From Oceanispirochaeta sp. (GTDB taxonomy: Bacteria > Spirochaetota > Spirochaetia > DSM-2461), in the NCBI GenBank assembly GCA_963666275.2, contig CAXXOA010000002.1, positions 960,001 through 1,024,000 on the forward strand: a DNA stretch of 64,000 nt. The letters are read 5' to 3'. Both the position numbers and the translations under genes were made by a program. The first letter of the stretch is position 1; every line of letters starts with the position of its first letter. The notes under the pieces were generated by a model. The model was not told the origin of the DNA. It saw only the letters and a program-made list of their open reading frames with translations, and made no database searches. Below are positions 1 to 64,000 of the stretch, piece by piece.

Positions 1-1
1 C

Positions 2-169
2 AAAGCCAACTGGTCATTCAGGAGATTTTTACGGGCAGGAAAAACAGGTATCTATACAGAATGGCTATTAGTTTGTCTGGCTATGAATGCTGTTCATTTG
101 GGAAATAGATTATCCCGAGATGAAGTTGGTAATCCCTTCTATTATCAGATAAAGGATGAATCAGCATAG
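2..169 (+). mobile_element. 3' end of an IS1182-family-like DDE transposase (runs off the left edge)
   Basis: Frame 2 reads KANWSFRRFLRAGKTGIYTEWLLVCLAMNAVHLGNRLS...ESA*. This matches the K-x-N-x-x-FRRF-x-x-x-G...EW-x-L-x-x-LA-x-N C-terminal pattern of IS1182 transposases. Not in the ORF track. Confidence 0.75.
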
Positions 170-338
170 CTCTAAATCCATTTTTTAATAGATAATGTAT
201 AGTCTCAGGTGCATCACATAGGATAAGTGTCAGTAAATTACTAAACAAAATGGGAAATTATCAGAATTTTTATTACCAGAACAGAAGTTGTGATCTAAAT
301 AGTGATCAAAATAAAAAGAATTTGATTAATGAAAAAAA

Positions 339-372
339 GAGGCTGTCGCATTTTTACTTTTGCAACAGCCCC
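339..372. repeat. Probable IS right end, imperfect inverted repeat GAGGCTGTCGCA / TGCAACAGCCCC
   Basis: 12-bp arms with 2 mismatches around TTTTTACTTT, about 170 bp after the transposase stop. The ...TTTTGCAACAGCC end resembles IS1182-type termini. Confidence 0.6.
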
Positions 373-393
373 TTCTGCCTTTAATTGCGGATC

Positions 394-852
394 CTATTCA
401 TAGAAAGAGTACTGGGCTCTCATGGCGGCGGCCGCCCTCATCAGGGATACCCAGCTGGCAATGCCTTTGCCGTAGTAGGCTGCAAAATCCACAGCCGCAT
501 CTTCGGGTTCCACTTTCGGATCTTTTTCAAGCATGTAGTACCAGTGATTGGAAACAGCAAAAAGAAGCTGTCCTCTCGAATAGGCTGTAAAGGCTTTCTT
601 CACTTCCCACCAGTCGATCACATTGGCCAGGGGGGTGTAGACTTTTCCCTTCCATGAGGCAAAGGCTTCCTCCCAGGTGCTGGGAGTTCCGCTTTTTTCA
701 TCATTCAGGTATTTATGTACTTCCACGTGGTTTGTCAGTGCTTCCCACTGGGATTCTTCATTGAGTCCGAGATTTTCATCAGCCAGCTGCTGTTTTACAT
801 AAGCAATCTTTTCAAGTCTTTCAACTTCCAGTCTTTTTTCTTCGTTTGTCAT
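394..852 (-). CDS. Hypothetical protein, possibly DUF4032-like
   Basis: Start moved to ATG 852 (MTNEEK) behind a GGAGGAG SD. Pattern H-x-x-x-HKYL...WEEAFASW...VY-x-P...HWYY. Confidence 0.6.
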   Translation of the reverse strand: MTNEEKRLEVERLEKIAYVKQQLADENLGLNEESQWEALTNHVEVHKYLNDEKSGTPSTWEEAFASWKGKVYTPLANVIDWWEVKKAFTAYSRGQLLFAVSNHWYYMLEKDPKVEPEDAAVDFAAYYGKGIASWVSLMRAAAAMRAQYSFYE

Positions 853-1217
853 AAATCTCCTCCTGTTTCGGAGTTTTGTTTTTTGAGTGCCAGGCACTGT
901 TTAAAATCTTTATTAGTTAAACCTAATCCATCTTTTAAAAAAGATCAAGAAAAAACTTGACAAATATTAAAATCACCCCATTATGTTAAATTCTGGTTAA
1001 ATAGATTAAATGGTACTTAAGGTGTGGGTAATTTTTAAATATATAATGGGTAGATAATTAAGGTTTTTACGATGGGTTTTGGTCTGAGGGCGGGGCCGGA
1101 TTTTTAAAAAAAATATTTTTTTAAAATCATGGCAGCGGATCTGATACCTCTGATTGTGCAAGACTATTATTCATGATCTAATAGAAGCAGAAATCATGAT
1201 TATTCAGGAGATACGCT

Positions 1218-1532
1218 ATGTCCTCTTTTAGCAATGTCACGGTCGAAGTGGCCGCAAATATCTATTTTGACGGGAAAGTCACAAGCCGTAAGGTTCTCTT
1301 TCAGGACGGAACTTATAAAACTCTGGGAATTATGCTTCCCGGAGAGTATGAGTTTAATACTCAGAGTGAGGAACTCATGGAAATTACTAAGGGAGATCTT
1401 CTGGTCCTTATCAAGGGCGAAGAGGAATGGAAGGAAATTAAAGGGGGGGATTCTTTCAGGATTCCCGCCAACTCCTCTTTTCAGTTGAAGGTCAGCGGCG
1501 TGACCGATTACTGCTGTTCCTACTTCAACTGA
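1218..1532 (+). CDS. ppnP: Pyrimidine/purine nucleoside phosphorylase (DUF1255)
   Basis: 104 aa; ANIYFDGKVTSR, KTLGIMLPGEYEFNT, ELMEI, YCCSY; AGGAG SD. Confidence 0.93.
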   Translation: MSSFSNVTVEVAANIYFDGKVTSRKVLFQDGTYKTLGIMLPGEYEFNTQSEELMEITKGDLLVLIKGEEEWKEIKGGDSFRIPANSSFQLKVSGVTDYCCSYFN

Positions 1533-1534
1533 GT

Positions 1535-1574
1535 CTGTCAGGGAGCAGGGGGGGGCTATTCCCTGCTCCGGCAG
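1535..1574. terminator. GC-rich hairpin between convergent genes, likely terminator
   Basis: GGAGCAGGG...CCCTGCTCC stem between the ppnP stop and the end of the efflux operon. No clear U-tract. Confidence 0.55.
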
Positions 1575-1575
1575 A

Positions 1576-1857
1576 TTAATCCGCATTGGAACTGAACAGC
1601 TTCAATCCTTCTCTGGGAAAGCGTTCTTTGATTTCCTCAACCGCATCTTTCAGAAGAGCGGCCTCTTCTTCCTCACAGTAGATAATGATCATAACATTCT
1701 CTTCCGGCCAGATATGATCCCCCATTTTAGGGTCAGAATTTCCTGCCCCCATGATACCGGGGATCCTTGTGAATTTTTTTCCGGCCCCTCTTCTGTTGAT
1801 CGCTTCAAAAAGATCCGCTTCAATTGACTGATTGGCTACGATTTCTATGCGTTTCAA
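1576..1857 (-). CDS. PII-like transporter-associated protein (PG0541 family)
   Basis: 93 aa; G-x-G-x-x-x-P-x-x-G-x-x-x-WPEEN motif; 4-nt overlap with the RND permease stop. Confidence 0.8.
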   Translation of the reverse strand: MKRIEIVANQSIEADLFEAINRRGAGKKFTRIPGIMGAGNSDPKMGDHIWPEENVMIIIYCEEEEAALLKDAVEEIKERFPREGLKLFSSNAD

Positions 1858-4800
1858 TTTAAGTCCTCTCTCGGCTGGCGGGGCTGAAGGAAATCTTCGG
1901 CATCACTGCACTCGGCTTTTCGGTTGGTTTCATGTTTTCTGTTGAAAAGGGAGTAGAGAACAGGAACCAGGAAGAGAGTCATGATCGTGCTGACTGTCAT
2001 TCCCCCTACTACGGTCTGTCCCAGGGGCTGAACCAGTTCAGATCCTTCCCCGGGAAAGAACGCCATGGGAGTCATTCCCAGAATCGTGGTCAGGCTGGTC
2101 ATCAGTACCGGCCTGAGTCTGTTCCCTCCTGCTTCTATACAGGCATCCCGTATGCATAATCCCCTCTCCCGCAGAAGGTTGGTATAGTCTACCAGAACGA
2201 TCCCGTTGTTCACGACAATTCCCGCCAGCATTACCAGGCCGACAGCCGAAAACATACTGATGGTTTCTCCTGTAATTTTATAGATGAATATGATCCCTAT
2301 AAACATGAGCGGGATGGTGAAGAAAATGATAAATGGGTCTCTCAGGGATTCGAACTGGCTGGCCATGACTCCGAATACAAGAACCACTGCAATGATCATT
2401 ACCACAATGAACTTGAACAGATAGGACTGGATTTCCGCATAGTCTCCACTGAAATCGATCACCACCGATTCGTCAGCTACGATATTTTCCGAAATAAGCT
2501 GGCGGACCTTGCTCTCCACCTCATTGGTGGCATAGCCCGGCTTGAGGCCTCCTGTGACGTGGACGACTCTCGTCTGATCCTCCCGGGAAATATCCACCGG
2601 GCCGGAGGATTTCCTCAGGCTGGCCACGCTGGACAGGGGAATCCGGATCCCGCTGCTGTTGATCATGAATATCTTCTGCAGATCCGGAATAGCGCTGCGG
2701 TCGGCTTTATCAAGGATCACCAGGATATCGTACTCATCGCCCCCCACGCGGTACCGGGAGGATGTCTTACCATCCACATTGGCGCTGATCTCGTTTCCAA
2801 TATCGTAGATGCTCAGTCCCAGGGAGTAGGCTTTGTCCCTGTCCACATCCACTTCCACCTGGGGAAGTCCCTCTACGAGGCTGACTTCAGGTTCTGTCAC
2901 TTCCGGGGCTTCCTGTTTCAGGAGTTCCCGTATTTTATCTGCCGTTTCCTTTGCCAGCACCAGGTCGTCCGTTTTAATCACAATATCAATAGGTGAGGCG
3001 CTTCCGCCCATGTTGTTGGCCGACCCGAAAGAGAAGGACGCCGAGGGGAAGCTGTTGAAATGGCTCCGCAGTTTCTCTTTGATCTCGTCATTGCTTTCCG
3101 AGCGCAGATCGTAATCTTTGAGAGTCAGGGTCAGAGTGCCTTTGCTGCTGTCCTCTCCCGATAGGAAATTTCCGCTGGAACCGGTGGCCACAATAAGCTC
3201 ATCCAGGCTCAGGATCTCCTCTTCAATGATCTGAGCCATCTGCATCATATACTCCTGGGTTATGTCCAGGCGGGTTCCTACAGGCATGGTAAGGGACACC
3301 ACGATGGAATCCTCTTCGCTGGTGGGCATGAAGTCGATGCCGATGCTGGGGAACATCAGAATGCTTATCGCAAAAATCATGATGGTAATTACAAGGGTCA
3401 GGCCTCTGTTTTCCAGGCAGTAGGCCAGCAGCTTTTTATAGCCGTTGTCCATTCCTGTAAAAAAACTTTCCATGGCGCTGTCTATTATTCTGAGCTGACG
3501 GAATCTGACAGGTCTCTGCTTTCTTGTATGAATCGCCAGGTATTTGCTTGCCAGGACCGGCACCAGGGTGATGGCGATCAGCAGAGAGGCCAGAAGGGCA
3601 ATCACTATGGTGAAGGCCAGATCCTGAAAAAGGACGCCGATCATCTCCAGTTCTTTTTTAAACATAATCACAGGTAGAAAGACACAGACCGTTGTCAGGG
3701 TGGATGCCATGATGGCCATGAACATCTCCTGGGTTCCCAGAATGGCCGAAGGCTTCAGTTTGGCCCCTTTCTCCCTGTAGCGGAAAATATTTTCCAGGAT
3801 CACAATAGAGGAGTCTACAATCATTCCCACCCCCAGTGTGAGTCCTGCCAGGGTCATCAGATTCAGGGTCATTCCGGAGAAATACATAAGCATGATGGTG
3901 ATCAGCAGGGAAATGGGAATGGATAAACCGATTATCAGAGTACTCTTCAGGCTCCTGAGAAAGATAAAAAGGATGATCATGGCCAGGATGGCTCCTGTAA
4001 GCGCCGATGAAGTCACCTGGTTCAGAGAACCCCTGATTATATCTGTCGTGTTGTTGATCACTGTGACTGACATATCCTGGGGAAGGCTGCTGTTTATCTT
4101 CTCAAGGCTCTCCAGTACCATATCCGCCGTTTCTATGGAGTTCACTCCGCTCTGTTTCTGTATGGATATGTACACTCCCGGTTCCCCGTTGATGAACACT
4201 GTGGATGAGGCGTCTCTGAAGCCTTCCTGAACCGTCGCTATATCCCGGAGGCGGATCGTTTTGCTGACGCCTCCGCTCATTTTGTAGGTGACAACCGCAT
4301 TGGAGATCTCTTCCAGGCTGCGGTATTCTCCGGCGGTCCGGATCAGGTACTTTTTCGTTCCCTCCTCGACGTTTCCCGCTCCGATCTGAAGATTCTGTAC
4401 CGAAAGCATCTGAGACACCTGGGTGAGACTCAAGCCGTAGGCTTCCAGCCTGTTCTGGGAGATCTCCACCCGGACAACTTTCTCCCTTCCCCCGTTGATG
4501 TAGGTCATGGCGACTCCGGGAACCTGCTCCAGATAGGGCTGTATCTGGTCCTCCGCGATCTCTCTGAGCTCTTCGGGGGTTCTGTTCCCGTTGACCACCA
4601 GATCGATGATGGGAATCATGGCAGGGTCGAATTTAAAAATCTGGGTGGCTCCTGCTTCATCGGGAAGGGCGTCTTTTATGAACTCCAGTTTGTCCCTGAC
4701 TTCGTTGGACGCTTCGGTCAGGTCCGTGTCCCATCCGAATTCCAGGAGTATAAAACTGATCCCCTCGGAAGAGGTGGAGGAAATTTCTTTCACGTCCGAA

Positions 4801-5021
4801 ACATTGGTCATCATCCCCTCCAGGGGGCGGGTAACCGTCTGTTCTATCTCTTCGGGTCCGGCGCCGTTATAGCTTGTATAGACCACAAGGATAGGCGGAT
4901 TGATCTCAGGATAGAGATCTATGGGAATCTGCGGGACAATATAGAGACCCAGTCCCACCAGGATGGAAAAGAGGATCAGTATGGTTGTGGGTTTATTGAC
5001 TATGGTTTTGGAAATGCTCAT
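1854..5021 (-). CDS. RND efflux permease (AcrB/HAE1 family)
   Basis: 1055 aa; GMIVDSSIVILENI, GIVVNNGIVLVD, RLRPVLMTSLTTILGMTP; two large periplasmic loops. Confidence 0.96.
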   Translation of the reverse strand: MSISKTIVNKPTTILILFSILVGLGLYIVPQIPIDLYPEINPPILVVYTSYNGAGPEEIEQTVTRPLEGMMTNVSDVKEISSTSSEGISFILLEFGWDTDLTEASNEVRDKLEFIKDALPDEAGATQIFKFDPAMIPIIDLVVNGNRTPEELREIAEDQIQPYLEQVPGVAMTYINGGREKVVRVEISQNRLEAYGLSLTQVSQMLSVQNLQIGAGNVEEGTKKYLIRTAGEYRSLEEISNAVVTYKMSGGVSKTIRLRDIATVQEGFRDASSTVFINGEPGVYISIQKQSGVNSIETADMVLESLEKINSSLPQDMSVTVINNTTDIIRGSLNQVTSSALTGAILAMIILFIFLRSLKSTLIIGLSIPISLLITIMLMYFSGMTLNLMTLAGLTLGVGMIVDSSIVILENIFRYREKGAKLKPSAILGTQEMFMAIMASTLTTVCVFLPVIMFKKELEMIGVLFQDLAFTIVIALLASLLIAITLVPVLASKYLAIHTRKQRPVRFRQLRIIDSAMESFFTGMDNGYKKLLAYCLENRGLTLVITIMIFAISILMFPSIGIDFMPTSEEDSIVVSLTMPVGTRLDITQEYMMQMAQIIEEEILSLDELIVATGSSGNFLSGEDSSKGTLTLTLKDYDLRSESNDEIKEKLRSHFNSFPSASFSFGSANNMGGSASPIDIVIKTDDLVLAKETADKIRELLKQEAPEVTEPEVSLVEGLPQVEVDVDRDKAYSLGLSIYDIGNEISANVDGKTSSRYRVGGDEYDILVILDKADRSAIPDLQKIFMINSSGIRIPLSSVASLRKSSGPVDISREDQTRVVHVTGGLKPGYATNEVESKVRQLISENIVADESVVIDFSGDYAEIQSYLFKFIVVMIIAVVLVFGVMASQFESLRDPFIIFFTIPLMFIGIIFIYKITGETISMFSAVGLVMLAGIVVNNGIVLVDYTNLLRERGLCIRDACIEAGGNRLRPVLMTSLTTILGMTPMAFFPGEGSELVQPLGQTVVGGMTVSTIMTLFLVPVLYSLFNRKHETNRKAECSDAEDFLQPRQPREDLN

Positions 5022-5031
5022 AAAACCTGTC

Positions 5032-5997
5032 CTAACGGAGGGGCTGAACCGACCGGATCACTTTGACCCGGGCCTGGTCATCCAGCAGTGTCTGTCCCTG
5101 GTATACCATGGATTCTCCCTGCTTCAGTCCCTCCACAATCTCGGATATCCCGTCTATGCTGATCCCTTCTCTGATCAGTCGTTTGGATACGGAATCTTCA
5201 GTGTCCAGAACAAAAACGAATTTCTCTCCGAACCGGTCCAGGATGCAGTCCGAGGGAATCTTGACGATCTCCTCTTTGACCTGTGTGATCAGGCTGATTT
5301 CTGCATACATGCCCGCCTTGATCCGGGGATCCCGGGTTGCCAGGTCCATGGTTATCTCCAGGGTCCGGGAAACAGGGTCCACAATGGGGCTGATCTCTGT
5401 GACCACCGCCTTGAAGATCTCCCCGGGATAGGCTTCCAGGGTGATTCCCGCTTCCATTCCCATGGAAAGGCGGGAGATAAAACGCTCGGGGATGAATGTC
5501 CTTACCTGGAGCTGGCTGAGCTCTCCGATCTCTGCAACGGGGAGCTGGGGGCTCACAGTTGAGCCTATATCAATGGGGAGGGAGGTAATGGTTCCGCTGA
5601 TCGCCGCTTTTACAGGGTTGGCCGAATAGGTCATCCCGGGGCGCGAAGGATCCACTTCCGCTATGATCTGGTTTTTCCTGACATAGTCGCCCAGGCCTGC
5701 AAAGAGTCTGGTGAGTTTTCCCGATGTGTCGGGATAGACCGAGACGGAACTGGCAGCAACAATGTCTCCGTTCACATCCAGATGATCCCGGATCTGTCCG
5801 GAGACCGCCTGGGTTGTAGTCACAGCAAAGACTGTTTCCCCCTCTTCCTGCTCTATGCCGCCCCGTTTGCGGGGGCCTTCTTTTCCGCTGCTCACCATTG
5901 TAAAAACAAGGTATCCCGCGGCTGCGATCAGAGCGAGCAGAATGATCAGGAATACCTTCCGGCCGGGGTGTTTCTTCTTTGTTTCTTCAGAGGTCAT
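5032..5997 (-). CDS. RND membrane fusion protein (periplasmic adaptor)
   Basis: N-terminal TM anchor; lipoyl-like halves GDYVRKNQ and VKAAISGTI; ISPIVDPVSRT; KAGMYA. Confidence 0.93.
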   Translation of the reverse strand: MTSEETKKKHPGRKVFLIILLALIAAAGYLVFTMVSSGKEGPRKRGGIEQEEGETVFAVTTTQAVSGQIRDHLDVNGDIVAASSVSVYPDTSGKLTRLFAGLGDYVRKNQIIAEVDPSRPGMTYSANPVKAAISGTITSLPIDIGSTVSPQLPVAEIGELSQLQVRTFIPERFISRLSMGMEAGITLEAYPGEIFKAVVTEISPIVDPVSRTLEITMDLATRDPRIKAGMYAEISLITQVKEEIVKIPSDCILDRFGEKFVFVLDTEDSVSKRLIREGISIDGISEIVEGLKQGESMVYQGQTLLDDQARVKVIRSVQPLR

Positions 5998-7340
5998 CTT
6001 TCCTCCAGGGCATCTGACAGGTTTTCCGCATTAATCGCATATTGCAGGTCCTGCAGATTGTTGATGTAGTTGATTTTCTCTCTCAGTATATTCAGCGATG
6101 CCGACAGATAGGATTCCTGTGCGGTTTCCACATCCAGGAGTTCCCTGGTGCCCAGGTTGTAGGCTTCTGTGGTCAGTTCAAAGGACTTTCTGGCCAGTTC
6201 CTCATTCAGACCGTAGGTCTCGATGGTATTCCTGGAGTTTTCAAGGCTCATTACCAGGCTGGTTATCTCCATGGCCGCCTGATCGTAAAGAGCCTCTTTC
6301 TGAAGGAGGAGGCTTTCAATCTGGTCGTCAAAGGTTTTGAGGGTTACCGCTGTGGTCGAGCCGGGGATAAAACCGTCCAGGGGGATCCCTATCTGTACGC
6401 CCATGGTCAGGTTGTCGATCCAGGTGCCTTCTTTCCAATTCTCCGATTCCATGGGTTCGTCAACAGAGGTTCCCCAGTTGGAGTAAAGGGAGAGCGTGGG
6501 TGTTCTGTTGTACTCGGACTGGAGTTTCCTTGTGTTCCTTAAAGACTCAATCTGTTTATCCAGCCGGATCAGGTCCATCCTTCCCGCTGTGTAGGAATCG
6601 ATCAGCTCCTGTGCATCCAGGGAGTAATAGGTCAGGTCATTCAGATCGCCCTCCAGGGAGATCTCTGCATCCAGGGGAAGACCCAGCAGCAACTTCAGGC
6701 TCATCTTGCTGTTTTCATACTGGGTCAGCAGGTCGTTGAGGGCGGGTTTTTCATTCTCTACAGAGACCTGCGCCTGGAGCATGTCCAGTTCAGAGATCAG
6801 CCCGTTGCTGTAGTTTTCTCTCGCCTGGATGTAGCGTTTTTCCGCTACTTCGATATTGAACCTCTTCAGTTCTATATTGGATCCCATGGCAAGGAGGTTG
6901 TAGAAAAGTTTCCGCACATCCCGGCTCAGCTTTTTCACGGCATCCTCATATCCCAGCATACTTTCCTGGTAGTCTATGATCGTCTGCCGGATGCCAGTAG
7001 CTGCTGCCGCATTGAGCGGGAGGTTCAGACTGAGGCCGGCTTTCATATTCCAGGCAGGATCATACATGTCCGGATACAGGGGGTTGGGAGTAGGGTCGGA
7101 CAGTAGGGTTCTGCTGTGACCCAGATCAACTGAACCGTTGATCGAAGGGATAAAGACATTCCAGGCGGTGTCCCGGTCCCGCCTTTTTGTTTCTGTTTCA
7201 ATGGTTGTCATTTTCAGGTTCAGATTGCTTTCCACAGCCAGAGTCACTGCTTTCTCAACGGAGATATAATACTCTTCAGCCATGAGGGAAAAATTCAAAA
7301 GCAGAATGGACAGGGCAATGAAAAATACTGCGGGTTTCAT
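5994..7340 (-). CDS. TolC-family outer membrane efflux channel
   Basis: Signal peptide; duplicated YSNGLISELDMLQAQ / YNLGTRELLDVETAQ motifs; first gene of the efflux operon. Confidence 0.9.
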   Translation of the reverse strand: MKPAVFFIALSILLLNFSLMAEEYYISVEKAVTLAVESNLNLKMTTIETETKRRDRDTAWNVFIPSINGSVDLGHSRTLLSDPTPNPLYPDMYDPAWNMKAGLSLNLPLNAAAATGIRQTIIDYQESMLGYEDAVKKLSRDVRKLFYNLLAMGSNIELKRFNIEVAEKRYIQARENYSNGLISELDMLQAQVSVENEKPALNDLLTQYENSKMSLKLLLGLPLDAEISLEGDLNDLTYYSLDAQELIDSYTAGRMDLIRLDKQIESLRNTRKLQSEYNRTPTLSLYSNWGTSVDEPMESENWKEGTWIDNLTMGVQIGIPLDGFIPGSTTAVTLKTFDDQIESLLLQKEALYDQAAMEITSLVMSLENSRNTIETYGLNEELARKSFELTTEAYNLGTRELLDVETAQESYLSASLNILREKINYINNLQDLQYAINAENLSDALEER

Positions 7341-7601
7341 AGGCTCTTTACTCCTCGGTTGTTGTCGGATCGTATAGGGACCGGAAGCAGGAGAAGGGGT
7401 TGAACAGAAAAGCCTGTGCGGTTCTTCCCGCGAGCTTCCGGATATCGGATCACCGGTTTATCTTTTAGTTATAACATATTTTAAAAGAAAATCTGTCGGG
7501 AATCGGTGAATCTTTTTTACGGGAGCCCTGAGAGCGATTCCTCCAGACCTGCATCCGGAGGAAATAAGTTAAAAGGACTTGGGGTGCCGGAGGATTCCGG
7601 G

Positions 7602-8573
7602 TTAAGTAAGCTGTTCCTCAAAGAGAGAGAGTATTCTGTTTCTGGCCGTTTCCATAGGCATCTCCACGGAACATCCGGCGGCTTTTCTGTGGCCGCCGCC
7701 GCCCAGTTCCGCTGCGATTCTGCCCACATCCACATGGTTGTTAGAGCGTAAACCGATAATGCAGCGTTCGGGAGTCTCCATACGAAGAAGCGCAACGGCT
7801 TCACAGCCTTCAATACTCTGGAGGAGCTGATAGAGTTTGTCCGAATCCCTTTCATCGGTCCCCAGCTCTTCTCTGTCTTTCCCGTCTTCCCAGGACAGGA
7901 CAATTCTGCCGTTACAGTACAATCGGCTGCGTTCCAGGATGCGGCCCATCAGCCGCCGTGTGGCCAGCTGGCGCCCTCCGGACATCATTTTATAGGTCCT
8001 ATTGGGTGACGCCCCCTGTTTTACGAGGGTGGATACGGCCTGGAACACCTCCTGTGTGCTCTCTTCCAGATGCCTGAAAAAGCCTGTATCCGTGGAAAAA
8101 CCGAAGAAAAGGAGTTCCGCCGTTTCTTTATCCGGTTCGATCCCAGCGGCTTCCCATATCTTCAGCACCAGCAGGGTGGTGGAAGGACTGCGGGGATCGA
8201 CATAGCGGTATCTGCCTTCAGGCTTTCCCGAATCGTGATGGTCTATAACCATCAGGGGGTACTGGCGGATCTTCTCCAGGGAAAAACCGGTGCGCTCCGG
8301 GTCGGACAGGTCCAGCAGGACGAGGAGTGTTTTCCCGTCATTCTCATGGTTCCATTCCGCAGAAAACCGGTTCTCCAGATAAAGTGTCTCCGGGCGGGTA
8401 AATGGTTTCTGCGCTAGGAGGGTTACTTTTTTGTTCTGTTTTTCCAGGAAGGAAGCCAGACCCAGCATGGAACAGAGACAGTCCGCATCGGGCTGCTCAT
8501 GTCCCAGAAGTATAAAGTGTTCATACGAAGAGAACCCCTCCAGAAAATCGGAGGGGACGGGTGAGAATTTCAT
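7602..8573 (-). CDS. nrnA: DHH/DHHA1 phosphoesterase (oligoribonuclease/pAp phosphatase NrnA type)
   Basis: GHEQPDADC, VIDHH, TDTGFF, GGGGHRKAAG motifs. Confidence 0.9.
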   Translation of the reverse strand: MKFSPVPSDFLEGFSSYEHFILLGHEQPDADCLCSMLGLASFLEKQNKKVTLLAQKPFTRPETLYLENRFSAEWNHENDGKTLLVLLDLSDPERTGFSLEKIRQYPLMVIDHHDSGKPEGRYRYVDPRSPSTTLLVLKIWEAAGIEPDKETAELLFFGFSTDTGFFRHLEESTQEVFQAVSTLVKQGASPNRTYKMMSGGRQLATRRLMGRILERSRLYCNGRIVLSWEDGKDREELGTDERDSDKLYQLLQSIEGCEAVALLRMETPERCIIGLRSNNHVDVGRIAAELGGGGHRKAAGCSVEMPMETARNRILSLFEEQLT

Positions 8574-8587
8574 GAATGATCCTGATT

Positions 8588-8989
8588 TCAGTATTCTATG
8601 GTCAATTCACTGACACTGAACTGTTCTGTGTAGTCGTCTCCTCTGAGAACGCCCCAGCTCACATCATTGAAGTTGCTGACCAGATAGAGACGGAAATGAC
8701 TTATCTTGCCGTCTTTGTAGTAAAAGGTTGCATAAGGATACTGAGCCCCTTCTCCGTAGACAATCTCGGCATAGCCGGCGGCTTTTTTAAACCATTCATT
8801 GGGAGCATAAAATGTTCCCACCGTTCTGTTCGCCTTGATATAGTCAACGCGGTAACCCAGTTCGTGGGGGTATACCCGGTTAATTGCCATCGTCTTGGGG
8901 TAGTATTCGGATGAGGTAACTTCCGCAAACAGGAAAGTTCCGCATAATATTGTTAAAAGAACTGTCAGCACAGCTGCTCTTTTTTTCAT
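8588..8989 (-). CDS. Secreted hypothetical protein
   Basis: Signal peptide MKKRAAVLTVLLTILCGTFLFA; AAGGAGG SD; aromatic-rich mature part. Confidence 0.8.
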   Translation of the reverse strand: MKKRAAVLTVLLTILCGTFLFAEVTSSEYYPKTMAINRVYPHELGYRVDYIKANRTVGTFYAPNEWFKKAAGYAEIVYGEGAQYPYATFYYKDGKISHFRLYLVSNFNDVSWGVLRGDDYTEQFSVSELTIEY

Positions 8990-9091
8990 GGACACAGGCC
9001 TCCTTAAATTCCAGTAGCTCTATTCCATTTATAATAGATAATTACCTTTATGGCAATGAAGTTTTTATTTCCCTTTCAGATATCCGGCGAT

Positions 9092-11548
9092 TTACCCTTC
9101 CCGGGGGAAGGAACCTTCGGGGAAGAGAAAGCCCAGAGCCTCTTTGACGGACCCGCTGAAAAAGAACTCCAGATCATCCTGGATTTCAGGGGGGAGATCT
9201 TCCTTGTCCTGTCTGTTCCGTTCGGGAAGGAGTATTTTACGGCAGCCGTTTCTATGGGCCGCCAGTACTTTTTCTTTGACGCCGCCGATGGGAAGGAGGC
9301 GGTCGGTCAGGGTTATTTCCCCTGTCATGGCCACATCATTGACCAGGGGGGTCTTTCTAATGGCCGAGACAATCGCCGCGGTCATGGTGATCCCCGCTGA
9401 AGGACCGTCTTTGGGAATCGCCCCTTCGGGTACATGGATATGGATATCCTGCTCTTTCTGGAAATCTGCAGGAACATCAAGCTCCTCGTAGTTGGCTCTG
9501 ATGTAGGACAGGGCTATCTGGGCGCTCTCTTTCATCACGTCTCCCAGTTTTCCCGTGAGGATCAGCTTGCCGCTTCCTTTGAGAAGGGATACCTCTACAG
9601 GCAGAATCCTGCCTCCCAGTTCCGTCCAGGCCATACCCGTGGCCAGTCCGGGACGGTTTCTCCGGTCATTGTCTTCATCCTGAAAAGGAGGTTTGCCCAG
9701 GTAGCGGATCACATCGTCTCCGGATACAGTCATTCTGAGACCGGTAAAATCCGGAAGTTCCGGTTCTTTTTCAGGGATCGTTCCAAAGAGCTCCTGGTGG
9801 CTGTGAATCCGGGCTGTATGGATGTTGTCCCGGCCGGACCTGTTCTGATGCTTTTCAATGGCTTCTCTGGCTATTTTACGGATAACCTGTCCGATCTCCC
9901 TTTCCAGATTCCTGACTCCCGACTCTCTTGTGAAATAACGGATGACGGTTATGATGGCATCATCGGTCAGATCAATCCGGCTGATATCCATGCCGTTCTC
10001 TTTGAGCTGCTTGGGAATGATAAAGCCCCGGGCTATGCGGACCTTTTCGATTTCCGTGTATCCGGGGATCTCGATAATCTCCATTCTGTCCAGAAGAGGC
10101 CGGGGGATATTGTGAACCGAGTTGGCCGTGGTAATAAACATAACCCGGGACAGGTCGAAAGAGAGTTCCAGGTAGTGGTCTGTGAATGTGCCGTTCTGCT
10201 CCGGATCGAGAACTTCCAGAAGAGCCGCCGAGGGGTCTCCCCTGTAGTCGTTGCTCATCTTGTCAATCTCATCCAGAAGGAAAACAGGATTGCAGGTACC
10301 GGCTTTTTTCAGGGACTGTATGATTTTTCCCGGCAGGGCTCCCACATAGGTTTTCCGGTGGCCCCGTATTTCCGCTTCGTCCCGGACGCCGCCCAGGGAT
10401 ATCCGTATGAACTCCCGGTTCAGAGCTCTCGCCACAGAGCGTCCCAGAGAGGTCTTTCCTGTTCCCGGAGGGCCCACAAAGCAGAGGATCGGGCCTTTCA
10501 GCTTCTCTCTGACCTGACGGATGGCTATATAGTCCAGAATGCGGTCCTTGGCTTTTTTAAGATCGTAGTGATCTTCGTTCAGCACCCGGGCCGCCCGGAC
10601 GAGGTTCATTTTGTCGTTGGATTCTTCCTTCCAGGGGAGCTCCAGAAGCCACTCCACATAGGTTCTCAGGACTCCCGATTCGGGAGACATGGGCTGGAGT
10701 CTGGAGAGGCGTTTCACCTCTTTGAGAGCTCTTTCCTCCACTTCCCGGGGCAGGTCTTTCTCCTGGATCAGTGCTTCCAGTTCCGCTACGCCCGAGGGAT
10801 CTTCATCCTCCCGGCCCAGCTCTTTGTTTATCTCTTTGAGCTGTTCGTTCAGGAAGTACTCTTTCTGGGTCTTTTCCATTTTTTTCCGGACCCTTCCGGA
10901 GATATTCTGTTTCAGGTTGAGTTTTTCAATTTCCATCTGAATCAGCTCTATCAGCTGGTTCAGTTTTTCTTTTGTATCGTCCAGTTCTAGAAGGCGGATT
11001 TTTTCCTCTGTAGAGATTGTCAGCTGGGATGCTATGATGCCGCAGAGTTTTTCCGGTGTCTGAGCCTGATCCGCCTGATTCCGGATTTCCCGGGTGATCT
11101 TTTTGTTTTTGGCGGAAAAGTCTTTGAAACTCTCCTGCAGGGTTTCCATGGTGACTGCCATTTCTCTGCCCACTTCCCTCTTGTCGGGAAGGGGTTTGTA
11201 CTGGAGCATAAGGATCCCGTTTTTTCTTGTGAGTCGCTGTACCAGTCCCCGGGATCTGCCTTCTACCAGGATCCGTGAGTTCCCGTCGGGGAGTTTGAGA
11301 ACCTGCAGAATGTGGGCTACTGTTCCGTAATTGTAAAGCTGTTTTTTTGTCAGGGCTGATTCTGTAGACTCTTTCTGAAAAGCAAGGAAAATATCCCGTT
11401 TGCCCTTCATGGCCAGGTCTATGGCCGCGACTGAAATCTTGTCGGTAAGAAAAAAAGGTGCCACCGTATACGGAAATATAACCGTATCCGGCAGCACTAT
11501 TACGGGCAGTTCCTGCTTTCTTTTAAGCTGTGATCTGTTTATTTTCAT
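9092..11548 (-). CDS. lon: ATP-dependent protease La (Lon), copy 1
   Basis: Walker [18 protein letters not shown], catalytic PKDGPSAG and IGGVKEK. Start is ATG 11548 or 11557. Confidence 0.97.
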
Positions 11549-12818
11549 AAAGAGCATTTTCCCATGGGGCTTCCAGTTTGTCCGGATCTGTAATAACTAC
11601 CGGCAAGCTGTCATTTATAATCACATCTTTTGTGATAATGACTTTTTTGGGCCCCTTGGTTGAAGGAAGATCATACATGATGTCGATCATTGCTGTCTCG
11701 ACAATAGAGCGGATACCCCTGGCTCCGGTTTTTCTTTCCAGAGCTTTCTCGGCAATCGCTTCGATGGCTGCCTCTTCAAATGCCAGATTGACATCGTCCA
11801 GTTTAAGAGACTCCTGGAACTGACGTATAACCGAGTTTTTAGGTTCGGTAATGATCTTCTGTAGATCTTCCTTGTTCAGATTGTTCAGGCTGACCTGAAT
11901 CGGCAGACGTCCGATGAATTCAGGAATAAGACCGAATTTTACAAGGTCATCGGGATGCATCTGATTGAACAGTTCTCCCAGATCTTTTTCATGGGACTGC
12001 TGAACATTCGCACCGAATCCCATAGGATGCTGGGTGACTCTGTTCTCAATGATTTTATCCAGTCCGACAAAAGCACCGCCGCAGATGATCAGAATATTGG
12101 ATGTATTGATCTTGAGCATTTCCTGACTGGGATGTTTTCTCCCGCCCTGGGGAGGCACAGACGCTTCGGTACCTTCAATGATTTTCAGAAGGGCCTGCTG
12201 TACTCCTTCACCCGAGACGTCTCTGGTGATGGAAACATTTTCGCCTTTCCGCGAAATCTTGTCGATTTCGTCAATGTAGATTATACCTCTTTCAGCAGCG
12301 GCAATGTTATTTCCTGAAGCCTGAATGAGTTTCAGGAGGATATTTTCCACGTCTTCACCGACATACCCGGCTTCTGTCAGAGTCGTTGCATCGGCAATGG
12401 CAAAGGGAACTTTCAATTTCTTGGCCAGAGTTCTGGCAAGGAGAGTCTTTCCTGTTCCGGTCGGGCCGATGAGAAGAACATTGGTTTTTTCAAGTTCCAC
12501 ATCTTTTGAGACTCTGTCTTTGTACATGATTCTTTTGTAGTGGTTGTAAACACCCACAGAAAGGGTCTTTTTGGCAAGGTCCTGTCCGATCACATACTGG
12601 TCAAGGTACTCTTTGATCTCTTTGGGGGTCGGAATTTCATCTATGAAATCAGAAGAGATGCTGTCCTCTTCCTCTGCCATGATTTTATTACATACCTGAA
12701 CGCATTCGTCGCAGATGTAGACGCCTGGTCCGGCAATAAGTTTCTTTGCAATATCAGAGTGTTTTCCGCAAAAGGAGCAGACTTTTAACTCTTTGTTCGA
12801 TTTTGTTGATCTAGCCAT
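11523..12818 (-). CDS. clpX: Clp protease ATP-binding subunit ClpX
   Basis: C4 zinc finger CSFCGK...[31 protein letters not shown] loop. Confidence 0.98.
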
Positions 12819-12827
12819 ATATATAAA

Positions 12828-13421
12828 TTACCTCTTAAGGATACTGTCTGTGATACCGTAGCTCACAGCCTCTTCAGCAGACATGAAAAAGTCCCTTTCC
12901 ATATCCTCTGCGATCTGTTCTTCCGTTTTGCCTGTATTCTGGGCAAAATAGGTGATAAGAAGTTTTTTCAGACGGATGATTTCCCGTGCCTGAATGCCTA
13001 TATCCCGGGCCTGGCCCTTCACTCCGCCCCAGGGCTGATGAATCATAACTCTGGAAGAGGGGAGGCTGAACCGTTTGCCTCTGGCGCCACCGGCCAGCAG
13101 TACGGCTCCCATGGATGCGGCCTGTCCCATGCAGATGGTCTGAACGTCGGGTTTGATATGCTGCATGGTGTCATATATGGCCAGTCCGGCAGTTACGGAA
13201 CCGCCGGGACTGTTTATGTACAGGTTAATGTCTTTTTCAGGATCTTCCGATTCCAGAAAAAGAAGCTGAGCCACAACCAGATCCGCCGTTACATCCTGAA
13301 TTTCACCATCAAGAAAAACTATCCTGTCCTTTAAAAGGCGGGAGTAGATGTCATAAGACCGTTCGCCCACACCTGTTCTTTCTACAACCATGGGAACTAA
13401 AGTATTATTCTGAATGTCCAT
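12828..13421 (-). CDS. clpP: Clp protease proteolytic subunit
   Basis: [36 protein letters not shown]. Confidence 0.98.
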
Positions 13422-13444
13422 ATCGGCAGACCTCGTTATTAAGC

Positions 13445-14788
13445 TTATTTCATTAAGTCGGAATAATCGACTTTCTCAGCATCCTTGGATACTTTGGCGT
13501 TCTCAAGCAGGAAGTCAATCAGTTTCTTCTGCTTCAGATCACTACTAAGATACTCTTTTAAGCCGGCTTCGCCAAATGATTTTTTCAGATCTTCCACAGG
13601 CATATTGTACATTTCAGCCTGTTTTGCGATCTCTTCTTCCATTTCCTCGTCGCTGACTTCGATCTTTTCGTCTTCGATAATTTTGTTGAAAATCAGCTGG
13701 GTTTTCAAGCTCTTTTCAGCATTTTCTTTCCAGCTTTCCAGGAACTGATCCTTGCTCTGTCCCTGAATTTCAAGGAACTGAAGCATCTGATCTTCGGGCA
13801 TCTGAGACTGCTGGAGGAAGTTTCTCCAGTTGTTTTCCAGTTCCGCTTTGATCATGGAGGCGGGCAGAGTTATATCGCTGGATTCAACCAGTTTGTCCAC
13901 CAGCTGTTCAATCTTTTCAGATTTGATTTTTTCTTCAGCAGACTGTTTCAGTCTGTCTTTGATATCTTTTCTCAGATCATCAAGGGTTTCGAACTTTTCG
14001 TTCACATCCTGTGCCAGTTCATCATCCAGCTCGGGAAGCTGTTTTTCTTTTACGGCTTTTACAGTGACTTTCAGAGAGACATTCCGTCCGGCCAGTTCGG
14101 AGTTTTCAAAATCATCCTTGTACCGTTTCCGGATAATCTTCTCTTCGCCTTTTTTCATGTCAACGATCTGTTTGTCGATCTTGTAGTAGTTGTTTCCGGA
14201 TCCTACAGTGAAGACAAAATCTTCCCTTTTGGTTCCTTCCACTTCATCCTTGCCTTCCATCTCAACATAGTCAATGGTGACAATATCTTTATCAGCAACA
14301 GTTTCATCGGCTTTGTCCATGACAACAGAATTCTGTTCCTGAATCTTTTCAAGCTCTTCATTTTCATGCTTTTTCAGGATTTTAACCTGTTTCTCGGTTA
14401 TCTCCAGGCCTTTGTATTCTCCGAATTTCACTTCAGGGAATGTGTCGTAAACAAGCTCGAATGAGAACTCTTTTTCAGGGTCCAGCTCAGGTTTTCCCTG
14501 AACTTCGGGGTAGTCGTATCCAAGAGGTTTCTCTTCAACCTCTTCAATAACTGCTTTCAGGGCTTTATCCATGAGATTAGCAGCCGCTTCTTCCCTGATC
14601 CCCTCTCCGAATTTTCTTTCAAGAACAGATGCGGGAACCTTTCCTTTTCTGAATCCTTTAATCTGTACTTCTTTGGAGTATTTGCTCAGAAGATCTTTGT
14701 ACTCTTTGGCTGCGTGTTCTTGTCCTACCGTGATAGAAAGCTTCACAGCAGAGTTTTCCAATTTCTCGACATTTTTACTGGTAATCAC
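13445..14788 (-). CDS. tig: Trigger factor
   Basis: GFRKGKVP ribosome-binding motif and FKBP-like domain. Start moved to GTG 14788 behind GAGGA; tig-clpP-clpX-lon order. Confidence 0.95.
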
Positions 14789-14822
14789 AGCTACGTCCTC
14801 GTTAATGGGTTTGTCGGTATAT

Positions 14823-14858
14823 AAAAAAAGACGACCCGGATAACACCCAGATCGCCTT
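14823..14858 (-). terminator. Intrinsic terminator downstream of the tRNA cluster
   Basis: Minus strand GGCGATCTGG-loop-CCGGGTCGTC followed by TTTTTTT. Confidence 0.75.
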
Positions 14859-14871
14859 CCACCTTCCGTTG

Positions 14872-14886
14872 AGCGAAAGACGGGAC
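14872..14886 (-). repeat. 15-bp exact duplicate of the tRNA-Gly 3' end
   Basis: AGCGAAAGACGGGAC at 14872-14886 equals 15024-15038. Confidence 0.85.
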
Positions 14887-15023
14887 AGAAAAGTCCCGGC
14901 TTCCTGCCGGAAATGCCCGGCTTATTATATTGTAAGAACAAGGACAGAGGCGCCGTGTCCTTCGAGTTTGTCCCGGGGACTTCACTCTTTGCTGAACTTT
15001 GGCATTGCCCTGCTCTTTATTTA

Positions 15024-15095
15024 AGCGAAAGACGGGACTTGAACCCGCGACATCCACCTTGGCAAGGTGGAGCTCTACCACTGAGCTACTTTCGC
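15024..15095 (-). tRNA. tRNA-Gly(GCC)
   Basis: GCGAAAGTAGCTCAGTGGTAGAGC...CCACC-TTGCCAA-GGTGG...GGTTCAAGTCCCGTCTTTCGCT; CCA not encoded. Confidence 0.97.
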
Positions 15096-15124
15096 AAACA
15101 GTAAAAAAGTGCCTCTGACACTTT

Positions 15125-15205
15125 TGCGAGAGAAGGGACTCGAACCCTTACACCGAAGGCACTAGTTCCTAAGACTAGCGTGTCTACCAATTCCACCACT
15201 CTCGC
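15125..15205 (-). tRNA. tRNA-Leu(TAG)
   Basis: GCGAGAGTGGTGGAATTGGTAGACAC; anticodon loop CTTAGGA; long variable arm; GGTTCGAGTCC. Confidence 0.97.
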
Positions 15206-15209
15206 AGTC

Positions 15210-15282
15210 TGAGCCGTAAAGGGTTCGAACCTTTGACCCGCAGATTAAGAGTCTGCTGCTCTACCAACTGAGCTAACGGCCC
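15210..15282 (-). tRNA. tRNA-Lys(CTT)
   Basis: GGGCCGTTAGCTCAGTTGGTAGAGCA-GCAGA-CTCTTAA-TCTGC...GGTTCGAACC. Confidence 0.97.
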
Positions 15283-15288
15283 TGATTG

Positions 15289-15362
<74 letters not shown>

Positions 15363-15373
15363 AACTAAAGGAG

Positions 15374-15447
15374 GGTGAATGACGGGACTCGAACCCGCGA
15401 CAACCAGAACCACAATCTGGCGCTCTACCAACTGAACTACATTCACC
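15374..15447 (-). tRNA. tRNA-His(GTG)
   Basis: G(-1)GTGAATGTAGTTCAGTTGGTAGAGCG-CCAGA-TTGTGGT-TCTGG...; G-1:C73 identity pair. Confidence 0.97.
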
Positions 15448-15468
15448 ATATTTTTAAGAACGAGACGT

Positions 15469-15497
15469 ATAATCATATAAAAGGAGGGTTTTGTCAA
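15469..15497 (-). promoter_or_regulatory. Candidate sigma70 promoter of the tRNA operon
   Basis: Perfect TTGACA, 17-nt spacer, weaker GATTAT -10, about 20 nt upstream of tRNA-His. Confidence 0.5.
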
Positions 15498-15523
15498 TAT
15501 AATTTGAATGACTTTTTATAAAA

Positions 15524-17728
15524 TCAGAAAGAAACCCTGAGGATGGTGTAAAAACTTTCCCAGGAAACCCTTACATCTCTGAGATGTTCCATACAGAGGG
15601 TCCGGTAATGTTCTGTCAGATCAGGGCTCAGGTGTTTTGAAAGCCTGCTTCCCAGGGTTCCTTCTCTGGTCGGGGACAGCCACTGGTTCAGGAGGGCTTC
15701 CGTCAGGAGCCTTTCCTCTGTTCCGCTGAACTGTTCACTCGATTTGCGTATCGACTGATCCGGAATAAAAAGGCCCAGGGCTTTCTCCGGAGAAACAAGA
15801 TGAGGATGCCACTCCCTGTATACCGCCTCTTCCGCTTCCAGGATGCTGTCGAAGTCCGCAGATCCCTCTACTTTCTTTTTCAGGAGGGTCCCGAGGCGGC
15901 TTCCCGCTCCGGGGAGGGGTTCGCAGCTCAGCAGCTCTCCTCCCGGTGCGGCAAGGTCCCGGAGCAGTTCCCACTCGCTCTTCCACTCCTCCCCGGGAGT
16001 CCGGAAGATCCAGTTGCGGGTAATAATCCTTTCAAACCGTATTTTTTCGGAGCGAAGGTTCTCCAGGACCGTCAGAGGCGGAACGTCCTCTTCTCCCAGG
16101 AGCAGAGGCCGCTCGGTGACCGGGAGGGTCCGGGCAAAGTGACTGCACAGGTCCAGGTGCCTTTTTTCAGGGAAGTAGGCGGTGACTCCCCCCTCAGGGG
16201 ACCGGCGCCAGCTTTCCCAGAGCAGAAATCCGCCGGATTCTTTCCATACCAGGGTCCTGTGGTGTCTTTCCGGACTGGCCAGGGAGAAGACCCGTGATCT
16301 CATCTGCTCCAGGAACTCACCGGACTGACCGCTGGTCCGCCGCATCCACCGGTCTCTCTGTTTATCGCCGGGTGAGTAGGTGAGAACTTCTGCGGGTTCT
16401 TCGATCATCGAAGCCATCTGGGCTTCCCTTTTTCTGACCACATCATCCTGGATCTGCTGCTCATATCCCTGAGCAGAGGGCTGGTAGAAGATCCGCCCTT
16501 TCAGTCCTTCCGGCAGATAGGCCTGGGCTACCCAGTGTTCCCTGTAGGCATGGGGATAGTTGTAGCCCTCGCCATGGCCGAAGCCGTGCTTGTCCCGGCT
16601 GGGATCCTTCAGATGGTTGGGAACCTCTTTGGCCGCTTCCTCCTCCACGACTTTCATGGCATCGAAAAACGCCAGTGCCGAGTTGGATTTGGGAGCTGTG
16701 GCCAGATAGAGTGCCGCTTGGGTCAGTGGGAACTGTCCCTCGGGCAGACCGATCCTGTCATAGGCCTGAGCCGCCGCGTTGACCACCACAAGGGCATTGG
16801 GATCTGCCAGCCCGACATCTTCCGAAGCGGAAATGATCATTCTTCTGAAAATGAACCGGGGGTCTTCTCCGGCCCGGATCATCCGGGCCATCCAGTACAG
16901 GGCCGCGTCAGGGTCGGATCCTCTGATGGACTTTATAAAGGCACTGATCGTATCGTAGTGATAGTCTCCCTCTTTGTCGTAGAGAACCACTTTCTGCTGT
17001 ATGCTCTCTTCGGCGGTTTCCAGGGTTATATGTATGGAACTCCCCACGGGGGGAGGATAGTTTTCGGGAGTTGTCTCTACAGCGAGCTGCAGGGAGTTGA
17101 GTACGCTCCGGGCGTCTCCGTCTGCGGTTTTTACAAGATGTTCCAGAGCGCCCTCTTCAAAGGACACTTTCCACTGTCCGTATCCCCTTTCTCTGTCATT
17201 CAGCGCCTGGAGGGCGATCTCCTTCAGATCCCGGGAGTTCAGTTCCTTCAGCTGAAAAATCCGGCTCCGGCTCACAAGAGCGGAGTTGACTTCGAAGTAG
17301 GGGTTCTCCGTGGTGGCACCGATCAGGATGATGGTCCCGTTTTCCACCCAGGGGAGCAGAGCGTCCTGCTGAGCCTTGTTCCAGCGGTGAACTTCGTCAA
17401 CGAAGAGGATACTCCTTCTGCCGTGGATATCTCTTGTTTCCTGGGCTTCATCAATGGCGTCCCGTATCTGTTTTACACCGCTGAGGACCGCATTGATGCT
17501 AATGAACCGGCTGCTTGTTGTTCCGGCAATGACCCGGGCCAGGGTTGTTTTTCCTGTTCCGGGAGGGCCGTAGAAAATCAGGGATGAAAGCTGGTCTGCC
17601 TGTATGGCTCTGCGGAGAAGCCTTCCCTCTCCGACGATATGATCCTGACCCACGTATTCATTCAGATTACGGGGGCGCATCCTCGCGGCGAGAGGTTCGT
17701 TATGGGGAGCCTGTGCAAAAAGATCCAT
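15524..17728 (-). CDS. rarA: Replication-associated recombination protein RarA/MgsA with a long C-terminal extension
   Basis: [62 protein letters not shown]; about 290 extra C-terminal residues. Confidence 0.92.
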   Translation of the reverse strand: MDLFAQAPHNEPLAARMRPRNLNEYVGQDHIVGEGRLLRRAIQADQLSSLIFYGPPGTGKTTLARVIAGTTSSRFISINAVLSGVKQIRDAIDEAQETRDIHGRRSILFVDEVHRWNKAQQDALLPWVENGTIILIGATTENPYFEVNSALVSRSRIFQLKELNSRDLKEIALQALNDRERGYGQWKVSFEEGALEHLVKTADGDARSVLNSLQLAVETTPENYPPPVGSSIHITLETAEESIQQKVVLYDKEGDYHYDTISAFIKSIRGSDPDAALYWMARMIRAGEDPRFIFRRMIISASEDVGLADPNALVVVNAAAQAYDRIGLPEGQFPLTQAALYLATAPKSNSALAFFDAMKVVEEEAAKEVPNHLKDPSRDKHGFGHGEGYNYPHAYREHWVAQAYLPEGLKGRIFYQPSAQGYEQQIQDDVVRKREAQMASMIEEPAEVLTYSPGDKQRDRWMRRTSGQSGEFLEQMRSRVFSLASPERHHRTLVWKESGGFLLWESWRRSPEGGVTAYFPEKRHLDLCSHFARTLPVTERPLLLGEEDVPPLTVLENLRSEKIRFERIITRNWIFRTPGEEWKSEWELLRDLAAPGGELLSCEPLPGAGSRLGTLLKKKVEGSADFDSILEAEEAVYREWHPHLVSPEKALGLFIPDQSIRKSSEQFSGTEERLLTEALLNQWLSPTREGTLGSRLSKHLSPDLTEHYRTLCMEHLRDVRVSWESFYTILRVSF

Positions 17729-17740
17729 TTACTGATTTAA

Positions 17741-18322
17741 TCAGAATTTTCTGATTTCGTCTTTAGCCTGTTTCAGAACCTGACTGTACTGTTCTTCCAT
17801 TCTGCCGAACTGTTCGGAAAGGAGCTTGAGGAATTCCGGATCATCCTCGGGAGACAGCTTGACAGTTTGTCCTGTCTGCTGCTGAAGCTGCATCTCTTTC
17901 TGGCGCAGCTGAGGCATATACTGCTGTTTCAGAGCCTCTTCCAGCTGATCCATATTGGAAAGGTACTGTTCAAAGAGCTGGGAAAGCTGTCCGAACAGAT
18001 CGTTTGTATTTTTTTTATCTCCCGTGATGAGGATAACGGCTTTTTTCAGTTTCTCCAGTCCCGCCAGATCGGCTTCCAGTCTCGGGAGGGAGAGGTTTGC
18101 CAGAACCGTTTCCAGAGCTCCGGAGCGGAACCATACCTGTTCGTCCCCTTTATAATGTTTCAGCCTGTCGGCAATATCAGATTCTTCGGGTTTCTCCAGA
18201 TAGGAGGATGCACTGATCTTTCCCTCCTTTGTGAGGGATGTCTTTTTCATAGCCTCTCTGTCTACTTTCAGGTCGGCGGTTTTTTCCATGGCCAGTTCAA
18301 GGGCGGATTTTATCTTTCCCAT
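17741..18322 (-). CDS. Conserved hypothetical helical protein (DUF6657-like)
   Basis: MGKIKSALELAMEKT N-terminus and P-x-x-DPEF near the C-terminus; AGAGG SD. Confidence 0.7.
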   Translation of the reverse strand: MGKIKSALELAMEKTADLKVDREAMKKTSLTKEGKISASSYLEKPEESDIADRLKHYKGDEQVWFRSGALETVLANLSLPRLEADLAGLEKLKKAVILITGDKKNTNDLFGQLSQLFEQYLSNMDQLEEALKQQYMPQLRQKEMQLQQQTGQTVKLSPEDDPEFLKLLSEQFGRMEEQYSQVLKQAKDEIRKF

Positions 18323-18536
18323 ATATTCCTCTTTCTCCGGGAGTCCTTCTATTCCTGAAAAACCGGTTTTCAGGGGTCCCTGTTATTCGCAATCCTAAGA
18401 ACAAGATAATAGGATTAATCTCCCAGATCAAGGAGACTCTTCCAAAACCGGAAAATTCCCCTTTTCCGGAGTTCCCGGCCCCCGCCGAATCCGGGGATTC
18501 TTATTATTTCAGCCCTGTGGTATACTCCCAGACGCT

Positions 18537-18902
18537 ATGAGTAGAAGAAGTGAAAGACAGAGAACAGAAAAATTTCAGAAAAGAGCAACTGTCATGCTGG
18601 ATACTTTCCACTGGCAGAAGGAAGAGGAATTTTTCCTGGGCATTATTGAAACAGGAGTTTTTCCTGTGCAGGAGGTTCGGGATCTCTCATGGGATCAGTT
18701 GAAAGATACCTATGAGGGGCTTTTCTGCAAAGGAACCCTTCTTGAGCTGAGAGACAGTATCCTGGAAGGATTCCGCGAGATGCTCACTACCGGAGAGGGC
18801 CTTTACGGTGAGCCAATTAATAACGGTAAAGGGCAGTTTCCTGTTTTCAGAAAAGAGAGTCTCAAGGGCGTTACGAAAGAACTGGACCAGTTCAGGGATT
18901 AA
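18537..18902 (+). CDS. Hypothetical protein
   Basis: 121-aa ORF filling the gap, with TGGTATACT (extended -10-like) just upstream. No recognisable motif. Confidence 0.6.
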   Translation: MSRRSERQRTEKFQKRATVMLDTFHWQKEEEFFLGIIETGVFPVQEVRDLSWDQLKDTYEGLFCKGTLLELRDSILEGFREMLTTGEGLYGEPINNGKGQFPVFRKESLKGVTKELDQFRD

Positions 18903-19464
18903 GAATACCCGATTCCGTACAGATCATATCGACTTTACGGTCCAGGCCTTCCTCGGTAGGGATGAATTCCCTGAGGCAGGCGTCGCAGGTTATTCCGATC
19001 AGCAGAGTTTCCGACAGATCTGCTCCGGCCAGATACCTGTCGTAAAAGCCCCCGCCCCGTCCCATTCGTTCCCCCTGTGCGGTGAAGCCCAGGCCGGGAA
19101 CAAGGATTATTCCATTTTTGTCAGGAGCCACTACCGGGGAGTCCCGGCGGGGTTCTCTGATTCCCCATTTATTAAGAACAAATTCTCCGGGATCCCACTG
19201 CTTCAGTGCTCTGAAGGTCATGGTTGTGGAGCTTTCTATCAGGGGCACGGCCGTCTCTTTTCCGGCAGCAAGGCCTGCTCTTATCAGACTGTCCAGACAG
19301 ATCTCTCTGCCGAAGGAGAGATAGGCGAAAATGCTACTGCTGCTCTGCCACTCCCTGAGTCCCTCTATACTTCTGCAGATATTCGCGCTGATGATTTCAA
19401 TTTCTTCCGGGCTGATACGGTTCCAGGTTTCCCTGAGCTGTGAGCGGCACTCTTTTTTTGTCAA
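18892..19464 (-). CDS. 5-formyltetrahydrofolate cyclo-ligase
   Basis: WGIREP, ILVPGLGF, GERMGRGGGFYDRYL, D-x-x-VD-x-I-x-TE. Confidence 0.93.
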   Translation of the reverse strand: MTKKECRSQLRETWNRISPEEIEIISANICRSIEGLREWQSSSSIFAYLSFGREICLDSLIRAGLAAGKETAVPLIESSTTMTFRALKQWDPGEFVLNKWGIREPRRDSPVVAPDKNGIILVPGLGFTAQGERMGRGGGFYDRYLAGADLSETLLIGITCDACLREFIPTEEGLDRKVDMICTESGILNP

Positions 19465-19579
19465 TTTATTTCCTGAATCCTTTTTTTAATTAAATTTTCC
19501 TTCCGCAGTTCCGGAGACTCCCTGTGTCCTGTTTCACAGGAAGGGAATCAGGGCCGGAACAGAGGGTAAGGGGTGCCTG

Positions 19580-20212
19580 TCAGTATCCGAAGCTGACACC
19601 CAGGCTGTTTGTTCTGAGAGTAACATAATTTCCGCTCACAGGAGCATTATTTCCCAGGGAAAATGTAAAATAGCGGCTCTCATTAAAGGGATCATAGACA
19701 CGGCCCATCCCGGTCCGGCTGTTGATCTCCATTTTAACAGGTAGGGGTTTGTCTATATACCGGCTTAACATGGGTTCGATCCCTTTCAGGGAGACCGCTT
19801 TGACAAGGTTCATGTTGGTATAGGAGGTACTTTTATAGATCTGGGCGCTTAAGCCCTCGGGTATGCCGGGAGAGGCGGGGGATTCATCGTAATTTACCCA
19901 GAGCAGATAGGAGTTTCCTTCTCCGTAGGCTTTTCCCGCAGCAGGTTTGTCAACAAACACATGGATGCCGAATCCTCCCATGCCATCCTCAAGCCCGTCC
20001 ACGTATTTCACATTGAATTTGTAGGTTACCGTATCCTGTTGTTTCAGAGGCAGGTTTGCTTTGGCCATGCCGGCTTTCAGGTCGTTCTGATACAGACGAC
20101 TGCCCGAGAGATCCCAATCTCCATAGGTAGGTTTTACCGGGAGGGTCTGGCTGAACAGAGGGGCGATTAGCAGAAGAGCTAAACTGAGTGTAATAATAAC
20201 TTTCCTTTTCAT
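19580..20212 (-). CDS. Secreted hypothetical protein, beta-rich
   Basis: Signal peptide MKRKVIITLSLALLLIAPLFS from ATG 20212 behind GAGGT. Confidence 0.75.
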   Translation of the reverse strand: MKRKVIITLSLALLLIAPLFSQTLPVKPTYGDWDLSGSRLYQNDLKAGMAKANLPLKQQDTVTYKFNVKYVDGLEDGMGGFGIHVFVDKPAAGKAYGEGNSYLLWVNYDESPASPGIPEGLSAQIYKSTSYTNMNLVKAVSLKGIEPMLSRYIDKPLPVKMEINSRTGMGRVYDPFNESRYFTFSLGNNAPVSGNYVTLRTNSLGVSFGY

Positions 20213-20345
20213 TTTAGATACCTCTAACAGATGGTTTTTTGTGTGCGACAAATATCACATTAACCCCGAAATCCCGAGGCTACAAGGAAAAAATACTCAG
20301 TTATTTATGAGTTCTCTGTTAAAGGGGAAAATCAGGGAAATTTTG

Positions 20346-21722
20346 TTACCACCTGGATTTATTGTTGTTTATAATAAATTCAGCCGCAGCCAGAAGGTCC
20401 CTTTTTACGATGAGTCCGGGGTACTTCTCCTCCCGGATAGAGGCAGCTGTTTTCTGCCCCTGTCCGGTCATCACCAGAAGAGGGGAGAGATTTCCGTTCA
20501 GACCGCAGAGCAGGTCTCCCTCCCTGTCCCCGATCATCCAGGATCCCTCCTTTTTCAGAGAGAACTCCTGGATGGCTTTTTCAAGGAGAGCCGGGGAGGG
20601 CTTTGTGAAAGACATGTCCTCCAGAGTGGGGTGTATCGCTCTGTTTCCGGCTCCGATGCTGTAATAGATCGCATCGGGCTGGGCCTCGGGATCATCCAGC
20701 TCCCGGGACATGAGATAGCACATATACTCATGGTTGAGCTGAACCACCGACTCGGGAACATAACCCAGGCCAATGCAGGACTGGTTGGTATTCACCATGA
20801 TCGCAAAACCCGCTTCTCTAAGCTTTTTGACAGCCTGGGCGCTGCCGGGGATCAGCTGCATCTCTTCCGGTCCCGTCGTGTAGGCGGAAAGGGTGTTGAT
20901 GACCCCGTCCCGGTCCAGAAACACCACAGATTTTCCTGCCAGCAGAGGGGCCTCGCAGAGGGGCTCTTCCGTACAGATATGTTCTCCGTCCTCCCGGAGC
21001 TGGTGGATTGTTACAGAGTAGGGGGCCCGGCAGAGAGAGGGGGCTCCGTACCAGGTGGTTATTCCCTCTTTCCGGGGGGAATGGCCGGGATGATAGTGCC
21101 CCGAGAGGCTTAAAAGAACCTTCCGGGAATCCCGGGTGATGTTTCTGATGTTCTCCCATTCCAGATAGCGGTGCGTGCTTTTGGACTGGTGTTCCTTCCG
21201 GATGAGAAAATGCTGCAGATGGATCTGTCTATAGTGTTCATCCTCAAAAAGAACTTTCTCCATCAGACGCCTTTCCCTGTCTATCCTGCGTGGTCTGTTT
21301 TCCTCCCACTGACGATCGTGAAAGCTGACAAAGCGGAAGGCTCCGAAATCCTGAATCAGCGGCTGGTCTCCGAAGACCTCAGTGAAGAGATCCCCTGTAT
21401 CGCTGTTGCCGGGAATGACTATCCAGGGGATCCCCGCCTGTTCCAGAATCGAACGGATCAGTCTGTAATCCTGTCTCACCGTTTCTCTGAAGGGCGTCAT
21501 CAGGTCCATGTAATAGTCGTTGCTGTTCAGCACAATGGCGGGAGAATCCACCAGGTCGCCGGTGATCACAACCAGGTCCACCGAAGAACTGCGGAATCTC
21601 TGAAGGGCCTTTCTGAGAATGGTGACCATCTCTCTGCTTCTGTTTTTATGCTTCAGAGAGGATCCCGGTATGTGGTACCGCAGATGAAGGTCTGATATAT
21701 GGCCTATTCTGATTGATTCCAT
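20346..21722 (-). CDS. Fusion of a calcineurin-like metallophosphoesterase and a HAD-IIIA (GmhB/HisB-like) phosphatase
   Basis: N-half SDLH, GDLVD, GNSD, GHYH; C-half FLDRDGVIN, TNQS, KPSP, MIGDREGD. Confidence 0.88.
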   Translation of the reverse strand: MESIRIGHISDLHLRYHIPGSSLKHKNRSREMVTILRKALQRFRSSSVDLVVITGDLVDSPAIVLNSNDYYMDLMTPFRETVRQDYRLIRSILEQAGIPWIVIPGNSDTGDLFTEVFGDQPLIQDFGAFRFVSFHDRQWEENRPRRIDRERRLMEKVLFEDEHYRQIHLQHFLIRKEHQSKSTHRYLEWENIRNITRDSRKVLLSLSGHYHPGHSPRKEGITTWYGAPSLCRAPYSVTIHQLREDGEHICTEEPLCEAPLLAGKSVVFLDRDGVINTLSAYTTGPEEMQLIPGSAQAVKKLREAGFAIMVNTNQSCIGLGYVPESVVQLNHEYMCYLMSRELDDPEAQPDAIYYSIGAGNRAIHPTLEDMSFTKPSPALLEKAIQEFSLKKEGSWMIGDREGDLLCGLNGNLSPLLVMTGQGQKTAASIREEKYPGLIVKRDLLAAAEFIINNNKSRW

Positions 21723-21778
21723 CTACAGAAAATTGTAGTGGGGAAAAGGCCTTATGGGAAGGATTTTAAAAAGGATTT

Positions 21779-23311
21779 TTAAAGCAGAGAGTGATCCTCC
21801 TGGATCGAGTAACGGATAACAGCTCTGCCCAGTCTGTAGAGGATGATCTCCTTCCAGCGGTCCTGGATGATTCTTCCGAAGAGGGGCACACTGAGGGAAA
21901 CCACCCCGGCGGGGGTTGTTTTTCTGCTCAATCTTGTGAGTTTTCTTATCCTCATGACCGGTTTCAGAATCTTGTAGGACTTTCTGCCTGTCCGGGAGAG
22001 GAGAGAGACCATGGGATTTTTTGAGAAGTCCCGGGCCTGTCGGATCAGGTCCACCGAAATATTCTCCATGGCAAAGTGGCTGCCCGGTGCATTTGTATAG
22101 ATCCGGGAGAGGCTTATCATCAGGAGCCTGTAGGATACGCCCAGCCCCTGGGTGACCCTGTAGCTCATCCAGGGAACTGATCTTCCAGGATATCTCTCTT
22201 CGGGGAGTTCCTGAAGGAGCCTCAGGATTGTCTCTCTCAGTCCCGGTTTTTCCGCTTCATCCGAAAGGTGTTCATTCAGAACGGACAAGGAGCGTCTGAG
22301 AAAACTGTTCAGGCCTTCTGAGACCCGGTGCCTGGCGGAACGGCCCTCCCGGGGAGAGAGGGAGTAGAGGGTGTCCTTTTCGAAGCCCGATTCCTCCAGG
22401 ATCTGTTCGTAGCGTTTCAGCATGGCCTGGAGCAGGTCCTGTTTGCCCTCTTCCTGGGGTATGAGCTGGAGTTCCCTGTCGAAGTGCTTTCCCTTGCGGA
22501 TAATTTCACTGCGGGAAAACTGTCGCCGCCGTCGGGACAGCTCCTCCGTATTTCCCCCGTAGAGGTAGATCATATAGTAGGCCGCCCGGAGCAGAAATAC
22601 GGTGTAGTAGTAGCGGATCATTCCGGACCAGATCCCCCGGATCAGGATGGACCGCAGGGTATAGAGAAAGATCCCCGGCAGGCCGATCAGGGGTATCAGA
22701 ATCAGCCGCAGTGCCTGAACCGCCAGACCTCTCCTGTTGATAAAATCCACAATCGGAAGGGCGTTCAGCATTTTCTGGAATTTCATGCTTCTCTGGAAAG
22801 GCCGGAACCATTTGAGCCGCCGTGTCAGAAGGTACCGGAGAAGAAACTGCTTTTCCACTTTGAGATGGAGATCCTCATAGGCCAGCAGGAGAGTCTCCAG
22901 CAGTCGAACCGGTGAGAAGTTGAGTTTCAGAGTTTTGAAGGACAGATCTTCTCCTGCGGCTTTTTTTTCCGTGGGAATGAATTCCATCAGCAGGGTTTTC
23001 AGGTCATCAAGGATCTGAAAAGACTCGGAATGGATGAGTATCTTCCGGATTTTTCTGTAAAGCTGCACCCACAGATCCCGGCTGCTCTGTTCCTGCCATT
23101 GGGCTCCTTTCATTTTTCCGGGAGAAAAATACCGCCGGGATGTACTGAACAGAATGATCGGCGTAATGATAAAGCGCACAATCACTGGGATCAGGATCAG
23201 AGAGATCACAGCCATAATGGCGGCTGTCAGGACTATCGGGTGATAGAGTATCGATTTGATCAGGACTGCTCCATCAGCAGATCCAGGGTCTGCCAGCCCA
23301 GGGTGGCGCAT
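21779..23311 (-). CDS. Hypothetical membrane protein (start uncertain, possibly CTG 23263)
   Basis: Long ORF with an N-terminal hydrophobic segment and a second hydrophobic stretch; very basic. Confidence 0.7.
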   Translation of the reverse strand: MRHPGLADPGSADGAVLIKSILYHPIVLTAAIMAVISLILIPVIVRFIITPIILFSTSRRYFSPGKMKGAQWQEQSSRDLWVQLYRKIRKILIHSESFQILDDLKTLLMEFIPTEKKAAGEDLSFKTLKLNFSPVRLLETLLLAYEDLHLKVEKQFLLRYLLTRRLKWFRPFQRSMKFQKMLNALPIVDFINRRGLAVQALRLILIPLIGLPGIFLYTLRSILIRGIWSGMIRYYYTVFLLRAAYYMIYLYGGNTEELSRRRRQFSRSEIIRKGKHFDRELQLIPQEEGKQDLLQAMLKRYEQILEESGFEKDTLYSLSPREGRSARHRVSEGLNSFLRRSLSVLNEHLSDEAEKPGLRETILRLLQELPEERYPGRSVPWMSYRVTQGLGVSYRLLMISLSRIYTNAPGSHFAMENISVDLIRQARDFSKNPMVSLLSRTGRKSYKILKPVMRIRKLTRLSRKTTPAGVVSLSVPLFGRIIQDRWKEIILYRLGRAVIRYSIQEDHSLL

Positions 23312-23685
23312 TTCAGTCTGACCGGATAGTTTACGAGGCCCTGCAGGGCTGTGATGTCCCCGTACTTTTCAAGAGTCTCCGGAGAAATCTCGCCCCGGAA
23401 GACAGTGTTGATCTCCTTTGCTATATCCCGGGCTTCCTCCAGAGGCTTGCCTGCAAGCAGTTCCGTCAGAATCGAGGCGGAGGCCATACTGATGGAACAG
23501 CCCTCTCCGTCAAAGATGATTTCGCTGATCCGGCCGTCCTGTACCTCCAGTTTCAGAGCCACCCTGTCTCCACAGGAGGGATTGTCCAGCACGGCGCCCT
23601 GTTCCTTTTCCTCCAGCTTCCTTTTATGTCTGGGGTTTCTGTAATGTTCCTGAATTATTTCCTTATGTAAATCGTCAAACTGCAT
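23260..23685 (-). CDS. sufU: SUF system NifU-like protein SufU
   Basis: HYRNPR, NPSCGD, GEGCSISMASAS, PVRLKCATLGW. Confidence 0.93.
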   Translation of the reverse strand: MQFDDLHKEIIQEHYRNPRHKRKLEEKEQGAVLDNPSCGDRVALKLEVQDGRISEIIFDGEGCSISMASASILTELLAGKPLEEARDIAKEINTVFRGEISPETLEKYGDITALQGLVNYPVRLKCATLGWQTLDLLMEQS

Positions 23686-23687
23686 TT

Positions 23688-24053
23688 TTATTCTCCCAGT
23701 GCCAGACTCACCTGTTTCAGCAGTTCCTCGTCCCGTATCGGTTTGAGGAGATAGGCTTCCGGATTGATGCTGAGGGCTTTTTTTCTGATAGTTTCATTGG
23801 GATAGGCTGTCAGAAATATGACCGGTGTCTTTTTTATCATCTTAACCCGCTGCGCCGCATCTATTCCATCGATAAAACTTTTCAGGTAGATATCCATGAG
23901 AATCAGGTCCGGATTGTGCTGAAGAACCGCTGGCATCACCCCGTCGGCATTCTTTACAACTTCAGGTACTTCATATCCTGCCAGTTGGAGCATTTCCTGG
24001 AGTTCCATGGCAATAATCGGTTCGTCTTCGACTACTAATATTTTTTTCTGCAT
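23688..24053 (-). CDS. Single-domain response regulator (receiver)
   Basis: ILVVEDE, DLILMDI, VIFLTA, YLLKP. Confidence 0.93.
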   Translation of the reverse strand: MQKKILVVEDEPIIAMELQEMLQLAGYEVPEVVKNADGVMPAVLQHNPDLILMDIYLKSFIDGIDAAQRVKMIKKTPVIFLTAYPNETIRKKALSINPEAYLLKPIRDEELLKQVSLALGE

Positions 24054-24115
24054 ATAAAATCATCTCTCCGTTCTCTTTTGAAATTCATATTAAATCGGTT
24101 ATACTCACAATAGTT

Positions 24116-25165
24116 ATGTATCGGAATAAAAAAATCTTCTTTTATGCTCTCAGCGAGTATTTTACTCCCCTGGACCGCATGCTGACTAAAATTCACAGGA
24201 ATTTGTTTTTGAAGTATAAAAATACTTCAATGTTTTTATCCCTGGCCATCTATGTTATTATACAGCTGATTTGGGGAAAATCCCTCAAAATCTCAAGCAA
24301 TTACTTTGTCCTTATTCCTCTTTTCGCCTCCACCCTCTCCTACGGTCTTGTCGGGGGAATCCTTGCGGGTCCTCTGGGGCTTCCTCTTAATCTGCTAGTG
24401 TTCCATCTTGCCGGGCACCCCGAATACGCTCCGGAAAACCTTCTCATTGCTGAGTTATCGGGTATAACAGTCGGCTTTGTTCTGGGATACATGAGCGATT
24501 TTTTCAGTAAGATGAACCGGGAGATACAGAAACGGAGGATCACCGAAGAAAAACTCAGAAAAACCCTGGCAGACAAAGAGATCCTTCTGGAGGAAGTGCA
24601 CCACAGGGTCAGAAATAATCTCAATATCATAAAAAGCCTTGTGGCCCTTCAGTCCTCCCGTGTCTCCGATCCGTCCTTCCGGGAGGAGAGCGAAAAACTC
24701 AGACAGAGGATCTTCTCCATTTCGCTGGTTCATGATCAGCTGTTTCATCACAACAACAGTGTCTTTCTGAATCTGCAGGAGTACCTGTCCTCTCTGATAG
24801 ACAACCTTCTGAGCCTTTCTGTCCATCAGGGTATCAGTCTCACCACCCACTGGCCCGATGAGGATATGCCCCTTGAAAGTGATAAAGCTATTTATATCGG
24901 ACTTATATGTCAGGAAGTGATCGTGAACGCTCTGAAATATGCTTTTGAAGACATAGAGTTTCCTGAACTGACCTTTTCTCTGGATATTCATGATGACCGC
25001 ATTCATATATCCATTGCCGATAACGGATGCGGATTCGATCCTGAGGATTCATCCGAGGGGCTGGGGAAAAAGCTTATCCGGTCTCTTTCTGGCCAGCTTG
25101 ACGGGACCTGTTCCTTTGAAAACCGCAAGGGCACCGTATTTACTCTGGACTGTCCTTTCAGATAA
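24116..25165 (+). CDS. Membrane sensor histidine kinase (HisKA_2 type)
   Basis: N-terminal TM helices; EVHHRVRNNL H-box; EVIVNALKYAF; DNGCG; GLG. Confidence 0.92.
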   Translation: MYRNKKIFFYALSEYFTPLDRMLTKIHRNLFLKYKNTSMFLSLAIYVIIQLIWGKSLKISSNYFVLIPLFASTLSYGLVGGILAGPLGLPLNLLVFHLAGHPEYAPENLLIAELSGITVGFVLGYMSDFFSKMNREIQKRRITEEKLRKTLADKEILLEEVHHRVRNNLNIIKSLVALQSSRVSDPSFREESEKLRQRIFSISLVHDQLFHHNNSVFLNLQEYLSSLIDNLLSLSVHQGISLTTHWPDEDMPLESDKAIYIGLICQEVIVNALKYAFEDIEFPELTFSLDIHDDRIHISIADNGCGFDPEDSSEGLGKKLIRSLSGQLDGTCSFENRKGTVFTLDCPFR

Positions 25166-26375
25166 ACAGATCGCCGGCGCTGTCCAGGATGGTGAGAAAC
25201 CGGTCCACCTCCTCTGATGTGTTATAGAAATAGAGGCTGGCTCTGGCTGTGGAAAGGGCATTCATTTTTTTTGCCAGGATATGGGCACAGTGATGGCCGG
25301 CTCTTACCGCCACACCCCGACTGTCCAGATACTGGGTCAGGTCATGGGCATGGACTCCCTCTTTCATGAAGGCGGCAATTCCCCCCCGAACAGGGGCCTT
25401 GCCGAAAACTTTCACACCCTGAATCTGCTCCAGACCCTTCAGAAGCCTTTTTGTCAGAGAGGATTCCATACTGTGGATCCTTTCCATTCCCAGGGCTGAC
25501 AGATAGTCCACAGCAGCTCCCAGTCCGATTGCCCCGGAAATATTGGGTGTGCCCGCTTCAAATTTGTGGGGGAGGGTATTCCATTCGCTATGGTCATGAT
25601 ACACACTCCGGATCATTTCTCCTCCCCCTTTCCAGGGCGGGAGCTTCTCCAGGTATGAGGCTTTGCCGTATAAAACGCCGATCCCCGTGGGACCGCACAT
25701 TTTATGCCCTGAAAAAGCAAGGAAATCACAATCCAGATCCTGTACATCCACACTCATATGGGGAACACTCTGAGCTCCGTCCAGAAGGACCGGGATATCC
25801 CTTTTATGGGCTTCTTCAATAAGGGCCTTTACATCGTTAACCGTCCCCAGCACGTTGGACATATGGGTCACAGCCACTATCCTGGTTTTATCGGACCAGA
25901 GTGTTTCCAGAGTCTCTGTATCCAGGGTCCCGTCGGGGAGAACCGGTATGTATTTCAATGTGAGGCCGTACTGTTCAGAGGCAATCTGCCAGGGAACAAT
26001 ATTGCTGTGATGGTCCATTTCGCTCAGGATGATCTCGTCACCGGGAGAGGTAAAGGCCCGGCAGAACGAGGAAGCTGCCAGATTGATGCTGTCTGTGGTT
26101 CCCGAGGTAAAGATTATCTCCCGGTTCTCCCGGGCATTTATAAACCTGGCTACCTTGCTGCGGGCGTCCTCGTACTGCCTGGTGGATTCTTCTCCCCAGC
26201 GGTGAATCGCCCTGTACACATTGGCGTTATAGTTTGTGTAGTACCCTGAGACGGCTTCCAGGACAGCCAGAGGTTTCTGAGTAGTCGCCGCATTATCCAG
26301 ATAGATATAGTCCCCGGATCCGGGGGCCGCGAAAATGGGGAAATCCTTCCGGATTTCATTCACTGTTTTTGTCAA
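25158..26375 (-). CDS. sufS: Cysteine desulfurase SufS
   Basis: YLDNAATTQKP, HHSNIVPW, SGHKMCGPTGIG, FEAGTPN, RAGHHCA. Confidence 0.96.
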   Translation of the reverse strand: MTKTVNEIRKDFPIFAAPGSGDYIYLDNAATTQKPLAVLEAVSGYYTNYNANVYRAIHRWGEESTRQYEDARSKVARFINARENREIIFTSGTTDSINLAASSFCRAFTSPGDEIILSEMDHHSNIVPWQIASEQYGLTLKYIPVLPDGTLDTETLETLWSDKTRIVAVTHMSNVLGTVNDVKALIEEAHKRDIPVLLDGAQSVPHMSVDVQDLDCDFLAFSGHKMCGPTGIGVLYGKASYLEKLPPWKGGGEMIRSVYHDHSEWNTLPHKFEAGTPNISGAIGLGAAVDYLSALGMERIHSMESSLTKRLLKGLEQIQGVKVFGKAPVRGGIAAFMKEGVHAHDLTQYLDSRGVAVRAGHHCAHILAKKMNALSTARASLYFYNTSEEVDRFLTILDSAGDLFI

Positions 26376-26378
26376 TTC

Positions 26379-27620
26379 TCAACCTCTGTTCAGATGTTTC
26401 AGCCCTTCCCGCATAATCCATCCGGTCAGTTCCGGGGGATTCCCTTTCAGGTTCTCTCCCATCTTGCCTTCAATAAGCATTTTCCGGGATTCTTCTCCTG
26501 ATAAGCCCCTGCTCTGAAGGTAGAACAGCTGGGCAGGGTCCAGTTTTCCCGTGGTGGAGCCGTGACTGCATTTTACATCATCTGTGAGGATCTTTAAACC
26601 GGGGATGGCATCTGCCCGGGCGCCGTTGGAAAGTATCAGATTTTTGTTGCTCAGATAGGCATCTGTTCCCGGGGCATCATGCTCCACCCGGATCATCCCC
26701 TGAAAAATCGATCGCCCCCTGTTTTCGGCAAATCCGTCGAACTCGGCCCTGCTGGCTGTATGGGGAGCCTGATGTTTCTGCTCTATCCTGATGTCCTTAT
26801 GCTGTCCTTTGCCGGATACAGAAAATCCATGGACATGAAGATCTGCTCCCGTTCCCTGGAGGGAGTAAATGCTGTTTGTTTTGACAGTTCCTCCTCCCAG
26901 ATGGAGCAGGGTGAAATCCAGGGAACTGTGAGTCTCCTGGGAGTAGAGGGATTCCTCCACGTAACGGCTCTCTGTTCCCAGGTTCTGAATCTGGGTCATC
27001 TTTACATGGGCATTAGGGCCGATATGGCTGCGGATCAGAGTATTTACAAGTTCTCTATCTTTTTCATCCTCCCGCCCGTTGAAGTGCAGTATCAGATGTC
27101 CCTGCCAGCCCGTCTCAAAGCGGAAAAAAAGTTTCGGCATGGAGAGGCCGTCCCGGGTGAGGGCATTCAAATGAATATGCAGAGGTTTTTCAAGGATGCT
27201 GTTTGCCGGAAAGGTGAGGGCCAGGAAAGGGTTGGAAGAACTTTCGTTCCAGGCGGAGAACCTGTCGGCCCATCCCCCGGGATAAAAGCTGTCCATCTCA
27301 TCGGCCGGAATGGTAATGAGAAATTCCTCCGTGACGATTTCGGGAAATCCCGGCCGGCTGGGGTCAGTACCCGAAAGGGTGAGGTCTTTACCGTTGAATA
27401 TGATCTTTCCGGCGTTCTCTTCCTGAACTTCCGGAAATCCCGCCCGGGCCGGAGGATCCTCCGGGGCCGGCAGATTGTGAAAACTTTCGGGATTGATAAG
27501 ATCCACCGGTGTCCGTCTCCACAGTTCCTGCTTTCTGACGGGCCAGCTCATTCCATTGAGAACCTCCCGGGCCCGTATTCTATTGTTTTCGACTCTGTCT
27601 TTAATTATTTCAGTGTTCAT
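26379..27620 (-). CDS. sufD: Fe-S assembly protein SufD
   Basis: ELWRRT, FQGMIRV, DDVKCSHGST, QLFYLQSRGL; lies between sufB and sufS. Confidence 0.9.
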   Translation of the reverse strand: MNTEIIKDRVENNRIRAREVLNGMSWPVRKQELWRRTPVDLINPESFHNLPAPEDPPARAGFPEVQEENAGKIIFNGKDLTLSGTDPSRPGFPEIVTEEFLITIPADEMDSFYPGGWADRFSAWNESSSNPFLALTFPANSILEKPLHIHLNALTRDGLSMPKLFFRFETGWQGHLILHFNGREDEKDRELVNTLIRSHIGPNAHVKMTQIQNLGTESRYVEESLYSQETHSSLDFTLLHLGGGTVKTNSIYSLQGTGADLHVHGFSVSGKGQHKDIRIEQKHQAPHTASRAEFDGFAENRGRSIFQGMIRVEHDAPGTDAYLSNKNLILSNGARADAIPGLKILTDDVKCSHGSTTGKLDPAQLFYLQSRGLSGEESRKMLIEGKMGENLKGNPPELTGWIMREGLKHLNRG

Positions 27621-27630
27621 ATGCCTTCCT

Positions 27631-29025
27631 CTATCCTACGGATCCTTCCATTTCAAGTTCGATCAGTCTGTTCAGTTCCACCGCATATTCCATAGGCAGC
27701 TGTTTGACCAGAGGATCAATAAAACCATTGACGATCATCATGGCGGCATCCTGTTCGCTCAGGCCCCGGCTCATCAGATAGAACAGCTGGGTTTCGCTGA
27801 TTCTGCTGACCCTGGCTTCATGTTCTATGGAGGCGTCGTCTGTTCCTATCTCCATATAGGGGTAGGTGTGGCTGCTGGATTCGCTGTCCAGAATGAGGGC
27901 ATCGCAGACCACGGCGGACCGGACATTTTTCAACCCCGGTTTGGCTTTCACAAGGCCCCTGTAGGCGGAGGATCCTCCCCCGCGGCTGATGGATTTGGAG
28001 GTAATCACCGAGGTCGTATTGTCTGCGGCATGGATGACCTTTCCTCCCGTATCCTGTTCCTGTCCCTTCCCGGCAAAGGCAATGGAGAGAATCTCTCCGT
28101 GAGCTCTCTCTCCCAGAAGAAAGACAGAGGGGTATTTCATTGTCTTTTTACTGCCGATATTGCCGTCCACCCACTCGACAGTGGCGTCTTCATAGGCAAA
28201 GGCTCTTTTCGTTACAAGATTGTACACATTGGAGGACCAGTTCTGGATGGTCGAATAGCGTACCCGGGCCCCTTTCTTGGCTATGATCTCCACAACCGCA
28301 CTATGAAGACTGTCTGTGGTGTACACAGGGGCGGTACAGCCCTCTATGTAGTGAACAAAACTGCCCTCGTCGGCAATAATCAGAGTCCTTTCAAACTGGC
28401 CGAAATTTTTCGTGTTGATCCGGAAGTATGCCTGCAGGGGGATATCCACATGAACCCCTTTGGGGATGTAGACGAAGCTTCCTCCCGACCAGACGGCGGA
28501 ATTCAGAGCTGCAAACTTGTTGTCCCCGTAGGGAATCACTGTGCCGAAGTACTCTTTCACAAGCTCGGGATGCTCCCTGACCGCTGTTTCGGGGTCACAG
28601 AAAATCACGCCCTGATCTTCCAGATGCTTTTTCAGGTTGTGATAGACCACCTCAGAGTCATACTGGGCTCCCACTCCTGCCAGAAAGTTCCTTTCCGCTT
28701 CGGGAATCCCCAGGCGGTCGTAGGTTTCTTTGATATCATCGGGCAGCTCATCCCAGGAGCCCGACTGCTGGTCAGTGGGTTTGACGTAGTAGAAAATATC
28801 ATTAAAATTTATCCCCGAGAGATCCACACCCCATCCGGGCATGCTCTTCCTTCTAAATGCCTCAAGGGATCTGAGACGGAAGTTCAGCATCCAGTCCGGT
28901 TCTCCTTTGTGTCTGCTGATATCCCTGACAACCTGTTCATCCAGACCCTTTCTGGATTTGAAAACGGACCTTTCCGGGTAGTTGAAACCGTATTTGTAAT
29001 CTTCCTGTACCAGTGTTTTATCCAT
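27631..29025 (-). CDS. sufB: Fe-S assembly protein SufB
   Basis: [47 protein letters not shown]. Confidence 0.97.
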
Positions 29026-29785
29026 GAACAGCCTCCCGTACAGCCATCTTGTCTTTAATCCAGTTATAGCTGTTGGCCTCCAGCTGCTCTATAAGCTCCA
29101 TACCTCCGGAAGTGATAATCTCCCCTTCGTACATAATGTGCAGAAAGTCGGGCTGCACATGGTCCAGGATCCTCTGATAGTGGGTGATGATTAGGCCGCC
29201 GAAACTCTCTCCCCTTATGGAATTGATCCCTTTGGATACAATTTTAAGGGCATCCATATCCAGACCGGAATCGGTTTCGTCCATCAGGGCAAACCGGGGT
29301 TTCATCATCAGCATCTGGAGTATCTCCATCCTCTTCTTTTCTCCCCCCGAGAAACCTTCGTTCAGGTTCCGGTTGATAAAGCCCTGGTCCATTTCCAGGA
29401 AGTCCATTTTTTCTCTCAGTTCTTTAATATACCCTGTCATATTCAGGGGGGCCTCTGGATTAAGGGCCTCCAGGCTACGTTTCAGAAACTTACCCACGGT
29501 CACGCCCGGAATTTCCACAGGGTACTGGAAGGCCAGAAACAGCCCTGCCGCAGCCCTTTCGGGGATATCCATTTCAAGGAGGTTCTCTCCGTCCAGGAGT
29601 ACCTCCCCGCCGGTGACCGTGTAATCGGGATGACCTGCCAGTACATTGGCCAGAGTACTCTTGCCCGAGCCGTTGGGGCCCATCAGGGCATGCACCTCGT
29701 TGGTGTTTATCGTCAGGTTTATACCCTTCAGTATGGGTTTCCCCTCTATTTCAGCTTTTAAATCTCTGATTTCCAGTTTACTCAT
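29018..29785 (-). CDS. sufC: Fe-S assembly ATPase SufC
   Basis: [45 protein letters not shown]. Confidence 0.97.
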
Positions 29786-29852
29786 ATTATTAATCTCCTC
29801 TAATTTACGTCTTCTCTTGTCTTTTCGCCCCCGCTAAAGTGTGCTCTCTTAA

Positions 29853-29875
29853 GGTTCCTGAGCGGAGTCGAAGGG
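29853..29875. repeat. Solitary copy of the REP-like element GGTTCCTGAGCGGAGTCGAAGGG
   Basis: Same core as the array at 62410-62659; lies between sufT and sufC. Confidence 0.75.
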
Positions 29876-29883
29876 CTGAAGGG

Positions 29884-30216
29884 TCAGATAGGGTATCCCA
29901 TGGCCACCCTGAGCTCCTCCGAGGCAAAATTGATCTGCCAGGGGGGATCGTACACCTGCATGGTTCTGACCTTTTCAGCCCAGGGATTCAGTTTCCGGAG
30001 CCTGCCCTGAATCATCCTTTCCAGATCAGGGCCCCAGGGGCATCCCGGGTAGGTCAGGGTAAAATCCACCTCAATCGTGGTTTCATCCTTTACTTCGACT
30101 CTGTAGATCAGTCCCAGCTGGGTAATGGGTGCCATGATTTCAGGGTCATATATTTCATCGAGCTGATGAAAGATTTTATCTTCCAGAGCTTTTTTATCTT
30201 TTTCTGTTTCTTCCAT
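29884..30216 (-). CDS. DUF59/SufT-like metal-sulfur cluster assembly factor
   Basis: IYDPEI, LGLIY, TLTYPGCP, DPPW. Start taken at ATG 30216 behind GGAG. Confidence 0.88.
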   Translation of the reverse strand: MEETEKDKKALEDKIFHQLDEIYDPEIMAPITQLGLIYRVEVKDETTIEVDFTLTYPGCPWGPDLERMIQGRLRKLNPWAEKVRTMQVYDPPWQINFASEELRVAMGYPI

Positions 30217-30389
30217 AAACTGCTCCTGCATCAGATTTTTTTTCTGCAAAAAAAAGAACAACCATTCTGGAAATTCTCATTATTTGTCAGTAGACTTATA
30301 TAAGAGAGATAGCTAAAGCTAACTCGATTAGTCTATAATAAAATATATTACTAATAGAGTAATATATCAAGGATTGCAGGAGGAGATTT

Positions 30390-30989
30390 ATGAATATAAC
30401 AGCTGTTTCAGCCAATCCGGATCCGTCGTCTCTGTCCGGTCAGATCTTTCATGAGACTTCGGCAATCCTGAAGATGCATGCCCATAAGGTTTACTATCAG
30501 GACCTCTATACAGACCATTTCAATCCGGTCCTCACAAAGGCTGAGATTGACAGGCGTTTTTCCCTGGATAATGAAGTCAGCCGCTATGCGGGGGAACTTG
30601 TCAGTTCCGAAGGTATTTTCATTGTCCATCCCGACTGGTGGGGTGGTCCTCCCGCTATCCTGAAAGGCTGGGTCGACAGAGTCTTCCGGCCCGGTATCGC
30701 CTACGATACGGACAGGGAGTTTCCCGGAGATCCCGGGGAACATCACCCTTTGCTGTCGGGAAAACGTGCCATTGTGGTCTGTCTGTCCGACAACAAAGCA
30801 GACAATGAAATTCTGAGAGTCTTCTGGGAAGAGAAAGTTTTCAGCTGGTGCGGTCTGAAAGATTTCCGCATGTTCCATCTGAACGATATGTCTTCCCGGT
30901 CCTATGAGGACATTGCCGACTGGAAGCGTCTGGTCGTAAAAGATTCTATCCGGTTTCTTACAGGGGAAGTTGTAAAGAACGTAGTCTGA
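30390..30989 (+). CDS. NAD(P)H-dependent oxidoreductase (flavodoxin-like fold, quinone reductase type)
   Basis: DLY-x-x-x-FNPVL, HPDWWGGPPAILKGWVDRVF. Confidence 0.9.
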   Translation: MNITAVSANPDPSSLSGQIFHETSAILKMHAHKVYYQDLYTDHFNPVLTKAEIDRRFSLDNEVSRYAGELVSSEGIFIVHPDWWGGPPAILKGWVDRVFRPGIAYDTDREFPGDPGEHHPLLSGKRAIVVCLSDNKADNEILRVFWEEKVFSWCGLKDFRMFHLNDMSSRSYEDIADWKRLVVKDSIRFLTGEVVKNVV

Positions 30990-31070
30990 ATCTCTTTTCA
31001 GAGGATCAGGGATTCGGCTTTAAGGCTTTTAGCCCAGAGAAATCTAAGCAGCAGGAGATAAAACAAAATC

Positions 31071-32066
31071 ATGAAATTTTTAAAATCCACATTTTTCGTA
31101 TCACTATTGGTCCTGGTTTTTACAGGATGCGGAAGGGACCTGGGGTTTTCCCCGTCAGGGACATCCCTCAGCCTATCCCTGAGCTTTCCCGAGTCCGGGG
31201 CTTCAGGAAGTTCCCGGCTGATCCATTCCGAATCGGACCTTCTCACAGTCTCATTGACTTATCCTGACGGGAATGTGATAGAGGCGGAATTTGAGAGATC
31301 CGACTCTGAATCCACTCTGGAAGTTCTCGTAGAAGAGCTGGAACCCGCCGACGGGGTGGAGCTCTATGTTTCTCTGGGTCTGGCCGAGGGGAACCTGATT
31401 CTATCCGATGCTTCTTCCACCATTGATATCGTCCAGGGGGAGAGCATCCCCGTTGATCTGATACTGGAACCTGTGGTTTATGATATTGAAGTAACCTTTA
31501 AAGACAGAAATGGTTCTGCCCTGACGGATTATACACTCCTCTATGATAAGGATATGACAGGTTCTACTTATAAAAATCAGGTTACAACAGACAGCAGCGG
31601 GAAGCTTCCCATGTCCATATCCACCGACAATCTCTATACCTATACATTCTATGAAATGAGTATCTCCCAGGAAGAAGCTACCTACTATATGGCCAGGAAC
31701 GGTCTCCAGGTGCTTCAGTCCGGTCCGGATTATGAAATTGTCGCCCGGCCTGAATTATTTCTGGACATTGATGTTGTGTCTGATGTGGGGCAGCCTCTTT
31801 CCGGTGTCAGAGTAGAGCTGCAGTATACAGTGGACGGGCAGACTTATCAGTCCAAAGATCTGGATACGACCGATGGGAACGGACATATGTTTTTTCATTC
31901 CTACGATGATTCCGCACTGACAGCTTTCTGGGAAAATGTAAGCGCCTACACCTCCCAGAATCTTATATTTAATCTAGTCGATGCCAGTCAGGATATTTAC
32001 AATTTTGATTTCAGTTACGGCAATAATACGCTGGATGATCAGTACGCCATCGTTCCGGCGCAGTAG
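31071..32066 (+). CDS. Lipoprotein paralog 1 (shared N-terminal domain plus Ig/prealbumin-like modules)
   Basis: Lipobox LVFTG-C; RDLGFSP...SRLIHSESD...SLTYPDG...VELYVSLGL shared with the next two genes. Confidence 0.85.
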   Translation: MKFLKSTFFVSLLVLVFTGCGRDLGFSPSGTSLSLSLSFPESGASGSSRLIHSESDLLTVSLTYPDGNVIEAEFERSDSESTLEVLVEELEPADGVELYVSLGLAEGNLILSDASSTIDIVQGESIPVDLILEPVVYDIEVTFKDRNGSALTDYTLLYDKDMTGSTYKNQVTTDSSGKLPMSISTDNLYTYTFYEMSISQEEATYYMARNGLQVLQSGPDYEIVARPELFLDIDVVSDVGQPLSGVRVELQYTVDGQTYQSKDLDTTDGNGHMFFHSYDDSALTAFWENVSAYTSQNLIFNLVDASQDIYNFDFSYGNNTLDDQYAIVPAQ

Positions 32067-32355
32067 AAGGATAAGGAATCTCTATTGCCTTACTGTATAT
32101 AAGTATAAAACAGGGGTAGAAAGGATTGTTTCTCCTAGTGTCCCTGGATTGAAGTTTTCGCATTGTGAAGAGGGGGCTCTCTTCAATTCCAAAGATTAGT
32201 TTTCCATTCATTCAGGACTGTTTTCATGACATACTGATCTTCTGAAGAGATTCCTATTTCAGGAATAAGCTAAAAACTCAAAGAAACACTTGTTCATTAG
32301 TTTTCTATACATTACTATTAGACTTTGCAAAAATAAATGAACAGTGAGAAATTTA

Positions 32356-33321
32356 ATGAAGTTACTGAAATACACAATAGGCCTCTTTGCCCTGACAGTC
32401 TGTCTTATAAGCTGCTCCCGGGATCTGGGTTTTACACCTGACGGAAACTCCCTGGAGCTTTCCCTGACTTTTCCCGGATCCGGGACAGACAGAGAAAGCC
32501 GTCTGATCCATAGCGAATCGGATCAGCTGACCATTTCATTGACCTATCCCGACGGCAGTGTGATTGAACAGCAGTTTGACCGGAACAACTCAGATACAAC
32601 TCTGGACGTGCTAGTGGAAGATCTGGAACCAGCCGACGGCGTTGAGCTGTATGTTTCCCTGGGATTAAAAGAGTTTGATCTGGTTCTCTCTGAAGCCAGG
32701 GATTCCATTGATATAGAGGAAGGCAAAACTGTTCTGGAAGATCTGACTCTTCAGGCAGTGGAGTATGAAATAAGCGGTACTTTGAAAGATGAGTCGGGCT
32801 ATCCAATAACAGATTTAAGTTCTGTTTCCATTAATGGCACAGACTTTCAGTTGGATAAAAATGGAAACTACAAATTTACCCTTTCTACAGAGATGGCTGA
32901 TCATAGCTATGTGATTAATTATATTTATGGGGGAGAAATAAATTTGAATTTTGTTAGAACCGGTTTGGATGTTCTGAAAAACTGGAATAATTTCGAAATC
33001 CAGATTCAGAATGAAATGTATCTGGACTTTTATGTGTATGATTATAATACCGGTTTACCTGTCTCCGGGGCCACAGTGACATTAGAGTACTACTACTCTC
33101 CTGATTTCGTTACCGTCCCAATTAATATCGTATCAGACAGTACAGGTCATATATTCTTTCACTCAATAAATCACCCTGAATTGGACTTCAACAATCAATT
33201 TGAATTCTATACGATGACTATTTCCTATCCGCTTCTTCCAGATTTTGTTGATTATTTCTATGATATTGATAGTTCCTGGTACAGAACTGATGATATTCAA
33301 CTGGATGAACCATTGGTATAA
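32356..33321 (+). CDS. Lipoprotein paralog 2
   Basis: Lipobox CLIS-C; same N-terminal domain, divergent C-terminus. Start is ATG 32356 or GTG 32344. Confidence 0.85.
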   Translation: MKLLKYTIGLFALTVCLISCSRDLGFTPDGNSLELSLTFPGSGTDRESRLIHSESDQLTISLTYPDGSVIEQQFDRNNSDTTLDVLVEDLEPADGVELYVSLGLKEFDLVLSEARDSIDIEEGKTVLEDLTLQAVEYEISGTLKDESGYPITDLSSVSINGTDFQLDKNGNYKFTLSTEMADHSYVINYIYGGEINLNFVRTGLDVLKNWNNFEIQIQNEMYLDFYVYDYNTGLPVSGATVTLEYYYSPDFVTVPINIVSDSTGHIFFHSINHPELDFNNQFEFYTMTISYPLLPDFVDYFYDIDSSWYRTDDIQLDEPLV

Positions 33322-33447
33322 TTCAGGATCTCCTACCAGAATTGTCATGTTTCAGATATGAAGTCGTGATATTGGCGTTATATGATGTATATTATTGTAT
33401 ATTATTGAGTATAATGTATATTAATAGAATCAATAGGACGGCTGTTC

Positions 33448-35310
33448 ATGAAACTGATAAAAATAACAATTTTGATTATTGCAATCGGGGCTGCATTCAC
33501 AGGATGTAAACGAGACCTGGGTTTTACACCTGACGGAAACTACCTGGAGCTTTCCATCCGCTTTCCCCAAAGCGGCACATCCGAATCTTCCCGGTTGATT
33601 CACTCCCAGTCGGATGAGCTCTATATATCCCTGACCTATCCGGACGGCGATGTGGAAGAGGCTACCTTCACCAGGGACAGCTCTGATTCCACCTTATCGG
33701 TACTGGTGGAGGACCTGAGGGTTTCCAATAATGTGGAACTCTATATATCCCTGGGATTGAGTGAGTATGAGATTCCCCTTTCGGAAGTTACCACTACCAT
33801 CAATATCAAAGCCGGAGCGAATACACCTTCACTGCTGACTCTGCTGCCTATTGATTACACGGTGACAGGGACTCTGACAAACAGTTCCAATGCAATCCTG
33901 GGTAACCATTCCATCACATTGAATGATTCTACAAATATCACAACAGACAGCAGCGGGCATTTTTCTCTGACTGTCTCGTCTGAAGATCTTGAGGATTATG
34001 TTAAGTTCAAGATTGTTGATACTGAAACCTATGAACTGGCCAGAACAAATCTCTATCTGATCCAGAACAGAAATAATCTGACCTTGAAAGCCTCCCCGGA
34101 GATCTACCTGGACTTCTTTGTCCGGTCTGAACAATATGCGTTACCGGGAGCCCAGTATTATATCCGGGAAGGCGGAGAAAGCCTTATCCACTCCGGGACA
34201 GCTGATAGTCTTGGGCGTGTTTTCTATCAGGATAGTGATTATACCTCAGCCATTTCTCATCAGATTCAGATTAGTTATAATGATTTTTTTGTTAGTGAAT
34301 ATATATGGACTCCCGGAGCGCCTGGGGCTTTTGTTAATGATGTTGTGATGGATCCTTACATTATTTATTCAGGGTATGACAGTAATGCCGGTTCATATAA
34401 CCTCTACAGGATTAATAGTGCAGACTCTCTTGATGAAGATGTTATTAACATTGGGAACTTTGGTATAGGTACTTATGGCGTAAGAACAGCTGTTGATTAT
34501 CTGTTGGGGAAAATCTATCTTTGGACAAGTACCGGTTCTATCCAATATATAAGTGCTCTGGATGGGTGGAGCACATCTATTACTTCCTCTAATATTACAG
34601 CGAGTCTTCCACAAAATTATAGTTCTGTTCAGCAGATATTGCTTTTGGATAATGGGAACCTGGCTCTAGCTACTTCTTATGGAGTTGTTTTCTATAATAC
34701 ATCTACAAATTCAGTCACTTCCACGATCGATAACGGAGCGGCCAGTTATGGTCTGGTTATCAATGGCATCTATCAGGATGAAAACGGTGATATTTATGCC
34801 TTGGGATCTGATCGATTATCTGCCTCTCCCGGAATCCAGCGAATATATTCTGTTAATACAGGAAGTAAAACTCTGAAGGCGGATCTCTCATCCTATAATG
34901 CTTTTGCAGCCTATCCTCTCTCTTCAGGTTATATCGATGAATCTATGTATTCGTATATGTTAGGCCTTTATGAATGGGATTCCAAAATCGTCTCAATACT
35001 GTCTCAGGATAATCCCTATTCCAATACTAATGGGGAAGTTGTTTTTTTTAATCCTTCCGGCAGTACCTGGTCAACCAGTGGTTCGCCCCTGAAGGAAGAA
35101 AGCAGTGGTGATCCCTTCCTTTACTTGAGACCTATTGGTGTGTTACCTAACAATAAATTTTATTTTATTGAGAAAACCAATGGTTCTGACAGGAAGATTT
35201 TTTCATTGAATGATTCGGATGATGGTACTCCCACGTTGTTTCAGTATTCGAATCCTTCGGGAACAGCTGTAGATAGTGTTTATTATTACTACTCCGAACC
35301 CAGTTCATGA
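33448..35310 (+). CDS. Lipoprotein paralog 3 with a long Ser/Tyr/Asn-rich C-terminal domain (possibly beta-propeller)
   Basis: Lipobox AFTG-C; same N-terminal domain; 620 aa; stop overlaps the next ATG (ATGA). Confidence 0.85.
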   Translation: MKLIKITILIIAIGAAFTGCKRDLGFTPDGNYLELSIRFPQSGTSESSRLIHSQSDELYISLTYPDGDVEEATFTRDSSDSTLSVLVEDLRVSNNVELYISLGLSEYEIPLSEVTTTINIKAGANTPSLLTLLPIDYTVTGTLTNSSNAILGNHSITLNDSTNITTDSSGHFSLTVSSEDLEDYVKFKIVDTETYELARTNLYLIQNRNNLTLKASPEIYLDFFVRSEQYALPGAQYYIREGGESLIHSGTADSLGRVFYQDSDYTSAISHQIQISYNDFFVSEYIWTPGAPGAFVNDVVMDPYIIYSGYDSNAGSYNLYRINSADSLDEDVINIGNFGIGTYGVRTAVDYLLGKIYLWTSTGSIQYISALDGWSTSITSSNITASLPQNYSSVQQILLLDNGNLALATSYGVVFYNTSTNSVTSTIDNGAASYGLVINGIYQDENGDIYALGSDRLSASPGIQRIYSVNTGSKTLKADLSSYNAFAAYPLSSGYIDESMYSYMLGLYEWDSKIVSILSQDNPYSNTNGEVVFFNPSGSTWSTSGSPLKEESSGDPFLYLRPIGVLPNNKFYFIEKTNGSDRKIFSLNDSDDGTPTLFQYSNPSGTAVDSVYYYYSEPSS

Positions 35311-36194
35311 AAATAGCCAGTCTCCATTTTGGAAACGGAGGAGGCCATCTTTTCGGAGGGCTTGCCATCTGGCAGGCTTTCCGGAGATGTATCCCAGATA
35401 ATCTCTCTTTTTACTTACTGACAAACTCGGAGTTTCCTATTCCAGTTGAGGATCCCACTCTGGATATTCTGCGATTGCATCTGGAGCCCGGTAAGTTCTT
35501 TGCCCGGGACCGGGATACCATGCTCTATCAGTATCTGGAACATCTGGATCCGGATGTTATCATTGTGGATCATATCTGGTTACCGGTTATGCCTATACTG
35601 GAGTCTTTTAAAGGAAAAAAAATCATATATTTCAGACAGATACAACCTCAATGGCTGCAGACTCCGGAACTTCCGGATGGCTCCGTTAAAGCATTCAACC
35701 CGGAATCCTATGATCTCGTTTTCAATATAGAGCCGGGATTTGATCTGAACCATGCTGTGAAGGTTCCTCCGCTAATAGGAGTTTCATCAGAGGATGTAAA
35801 ATCCCCCGAAGTCATCCGCCGGGTTTTGAACGTGCCGGAAGGAAAGAAGTTAGCCCTCGCTGCTCACAACGGGCACCCCGGTGAGCTGGAAAAAATTCTG
35901 AAAGAAACTGATATTAACAGGGATGAATACCACCTGGTTTCTCTCAGTAATTTGAATGATGAAGCTGATCAGTTATTTCCTCTCTCCCATTATCTCTCCG
36001 GTGTGGATCTTGCCATCGGTGGCTGCGGCTATAATTTTTTCTATGAAACCCGGTTTTACGATTTAACGGCCATTTATCTGCCTCAATTTAGGGACATGGA
36101 AGATCAGCATTGGCGACTGGAAACAAACCGCCATTACTCCGGACCCTTTAACGGGGCTGAAATCATGGTGCAGAAAATCCTATCCTTGCTATAA
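35307..36194 (+). CDS. GT-B fold glycosyltransferase-like protein A (GT28/GT1-like motifs)
   Basis: N-terminal GNGGGH; DPDVIIVD; C-terminal DLAIGGCGYNFFYE...LP...EDQ-x-x-R. Confidence 0.7.
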   Translation: MKIASLHFGNGGGHLFGGLAIWQAFRRCIPDNLSFYLLTNSEFPIPVEDPTLDILRLHLEPGKFFARDRDTMLYQYLEHLDPDVIIVDHIWLPVMPILESFKGKKIIYFRQIQPQWLQTPELPDGSVKAFNPESYDLVFNIEPGFDLNHAVKVPPLIGVSSEDVKSPEVIRRVLNVPEGKKLALAAHNGHPGELEKILKETDINRDEYHLVSLSNLNDEADQLFPLSHYLSGVDLAIGGCGYNFFYETRFYDLTAIYLPQFRDMEDQHWRLETNRHYSGPFNGAEIMVQKILSLL

Positions 36195-36221
36195 ATTGTT
36201 TTAATTACAGGAGTATCCATT

Positions 36222-37109
36222 CTGAAAGTTGTATCCCTTGGCCTGGGAACAGGTTCTGGCCACTTTTTTGTGTCTCTCACACTCTGGCAGTCTCTGAAAG
36301 AGATCTACAGGGAGGACCTCAGTTTTACACTCCTTCACTGCACGGGAATTGAATCTCCCCTGGATGATGAAACTTTGGAAGCTTTTCCTGTCAATCTTGA
36401 ACCTGAGTCAATGTTCACATCTCCCAGAAAGACCATGCTGTATCAGTATATCAAACATCTCGATCCAGACATTCTAATCGTCGATACCATATGGTTTCCT
36501 GTTTTCCCATTTCTGGATGAAATCAAAGCCAGAAAAATATTCCTTTCTGCCTATATGCCGCCTGAATGGTTTCTTCCCCATCGATGGGATCTGGAAGGGC
36601 TGTATGCCTTTGACCCAGATCAGTTTGATTATGTTTTTGCTATAGAACCCGGATTCCAGTTTCCCGGCAGTATCGAAACGCCTCCTGTTATCAATGTCCG
36701 GGAGTCTCTGCTTCAGTCTCCAGACATTATCCACCGTGTATTGGATGTTCCCGAAGGAAAAAAACTAGCACTGGTTTCTCACAACGGGGAAGAAGGGGAG
36801 ATTGAGGGCATTCTGAAGAACGCGAATATTGATCCCGAAGAGTATTGTCTCAGGTCCTTATCTTCCTTTGATGATAAATCGCAGGAATTATTTCCTCTGG
36901 CGCATTATATGAGCGGAGTTGATCTGGCAATAGGCGGATGCGGATATGGTTTTTTTTATGAAACCCGGTTTCATGAAATCCCTTCAATTTATATTCCACA
37001 GCCACGAATCGGAAATGAGCAGCATTGGAGACTTGAAAATAACCGCAATTATTCCGGACCATATGATGGTGCTGACAAGATTTCCAGGATGATACAGGAG
37101 CTTTTCTAG
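36222..37109 (+). CDS. GT-B fold glycosyltransferase-like protein B (paralog of A; probable CTG start)
   Basis: In-frame LKVVSLGLGTGSGHF upstream of the ORF-track start aligns with MKIASLHFGNGGGHL; AGGAG SD at 36209-36213. Confidence 0.72.
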   Translation: MKVVSLGLGTGSGHFFVSLTLWQSLKEIYREDLSFTLLHCTGIESPLDDETLEAFPVNLEPESMFTSPRKTMLYQYIKHLDPDILIVDTIWFPVFPFLDEIKARKIFLSAYMPPEWFLPHRWDLEGLYAFDPDQFDYVFAIEPGFQFPGSIETPPVINVRESLLQSPDIIHRVLDVPEGKKLALVSHNGEEGEIEGILKNANIDPEEYCLRSLSSFDDKSQELFPLAHYMSGVDLAIGGCGYGFFYETRFHEIPSIYIPQPRIGNEQHWRLENNRNYSGPYDGADKISRMIQELF

Positions 37110-37190
37110 TCTATGCCTCAGCTTTATGATTAATGGGGGGAAAAAACATAACTCCTTTGAAATGGATCGTCATTTCTTAAATCTTCCCTT

Positions 37191-37328
37191 TACGATTTAC
37201 CCGCAATCTACATCCCCCAATTCAGGGATATGGAAAATCAGCACTGGCGATTAGAAGTAAATCGCAATTACTCCGGACCTTTTGACGGGGCCGAAAGAAT
37301 CGTCAGGTTCATACAATCTCTACTGTAA
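37191..37328 (+). pseudogene. 3' fragment of a third glycosyltransferase-like paralog
   Basis: Reads YDLPAIYIPQFRDMENQHWRLEVNRNYSGPFDGAERIVRFIQSLL*; in-frame TGA at 37158 and no start codon. Confidence 0.85.
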
Positions 37329-37448
37329 CTTCATAAAATTCTCTGTAATTGGGGAAAATTCCTACATACGAAAAAGATCTGGTATGCCATAATAGATAAG
37401 TTAGCACTTGAATGCCATGAGGAATATTAAAAGGAGACCCCTCATTCC

Positions 37449-38726
37449 ATGAATAGAGCGAATACTATTAAAAAATTATTTTTAATCAGTCTTTCAGCGC
37501 CTGTCTTTTTTTTCAGCCTACTCTTGTTGACTTCATGCAGTAAAGAGAAAACCCAGGTCCTTCAGGAAAGTCCGGTTACCCTTGTTGTGGAATCCCGGCT
37601 TTTTACACCTCCTGAAGAAAGAGCCTTTATTGTCAGTGAAATTCTTCCTGAATTCGAGTCTCTTCATAACTGTAAAGTTCAGTTTACAACAATGGATGAT
37701 GATTCTCTGCTCAAGAAAGCCCAGTTTCAGAAAGAGTCGGGAAAAGTCACTACAGATGTCATCATTGCTCACGACGGGATTATGAACGAGTGGATCAGGA
37801 ATGAGTATGTCATTCCGCTTCCCGTTCAGGAATGGACAGACCGCTCCTTTTCCAATGCTTTCCGTTTCAGAATCTCTTCAGGGGGAAAGATCTATTTCGC
37901 TCCCATCGGCGGAGATGTCTATCTGACTCTGATCAACAAAAAGGCTCTTCCCTATAAGCCCGCAGATATCGATCCGAAAAATCTCTCCTGGGAGGAGTAT
38001 GTCCAGTGGGGGAACAGTGTGGCTAAAGCTACAGGTACAGGACGGGTCGGTGTTACCGGAGTCCCTCAGAAATCCCTGATCTATATGCTGGGAGGGGTCT
38101 TCCTTTCCTACGGCGGGGAATTTCCGGTTCTCAATTCGGAGGGAGCTCTGAAAGGCTGGAAGCTTATGGTGGATATGAAAGAGGCATTCAGTCCTGAAAT
38201 CTCCCGATATGACAATGTCTCCTATCCAATGAAGTCAGAGGAAATCTGGATGACAGTGGCTCACATGGTCCGTCTGGGTGAGGTATACCGGAGCAATCCC
38301 GATCAGTTCATCCTGGCACCTGCCCCCCGGGGATCTGCAGGGATCGGAACGATTGCCGGAGCCAGCGGGTTTGCCGTTATGAATGGTGCTCCCCATAAAG
38401 ACCTTGCGATGGAATTTGTCAAATTTATGACGGAACCCTCACGGGCTGTCAAAATTTCCCAGGGAGCCGGAGGATTCATCCCCCTGATAAACGAGTCTCA
38501 GGGAATGCTGGGAGACTCCCCGGAAGATGAAATCATTGCCCAGGGAATTGAAATGCTGAAAACCGCCAGAGTTTCGGGTGTTCCCGGAGGGGATTATACC
38601 TCCTGGGGCGAGGTAAAGCAGGTCTATGATGAGGTTTTCAATGAACTGGTTTTTACAAGACAAAAGGTAGATCTGGATTATCTGAATGCCGCTCAGGAAA
38701 CCCTGAACCAGATGAGAAAGAACTGA
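37449..38726 (+). CDS. ABC transporter sugar-binding lipoprotein (no adjacent permease)
   Basis: Lipobox LLTS-C; FE-x-x-H-x-x-KV; NK-x-x-L; AP-x-G; A-x-x-FVKFMT of cluster 1 solute-binding proteins. Confidence 0.85.
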   Translation: MNRANTIKKLFLISLSAPVFFFSLLLLTSCSKEKTQVLQESPVTLVVESRLFTPPEERAFIVSEILPEFESLHNCKVQFTTMDDDSLLKKAQFQKESGKVTTDVIIAHDGIMNEWIRNEYVIPLPVQEWTDRSFSNAFRFRISSGGKIYFAPIGGDVYLTLINKKALPYKPADIDPKNLSWEEYVQWGNSVAKATGTGRVGVTGVPQKSLIYMLGGVFLSYGGEFPVLNSEGALKGWKLMVDMKEAFSPEISRYDNVSYPMKSEEIWMTVAHMVRLGEVYRSNPDQFILAPAPRGSAGIGTIAGASGFAVMNGAPHKDLAMEFVKFMTEPSRAVKISQGAGGFIPLINESQGMLGDSPEDEIIAQGIEMLKTARVSGVPGGDYTSWGEVKQVYDEVFNELVFTRQKVDLDYLNAAQETLNQMRKN

Positions 38727-38733
38727 GTCTCTT

Positions 38734-39378
38734 TTAAAACAGATAACCCAGGCCCAGTTCAAAGCGGTGAAACCGTATGTCGGCCCTGGTGCCGTCTGTT
38801 CGTTCATATTCGGGGGATGTATAAAATGTTGTATACCTCAGATCCAGGATCCAGTGACCTGCGTCTTCTCTGTCTATGTCCAGACCCAAACCGGCAATAA
38901 AACAGGCATGCAGTTTCCTGTCCGGTTCTTTATCGGCAATAAGAATCTTTTCATCTTCACTTTTAAATGATCCCTCTCCGGAAAGGTATATCAGACCTGT
39001 TCCTCCCTGAAAGAAGAGTCTGACAGGACGTGTATTGAAATAGCTCCTGAAAATAAGAGGAACTTCCACAGAACTCTGGCGAAAGATATACTCTTCCCCT
39101 TCCACATCCAGACCGCAGCTGTTGACGGCGTAGGTCAAACCCGATTCCAGCGCCCAGGATTCGTTGGTAGTGAACTGGAGCAGGAGAGAGCCTGTTCCCG
39201 AAGGAATGGCGAAGCGTTTTGTATCCGCCTCCGCTCCATACCAGTCCCAGTAGCCCTTACCTGTTCCTATAGCGCTGTGAGCGGCTAGGCGGGCTCCCCA
39301 GTGCAGTTCCCCCGCATTGAGAAACCCCGCAGAACAGATCCCCATTAAAATGATCAGGAAGAAACGGTCTCTTCTCAT
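38734..39378 (-). CDS. Outer-membrane beta-barrel protein (porin-family-like)
   Basis: Signal peptide; alternating beta strands; SVEVPL; C-terminal RFELGLGYLF. Confidence 0.75.
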   Translation of the reverse strand: MRRDRFFLIILMGICSAGFLNAGELHWGARLAAHSAIGTGKGYWDWYGAEADTKRFAIPSGTGSLLLQFTTNESWALESGLTYAVNSCGLDVEGEEYIFRQSSVEVPLIFRSYFNTRPVRLFFQGGTGLIYLSGEGSFKSEDEKILIADKEPDRKLHACFIAGLGLDIDREDAGHWILDLRYTTFYTSPEYERTDGTRADIRFHRFELGLGYLF

Positions 39379-40046
39379 GGCTTATTCCCCCGGGGAGGAT
39401 GACTTAATACGCCCAGTCCCATATCGATTCTGTTTATCCTTATATTACCGCTTCCTCCCTGATCCCAGGCGTAGCCGGGAGAGGTGAAGGGATGGGTAAA
39501 GCGAAGGGTCAGGACAAGGTCTTTTCGCTCTGTCAGAGGGACTGTATAATCGGCTCCGGCCTGCAGGCTGAAGAGTATCGTCTTTTCCGCCCTTACATAT
39601 TCATCCGATACGACCCTGCTGTCCAGGGTAATTTCCCTCCGGGTTGTTACGGGCAGAAGCGTCAAAGAGGGGCCCGCTCCCAGAGTCAGTCGGGATCTTT
39701 CAGACAGAGGGGGGGCCATCAGCAGGATAGGGAGCTCCAGCGACTGCTGGGTATAGAGAATCTTCTGATCCTCCACCCTCTGACCTGCCCGGGCAAAGAT
39801 GTACTGAAAAGACATGTTCAGGAGGCTCCGGCGGGAGAGGGGCAGTTTCGCCGTATAGGCCATTCCTCCTCCGGTTCCGGGATAAAGGGACCCTGACTCG
39901 GAAGGGTCTGTAGGCTCCCATAAGCCTTTACCGCTGCCCATTCCCAGAGAGAACAGGCCGGTAAATCCGGTTGTCAGATCCGCCGGATAGAGCCAGGGAG
40001 CAAGGACAAGGAGAATTGAGAGAAGGAGCCTTCTTTTTCCGGTCAT
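39375..40046 (-). CDS. Outer-membrane beta-barrel protein, paralog of 38734-39378
   Basis: Shared G-x-GKG-x-W, Q-x-S-x-E-x-P, LR-x-T-x-x-x-TSP-x-Y and IR-x-x-R motifs; ATGA overlap with the downstream gene. Confidence 0.72.
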   Translation of the reverse strand: MTGKRRLLLSILLVLAPWLYPADLTTGFTGLFSLGMGSGKGLWEPTDPSESGSLYPGTGGGMAYTAKLPLSRRSLLNMSFQYIFARAGQRVEDQKILYTQQSLELPILLMAPPLSERSRLTLGAGPSLTLLPVTTRREITLDSRVVSDEYVRAEKTILFSLQAGADYTVPLTERKDLVLTLRFTHPFTSPGYAWDQGGSGNIRINRIDMGLGVLSHPPRGNKP

Positions 40047-40090
40047 ATAGTATTTCTACCATATTCCGGAAAAAACAACAGCCGGATATT

Positions 40091-42238
40091 TTAGAATTTT
40101 ATTCCCACCACATAGCGGTAGTAGGCCTTGAAGTCCTCACTGAACAGGTTGAATGACTTTCCTGTATACAGGGATGACTGAGGTGCATGGGGATAGGTGA
40201 AATCCATAGTGACCCCCCAGAAGAGTCCTATTCCGTCCAATCCCACAAGAGCCCTGGCCGAGGGAACCGCCGTGTAATCTTTCAGCTCTGTCACATCAAG
40301 GTAACTTTGCTTCATACCGCCGTCCAGGTCCACGAAGAAGGGGCCGATATCCAGGCGGCTACCAATATGGAATCCCCAGACCATATCATCCGGATTTTCC
40401 GTGTAGTTTCCCGAGGTATTACCGAAATAGTAGAGGGTATAGAAGTAGTTGGTTCCCGACTGAAAGGCCGAATAGATCCTTTTGTCCTCCTGGTATTCAA
40501 ACCAGAAACCCAGATCCACTATGCCGTTTCTTGATAAGTTGATTAACCCCAGGGGAAGCCCGTAGATCTCCCGGGATATATTGAGAACCCCCACCTGGAG
40601 TCCCCGCATGGTTCCGGCAATGTTCAGAACCGATACCTGGGTTCCTTCTATGTAGGAACTGTAGTTATAGATCCCCGCCGCCTGGAACCCTTTGAGTTCC
40701 CCCGCCTGGTTGAATATGCCTGATGCCTGTATTCCCGTGGACGGGCGCCCGACAATATTGAAAATACCCGAGGCCTGAATTCCCGTAAAAGACTCTCTGG
40801 TGATATTGAAGACACTTCCGATCTGAATTCCGTTCATGTTCCGGGAGGTGATATTGAAAACATTACCATACTGGATTCCCTCCATATTCCCCTGAACGAT
40901 ATTGAAAAGGTTGCCGTACTGAAAGCCTCTGAAGTTGTCTCTGGTCAGGTTCCAACCATAACTCACCTGGATCCCCTCACTGGGATGGAGGGTGGTGTTC
41001 CAGCCCCAGGTGGCCTGGATTCCCGAAAGGGTGGGGGCTCTTGATCCGAGAAGGCCCAGCTGGAAGTTCACCAGGTCGTTTTCTTCAATTTCAGGATAGT
41101 CCATGCCGGGCAGGATGGAAAAGACAAAGCTCTTCTGACCCTCCGAAACTTCCCCGACTTCTCCCCGGAAACGGGTGAACTCAAAACCCCGGGCGGATTC
41201 AAAATCTTCCAGAGTCAGATAGAGCTGCGCATTCCGGGACAGGCTGACTTCTGCGGTTTTCACATCCTCTCCATCATTATAGAGGCTCTCGGAGCTGCTG
41301 AGTCTGATTGAGTAGGCTCCCGAGGGAAGAGCCATTTTGAGGGTATCCCCCTCAGGTTTGGTGAATTCCGCTATGAGTCTGTCCGTGTCATCCCGGATGG
41401 AGAAGCGGCCCCCCAGTTCGCCCGAAAGCTGCAGGGCTGAAGTGGGGACAGTCAGGTCTGTAAGGACCAGATCTCCGGTTCCTGTCAGCTGTATCTCATA
41501 GGCCGGATGCTGAGGCCCGCCGATGGTGGATTCTGTCCGGGAGAGGGTTTCCTCATAGGTGTGCTGATAGACTTCGTTCAGTGTGACTCTGCCGTCTCTG
41601 GTGTTGTCGGCAGCGCCTCTCAGTCCTGTGATCAGATAGTGGGTGAAAAAGGATCCTCCCAGAGCATCCGATTCCTGGGAGAGCTCTGTTTCCGAACTGG
41701 ATGTCAGAAAAGCATGCCCTTCCATGGAGGAGGAGTCATCCATCAGGAAGGGAGAACGGCGCTGCCCTCCTTTGGATCGTGTGAAGGCTCCGGATGAACA
41801 GGAATCCAGCACCGCAATAACCACATCGGCTCCGGAGCTGTCCAGCTGGGAGCGGATATCCTTGTAGGATATCATCCCGTCGGCCAGGAGGATTCCCGTT
41901 TCATTGGAGTGTCCTGAGTAGTAGAACATGACCTCCGACCGCCTTACCAGGCTGTCAACTTCCTTTATCTGATAGGTCAGATCCCGCAGCTCTCTGCGGA
42001 TCCCTTCTGAGGTTGGATCGAGGAGCAGACGGCTGTCCTCGTAACTGATTCCTCCGATCTGACGCATGGTTCTGGCCATGGCGCTGGCATCATCATCGGC
42101 ATAGAGAAGAGTCTGCCTGGCATCTCCTCCGTTATTGGCTCCGATAAAGAGTCCGAACCGGCGAATCTCCAGGGCATCCGCGCTCAGAAGAGTACTGCCC
42201 AGGGCTATAAAAATCAGGATAAGCGCTGTTTTTTTCAC
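40091..42238 (-). CDS. Secreted caspase-family (peptidase C14) protein with LA_2272-type repeats and a C-terminal beta-barrel-like domain
   Basis: Signal peptide; RFGLFIGAN; L-x-YADDDA; catalytic YYSGH and LDSCSSG; about 11 G-x-Q-x-x-x-x-x-N-type repeats; ends YYRYVVGIKF. Confidence 0.88.
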   Translation of the reverse strand: MKKTALILIFIALGSTLLSADALEIRRFGLFIGANNGGDARQTLLYADDDASAMARTMRQIGGISYEDSRLLLDPTSEGIRRELRDLTYQIKEVDSLVRRSEVMFYYSGHSNETGILLADGMISYKDIRSQLDSSGADVVIAVLDSCSSGAFTRSKGGQRRSPFLMDDSSSMEGHAFLTSSSETELSQESDALGGSFFTHYLITGLRGAADNTRDGRVTLNEVYQHTYEETLSRTESTIGGPQHPAYEIQLTGTGDLVLTDLTVPTSALQLSGELGGRFSIRDDTDRLIAEFTKPEGDTLKMALPSGAYSIRLSSSESLYNDGEDVKTAEVSLSRNAQLYLTLEDFESARGFEFTRFRGEVGEVSEGQKSFVFSILPGMDYPEIEENDLVNFQLGLLGSRAPTLSGIQATWGWNTTLHPSEGIQVSYGWNLTRDNFRGFQYGNLFNIVQGNMEGIQYGNVFNITSRNMNGIQIGSVFNITRESFTGIQASGIFNIVGRPSTGIQASGIFNQAGELKGFQAAGIYNYSSYIEGTQVSVLNIAGTMRGLQVGVLNISREIYGLPLGLINLSRNGIVDLGFWFEYQEDKRIYSAFQSGTNYFYTLYYFGNTSGNYTENPDDMVWGFHIGSRLDIGPFFVDLDGGMKQSYLDVTELKDYTAVPSARALVGLDGIGLFWGVTMDFTYPHAPQSSLYTGKSFNLFSEDFKAYYRYVVGIKF

Positions 42239-43048
42239 TTAATGGTCCTCTTTCAGGATCGGGACGGCATACTGATGGATTGTACCAATTGCCGATGTAT
42301 CCAGTTTTTCCTTCTTCAGGAGACCGGGGATATCCAGGAGAATGTTCTGATCCCTGGCCTCTCCGGCTATCAGGTCAATGATCGGAGCCACAGGAAAAGC
42401 CTTGTCTGAAGTGATCAGATAGAAGGTCTCATAGGCAGGGGCATCATCCAGTTCATACGAGAAGGGAAGCAGCTGCTGCCCTCCGGTTTTCAGGGGCACC
42501 GCGGTTTCGGATTCTTCGGGGAGATGGCGGGTTACAACGCCTCGGCCGTCTACCGAAATGATCATTCCGTATACGGGAGCTGTTACCTGATAGGCCAGCT
42601 GGATAAGATCCGATTCTTCGGCGGAATCATAGAGTTCCAGTACTTCCGATTTTCCCTGAATCTCCCTGTAGACCTTCAGATCCGGTTCTCCCAGGCCTTT
42701 GATCCTTGTTATCTCATTGTCAGGGGTCCTGTCATTGACCGAGAAGAGGAAGGGGATAAACAGACCGAAAAGGACCATGGCCGCCGCGGGAATCAGATAG
42801 GGCAGGCGGGACTTCCTCGAGGGGAAAGAGGTCTCGTTCCCTCTATCAGTCTCTTCCTTCCCTTCCATTTTCGCCTTTATAGCGGCCGCCATATCTTCCG
42901 GTTTGTAGGCGGCAAGGATCTCTCTGTTGGACCGGGCTATTTCATCCATCTCCCGGGAGAGTTCTTCCCTGTCCAGGCCCTCTTCCCAGGACGGAGGGAG
43001 TTCTCCCAGAAAGTATTTTTCCGCTTTTACGGTAGGATCTTTTTTCAT
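42239..43048 (-). CDS. Putative transmembrane anti-sigma factor (ActD-like/DUF4384-like periplasmic domain)
   Basis: Short cytoplasmic N-terminus (EKYFLGELP), one TM helix, TRIKG, then D-x-IQL-x-Y...SVDGRG-x-VT-x-H-x-P...SYELDDAP; overlaps the sigma gene stop. Confidence 0.75.
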   Translation of the reverse strand: MKKDPTVKAEKYFLGELPPSWEEGLDREELSREMDEIARSNREILAAYKPEDMAAAIKAKMEGKEETDRGNETSFPSRKSRLPYLIPAAAMVLFGLFIPFLFSVNDRTPDNEITRIKGLGEPDLKVYREIQGKSEVLELYDSAEESDLIQLAYQVTAPVYGMIISVDGRGVVTRHLPEESETAVPLKTGGQQLLPFSYELDDAPAYETFYLITSDKAFPVAPIIDLIAGEARDQNILLDIPGLLKKEKLDTSAIGTIHQYAVPILKEDH

Positions 43049-43524
43049 AATTCTCTCCCTTCCAGGCTTAACCCTGCTTCCCGAAGTTTTCTGAGCCGCC
43101 GTCTGACCCCGGATACGGACATTCCCGCCATTTCCGCTGTCTCTTCCAGTGTCAGACCATCCATATAGTGCAGCACCGCGATGGTCCTTGTTGAAGGTTT
43201 CTGTTCCATAAAAAGCTGGTCCAGAAAAATCCTGTTCACCGCCTGATCCTCCACCCGGTCGGAGCTGACGATCCTTTCCAGTATTTCATTGTCCGCAGAG
43301 CTCCGGTTCTCTTTCCGCATTACATTCAGACAATGGTTGGTGGCAATCGTATAGAGCAGACTGGAGGGGTATGTGTCTTTCAGGCTTTTCTTCTTGTTCA
43401 GTACTTTGACAAATACATCCTGCATCGCGTCCAGTGCCATTTCCTCATCTTTCAGAAGCTGCCGACAGCGTCTGAGAACCATCGGTCCGTATTTGGTATA
43501 TAAACTTTCAATATCAACAGCCAG
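43045..43524 (-). CDS. ECF sigma factor (sigma70 group 4), probable CTG start
   Basis: Region 2 LYTKYGPMVLRRC...DAMQDVF...LYTIATNHCLN; region 4 GLTLEETAEMAGMSVSGVRRRL. Extended 14 codons beyond the ORF-track start. Confidence 0.92.
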   Translation of the reverse strand: MAVDIESLYTKYGPMVLRRCRQLLKDEEMALDAMQDVFVKVLNKKKSLKDTYPSSLLYTIATNHCLNVMRKENRSSADNEILERIVSSDRVEDQAVNRIFLDQLFMEQKPSTRTIAVLHYMDGLTLEETAEMAGMSVSGVRRRLRKLREAGLSLEGREL

Positions 43525-43535
43525 ACCCTGCCCCC

Positions 43536-44147
43536 TTAGTACTCTTTGAAATAGCGATCGTAATACCTGCGTCTGTGCCGGTCTTCTCCTCCCAGCCTTA
43601 CACCTGCGGAAAGGGAAGCCTGCCAGCGGGAGACCACCAGAGGAGAGATTCCCGCGGCAGGGATAGCACTGTTGTCTATCCGGTATACCAGACGGGATCC
43701 CAGAAAAAATCCATCCTGAAGCAGAAGATTCACTCCGGCTCCTGCAGCAGGGACCAGGGAAAGATGAAGCTCCCGGTCTGAAGTCATACCAGTTTTTCCG
43801 AAGTTTCCATATGACCCTTCCAGATAGGGATCCAGTAAACAGCTATTCCCAAATAGATGATACCTTATAAAGATTTGACCTTGCCAGTTAAAATACCACT
43901 GGTTTTCTTCAGTTTCCTCAAAATCGATCAAACCGCTCATACCGAATCCCAGATACTCCTGCTTCATTTCAATATCCATACCCCGGAGACTCATCTCATC
44001 CTGGCGGATATCTTTCAAATGGTCTTTTTTCTCATCCCATTCCCAGGTGAAAACAGCGGAAATCCGGGTTTCCTCCAGAGCTGTTAAACCCATGGCAGGG
44101 CCGGTCAGTAGAATTATAAGAACGGTTAAGTTTCTGACGGATCTCAC
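43536..44147 (-). CDS. Exported beta-barrel-like protein, first gene of the ECF operon
   Basis: GTG 44147 behind GGAGG; signal peptide; amphipathic strands DPYLEG, GAGVNL, SLSAGVRL. Confidence 0.65.
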   Translation of the reverse strand: MRSVRNLTVLIILLTGPAMGLTALEETRISAVFTWEWDEKKDHLKDIRQDEMSLRGMDIEMKQEYLGFGMSGLIDFEETEENQWYFNWQGQIFIRYHLFGNSCLLDPYLEGSYGNFGKTGMTSDRELHLSLVPAAGAGVNLLLQDGFFLGSRLVYRIDNSAIPAAGISPLVVSRWQASLSAGVRLGGEDRHRRRYYDRYFKEY

Positions 44148-44219
44148 TTTTTCAGCCCTCCGGTCTGTTCTACTAGATAAAACAACCAGAGCGGTGATTT
44201 CTGTCACTCTAAAAAAATA

Positions 44220-44249
44220 AAAAAGCCGGTTTCCAGTCAACCGGCTTCT
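44220..44249 (-). terminator. Intrinsic terminator after the MCP gene
   Basis: AAGCCGGTT-loop-AACCGGCTT followed by a T-run on the minus strand. Confidence 0.75.
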
Positions 44250-44273
44250 CTCAGGATCCAATACGTCGGGAGT

Positions 44274-45878
44274 TTAAGAGGTTTTTTCCGGAATCAGAGA
44301 GACTTCTTCCGAAGGATTCACCTCCCCGCTGCTCAGATGAAAATAGTTGACAGTATCAAACAGGACCTCTGACTGATGCTGCAGTTCCTGGGACATATTC
44401 ATTATTTTTTCACTGGACAGGGCATTGCCCTGGATCACACTGTCCATCTCCAGCATGGCCGAATTGACCTGTTCGGCTCCTTTGAACTGCTCCGCACTGG
44501 CACTGTATATCTCCTCGAGCATTTCCGAGGATTCCTTGATTCTCGGCACCATCGAGTTGATCAGGTCGCCGGATTCTTCGGCCGCTCTCAGGCTGGAATC
44601 GGCTATCAGGGTTATCTCTTTTGCCGCGGTCTGACTGCTCTCCGCCAGTTTTTTCACTTCCGTTGCTACAACGGCAAATCCTTTTCCTGTTTCTCCCGCT
44701 CTGGCAGCTTCAATAGCGGCATTCAGAGCCAGCATATTGGTATTCCGTGCAATTTCATCGATGATTGATATTTTCTCTGTAATCACTTTCATGGCTTCAA
44801 CCGTCCCCATAACGGACTTTCCACCGGTAATAGCATCTTCCGATGCCTTTTTGGTGATGGTATCTGAATTTTTGGCGTTTTCCGTGGTCAGCTGAATATT
44901 GGAGACAAGCTGTTCCATGGAGGCGGAAATCTCCTGGGCTCCCGCTGCCTGCTGACTGGCGCCTTCAGACACCTGCCGGGTGGAGTCGCTTATGCGTGTG
45001 GACTCCCTGGCAATCAGAGTCGCCGAGTTCTGGATGGAACGGATGACATTCTGAAGCTGCTGGATCATTTTGTTGAATGAGTCTGCCAGCTGTCCCGTTT
45101 CATCTCCGCTGATACTGGCAATCATAACATCCAGATTGCCTTCCGCCACTTCTATGGCATCTCTTGTTATAGCCACTATGGGGCCGGCGATTTTTCTTCC
45201 TATCAGAATAGCTGTCAGGGTTGCCGCAATCAGGAGAACCAGGGCAATGGCAAGCAGAATCATAGTACTGCTCTGGATAGAAGATTGAACAAACTCCCTG
45301 CTGTGCTGGACGATCCTGTCAATATCATCCGTATAGTTGCCCGTTCCCAATACCCAGCCGAATGGTTCATAAAGGATTGTGTAGGATCTTTTGGGTGAGG
45401 CTTCTGCGGCTCCCGGACGGGGAAACCAGTAGTCTGTGAAGCCGCCGGCTGCTCCCAGTCTGTTGAACTCCTGAATGAATTTTTTCCCCCGGGCATCAAC
45501 GGCATCCCAGCGGTTTTTTCCCTCCTGTTCGTTTCCCAGAAAAACAACGGTAGTTCCGTCTTCCGTATCCGCCCAGAAATATCCGTCTTCTCCATAGCGG
45601 AGGTTCCTAAGAAAATCCGCCGCCAGTTCCTGAGCCTCTTCGGGAGAGACTGTTCCTCTTTCGGAAAGACTGGTGAACGAGTCCAGCATGGAGACGGCTT
45701 CTTCCACCAGATTTTTTGACATCCTGTCAAAATCGCTGCGCAGTTCCCGTTCCATTTCACTGAGATTCTGGTTTCCTATCCTCTTGATGGTAAGAATGGA
45801 GAACATTGTTATCGCTGCTGTCAGTACTGTCAGGGAAAAGAAAACAAGGAGGGCAATTTTATTCTGAATTTTTTTCAT
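44274..45878 (-). CDS. Methyl-accepting chemotaxis protein (single Cache, HAMP)
   Basis: Two TMs; [10 protein letters not shown]...[45 protein letters not shown]. Confidence 0.96.
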
Positions 45879-45998
45879 ATAGATCTCCTACGAGACATTC
45901 TGTACAAGAAAGTCTAATAGGAGTTCTTTTCCGACACTAAAGGGCTTTTATAGTCTTTCTGTGTCAATTTTGTGAATAATTGTCAGTGAAAAAAGAAC

Positions 45999-46529
45999 CT
46001 ATTCCTGGGGAATCACTTTTCCAATATAGGGAAGGTTTCTGTGTTTCTGGGCATAATCAATGCCATAACCCACAATGAATACATCAGGAATTGTGAATCC
46101 CACATAGTCAACGTGAACCTCCACCTCCCGCCGGTCGGGCTTATCCAGGAGTGTGCAGATTTTCAGTGAGGCCGGGTTTCTCAGTTCCAGAATCTCTTTG
46201 ACTTTCTGCAGGGTATAGCCCGTGTCAATGATATCTTCCACAATGATCACATGCCTGCCGTGAATCTCCTCTTCCAGGTCCTTGTTGATATGGACATCTC
46301 TGGAGGAATCCATGGAATTCCCGTAGCTGGAAACAACCATGAAATCAAATCTGGCATCAAGATCTATGTGACGGGCCAGATCTGCCAGGAATACGGTGGA
46401 TCCTCTGAGAAGGCCGACAAGAAGAATCTCTTCGGCATGGGCATACTCTTTTTCGATAACTTTACCCATCTCTCTGACCTTGTCTGCCAGGGTGGCCGTA
46501 TCAATCATTTTCTCAATTGTGTATTTCAT
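45999..46529 (-). CDS. hpt: Hypoxanthine phosphoribosyltransferase
   Basis: [42 protein letters not shown]. Confidence 0.96.
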
Positions 46530-46812
46530 AGCTGTATTTTCCCCGAGGTCCCGGGAAGTGTCAACTCATAAAAGGGCAGACTCCCATCCTGTCGCCTCTC
46601 CTTTTCTGATAATATTCTTTAGCGGGTCCAGGTTCGCCAATTGTGTCCTTAAAATGAGGAGAGGGACTTTTTTACGGCTGTTTTGTGAGGGATCAATGAA
46701 TCCCTATGTAATTATTGTGTAGTTTGGGGGCCTTCGATTGCAAATCTGTTTTTCCCGTAGATATGATTGAATAAGCAGGGAATTCAACATTTTTTAAAAG
46801 AAGGAACAGAAT

Positions 46813-48525
46813 ATGAAAAAGATACATTTGAGGATATTAAGTTTAATACTGATGATTCTCGTTTTATTCGGGGCCGTTATGGGGTCCTTCTCTGTGTTCA
46901 TGCTGAGCAGAATCGGAGAGCAGGATATTGAAACTCTTGAACAGGCCCTGAGGGACGATTTTGACCGGCTGTCCCAATGGCAGGTAGAGTCGGCGATTTC
47001 CATGATCGAGTATGCCTACAGCAAAAAGGATCAGATCGGTCTGGAAGCGGCGGTGGAAGAGGCAAAAGAGTATGTGAGAAGCCTTTCCTATGGAGATAGC
47101 GGATATATTTTTGTCTACGGAAGCGATGGAGAGACTATTGTGCTTCTGGGGTCTGATGCGGAGGGGACCAACCGCTGGGATCTACAGGATGCTAATGGGA
47201 ATTATATAATCCGGGATATCGTGGAAGCAGCCAAAAACGGAACAGGATTCACAACCTATTACTATCCCAAACCGGGAGAGACCGAAGCGCTCCCCAAACG
47301 GGCATACAATGCCTATTTTGCCCCGCTGGACTGGAGTGTCGGTACCGGGAACTATGTAGATGACATCGATACCATTATTGTAAGTGAAGAGCAGCGTATA
47401 CGGGATAATATAAGGAATGTGGTCATTATGATTATCTTCCTGGATCTTATCCTCTTTGTTCTGGGGGCAGCATTTGCCTGGTATCTGGGAAAGAAGATTT
47501 CCCGGCCCATAGAGTATCTCTCTCAGGAAGCTATGAAAGTGGCTTCGGGAGATCTGATGGTCAGTATGGAAGTCACTTCAAAAGATGAAGTGGGAACTCT
47601 GGCCGATGCGTTCAATCAGATGGTGGGCCGTCTCCATTCCACTGTGGACGGGATAATCAGGGTGTCCAGGCAAATACATAACAGTGCCGTCGAAGTCGCC
47701 AATGCCTCCCAGCAGGTGGCGACCGGAGCCAGCGAACAGGCTTCCAGTGCCGAGGAAATCTCTTCATCCATGGAAGAGCTGTCTGCCAATATTCAGCAGA
47801 ATACGGAAAACTCCCGGACATCCAACAGTATTGTCAAAAAGGCCGCAGAGGATGGAGATTCAGGAGGTGCAGCCGTTGAAGAGACTGTTCAGTCCATGAA
47901 GTTTATCTCTGAAAAAATAAGTATTATCGAAGAGATCGCCAGAAATACGAATCTGCTGGCCCTTAATGCCGCTATTGAAGCCGCCCGGGCAGGAGAAGCC
48001 GGGAAGGGCTTTGCCGTTGTCGCTTCGGAGGTCCGGAAACTGGCCGAGAACAGTCAGAAGGCGGCGAATGATATCACCCATGTTTCTTCAGAAAGTGTGA
48101 AAAAAGCGGATATGACCAGGGAACTGATGCAGAATCTGGTTCCCAATATCAAAAAATCGGCAGACCTGGTGGAAGAGATCATGGAGGCCAGTATTGAACA
48201 GGCCAATGGAGCGGATCAGATTAACACGGCCCTTCTGCAGATGGATAAGGTCATTCAGGATAATGCCTCGTCCAGTGAGCAGATTGCAGCCATGTCTGAG
48301 GAGCTGAAAAACAAATCGGACCAACTGGCGGAGATGGTAAGTTTCTTCCGTATTGATCAATCAGAGGATTCAGGTACTATAAAAAGAGGGGCTGTCAAAA
48401 AGACAAAAAAGACAGAAAGCCCCAAGCAGAAACCCCAGGTGGCTCTGCCCGAGTCCGTTGAGGTTCTGGAACCCTCTTATATCTCCAGGGAGGAACATGA
48501 TGAAGACGATTTTATGGAATTCTGA
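46813..48525 (+). CDS. Methyl-accepting chemotaxis protein (single Cache, HAMP) with C-terminal tail ending DFMEF
   Basis: Same architecture as 44274-45878; [26 protein letters not shown]; acidic tail with a pentapeptide-like end. Confidence 0.96.
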
Positions 48526-48528
48526 TAA

Positions 48529-49020
48529 TTGAGAGCCTCAGTTTACTTTCTGCTGGCTTTTGTTTTTCTCCCCTTTGTTCTGTCAGCCCAGTCCCGGGAT
48601 CTTCTGATCCTGGGATCAGTGGAAATGGTGACCCTCACTCCCCCGGGGGAGACGGTTCCCGCCCGAATTGATACGGGAGCCGCAGTTTCGTCCCTCTCGG
48701 CATATCAGGTCGAGGAATTCCTCAGGGACGGACGGATGTGGGTTCGGTTCAGGACCTCTTTCTCAGAGGAGCAGACTCATTCGTGGGAGCTGCCCGTGAA
48801 AAGGACTCTCCTGGTTCGGCAGGGCAGCCGTGAAGAGCTGCAGCATCGGTATATTGTTGAGATTCAGATACAGCTGGGTGAGATGACTCTCTCAGAGGAG
48901 TTCTCTCTGGCCGACCGACGAGGGATGGCATATCCTGTTCTTATTGGCCGGAACATTCTTGAAGGGAAGGCTCTTGTGGATGTGTCTGGAGAGTTTTTTG
49001 TTTCTCCTCCTGATAGATAG
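48529..49020 (+). CDS. Retropepsin-like protease (RimK-associated 'ATP-dependent zinc protease' family), secreted
   Basis: ARIDTGA-x-x-SSL, F-x-L-x-DR-x-x-M-x-YPVLIGR; signal peptide. Confidence 0.85.
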   Translation: MRASVYFLLAFVFLPFVLSAQSRDLLILGSVEMVTLTPPGETVPARIDTGAAVSSLSAYQVEEFLRDGRMWVRFRTSFSEEQTHSWELPVKRTLLVRQGSREELQHRYIVEIQIQLGEMTLSEEFSLADRRGMAYPVLIGRNILEGKALVDVSGEFFVSPPDR

Positions 49021-49073
49021 ATTCTGAAACGGGACATATAAGGACCCCTACCATTACAGGAAATTGAAAAAGG

Positions 49074-49105
49074 AAAAGCCTGACTCTTTAAAAAGTCAGG
49101 CTTTT
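49074..49105. terminator. Bidirectional intrinsic terminator
   Basis: AAAAGCCTGACT-loop-AGTCAGGCTTTT between convergent genes. Confidence 0.85.
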
Positions 49106-49132
49106 GAATTTATAAAGGAGTGCTGAAGAGAC

Positions 49133-50530
49133 TTAGACCATATCTTTCATGGGGTCATCAATCTTCTGATCTTTGTAGCTTCTGGGAAGAACAATATTCA
49201 GAAAAATCGCTGTCAGACCACCTGTCGTGATGGCAGAACCGAATACACCTTTGAAGAAAGGAGTAAAATGGTTCAGAATCTCAGGAACAAAGACAACTCC
49301 CAGGCCCAGGCCGAATGACAGGGCCATGATGATCACACCTCTGCGGTCGATGATACTGGAGGCAATGATTCTGATACCAGAAGCGGCGACTGTACCGAAC
49401 ATGATCAGAGTGGCTCCGCCCAGGACAGAGTTGGGGATGATCGAGAAAAGTCCTCCGATAATGGGGAAAAGGCCGAAAAGAACAAGGAGTCCCGAGATCC
49501 AGTAGCCAACGTAGCGGCTGGCAACGCCGGTCATCTGAATGACCCCGTTGTTCTGGCTGAAGGTTGTGTTGGGAAAGGAGTTGAAAATCGCCGCCAGGGC
49601 AGAGTTTATTCCATCTCCCAGAACCCCGCCGGAAATCCGTTTCACATACACATCCCCCTCAACAGGTTCTCCGGAGATCATGGATGTAGCTGTTAAATCC
49701 CCGATAGACTCAACAGTGGTAATCAGGAAAAGGAGCATCATGGGGATCAGATGCGGCCAGGAGACGGCAAAACCATAGCGGAAGGGGATCGGGGCTGTAA
49801 TAATCTTCAGAGAGGAAATCCGTGAAAAATTGACCTGACCGAGGAAGGCGGCCACAATATAACCGAGAACCAGACCGAAAACAATGGCGCCCATTCTGAG
49901 CCATTTATTTTTGCTTCTGTTGAAAATGATAATGGTAATGAGAACAATGCCCGCCAGCATCAGGTTGGTGGGGTTTGCAAAAAGATCCGGTTTGTTTGCC
50001 AGAAGCCAGGCGCCTCCGCCCACATCGGTGAGTCCCACTTTAATCAGGGAGAGACCGATACAGGTGACAACAATACCGCTGACAAGTGGAGTAATAATTT
50101 TTTTAAGCAGAGGGATGAAACGGCTGAAGATCATTTCCACAGGGGAGGCAATCAGACAGGTTCCGAAAATGGCAGCCAGCATAGCCTGTTCGCTACCGCC
50201 TGCATTCTTCACAGCAAAGCCGATACCGATACATACAGAGAGGAAGGTGAAGCTTGTTCCCTGAATACTGAGAAGACCGGACCCTACAGGACCGAATTTT
50301 CTGACCTGGATAAAAGTGGCAATACCTGAAACGAAAAGGGACATGCTGACCAGATAGGATGAAAGTTCCGGGCTGAATCCGAGCGCTCCGCTGATGACAA
50401 TCGCAGGGGTTACGATCCCGATGAAAATTGCCATCATGTGCTGGAGAGCCGCAAAAAAAGCCTTACCGGCAGAAGGTTTGTCTTCCAGTCTGAAAATCAG
50501 ATCTGTTTTTAGCTGTTGAGCATCACTCAT
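49133..50530 (-). CDS. NCS2 xanthine/uracil permease (XanP/XanQ-like)
   Basis: LQH, QGTSF, ESIGD, PNTTFSQNNGVIQMTG signature. Confidence 0.94.
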   Translation of the reverse strand: MSDAQQLKTDLIFRLEDKPSAGKAFFAALQHMMAIFIGIVTPAIVISGALGFSPELSSYLVSMSLFVSGIATFIQVRKFGPVGSGLLSIQGTSFTFLSVCIGIGFAVKNAGGSEQAMLAAIFGTCLIASPVEMIFSRFIPLLKKIITPLVSGIVVTCIGLSLIKVGLTDVGGGAWLLANKPDLFANPTNLMLAGIVLITIIIFNRSKNKWLRMGAIVFGLVLGYIVAAFLGQVNFSRISSLKIITAPIPFRYGFAVSWPHLIPMMLLFLITTVESIGDLTATSMISGEPVEGDVYVKRISGGVLGDGINSALAAIFNSFPNTTFSQNNGVIQMTGVASRYVGYWISGLLVLFGLFPIIGGLFSIIPNSVLGGATLIMFGTVAASGIRIIASSIIDRRGVIIMALSFGLGLGVVFVPEILNHFTPFFKGVFGSAITTGGLTAIFLNIVLPRSYKDQKIDDPMKDMV

Positions 50531-50615
50531 GGACGCCTCCTTTTAGGGGGAATGAAAGTATTGCCTTTATTGTAAGGGGCAAATTTCAGTTCTTGAAAGG
50601 ATTTTCTTCAGTTTT

Positions 50616-50631
50616 TTGACTAATTGGTCAA
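50616..50631. promoter_or_regulatory. RutR-like (TetR family) operator TTGACTAATTGGTCAA
   Basis: Near-perfect 16-bp palindrome matching TTGACCAnnTGGTCAA at 13 of 14 fixed positions, 85 bp upstream of the permease. Confidence 0.7.
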
Positions 50632-50680
50632 TTAATAGTGTTGAAATGGTAGATAAGAGAGAAATGGGAAGCGGGTTTAT

Positions 50681-50713
50681 AAAAAAACCCGCGATCCTGG
50701 AAGGATGCGGGTT
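50681..50713 (-). terminator. Intrinsic terminator after leuD
   Basis: Minus strand AACCCGC-ATCC...GGAT-C-GCGGG followed by TTTTTTT. Confidence 0.8.
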
Positions 50714-50738
50714 CAATGACTGTGATTCGACAGAAGAA

Positions 50739-51275
50739 TCAGTAGTTTTTATCTGCGTATCCGACCCAGCCGCCGTGGTCAACAAGGGTTCGGTCAAATC
50801 CGGAGATCGAAAAGTTCAGGGTTCTAGATTTTCCGCTCTTTGACTGGATCACAAAGCAGTTCTTTTCCAGGTCAGTGGAAAGTTCCGTTTCTTCTCCTGA
50901 AAACTCTTTGAAGAGTTCATCAATTTCCCGGGAGGAGAGCTCTACCGCCATCATTCCGCAGTTGTACATATTCTGACGGAAGATCCGGGCGAAGTTTTCG
51001 GCAATCACCAGATTTATATCATTCACTTCCAGAGCCCAGGGAGCATGTTCCCGGGAGGAACCGCATCCGAAGTTACTTTTTGTGATGATGACTTTTACAC
51101 CCTCAAGATCTTTCTGAGGATCAAATCCGTCCATTTTGAGATCTTCCAGAAGATTGGGTTTCAGGGCTTCCTTGGTAATCTCTGTCAGATACTTGGCCGG
51201 AATGATTTCATCTGTATTGATATCGGATCTGTCCAGGAACAGGACTTTTCCGTTAAAAGTTTTTTTCTGACTCAT
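50739..51275 (-). CDS. leuD: 3-isopropylmalate dehydratase small subunit
   Basis: DINTDEIIPAKYL, NFGCGSSREHAPWAL, FARIF. Confidence 0.92.
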   Translation of the reverse strand: MSQKKTFNGKVLFLDRSDINTDEIIPAKYLTEITKEALKPNLLEDLKMDGFDPQKDLEGVKVIITKSNFGCGSSREHAPWALEVNDINLVIAENFARIFRQNMYNCGMMAVELSSREIDELFKEFSGEETELSTDLEKNCFVIQSKSGKSRTLNFSISGFDRTLVDHGGWVGYADKNY

Positions 51276-51279
51276 GTTC

Positions 51280-52566
51280 TTACCCCTTGTACAGTGATGA
51301 ATTGGTGATTTTTCCCGTGATGGCCGCTGCCGCTGCCGAGGCGGGACTCATCAGGTGGACCATGCCGCCCTTACCCATTCTTCCGTTGAAGTTTCTATTG
51401 GTCGTGGAGGCACAGGCCTCTCCTTCTGCCAGAACGCCGTTGCTCATTCCCAGACAGGCTCCGCAGGTCGGATTGGTAAGACACACTCCGGCGTCCATGA
51501 AAATATCAATCAGTCCTTCTTTGAGAGCCTGTTTGTAAATGTCGGGAGTGGCCGGAGAGAGGACGACTCTGACAGAATCAGAAATGGTATTGCCCTTCAG
51601 AACCTTGGCGGCTTCCCGGAGATCTTCGATCCTTCCGTTGGTACAGCTGCCGATATAAACCTGGTTTACAGGTGTTCCTTCCATCTCGCGGATGGTTTTC
51701 ACCTGATCCGGTTTGTAGCCGAAAGTTACAACAGGTTCCAGATCGCTTACATCAAACTCAACAACACTGGCGTATTCGGCATCACTGTCGGACTGCCACT
51801 TGCTGTAGTCAGCCAGGGCTTCCTCTTTGGAGGCGTAATCCTCTTTGATGAAATCCCACAGGAAGTCTACGGTTGTCTGGTCGGGATAGCAGATCCCGCA
51901 GGTTCCCCCCGCTTCGATGGCCATGTTGCAGATGGTCATCCTCTCATCCATATTGAACTTATCAATCACAGGGCCTGTAAACTCAATCACCTTGTTGGTG
52001 GCTCCGTTCACACCCAGCTTCGCAATGATCGAAAGGATCACATCCTTGGCGTAAACACCGGGTTTCAGAGAACCGGTCACGTTGATTTTAATGGTCTGGG
52101 GAGTCAGGAAACTGCAGACTCCCTTGAGGATTCCCACTTCCAGGTCTGTGGTTCCCACACCGGCGGCAAAGGCTCCGAAAGCGCCGTGGGTACAGGTATG
52201 GGAGTCTCCCATGATGACTGTGAAACCGGGGCGGACGAAACCTTTTTCCGGGAATATGGCGTGACAGACTCCATTGCGTCCGATGTCAAAGAAGTCTTTG
52301 ATTCCCTGGCGTTTGGCCCAGTCTCTCATAATCTTGCCCTGCTCAGCGGTTTTTGAATCCTTGGCGGGGGTGACATGATCGATAACAGCCTTGATCTTAT
52401 CGGGATCAAAAACCCGGTCCATCCCTCTGCTCACCAGATCGTTGATGGCAATGGGGGTGGTGATTTCATGACAGAATACTCTGTCCAGTTTGAGAACATG
52501 AACACCCTCTTCAGGGCTGTCTACCCTATGGGCATCAAAAATCTTTTCAGCAATTGTCTTTCCCAT
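51280..52566 (-). CDS. leuC: 3-isopropylmalate dehydratase large subunit (short, homoaconitase-like type)
   Basis: MGKTIAEKI from ATG 52566 behind AGGAG; DSHTCTHGA, IGSCTNGR, CGACLG, STTNRNF. Confidence 0.92.
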   Translation of the reverse strand: MGKTIAEKIFDAHRVDSPEEGVHVLKLDRVFCHEITTPIAINDLVSRGMDRVFDPDKIKAVIDHVTPAKDSKTAEQGKIMRDWAKRQGIKDFFDIGRNGVCHAIFPEKGFVRPGFTVIMGDSHTCTHGAFGAFAAGVGTTDLEVGILKGVCSFLTPQTIKINVTGSLKPGVYAKDVILSIIAKLGVNGATNKVIEFTGPVIDKFNMDERMTICNMAIEAGGTCGICYPDQTTVDFLWDFIKEDYASKEEALADYSKWQSDSDAEYASVVEFDVSDLEPVVTFGYKPDQVKTIREMEGTPVNQVYIGSCTNGRIEDLREAAKVLKGNTISDSVRVVLSPATPDIYKQALKEGLIDIFMDAGVCLTNPTCGACLGMSNGVLAEGEACASTTNRNFNGRMGKGGMVHLMSPASAAAAAITGKITNSSLYKG

Positions 52567-52654
52567 ATTCACTCCTTGTGGTTTTTCCTGGTCTATATCT
52601 GTAAAACTGGTGTCCTCCAAAATAAAGTAAGACAACCCATGTATTCAAAATCTG

Positions 52655-53242
52655 TTATTCCGGCGAAAACATCCGGGGAGGCGTGATGATCCAGATGGCT
52701 TTGAACTCTCCCTTCCCTGTATTTACGAGAGTATGGGGGACGGAGGATGAAAAAGAGAGGCTGTCGCCTTTTTTCAGCTTATAGCTATCTGTTCCGTAAA
52801 GAAGATCCGCTTCGCCCTCCAGAATAATCCCCATTTCCCTTCCGGGATGGCCGAACTGTTCGCTCCCTTTCTCTCCCCCGGGAGCAATCTTCAGTACCAG
52901 AGTCTCTACGGCATACTCTTCATCTTCAGTCAGGGGCGGAGTCAGCAGTTCATATTTGACCTTGCCCAGCAAGAGGTTGTCCCTGTCACTTTTATGAACA
53001 ATCCTGACCTTTCTCTTTTTTCTGAAATCCCTGAAAAGGTATTCAGGATCAATATCAAGGATATCCGCCAGGTTCAGAAGCGTATCGATTGAGGGGGATA
53101 CCTTGTTGTTTTCAATCTGTGATAGCAGGCTGGCGCTGACATCCATATGATGGGCCAGTTCTTTCAGGGTCATCCCCTGGCTCTCTCTTACCCGTTTGAT
53201 CTTCTCTCCGAATCTGTATTCTGTCCTGATGGGGCGCGCCAT
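52655..53242 (-). CDS. XRE-family HTH plus cupin transcriptional regulator
   Basis: LSQIENNKVSPSIDTL; H-x-G-x-E...GDS-x-x-F-x-S-x-x-PH. Confidence 0.92.
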   Translation of the reverse strand: MARPIRTEYRFGEKIKRVRESQGMTLKELAHHMDVSASLLSQIENNKVSPSIDTLLNLADILDIDPEYLFRDFRKKRKVRIVHKSDRDNLLLGKVKYELLTPPLTEDEEYAVETLVLKIAPGGEKGSEQFGHPGREMGIILEGEADLLYGTDSYKLKKGDSLSFSSSVPHTLVNTGKGEFKAIWIITPPRMFSPE

Positions 53243-53415
53243 GAAATCCTCTGTCTGTTAATTAAAACTAAAGTTATGTAAGTATAATTAAACTATCGGA
53301 GGTTTTTCGTCAAGATCGTAGTTCCCCGGAAAAGAGTTTTTCGGGGACGGAGGATTTTCTATCGGTTTTCTTGAAAGATTTGAAGCAGCCTTCTTTTATG
53401 GCAGGTAGAAGAGGT

Positions 53416-53916
53416 ATGAGAAAAGCACGAATAATACGACCCAATGCCACATATCATGTGACAGCAAAGACAAACAGGGGAGAGTTCCTTCTGGAACCAG
53501 AGGAAGTGAAGGAGTTGTTTTCCTGTGTTGTTAATGAGGCCAGAGAGAAGTATTGTCTCCAGCTTATTCAGTTTGTAATTATGAGCAATCATGTACACCT
53601 TCTGATAAAACCGGCGGCGGACACCAATCTGTCAAAGCTTATGCAGTGGATTTTAAGTGTTTTTGCCGTAAGGTTTAATAAAATGTACGGCTTCAAAGGT
53701 CATGTGTGGTATGACCGTTTTAAAAGTAAAATTGTGGCCAGTTTCCGCCAGCTTGTAAATACATTCAATTACATCACCGATAACCCTGTCAAAGCCGGAT
53801 TGTGCCAGAAAGGCTGCGATTACCACTGGGGCGGCATGTATGAACTGAAGCGGGGCCGATTCCGGCTGCTGGATCCACCGGAAGACTGGCTGAAGCTTCT
53901 TGTGAATATTTCCTGA
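53416..53916 (+). mobile_element. REP-associated-type tyrosine (Y1/HUH) transposase
   Basis: YHVT, MSNHVHLL (HUH), LSKLMQ, GHVW-x-x-RF-x-S, YI-x-x-NPVKAGL. Confidence 0.88.
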
Positions 53917-54235
53917 AAAGCAGCTGGTTAAATAGAATCCCCTAAATTTTCATTATTTTTTGCAAATACAGTACAGCTCTGCTCTTGTCTATGTCTTATT
54001 CAGATAAAGACGCCATTTCCAGATGGGAATTTCTTCATTTCATTGATTATATTGTTGCGCCAGGTATTTATTCCTGTTGGAAGGGAATCATATATCTGCT
54101 TGTTCCGGTGTTTTGGCAATTGTTGCCTTCGTTTCCGCTATTTTTTATGGAAACGTGCCGGAAGGATTGTTCTTTACGGGGAAACAGGAGGGAAAAAACT
54201 TGTTTTTGATCCTCCGTCCCCTTTAATCAAATCAA

Positions 54236-54574
54236 TCAGTGATCGCAGAGATTACTGCCTGTCTGCAGGTTTCCCTGGAGATAACTCAGAACCACTGTTT
54301 CCGGGTTGTCGGCGGATGCTCCTGTTATCACTTCGATCCCCTGGCTGTTGAAGAGCTGCTGGGCCTTCATTCCCATGCCTCCGGCAATGACCAGGTTGAT
54401 GTTTTTCTCTCCCAGCCATTTGGGAAGGAGTCCCGGTTCGTGGGGGGGAGGTGTCAGGTAGGTAATCTCTTTAACCGAGACAGCCTCTTTGTCCGCTTCG
54501 AGAATGGCGAACTCATCACAATGTCCGAAATGGGCGCAGAGCACTTTATCCGCGCAGGGTACAGCTATTTTCAT
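54236..54574 (-). CDS. NifB/NifX-family metal-cluster-binding protein
   Basis: MKIAVP, HFGHC, PPHEPG, VIAGGMG, C-terminal CDH. Confidence 0.9.
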   Translation of the reverse strand: MKIAVPCADKVLCAHFGHCDEFAILEADKEAVSVKEITYLTPPPHEPGLLPKWLGEKNINLVIAGGMGMKAQQLFNSQGIEVITGASADNPETVVLSYLQGNLQTGSNLCDH

Positions 54575-55407
54575 TTTAAAACTCCTGTTAAACTTTTATT
54601 CAGATTTTTTGCGGCTTCACGGATTCCCCCGGCAACGGGAGATTCCAGTTCGACCGTAATGTTGCCTTTGTCGCATCTTTCGGTGAATGTCGGATCCAGG
54701 GGAAGGCTGCCCAGAAAGGGGAGGTTTTCCGCTTCGGCCATTTTCTTTCCGCCCCCGGTGGAAAAGATCTGATGGGTGCTGCCGCAGTCGGGGCAGACAA
54801 AGCCGCTCATGTTTTCAATCACCCCCAGAACGGGCAGTTCCAGTTTCCGGCAGAAGTTTATGCTTTTCCGGCAGTCCGAGAGGGAGACCTCCTGGGGCGT
54901 TGTCACAATAACGGCTCCGGTGGGATCCGGTACTGTCTGGACAGCGGAAAGGGCCTCGTCTCCGGTTCCCGGAGGAAAGTCCATGATCAGGTAGTCCAGG
55001 TCTCCCCATTCCACATCTTTCAGAAACTGGGTCAGCACGCCCTGCTTCATGGGGCCGCGCCATATGACCGCACTGTCCGGATCTTCCAGAAGGAAACCCA
55101 CGGAAATCATTTTGATTCCCCTGGTTTCCAGAGGAAACAGATTCTCTCCGTCCGACTGGAGGGGCATCCCCCGGACTCCGAACAGGGTGGGGATGCTGGG
55201 ACCGTGAAAATCCACGTCCATCAGCCCCACTTTCATCCCTTCCGCGGCAAGGCTGAGGGCCAGTGTGGCCGCCACAGAGCTTTTACCGACTCCCCCTTTA
55301 CCGGAGAGGATCATTATTTTGTTTTTGATCCGGTTCATCCGTTTTGTCAGTTTGGGGTCGCAGCTCTCTTTTGTTTCGCAGCTGCTGCAATTCTGATCAC
55401 AACTCAT
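54571..55407 (-). CDS. Mrp/NBP35 (ApbC) Fe-S carrier ATPase
   Basis: N-terminal Cys cluster; SGKGGVGKS, DVDFHGPS, WRGP, D-x-PPGTGD, ENMSGFVCPDC. Confidence 0.93.
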   Translation of the reverse strand: MSCDQNCSSCETKESCDPKLTKRMNRIKNKIMILSGKGGVGKSSVAATLALSLAAEGMKVGLMDVDFHGPSIPTLFGVRGMPLQSDGENLFPLETRGIKMISVGFLLEDPDSAVIWRGPMKQGVLTQFLKDVEWGDLDYLIMDFPPGTGDEALSAVQTVPDPTGAVIVTTPQEVSLSDCRKSINFCRKLELPVLGVIENMSGFVCPDCGSTHQIFSTGGGKKMAEAENLPFLGSLPLDPTFTERCDKGNITVELESPVAGGIREAAKNLNKSLTGVLK

Positions 55408-56260
55408 TCCATTTCTCCCATATCTGTTGTATTGCCCGGCTTACGGGCTCTATGCGGGCTTCCAGAGGGGTCTTCCCCGCCCGGAGGGCCGCAGGAACTT
55501 TCCTGTCAAAGGGAATCTCTCCCAGCCAGCGGAGGTTCAGCCTGTCGGCGGATCTCCATATCTTATCTGTCAGCACCGGATTGATATCCCCTTTGTTCAC
55601 ACAGAGCGAACCGGGAATTTCAAAGTGCTTCAGTACCTGAGCCAGCCTCTCCATGTCATGCAGGCCTGAAGGGGTCGGTTCGGTCACAATCAGAACCTGT
55701 TCGGACTGATTCAGCGAAGCCAGAACAGGGCATCCTATACCGGGCGGGCCGTCAATCAGTATCCTGTCCAGGCTCCGTTCCCGGGCGGTCTGCTCAGCCA
55801 GTTCTTTGACGCGGCTGACCAGTTTTCCCGAATTGTCTCCCCCCGGATGAAGCCGGGCGTGGATGAGCGGGCCGTTCTCTGTTTCAGACCTTATGCAGAG
55901 CCCCGAATCATGATCTTCCAGTGTAATCGCCCGGGAGGGGCAGTGATCAAAGCAGACGCCGCAGCCTTCGCAGGTATCTTCCTTTACTGTATAGACGCTG
56001 TTATTTCGCTTCACAGCATGGAAACGGCACTGTTCCAGGCATAAACCGCAGGAGCTGCATAGAGTCTGATCAACCCGGGCATGGTACCCGCTGAAAAACT
56101 TTTCCCTCATGACTTCTCTGCCCTGAAGGATCAGAGACAGGTCGGCCGCATCCACATCGCAGTCTGCCATGACGCCGTTTTTCATAAGCCGGGCGAAAGA
56201 GGCCGTGACCGTTGTTTTTCCTGCCCCCCCTTTCCCGCTGAGGACTGTCCATATCTTCAT
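55397..56260 (-). CDS. MinD-superfamily P-loop ATPase with inserted ferredoxin domain
   Basis: SGKGGAGKT, DCDVDA, two CxxCxxCxxxC motifs, DGPPGIGCP, EPTPSGLHD. Confidence 0.92.
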   Translation of the reverse strand: MKIWTVLSGKGGAGKTTVTASFARLMKNGVMADCDVDAADLSLILQGREVMREKFFSGYHARVDQTLCSSCGLCLEQCRFHAVKRNNSVYTVKEDTCEGCGVCFDHCPSRAITLEDHDSGLCIRSETENGPLIHARLHPGGDNSGKLVSRVKELAEQTARERSLDRILIDGPPGIGCPVLASLNQSEQVLIVTEPTPSGLHDMERLAQVLKHFEIPGSLCVNKGDINPVLTDKIWRSADRLNLRWLGEIPFDRKVPAALRAGKTPLEARIEPVSRAIQQIWEKWNEL

Positions 56261-57105
56261 GCTGTCAATCTCCGAATTTCTGAAAGTAGTTCCCTCATCT
56301 TCTCCGACAGATAGGGGAGTGTGTGAAAAGGGATCTCTCCCCGTGAGTATGTCTCGGCTATTTCCCTTTTATAGGGGATGGACAGGAGAAGGGGGTGGGC
56401 CCCTTCCCGGCAGTACTCTTTTATAAGATCCACGTCCTGCTCGGCCTTGTTTTCCACAATGCCATAGGGAATTCCCAGGGGGAGGATCGCTTCCACCGCC
56501 AGGGTAAGATCATGCAGTCCGAAGGGCGTTGGCTCTGTAATGAGAAGGATAAAATCACTGGAGCTTACGGTTTCCATAAAAGAGCAGGACGTTCCGGGAG
56601 GGGCATCCAGAATAACCATCTCCTCTTTCACCGGTTCTTTCAGAAGTTCCCTGATCACACGGGTTGCCTGGGCTTCTCCCACATTCATGACTCCCTGGAT
56701 CAGATTCATCCCCTCTATACGGCTTCTGCGTTTTTTTCCCGTGGTATAGTCTACCCAGGAGAGGGACCCTTCCGGGCAGGCCAGGAGGCATCCGCCGCAG
56801 CTGTGGCAGAGTTCCGGAAAAATAAGAGGTTTTGTTTTCAGTGCGGCCAGGGCGTTGAAGCGGCAGACCCGGGCGCATTTTCCGCATTCTGTACAGCTTC
56901 CGGGATCTGTAAGACCCGGGACCTGTACTGTCATCGGGGATTCTTCCCGGAGGCTCTCGGGCAGGAGAAGATGGCAGTTCGGTTCCTCCACATCACAGTC
57001 ATACAGGACGACGCTGCCTTCTGTCCGGGATATGAAGGATGCCAGTGAGACAGAGAGACTGGATTTTCCTGTGCCTCCTTTTCCGGAGGCAATAGCAATT
57101 TTCAT
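56257..57105 (-). CDS. MinD-superfamily P-loop ATPase with inserted ferredoxin domain (paralog)
   Basis: SGKGGTGKS, DCDVEEPN, two CxxCxxCxxxC motifs, DAPPGTSC, EPTPFGLHD. Confidence 0.92.
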   Translation of the reverse strand: MKIAIASGKGGTGKSSLSVSLASFISRTEGSVVLYDCDVEEPNCHLLLPESLREESPMTVQVPGLTDPGSCTECGKCARVCRFNALAALKTKPLIFPELCHSCGGCLLACPEGSLSWVDYTTGKKRRSRIEGMNLIQGVMNVGEAQATRVIRELLKEPVKEEMVILDAPPGTSCSFMETVSSSDFILLITEPTPFGLHDLTLAVEAILPLGIPYGIVENKAEQDVDLIKEYCREGAHPLLLSIPYKREIAETYSRGEIPFHTLPYLSEKMRELLSEIRRLTA

Positions 57106-57106
57106 A

Positions 57107-57472
57107 TCAGACCCAGTGACCCTCTACATCAGCCCCTTCCAGTTCTTTCAGACCATTGTCTGCAAAGAGTCTGAGGGCTTCTTCAATGGTTTTATCCGAT
57201 TCAGACTGAAACACCCGGACTCCCGCTTCCCTGAGAATCCTGAAGGCTTTGGGGCCGCAGTGCCCTGTGATCAGAACATCTGGATCCTCTGCCAGGACCG
57301 TCTGGGCCGCCTGTATTCCCGCTCCCTGCACGGCCTGCTTATTCTGTGTATTGGGGATAAAATAACCGGGTTTTTCATCGGATTCTGTAAGGAAGAACAG
57401 AGGGGCCCGTCCGAAGCGACTGTCTATCAGGCTGCCGGTTTTGTCTTCCCGGCAGGTAAGGGCTATTTTCAT
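57107..57472 (-). CDS. NifB/NifX-family metal-cluster-binding protein
   Basis: RFGRA, GAGIQAAQ, TGHCGPKAF, C-terminal VEGHW. Confidence 0.9.
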   Translation of the reverse strand: MKIALTCREDKTGSLIDSRFGRAPLFFLTESDEKPGYFIPNTQNKQAVQGAGIQAAQTVLAEDPDVLITGHCGPKAFRILREAGVRVFQSESDKTIEEALRLFADNGLKELEGADVEGHWV

Positions 57473-57493
57473 TGGAAACCTCCTGAAGGAATG

Positions 57494-57538
57494 TTATGAG
57501 AATATTCTCATAAAGATATTATGGGCATATTCTCTTTA
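57494..57538. promoter_or_regulatory. Tandem operator pair: perfect palindrome TTATGAGAATATTCTCATAA and degenerate TTATGGGCATATTCTCTTTA
   Basis: 20-bp perfect palindrome at 57494-57513 and a second copy at 57519-57538, in the divergent intergenic region. Confidence 0.75.
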
Positions 57539-57612
57539 TTTGGCAAGAGGCTGTTTCTTTTATATTGATTTTTTTTCAAGAACTGTTCAGGATTAAGTCA
57601 GGAGATAAACTG

Positions 57613-57972
57613 ATGCCCCGTCCCGCCAAAGAGAAACTTGTATGTAAACCGCCTGAAGCCTGTGTGTTCAAACCTGCAGGGATTCCCATGAGTTCCAGAA
57701 AGAAAATCATACTGTCACTGGATGAGTATGAGGCCATAAGGCTGGCCGATAACGAAGGTCTATATCAGGAGAAAGCCGCTGTGGCTATGGGGACGAGCCG
57801 CCAGACCTTTGCGAGGATTCTGGATTCGGCGCATAAAAAAGTGGCCATGGCACTGGTGGAATCCCGCCCCCTCCAGATAGAGGGGGGGAATGTTAAGTTC
57901 TGCGGTCAGGGAGGCTGCCGTCACAAGCCCGGATGTCCCAGGCTTGATGATCAGTCAGATTCCTTAGCATGA
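57613..57972 (+). CDS. DUF134-family predicted DNA-binding protein
   Basis: MPRP, FKPAG, DEYEAIRLAD, Q-x-x-AA-x-x-M-x-x-SRQTF, IEGG; ATG 57613 behind GGAG. Confidence 0.92.
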   Translation: MPRPAKEKLVCKPPEACVFKPAGIPMSSRKKIILSLDEYEAIRLADNEGLYQEKAAVAMGTSRQTFARILDSAHKKVAMALVESRPLQIEGGNVKFCGQGGCRHKPGCPRLDDQSDSLA

Positions 57973-60347
57973 AGCGCCTGACTGAAGAATACTGATTCTT
58001 CTACAGGTAATTCGGGAATATACATCCCCAGGGCTGTCTGAAGTACATCGCTGATATTGGATACGGGAACAACAGTCAGTTCCTGTTTGACTTCTTCCGG
58101 CAGTTCTTCCATATCTTTTTTGTTATCCCAGGGAATAATGACAGTTTTTATCCCCGCTCTGTGAGCGGCAATAACCTTTTCTTTAATTCCTCCTACGGGC
58201 AGAACAGCCCCCCTGAGTGTTACCTCTCCCGTCATGGCAAGGTCCGGTTTAACCGGTTTTCCCAGGATCATGGAAGTGAGGGCGGTCAGAAGGGTGACTC
58301 CCGCAGAGGGGCCGTCTTTGGGGACTGCCCCGGAGGGGACATGAATATGGATATCCTCTTCTTTGAAGGCAAAGGAGGAGGTAAAGGGCGAGAGCTTGGA
58401 TCGGATAAGACTTAATGATATCCGGGCGGACTCCTTCATCACATCTCCCAGCTGACCTGTTATGGTCAGATTGCCGTTTCCAGGCATATGGGTAGATTCA
58501 ACAAAAAGGATCTCTCCTCCCACCGGGGTCCAGGCCATTCCCGTCACAACACCGGGAGGATTTACTTTACCAATGGTTTCATGCCGGACTTTCCTGGTTT
58601 CCAGGTAATCCTCGATATTGTCCCTTCCCATAATAATCGGGAGTTCTCTGACGTTTTCCACAACCTCCTGGGATGCCGCTCTGGCCAGAGCCGCTATCTG
58701 CCTTTTCAGTCCCCTCACGCCGGCTTCCCGGGTATAGTTCTCAACCAGTTCCTCCAGGGCGTCTTCTCCGATTTCAAGCTGACCCTCATTGAGACCGTGG
58801 TCTTTGAGTATCTGAGGAACCAGATGGGTCTGGCCTATGTGAACTTTCTCGGGGTTCGTATAACCCGAAAGGGTTATCACTTCCATCCTGTCCAGGAGAG
58901 GACCGGGAATGGAATCCACAGAGTTTGCCGTGGCGATGAAAAAGACATCCGAAAGATCGTAGGGAACTTCCAGATAGTGATCGGCAAAGGTATCATTCTG
59001 TTCCGGATCCAGAACCTCCAGAAGGGCGCCCGCCGGGTCACCATTGTTGGATACAGTGAGTTTATCCACTTCGTCCAGTACAAAAACAGGATTTGTGGCT
59101 CCGGCTTTTACCATCCCTTTAATAATCCGTCCCGGAAGAGCTCCCACATAGGTTCTTCTGTGTCCCCGTATCTCTGCTTCATCCCGGACTCCGCCCAGGC
59201 TGACTCTTACGTACGGTCTGTCCAGAGCTTCGGCAATGCTTTTGCCCAGACTTGTTTTACCGGTTCCGGGAGGGCCTATGAGCAGGAGGATAGATCCCTT
59301 TTTATCATTCTTCAGTTTCATAACCGCCAGATGCTGAATGATCCTCTTTTTCACTTTTTCAAGACCGTAATGATGCGCATCCAGGGTTTCCCTGGACCGG
59401 GTCAGATCAATGGATCCGGTTTCGACAGGCTCCCAGGGAACCTGAAGCATCAGGTCCAGATAGTTTCTGAGGTTTCGCGTTTCGGGGCTCCCCGGAGGCT
59501 GATCCTCCAGTTTCTCCAGTTCCTTCATGGCTGTTTTTTTGACTTCAACGGGCATGGCGCTCTTTTCGATCTGATCCTTCAGGCTCTCTTCACCTTCTTC
59601 CCCGTTTTCATGAAGTTCCTTCTGTATAACCTTCAACTGCTCCCTCAGGACATTTTCCCTGTAGGAACGGCTGGCTTTTTCAGTCATTTTATTGGCAAGT
59701 TCCGCCTGTATCCGGATGGATTCCTTCTGGCGGATCATATGATCCAGCACAGTCATACCCATCTTTTTCAGTGACGGTTCCTCCAGGAGTTCCTGTTTTT
59801 TGGACCGGGACAGGTTCAGATAGGGAATGATGCTGTAGATAAGGGATAGAGGACTCTGAAGTAGATTCATCTGTTTCACCGCATCTTCGGTTCCCTCGAA
59901 AAAGGAGGCAATCTCTCCCGCCATGTTCTTAACGCTCTCCGCCAGGATCCTGCTGCTGTCTCTGTCCAGGTCATATCTGGTTTCGAGGAATTCCGCCTGC
60001 GTATAGAGGAGATGGAATCTTTTTCTTACATGATGGATCTTGATCCTCTCGACACCTCTTAAATCAAGCTGCAGTTCTCCGTCCTTATCCCGGGCGTTCT
60101 CAATATTCGCCAGAGTACCGATTGTATAGAAGTCGCTGTTTTCCAGATCGGAAAGATCAAAATTCTTTCTGAGGGAAACTGCGGCGACCATATCCGGGGA
60201 TTTCCGTTTATTCAGCATTTTATACTCTTCCAGAGTGATACCGCTGATTCTTACGGAATTCATAGCTCCCGGAAAAAGGATAGCCCCTTTAAGGGGTACA
60301 AGATTCAGTTCTTCCGGAATATGTAAATTTTCAAAATAATCTGTCAT
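57951..60347 (-). CDS. lon: ATP-dependent protease La (Lon), copy 2
   Basis: [32 protein letters not shown]; divergent N-domain. Confidence 0.96.
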
Positions 60348-60532
60348 TAAATAACCTCTCTTATTTCTCCGTCAGAGCAGGATAATGCTTTAACGGAAAA
60401 GGGATTCACTAAAAAGTACATTAATAAATCTAGGCTTTTTCCCGGTACAGGGAGTGGAGATTCTTTGAAGATTCTGTTGTTTTCAAATGTGAGATCCGGG
60501 AAAACCGTGTTGATCAGAGGTATACTGTGTGT

Positions 60533-61711
60533 ATGATACGTAGAAACGCCCTGATCTTCCTCCTTTCTCTCCTTTTTTACATAAACAGCTCCATATTCTC
60601 TCAGCCGGTGGTTTCCATCCTGCATTTTGAAAATATTTCAGGGGACCGAGAGTCAGGATGGATGAGCCGAAGCCTGGCTGACGGTCTAACCGCTCTGCTG
60701 CGCAATGAAGCGCTGATCCTTGTGGAAAGGGAAAACCTGGAAGCTGTTATTGAAGAGCAGAAGTTCAGCCTTTCAGGCCTCACCGATGAGGAGACGACCC
60801 TTGAGATCGGCAGGCTGCTCAATACGACCCAATTAATCGGCGGAGGATTCCTTATCAATAACGGAGTTCTCCGGGTAACGGCGAAAATTACGGATACCAC
60901 CACAGGGGAGATCCTGTTTTCCTCTTCCGTGGAGGAGGGGGCTGGCCGGTATTTTGAAGTGGAAAAAGCTCTGGCCCGGCAACTGGCCGGTTATTACGGA
61001 TTTGTTCCCCATATTGAGGATAGTCATCAGACCGGTTCGCTCACGGCTTTGAACAGCTACTACAGGGGCCTGCTGTATATGGATTCGGATGATTACAGCA
61101 ATGCTGCTGAAGCCTTTCAGAATGCCCTGAAAGAGGACCCTTCTTTCAGGGATCCCGGAGAGGGACTCGAAGAGAGCTACAGGTTTCTGAAGGATTTCCG
61201 GAAAGCCCGGTATCAGAGGGAGATCAATGGTCTCTACCGTCGTCTGGATTCTCTTTTGGATCGGGCCGGGGCCGAACCCTTTGTCAACTATGGGGACTGG
61301 GTCGTTCAGGCTATGTCAGAAGGGAAAAGCAGTGATGAAATTTCAGCCTATACCCAGTCTCATCCGGAGATCACCTGGGGAAACAGCCCTGTCGAGGTAT
61401 ACTGGCATGCCCAGAATGTTATGTCGGATATTGCGGGAAATGCGAAGGAGTACTTTGATGATACAGCCCAGGCCGCAGGGATGTACCGGCGGATGATCGG
61501 GCTTTCCGCTGTGATCCAGGAGGAGGAGCCCGACGACCCTTTTCTTCCGGAAATCGTCTATCAGGAACTCCTGGCCTGGCATTATCTGGAAGAGTGGGCT
61601 CAGGTTTATCGTGTCTGTGAACAGATTATGATGACCTGGCCCGATTATAGAATGATGTGGGCTGTGGAAGATTTTTATGAACAGTCTCTTGAGTTCTACT
61701 CCGGAGACTAG
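60533..61711 (+). CDS. Secreted CsgG/FlgO-like domain plus TPR protein
   Basis: Signal peptide; LVERENLEAVIEEQKFSLSGL...EIGRLL...D-x-x-TGEI; TPR-like YY-x-GL...A-x-x-x-F-x-x-AL-x-x-DP. Confidence 0.8.
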   Translation: MIRRNALIFLLSLLFYINSSIFSQPVVSILHFENISGDRESGWMSRSLADGLTALLRNEALILVERENLEAVIEEQKFSLSGLTDEETTLEIGRLLNTTQLIGGGFLINNGVLRVTAKITDTTTGEILFSSSVEEGAGRYFEVEKALARQLAGYYGFVPHIEDSHQTGSLTALNSYYRGLLYMDSDDYSNAAEAFQNALKEDPSFRDPGEGLEESYRFLKDFRKARYQREINGLYRRLDSLLDRAGAEPFVNYGDWVVQAMSEGKSSDEISAYTQSHPEITWGNSPVEVYWHAQNVMSDIAGNAKEYFDDTAQAAGMYRRMIGLSAVIQEEEPDDPFLPEIVYQELLAWHYLEEWAQVYRVCEQIMMTWPDYRMMWAVEDFYEQSLEFYSGD

Positions 61712-62340
61712 CCGTGCATGGCATCTATTTCGGCCAGTCTCTCTTCGGAAAGGCTTACGGAATCTCCCCGGAGCCGGGCAAAAAGCGTCATCCGGGAAGC
61801 CGCTTCCAGGACTTCCAGTCTGTCGAAAGCCTGGAGCAGGGTTTGTCCCACAGTTAAAACCCCATGATTTTCAAGAAAAACCGCACTGGCTCCCTCTTTG
61901 AGAGAGGACGAGACAACCTCTCCCAGGCTCTGAGTTCCCATTAAGGCATAGGGAGCAAAAACAGGTTCCCCCAGAAGGTACCTGGCTTCGGCGGTCAGTC
62001 CTGTATCCACTCTGTCCTCTCCCGTGGTTGTATAGAAACTGGCATGAACCGGATGAGCATGGACTATGGCATTCACATCGGGCCTTGCCCTCAGTATCCG
62101 CAGATGCATATCTGTTTCTATGCTCGGTCTCAGGCCGACTGAAATGCTTTCCCCCTGAAGGGTCATCAAAGCGATCTGTCTGAAGTTTATCCGCCCCTTA
62201 TCCAGTGCCGCCGGTGTTATGAGAACACGATCCTCTGAGACCCGGAAGCTAATGTTGCCTCCCGAACATGTGGTAAGCCCCTGTCTGTAGAGGCGCCTCA
62301 TGGTGGAAGCCACAGCTTCCCGTTCCTTTTTGTATATCAT
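61708..62340 (-). CDS. Class II aldolase/adducin family protein (FucA-like)
   Basis: GGNIS, ITP, PSIE-x-x-MH, VHAHP, LENHG. Start is ATG 62340 or TTG 62358. Confidence 0.92.
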   Translation of the reverse strand: MIYKKEREAVASTMRRLYRQGLTTCSGGNISFRVSEDRVLITPAALDKGRINFRQIALMTLQGESISVGLRPSIETDMHLRILRARPDVNAIVHAHPVHASFYTTTGEDRVDTGLTAEARYLLGEPVFAPYALMGTQSLGEVVSSSLKEGASAVFLENHGVLTVGQTLLQAFDRLEVLEAASRMTLFARLRGDSVSLSEERLAEIDAMHG

Positions 62341-62409
62341 GGTGTTTATTTTAACCAATAAGAAATATCAGATCTACAGCCCTTCCCGGAAGAGGATAAA
62401 TCTTTTCTC

Positions 62410-62659
62410 CCCCGGTCACAGAGCGGAGCCGAAATTGCTTGTATTGATTAATTCTTCCCGGATTTCCCCGATTCCTGAGCGGAGCCGTAGGAGAGGGATT
62501 AAACTAATACAATACAGATTCCCCGGTCACTGAGCGGAGCCGAATATGTTGTTTTTGCCTAATCCCTTCCGGATTTCCCCGGTTCCTGAGCGGAGCCTAA
62601 GGAGAGGGATTAAATTAATACTATACAGATTCCCCGGTCACTGAGCGGAGCCGAAGTGG
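62410..62659. repeat. Array of five REP-like units (CCCCGGTY-x-CTGAGCGGAGCC) with 55/56-bp spacing
   Basis: Units start at 62410, 62466, 62521, 62577 and 62632; A and B types alternate, giving a 111-bp higher-order period. Confidence 0.9.
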
Positions 62660-64000
62660 AGGGGATTCGCTTTCTTCCCCAGCAGCGCCATTCCCAGATA
62701 GATGACTCCCAGAGCTATTCCCGAATAGAGCATATAGAGCGGATTATGTCCCTCGGCGATCTGATAGAAAAGGGTCGCCGTCGCCCAGGCCAGGATTGTC
62801 AGGTACACCATCTGTACCGCAGTGTAAAGGGGACCCATCTCCTGATAGGCCGCGCTCATGGCCGCCAGACAGGGAAAGTAGAGAAGGACAAAAAGCAGAT
62901 AGGCAAAACCGGCTGCAGGAGAAAAGTATTTCTGCATCCTCATGAGGGTATTATCCTCCAGTTCCAGTTCCCCCGCTATAGTCTGTGAATCCTGCGTCAC
63001 CGAGGATATTCCGATCAGATCTGCTGTGCGGAATAGATCCAGGAATCCAAATGCAATGGATTGGAACGCTCCCAGTACTGTTCCCAGGGGATCAAGGGGT
63101 TCCTGTTTCTCCACGCTTTGTATTTCCGCATGAAAGTCCATGGACGCATAGAGGGAGTTCACAGTACTGACAATGGCTTCCTTGGCGAAGAGACCTGTAA
63201 AAAGGGCTACCGATGCGGGCCAGTTTTCTTCACTGACACCCATGGGTTCAAACACAGGCTGCATCTTTTTACCCACATGGGCCAGGACCGAGTTCCTGGT
63301 ATCCTGGTTTCCAAAGGTAAGGCCGTCCTCGCCGATACCCATGGCGTTCAGAAATCCCAGGATCGTAACGGCAATGGTCATGATAAGACCGGCTTTTTTT
63401 ACAAATGAGGTCAGACGGATTCCTGCCGCCTTCATAATGGATCCCGGACGGGGGGTATGATAGAGGGGAAGGTCCATCACAAAGTTGGAGTGGGTTCCTT
63501 TAAAAATGGTATTCTTCAGAAGAAGTCCTGTCAGGATGGCCATAACAATGCCCACAAGGTAGATGAGGAATACCATCACTCCCGACCATCTGTTGAACAG
63601 GGCTGCACTGAAAAGGGCATAAACAGGGAGTCTGGCTCCGCAGGACATAAAAGGGGTCATAAAGATCGTCATGTATCTGTCCCGCTTGGATGTCATGGTC
63701 CTGGCGGACATTATGGCGGGTACTGTACAGCCGAAGCCCACCATCAGAGGGATAAAGGCATTCCCCGGCAGTCCTATGGATTTCATGACCCTGTCGGTGA
63801 TCACAGCCATCCGGGACATATATCCCACGCCTTCCAAAATCGCCAGGGCCAGGAACATGAAGAACACCACCGGTATGAATGTGGATACCGTCTGCAGCCC
63901 CGCTCCGATCCCTCCGGCCAGAAGGGTAATCAGCCAGTCGGAACTACCCATATGATTCAGTAGAGCTCCCAGGGCATCCACAAAGATCAGACCTGTGATC
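62638..64000 (-). CDS. feoB: Ferrous iron transporter FeoB, C-terminal part (runs off the right edge)
   Basis: GYMSRMA, GFGCTVPAIM, PFMSCGARLPVY, FAKEAIV, LLYFPCLAA. Confidence 0.95.
   Translation of the reverse strand, partial: ITGLIFVDALGALLNHMGSSDWLITLLAGGIGAGLQTVSTFIPVVFFMFLALAILEGVGYMSRMAVITDRVMKSIGLPGNAFIPLMVGFGCTVPAIMSARTMTSKRDRYMTIFMTPFMSCGARLPVYALFSAALFNRWSGVMVFLIYLVGIVMAILTGLLLKNTIFKGTHSNFVMDLPLYHTPRPGSIMKAAGIRLTSFVKKAGLIMTIAVTILGFLNAMGIGEDGLTFGNQDTRNSVLAHVGKKMQPVFEPMGVSEENWPASVALFTGLFAKEAIVSTVNSLYASMDFHAEIQSVEKQEPLDPLGTVLGAFQSIAFGFLDLFRTADLIGISSVTQDSQTIAGELELEDNTLMRMQKYFSPAAGFAYLLFVLLYFPCLAAMSAAYQEMGPLYTAVQMVYLTILAWATATLFYQIAEGHNPLYMLYSGIALGVIYLGMALLGKKANPLHFGSAQ

Follow-up and report, generated by a model that had tools for sequence, protein, structure and literature searches.

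In the sigmaE and SigW systems the site-1 protease is a general inner-membrane protease, and FecI/FecR/FecA cell-surface signalling combines an ECF switch with a FecR-domain anti-sigma and a TonB-dependent receptor. DdvA of Myxococcus xanthus is proposed, in the passages cited, to undergo CHAT self-cleavage and then cleavage by RseP (PMC11506125). According to the section cited of bioRxiv 2022.08.17.504292, some Csx30 proteins carry DUF4384 at their end, and AtMC4 and MaOC1 are described, in the part cited, as needing self-processing for activity (PMC5756287). Relatives of caspases are common in bacteria, but a natural substrate or role is known for few of them.

Here we describe a locus in a 64,000-nucleotide stretch of Oceanispirochaeta DNA (the window) that encodes an ECF sigma factor, a predicted anti-sigma factor and a caspase-fold protease. 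From conservation and structure models we propose, with moderate confidence, that a caspase predicted to sit in the outer membrane would process itself at a pair of Arg/Lys-Gly sites before cutting the anti-sigma, freeing the sigma factor. A literature search found no earlier account of this sigma/anti-sigma/caspase mechanism.

Gene layout and distribution of the locus

ORF calls returned the six packed minus-strand genes described in the initial annotation, in the same order (Table 1) and with both junctions as claimed there, a 4-nt overlap between the sigma and anti-sigma genes and a 0-nt gap between the anti-sigma and caspase genes. The sigma ORF had been opened at ATG 43482, where the start of region 2 is missing; its predicted start is a CTG at 43524, which is preceded by a Shine-Dalgarno site and is found at the same codon in loci L001-L012. 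From this CTG the protein has 159 aa with regions 2 and 4 only (Pfam Sigma70_r2/r4), in line with the ~160-200 aa of ECF factors, and its only solved sequence match is SigW. As for an ECF group with caspase context, the word 'caspase' is absent from the main text of Casas-Pastor 2021, and its supplement, in the part consulted, holds a single DUF4384 passage, on ECF25 (PMC7826278).

Table 1. Coordinates of the features discussed, in window positions
Feature	Position	Strand	Basis or remark
Intrinsic terminator-like hairpin of upstream chemoreceptor gene	44219..44251	-	z -3.9; insulates operon
Predicted promoter of ECF sigma, GTGACA-N17-TGTT	44181..44207	-	motif survey
orf1, exported, predicted small OmpA-type barrel	43536..44147	-	first operon gene, this lineage only
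ECF sigma factor, 159 aa, predicted CTG start	43045..43524	-	Pfam
Predicted anti-sigma, 269 aa	42239..43048	-	helical N-terminus, TM helix, linker, DUF4384-like Ig sandwich
Anti-sigma R115-x-K117-G118, predicted site-1 cut	42695..42706	-	conservation and low pLDDT
Caspase-fold (C14) protease, 715 aa	40091..42238	-	Pfam, structure model
Catalytic His110 to Cys147, pocket Asp145	41798..41911	-	conservation
Caspase pocket Asp50	42089-42091	-	D50 in 95/95
Caspase R154-x-K156-G157, predicted self-processing site	41768..41779	-	conservation; disordered in model
EF-hand-like acidic loop D211-E222, possible calcium site (inferred)	41573..41608	-	conservation
Caspase R358-G359, predicted release site, protease unit/anchor border	41162..41167	-	conservation in variable linker
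Caspase beta-helix of LA_2272-type repeats	40541..41143	-	model, structure match
Caspase C-terminal 8-stranded OmpA/OprF-like barrel, ends in Phe	40094..40534	-	predicted outer-membrane anchor
Barrel paralogue A	39375..40046	-	genus-level neighbour, probably outside module
Barrel paralogue B	38734..39378	-	genus-level neighbour, probably outside module

The unit is four of the six genes. The last two, the barrel paralogues A and B (22% identical), begin 44 nt past the caspase stop codon and overlap each other by 4 nt; Pfam OMP_b-brl_2 matches the last gene at 1.9e-8 and the preceding one at 0.047. They had been taken as part of the circuit, and we ruled them out as module members on the grounds that they follow the caspase within the genus only and stand without the trio in genomes G008 and G010; no promoter motif of their own was found at these barrels, and a terminator between the caspase and barrel A was not supported (z -1.8). 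The upstream barrel, orf1, gave no Pfam or NCBIfam hit and is placed with small outer-membrane barrels by Atlas features. It had been counted in the circuit too, and holds that place as a regulon member behind the promoter, at lineage level only.

In a gene-neighbourhood survey of genome contigs covering several phyla, 75 of 80 loci had all three core genes in the order sigma, anti-sigma, caspase, which bears out the suspected conservation of the trio; three of the five loci lacking the full trio are contig ends. Note that the trio loci were found with an alignment scan of genome contigs, a single-sequence scan giving none. The caspase gene directly follows the anti-sigma gene in nearly all loci, and the same gene order recurs in very distant myxobacterial paralogues. 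The family comprises 2,267 clusters (50% identity, E<=1e-30), occurs in 29 of 201 sampled Spirochaetota genomes and in 63 of 101 genomes drawn from the phylum to which a Corallococcus belongs, and counts culturable myxobacteria among its carriers.

Predicted architecture of the caspase and anti-sigma, and their basic-Gly sites

Pfam assigns the caspase to Peptidase_C14 (2.6e-14), and the genome has no other C14 gene. We found the N-terminal hydrophobic stretch of a signal peptide and the His/Cys dyad (YYSGH, H110; DSC, C147), so that the initial annotation was right about the protease; it had missed the C-terminal beta-helix and 8-stranded barrel. The structure model displays, in order, the signal peptide, the protease, an Ig-like domain, a linker, the beta-helix (structure match with Z 18.6, rmsd 2.2, 202 aligned) and the barrel, which matches that of OprF (Z 14.7, rmsd 2.5, 115 aligned). 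On this model the caspase is predicted to use its own barrel as an outer-membrane anchor; the strand number of the barrel suggests that the protease domain would face the periplasm. The anchor is swappable, some caspases having other tails in place of the beta-helix, down to 55 residues.

The best solved relatives of the caspase are metacaspases; a single-sequence PDB search with it gave no meaningful match. H110, D145 and C147 are each present in 95 of 95 caspases, as is D50, and the two Asp residues align with the metacaspase 'DSC' and 'INDA' motifs, respectively. Asp at these two places is a mark of Arg/Lys-cutting metacaspases, and the pocket is predicted to be an acidic S1 of the Arg/Lys type. 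An acidic loop (D211 in 93/93, D215 in 88/93 and E222 in 92/93) may be an EF-hand-like calcium site.

The gene between sigma and caspase is predicted to encode an anti-sigma factor. Its model comprises a helical N-terminus, one TM helix (about aa 84-102), a disordered linker and an Ig sandwich, which is the single-pass layout of a helical cytoplasmic domain, one TM and an extracytoplasmic domain, encoded right after sigma. The DUF4384 match is weak (3.1e-5, under the cut-off) and is seen in 24 of 77 anti-sigma members, among which no FecR domain was hit. The N-terminal domain of the window protein has no Cys, and among distant relatives zf-HC2 occurs in 11-23% of cluster members. A profile search of the PDB gave no meaningful match, and the sandwich resembles generic Ig-like folds only (best Z 8.9).

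Both proteins carry an R-x-K-G site. That of the anti-sigma lies just outside the membrane (K117 in 98/98, G118 in 97/98, R115 in 86/98) and that of the caspase sits 9 residues past the catalytic Cys (K156 and G157 in 95/95, R154 in 87/95). A further caspase site, R358-G359, is found within a variable linker in 89 of 90 caspases and is kept in all 19 that have no beta-helix. Three of the seven K/R-G dipeptides of the caspase are conserved, those at K156 and R358 and one at R207 (92/93), which lies in the folded core, the remaining four being kept in 2/90 to 14/64; the anti-sigma has three such dipeptides, and that at K117 is kept in 97/98. In the models, K156, R358 and K117 fall in segments with pLDDT <50, which in the anti-sigma covers aa 103-117. 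No locus was found in which the caspase is naturally split after R358-G359; in L070 and L102 the tail is short and the next gene is unrelated.

In 12 of 177 systems, spread over five clades and with paralogues within myxobacteria among them, anti-sigma and caspase have both lost the Arg that stands two positions ahead of the Lys, a covariation (phi 0.52) that exceeds independent evolution simulated on the tree (p 0.0007 and 0.002). An independent-pairs sign test on the motif was not significant (3.2 concordant, 0.1 discordant and 4.7 unchanged of 8 pairs; p 0.25), and in 18 of the 30 Arg-losing systems the loss is on one side only. Six anti-sigmas without an adjacent caspase still have the Lys-Gly site; all five searched genomes of such orphans encode a related caspase elsewhere, so that the Lys-Gly conservation is without a negative control and may also reflect a structural role of the site.

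Promoter motif and predicted regulon

A motif with consensus GTRACA-N17-TGTT was found in 61 of 94 loci (at most 1 in shuffles) and tracks the sigma subfamily, being present in 22 of 33 held-out close loci against 0 of 58 distant ones. These sequence patterns predict that it is the promoter of the sigma's own operon, and the window copy falls inside the region 44150-44215 in which a promoter had been guessed. The motif also heads a distal operon encoding a TonB-dependent receptor, a lipoprotein, ExbB, ExbD, ExbD and TonB; the receptor is preceded by it in 8 of 9 assessable orthologues, and receptor/ExbBD/TonB genes adjoin the trio in four other loci. On promoter motif and linkage, the sigma factor is predicted to control this TonB-dependent receptor system. 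In genome G365, the caspase gene is on another contig than the sigma pair and has its own copy of the promoter. The location of the caspase itself behind the sigma promoter is also compatible with a pure output role.

Genome-wide, the strict motif is not enriched (30 sites with the 17-nt spacer versus 12-34 for other spacers), which indicates a small regulon. A copy of the motif lies ahead of an RND pump gene in 9 of 13 cases and ahead of the gene of a secreted 306-aa protein in 2 of 5. The nine pump cases include G008 and G012, where searches found neither sigma nor caspase, so that not every motif copy implies this sigma, and membership of the pump in the regulon is uncertain. pspA was rejected as a member, the motif occurring there in 2 of 30 loci only and overlapping a sigma-54-like box.

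Proposed mechanism and comparison with known systems

In the mechanism that we favour, an envelope signal, sensed via the variable barrel/beta-helix tail or via calcium, would activate the protease. The caspase would cut after K156, as maturation, and after R358, which would release the protease unit to the periplasm; its cut after K117 would then remove the DUF4384 domain of the anti-sigma 15 residues from the membrane. RseP would next cut the anti-sigma in the membrane (an RseP-type M50 site-2 protease is encoded in the genome), and the freed sigma would transcribe its own operon, giving positive feedback, as well as the distal TonB receptor operon. The role of site-1 protease, which the initial annotation had assigned to the caspase, gains from the shared basic-Gly site, the acidic S1 pocket, the joint motif change and the relocated caspase with its sigma promoter, and does not have the sign test behind it.

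The same observations can be read otherwise. The caspase might be an output of the regulon, acting in envelope remodelling or cargo processing, with the anti-sigma cut by a Prc/DegS-type host protease or by itself and the Lys-Gly sites being host-read or structural. This would fit the caspase gene standing behind the sigma promoter even when relocated, the site retained by orphan anti-sigmas and the outcome of the sign test, and the described routes, in the passages cited, are host site-1 proteases and self-cleaving anti-sigmas (PMC11506125, PMC8999054). We nevertheless regard it as unlikely, since the pocket chemistry fits the sites, the site is conserved across phyla with differing host proteases, the Arg is lost jointly in five clades, myxobacterial paralogues included, and the caspase comes immediately after the anti-sigma in nearly all loci. 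We give a somewhat lower probability to a protease unit that binds and does not cut, the R-x-K-G loop being a pseudo-substrate or inhibitor and sigma being freed by a FecA/FecR-like conformational relay, or the anti-sigma restraining the protease. A docking loop would indeed yield equal conservation and covariation, and the predicted output, a TonB receptor system, resembles that of FecIRA-type signalling; however, the dyad is intact in 95/95, a scissile bond would suit the disorder and the small Gly that invariably follows the Lys, and the caspase has the same site twice, where processing sites typically lie.

An anti-phage or cell-death switch of the DdvS/DdvA or type III-E CASP kind, suggested by the defensive role of both caspase/anti-sigma systems that come closest among those described, appears improbable: the predicted targets are uptake and envelope genes, PADLOC on the six proteins returned nothing beyond generic HTH hits for the sigma, with no match to Cas7-11 or the TPR-CHAT protein Csx29, and no CRISPR-like array was present among the 20 largest of the 29 repeat families in the window, in agreement with the CRISPR-independent circuit first proposed. 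Slightly less probable still is a transpeptidase that would cut Lys/Arg-Gly and attach the fragment (its own protease unit, for instance, or the anti-sigma) to an acceptor such as an envelope component, like GPI transamidase or the plant ligases of clan CD. GPI transamidase and asparaginyl ligases match the fold (Z 17.8-17.9) and all three sites strictly conserve the Gly that follows the cut, but metacaspases and caspases score equal or higher (Z 20.8), no conserved acceptor gene was seen in the loci, and plain hydrolysis accounts for the anatomy.

The module points to a candidate substrate, to three bonds defined to the residue, and to a predicted promoter and its target operon, and thus reduces the question to a small set of direct experiments. 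If true, the mechanism would add a signalling route, with a site-1 protease stored in the outer membrane and freed by self-cleavage, and a protease-gated ECF switch whose motif is short and basic could also serve as a part in synthetic biology. More tentatively, it is possible that such an outer-membrane receptor-protease represents a new trans-envelope route in thousands of lineages, in which the swappable tail would sense, the freed caspase unit would be a diffusible periplasmic messenger and the anti-sigma cut would turn on dedicated TonB uptake, paralogues being insulated by small cut-motif changes; type III-E CRISPR might also have drawn its DUF4384 anti-sigma domain from this module.

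The locus shares with E. coli sigmaE/RseA/DegS/RseP and B. subtilis SigW/RsiW, as partial accounts describe them, an autoregulated ECF operon, a single-pass anti-sigma and site-1 then site-2 proteolysis, whereas here a cysteine protease, co-transcribed with them and set free from the outer membrane, would act at site 1. With FecI/FecR/FecA it has in common an ECF switch with a TonB-dependent receptor as its likely target, the signal likely entering at the outer membrane; it differs in an anti-sigma without a FecR domain, in a caspase-barrel fusion as the outer-membrane partner of the operon and in a receptor gene that is often distant. With 'ActD' of the M. xanthus act operon the link is one of name, some anti-sigma homologues being labelled 'ActD-like' in databases. 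Metacaspases and orthocaspases (AtMC4, MaOC1) have, in the part cited, the same fold, His-Cys dyad and acidic pocket (PMC5756287), while the present enzyme is exported, fused to an Ig domain, a beta-helix and a barrel, and has a candidate substrate encoded next door. DdvS/DdvA likewise pairs an ECF sigma with a single-pass anti-sigma, a periplasmic caspase-clan domain being proposed for the site-1 cut before RseP; there, in the passages cited, the anti-sigma has a zinc-binding (CHCC) domain, carries the TPR-CHAT as a fusion and controls a defence island (PMC11506125). The window anti-sigma has neither the TPR-CHAT fusion nor the CHCC domain, and we find instead a separate C14 protease with a predicted outer-membrane anchor, a DUF4384-like domain and a predicted TonB uptake output. 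In type III-E CASP an ECF sigma is set free when a caspase-clan protease cleaves its anti-sigma (PMC10028731 and bioRxiv 2022.08.17.504292, sections cited), as is predicted here; that system is cytoplasmic and RNA-triggered via Cas7-11, with a CHAT protease and other cut sites, whereas ours is envelope-located, with no Cas genes at the locus and an Arg/Lys-type C14 enzyme. The principle of a caspase-clan protease acting on an anti-sigma is proposed for DdvA and known from CASP, and what is predicted to be new here is a released outer-membrane C14 site-1 protease for an ECF anti-sigma, which would give a caspase relative a defined candidate target, a membrane inhibitor of sigma with a predicted nutrient-uptake operon downstream.

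Gene layout and conservation of the trio

The six minus-strand ORFs lie as the initial annotation had described them, with the same gene order, the 4-nt overlap between the sigma and anti-sigma genes, the 0-nt gap before the caspase gene, and a caspase carrying a signal peptide and the YYSGH/DSC dyad. The mechanically called sigma ORF opens at ATG 43482, which leaves region 2 incomplete. The sigma start of other species has its homologous codon in a CTG at 43524 with a Shine-Dalgarno site in front, and automatic annotation would cut such a gene short. The same predicted start codon is found across the clade loci L001-L012, while ATG, GTG or TTG are the sigma start codons of other lineages. A CTG start may damp basal sigma synthesis. 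A genome search found one sigma of the trio type. The closest named relative locus, L028 (64% identity for the anti-sigma and 81% for the caspase), bears the title Oceanispirochaeta sp., which makes a free-living spirochaete the probable host.

Features in the window and in surveyed loci (L, locus; G, genome)
Feature	Position	Strand	Remark
Lipoprotein-like genes	31071-35310		Three tandem paralogues, common N-terminal domain; AT-richer stretch (GC about 0.41)
Glycosyltransferase-like genes	35307-37109		Two paralogues, after the lipoprotein-like genes
Downstream barrel B	38734-39378	minus	Paralogue of A
Downstream barrel A	39375-40046	minus	Paralogue of B
C14 caspase	40091-42238	minus	
Predicted anti-sigma	42239-43048	minus	
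ECF sigma	43045-43524	minus	
Predicted sigma start codon	43522-43524	minus	CTG, strong Shine-Dalgarno site
orf1, small predicted barrel	43536-44147	minus	
Predicted promoter motif	44207-44181	minus	Just downstream of a terminator-like hairpin
34-nt repeat	62408-62663		Five copies, spacing 55-56 nt (111-nt double unit); a single similar copy stands apart at 29847; resembles REP more than CRISPR
Treponemataceae caspases	L070:5070-6329; L102:8770-10008		R-G site kept; 55-residue tail, no barrel; conserved lipoprotein-like gene downstream
Distant myxobacterial paralogues	L177:1-918; L179:1-888		Conserved exported protein upstream of sigma
psp operon	L124:416-1766		pspA, pspB-like, pspC; divergent from a PspF-like activator
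RND pump (efflux pair)	L125:1608-5988		
Stand-alone exported protein	L293:2144-3211 (G000:C1)	minus	355 aa, 27% identical to the caspase beta-helix/barrel region; no protease domain, no promoter motif

Similar neighbourhoods had been expected in other bacteria, and the gene-neighbourhood survey bears this out: sigma, anti-sigma and caspase stand in the window order in 75 of the 80 best loci, with L085, L094 and L101 stopping at contig borders, L086 giving no sigma match and L083 no adjoining caspase. Record titles place the loci in Spirochaetota, Myxococcota, Acidobacteriota, Aminicenantes and others; the two locus sets share members, and identical sequences were merged prior to counting. The anti-sigma is present in 27/61 relatives (own genome included), in 29/201 sampled Spirochaetota genomes and in 63/101 genomes of the phylum to which a Corallococcus belongs. 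It accounts for at least 582 of 594 pattern matches in a search of genome contigs, and its family comprises 2,267 clusters by profile at E ≤ 1e-30 (6,165 at E ≤ 0.001). The caspase domain has 16 matches in one genome, G128, and at L017:2300-2677 the caspase gene is broken. Five loci titled Eubacteriales/Clostridia (L042, L047, L060, L069, L097) encode caspases with barrel-like tails and cluster with Aminicenantes sequences in the tree; their titles may be wrong.

Predicted anatomy and three basic-Gly sites

In the caspase model (mean pLDDT 86.5, pTM 0.51), the caspase domain has Arabidopsis metacaspase 4 as its best match (Z 20.8, rmsd 2.9, 209 aligned). It is followed by an Ig-like domain and then, past a disordered linker, by a beta-helix (Z 18.6) and an OprF-like 8-stranded barrel (Z 14.7) whose last residue is Phe. 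Because barrels of this class hold their N-terminus on the periplasmic side, the predicted location of the protease is the periplasm, on an outer-membrane tether. The tails differ, with repeats in 45 of 64 full-length homologues and none in 19. H110, C147, D145 and D50 are invariant; two Asp of this kind fit an Arg/Lys pocket, which D145 and D50 may form. An EF-hand-like loop is also conserved (D211, D215, E222), making calcium a candidate cofactor. In the anti-sigma model (pLDDT 84.9), one membrane helix separates a helical N-terminus from a disordered linker (103-117), which leads into an Ig-like sandwich.

Across unbiased alignments, K117 of the anti-sigma is kept in 98/98 sequences, G118 in 97/98 and R115 in 86/98, and the caspase, nine residues past the catalytic Cys, holds K156 and G157 in 95/95 and R154 in 87/95. 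A third site, caspase R358-G359, stands out from the variable linker around it by being kept in 89/90; it is also present in all 19 caspases lacking the beta-helix.

Promoter motif, candidate regulon and barrel genes

The motif GTRACA-N17-TGTT is found no more than 130 nt from the sigma start in 61/94 loci, and 200 shuffles never gave more than 1. Among held-out myxobacterial loci, 22/33 with a close sigma carry it, versus 0/58 with a distant one. The strict motif shows no genome-wide excess in the genome. Four candidate targets were checked in relatives. The TonB-dependent receptor, heading an operon of receptor, lipoprotein-like gene, ExbB, ExbD, ExbD and TonB, is preceded by the motif, at a distance of 37-56 nt, in 8 of the 9 orthologues that could be assessed (another two have no upstream DNA). 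It occurs in 10/37 relatives, nine of which have the anti-sigma, and is absent from nine other genomes with the trio; genes of its operon adjoin the trio in L053, L076, L103 and L106. The RND pump has the motif in 9/13 relatives, including G008 and G012, genomes in which searches found neither sigma nor caspase; these copies may be relics or the site of another regulator. A secreted protein has it in 2/5. pspA was rejected as a member (2/30 loci); in G000 and G003 the full motif overlaps a sigma-54-like box at the psp operon, a possible dual promoter.

orf1 precedes sigma on the same strand in 12/27 relative loci, with weak homologues on the opposite strand in six more. Since the motif precedes it in 11 of these 12, orf1 is, as judged from sequence, an operon member at lineage level. 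L010 has a short remnant ORF in its place. Second, opposite-strand motifs ahead of small exported barrel-like genes near sigma (L035, L041, L044, L085, L087, L100) make small barrels recurrent regulon members.

The downstream barrels, initially proposed as circuit parts, did not hold up as such: they were matched in 1/80 wide loci, occur without the trio in G008 (directly 3' of hpt) and G010, and no promoter motif of their own was found. Among 11 genomes of the genus, G000, G004, G005 and G009 have them behind the caspase, as may G007 across a contig break; G001, G002 and G003 do not. We treat them as neighbours, into which the operon may read through.

A candidate site-1 protease and its relation to known systems

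Our preferred reading, held with moderate confidence, is that the caspase serves the anti-sigma as its dedicated site-1 protease. A signal would trigger self-processing at K156, a cut at R358 would release the caspase, and the released enzyme would cut the anti-sigma at K117; RseP, which the genome encodes, would then act and free the sigma from its presumed anti-sigma contact, giving positive feedback and induced TonB uptake.

Covariation was scored in 177 systems, leaving out 14 loci in which the caspase was absent or the motif could not be parsed; the parser demanded Lys-Gly, whose conservation is thus no result of this set. Loss of the motif Arg affects 24 anti-sigmas and 18 caspases; in 12 systems, from five clades, both partners have lost it, which departs from independent evolution simulated on a FastTree tree (p 0.0007 and 0.002, 1,500 runs each). 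The more stringent sign test on independent pairs does not reach significance (p 0.25). Among rival readings, docking of the two proteins without cutting seems doubtful, and transpeptidation is the least probable of all. Six anti-sigmas without a caspase alongside still hold the Lys-Gly site, and each of the five such genomes searched has a related caspase elsewhere; in G365 it lies on another contig with a strong promoter copy of its own, tying it to sigma whatever its gene position. That the caspase is a mere output is unlikely, if somewhat less so than docking, and a defence switch has a very slim chance, barely above transpeptidation. The dedicated-protease reading names exact, testable bonds.

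Full-text literature searches listed no paper that describes the trio, and subscription journals or the rest of the ECF supplement could mention it; it is a real and widespread variant of regulated anti-sigma proteolysis, apparently undescribed. Other neighbourhoods are caspase/ECF loci of the EACC2 type (PMC8195603) and ECF54 with CHAT neighbours (PMC8999054); ECF groups are treated in PMC7826278 and metacaspases in PMC5756287. Membership tests for DdvA, CASP and FecIRA place the trio in none of the three. It is like RseA/DegS/RseP in working logic, like FecIRA in output, and like DdvS/DdvA (PMC11506125) and type III-E CASP (bioRxiv 2022.08.17.504292 and PMC10028731) in using a caspase-clan enzyme.
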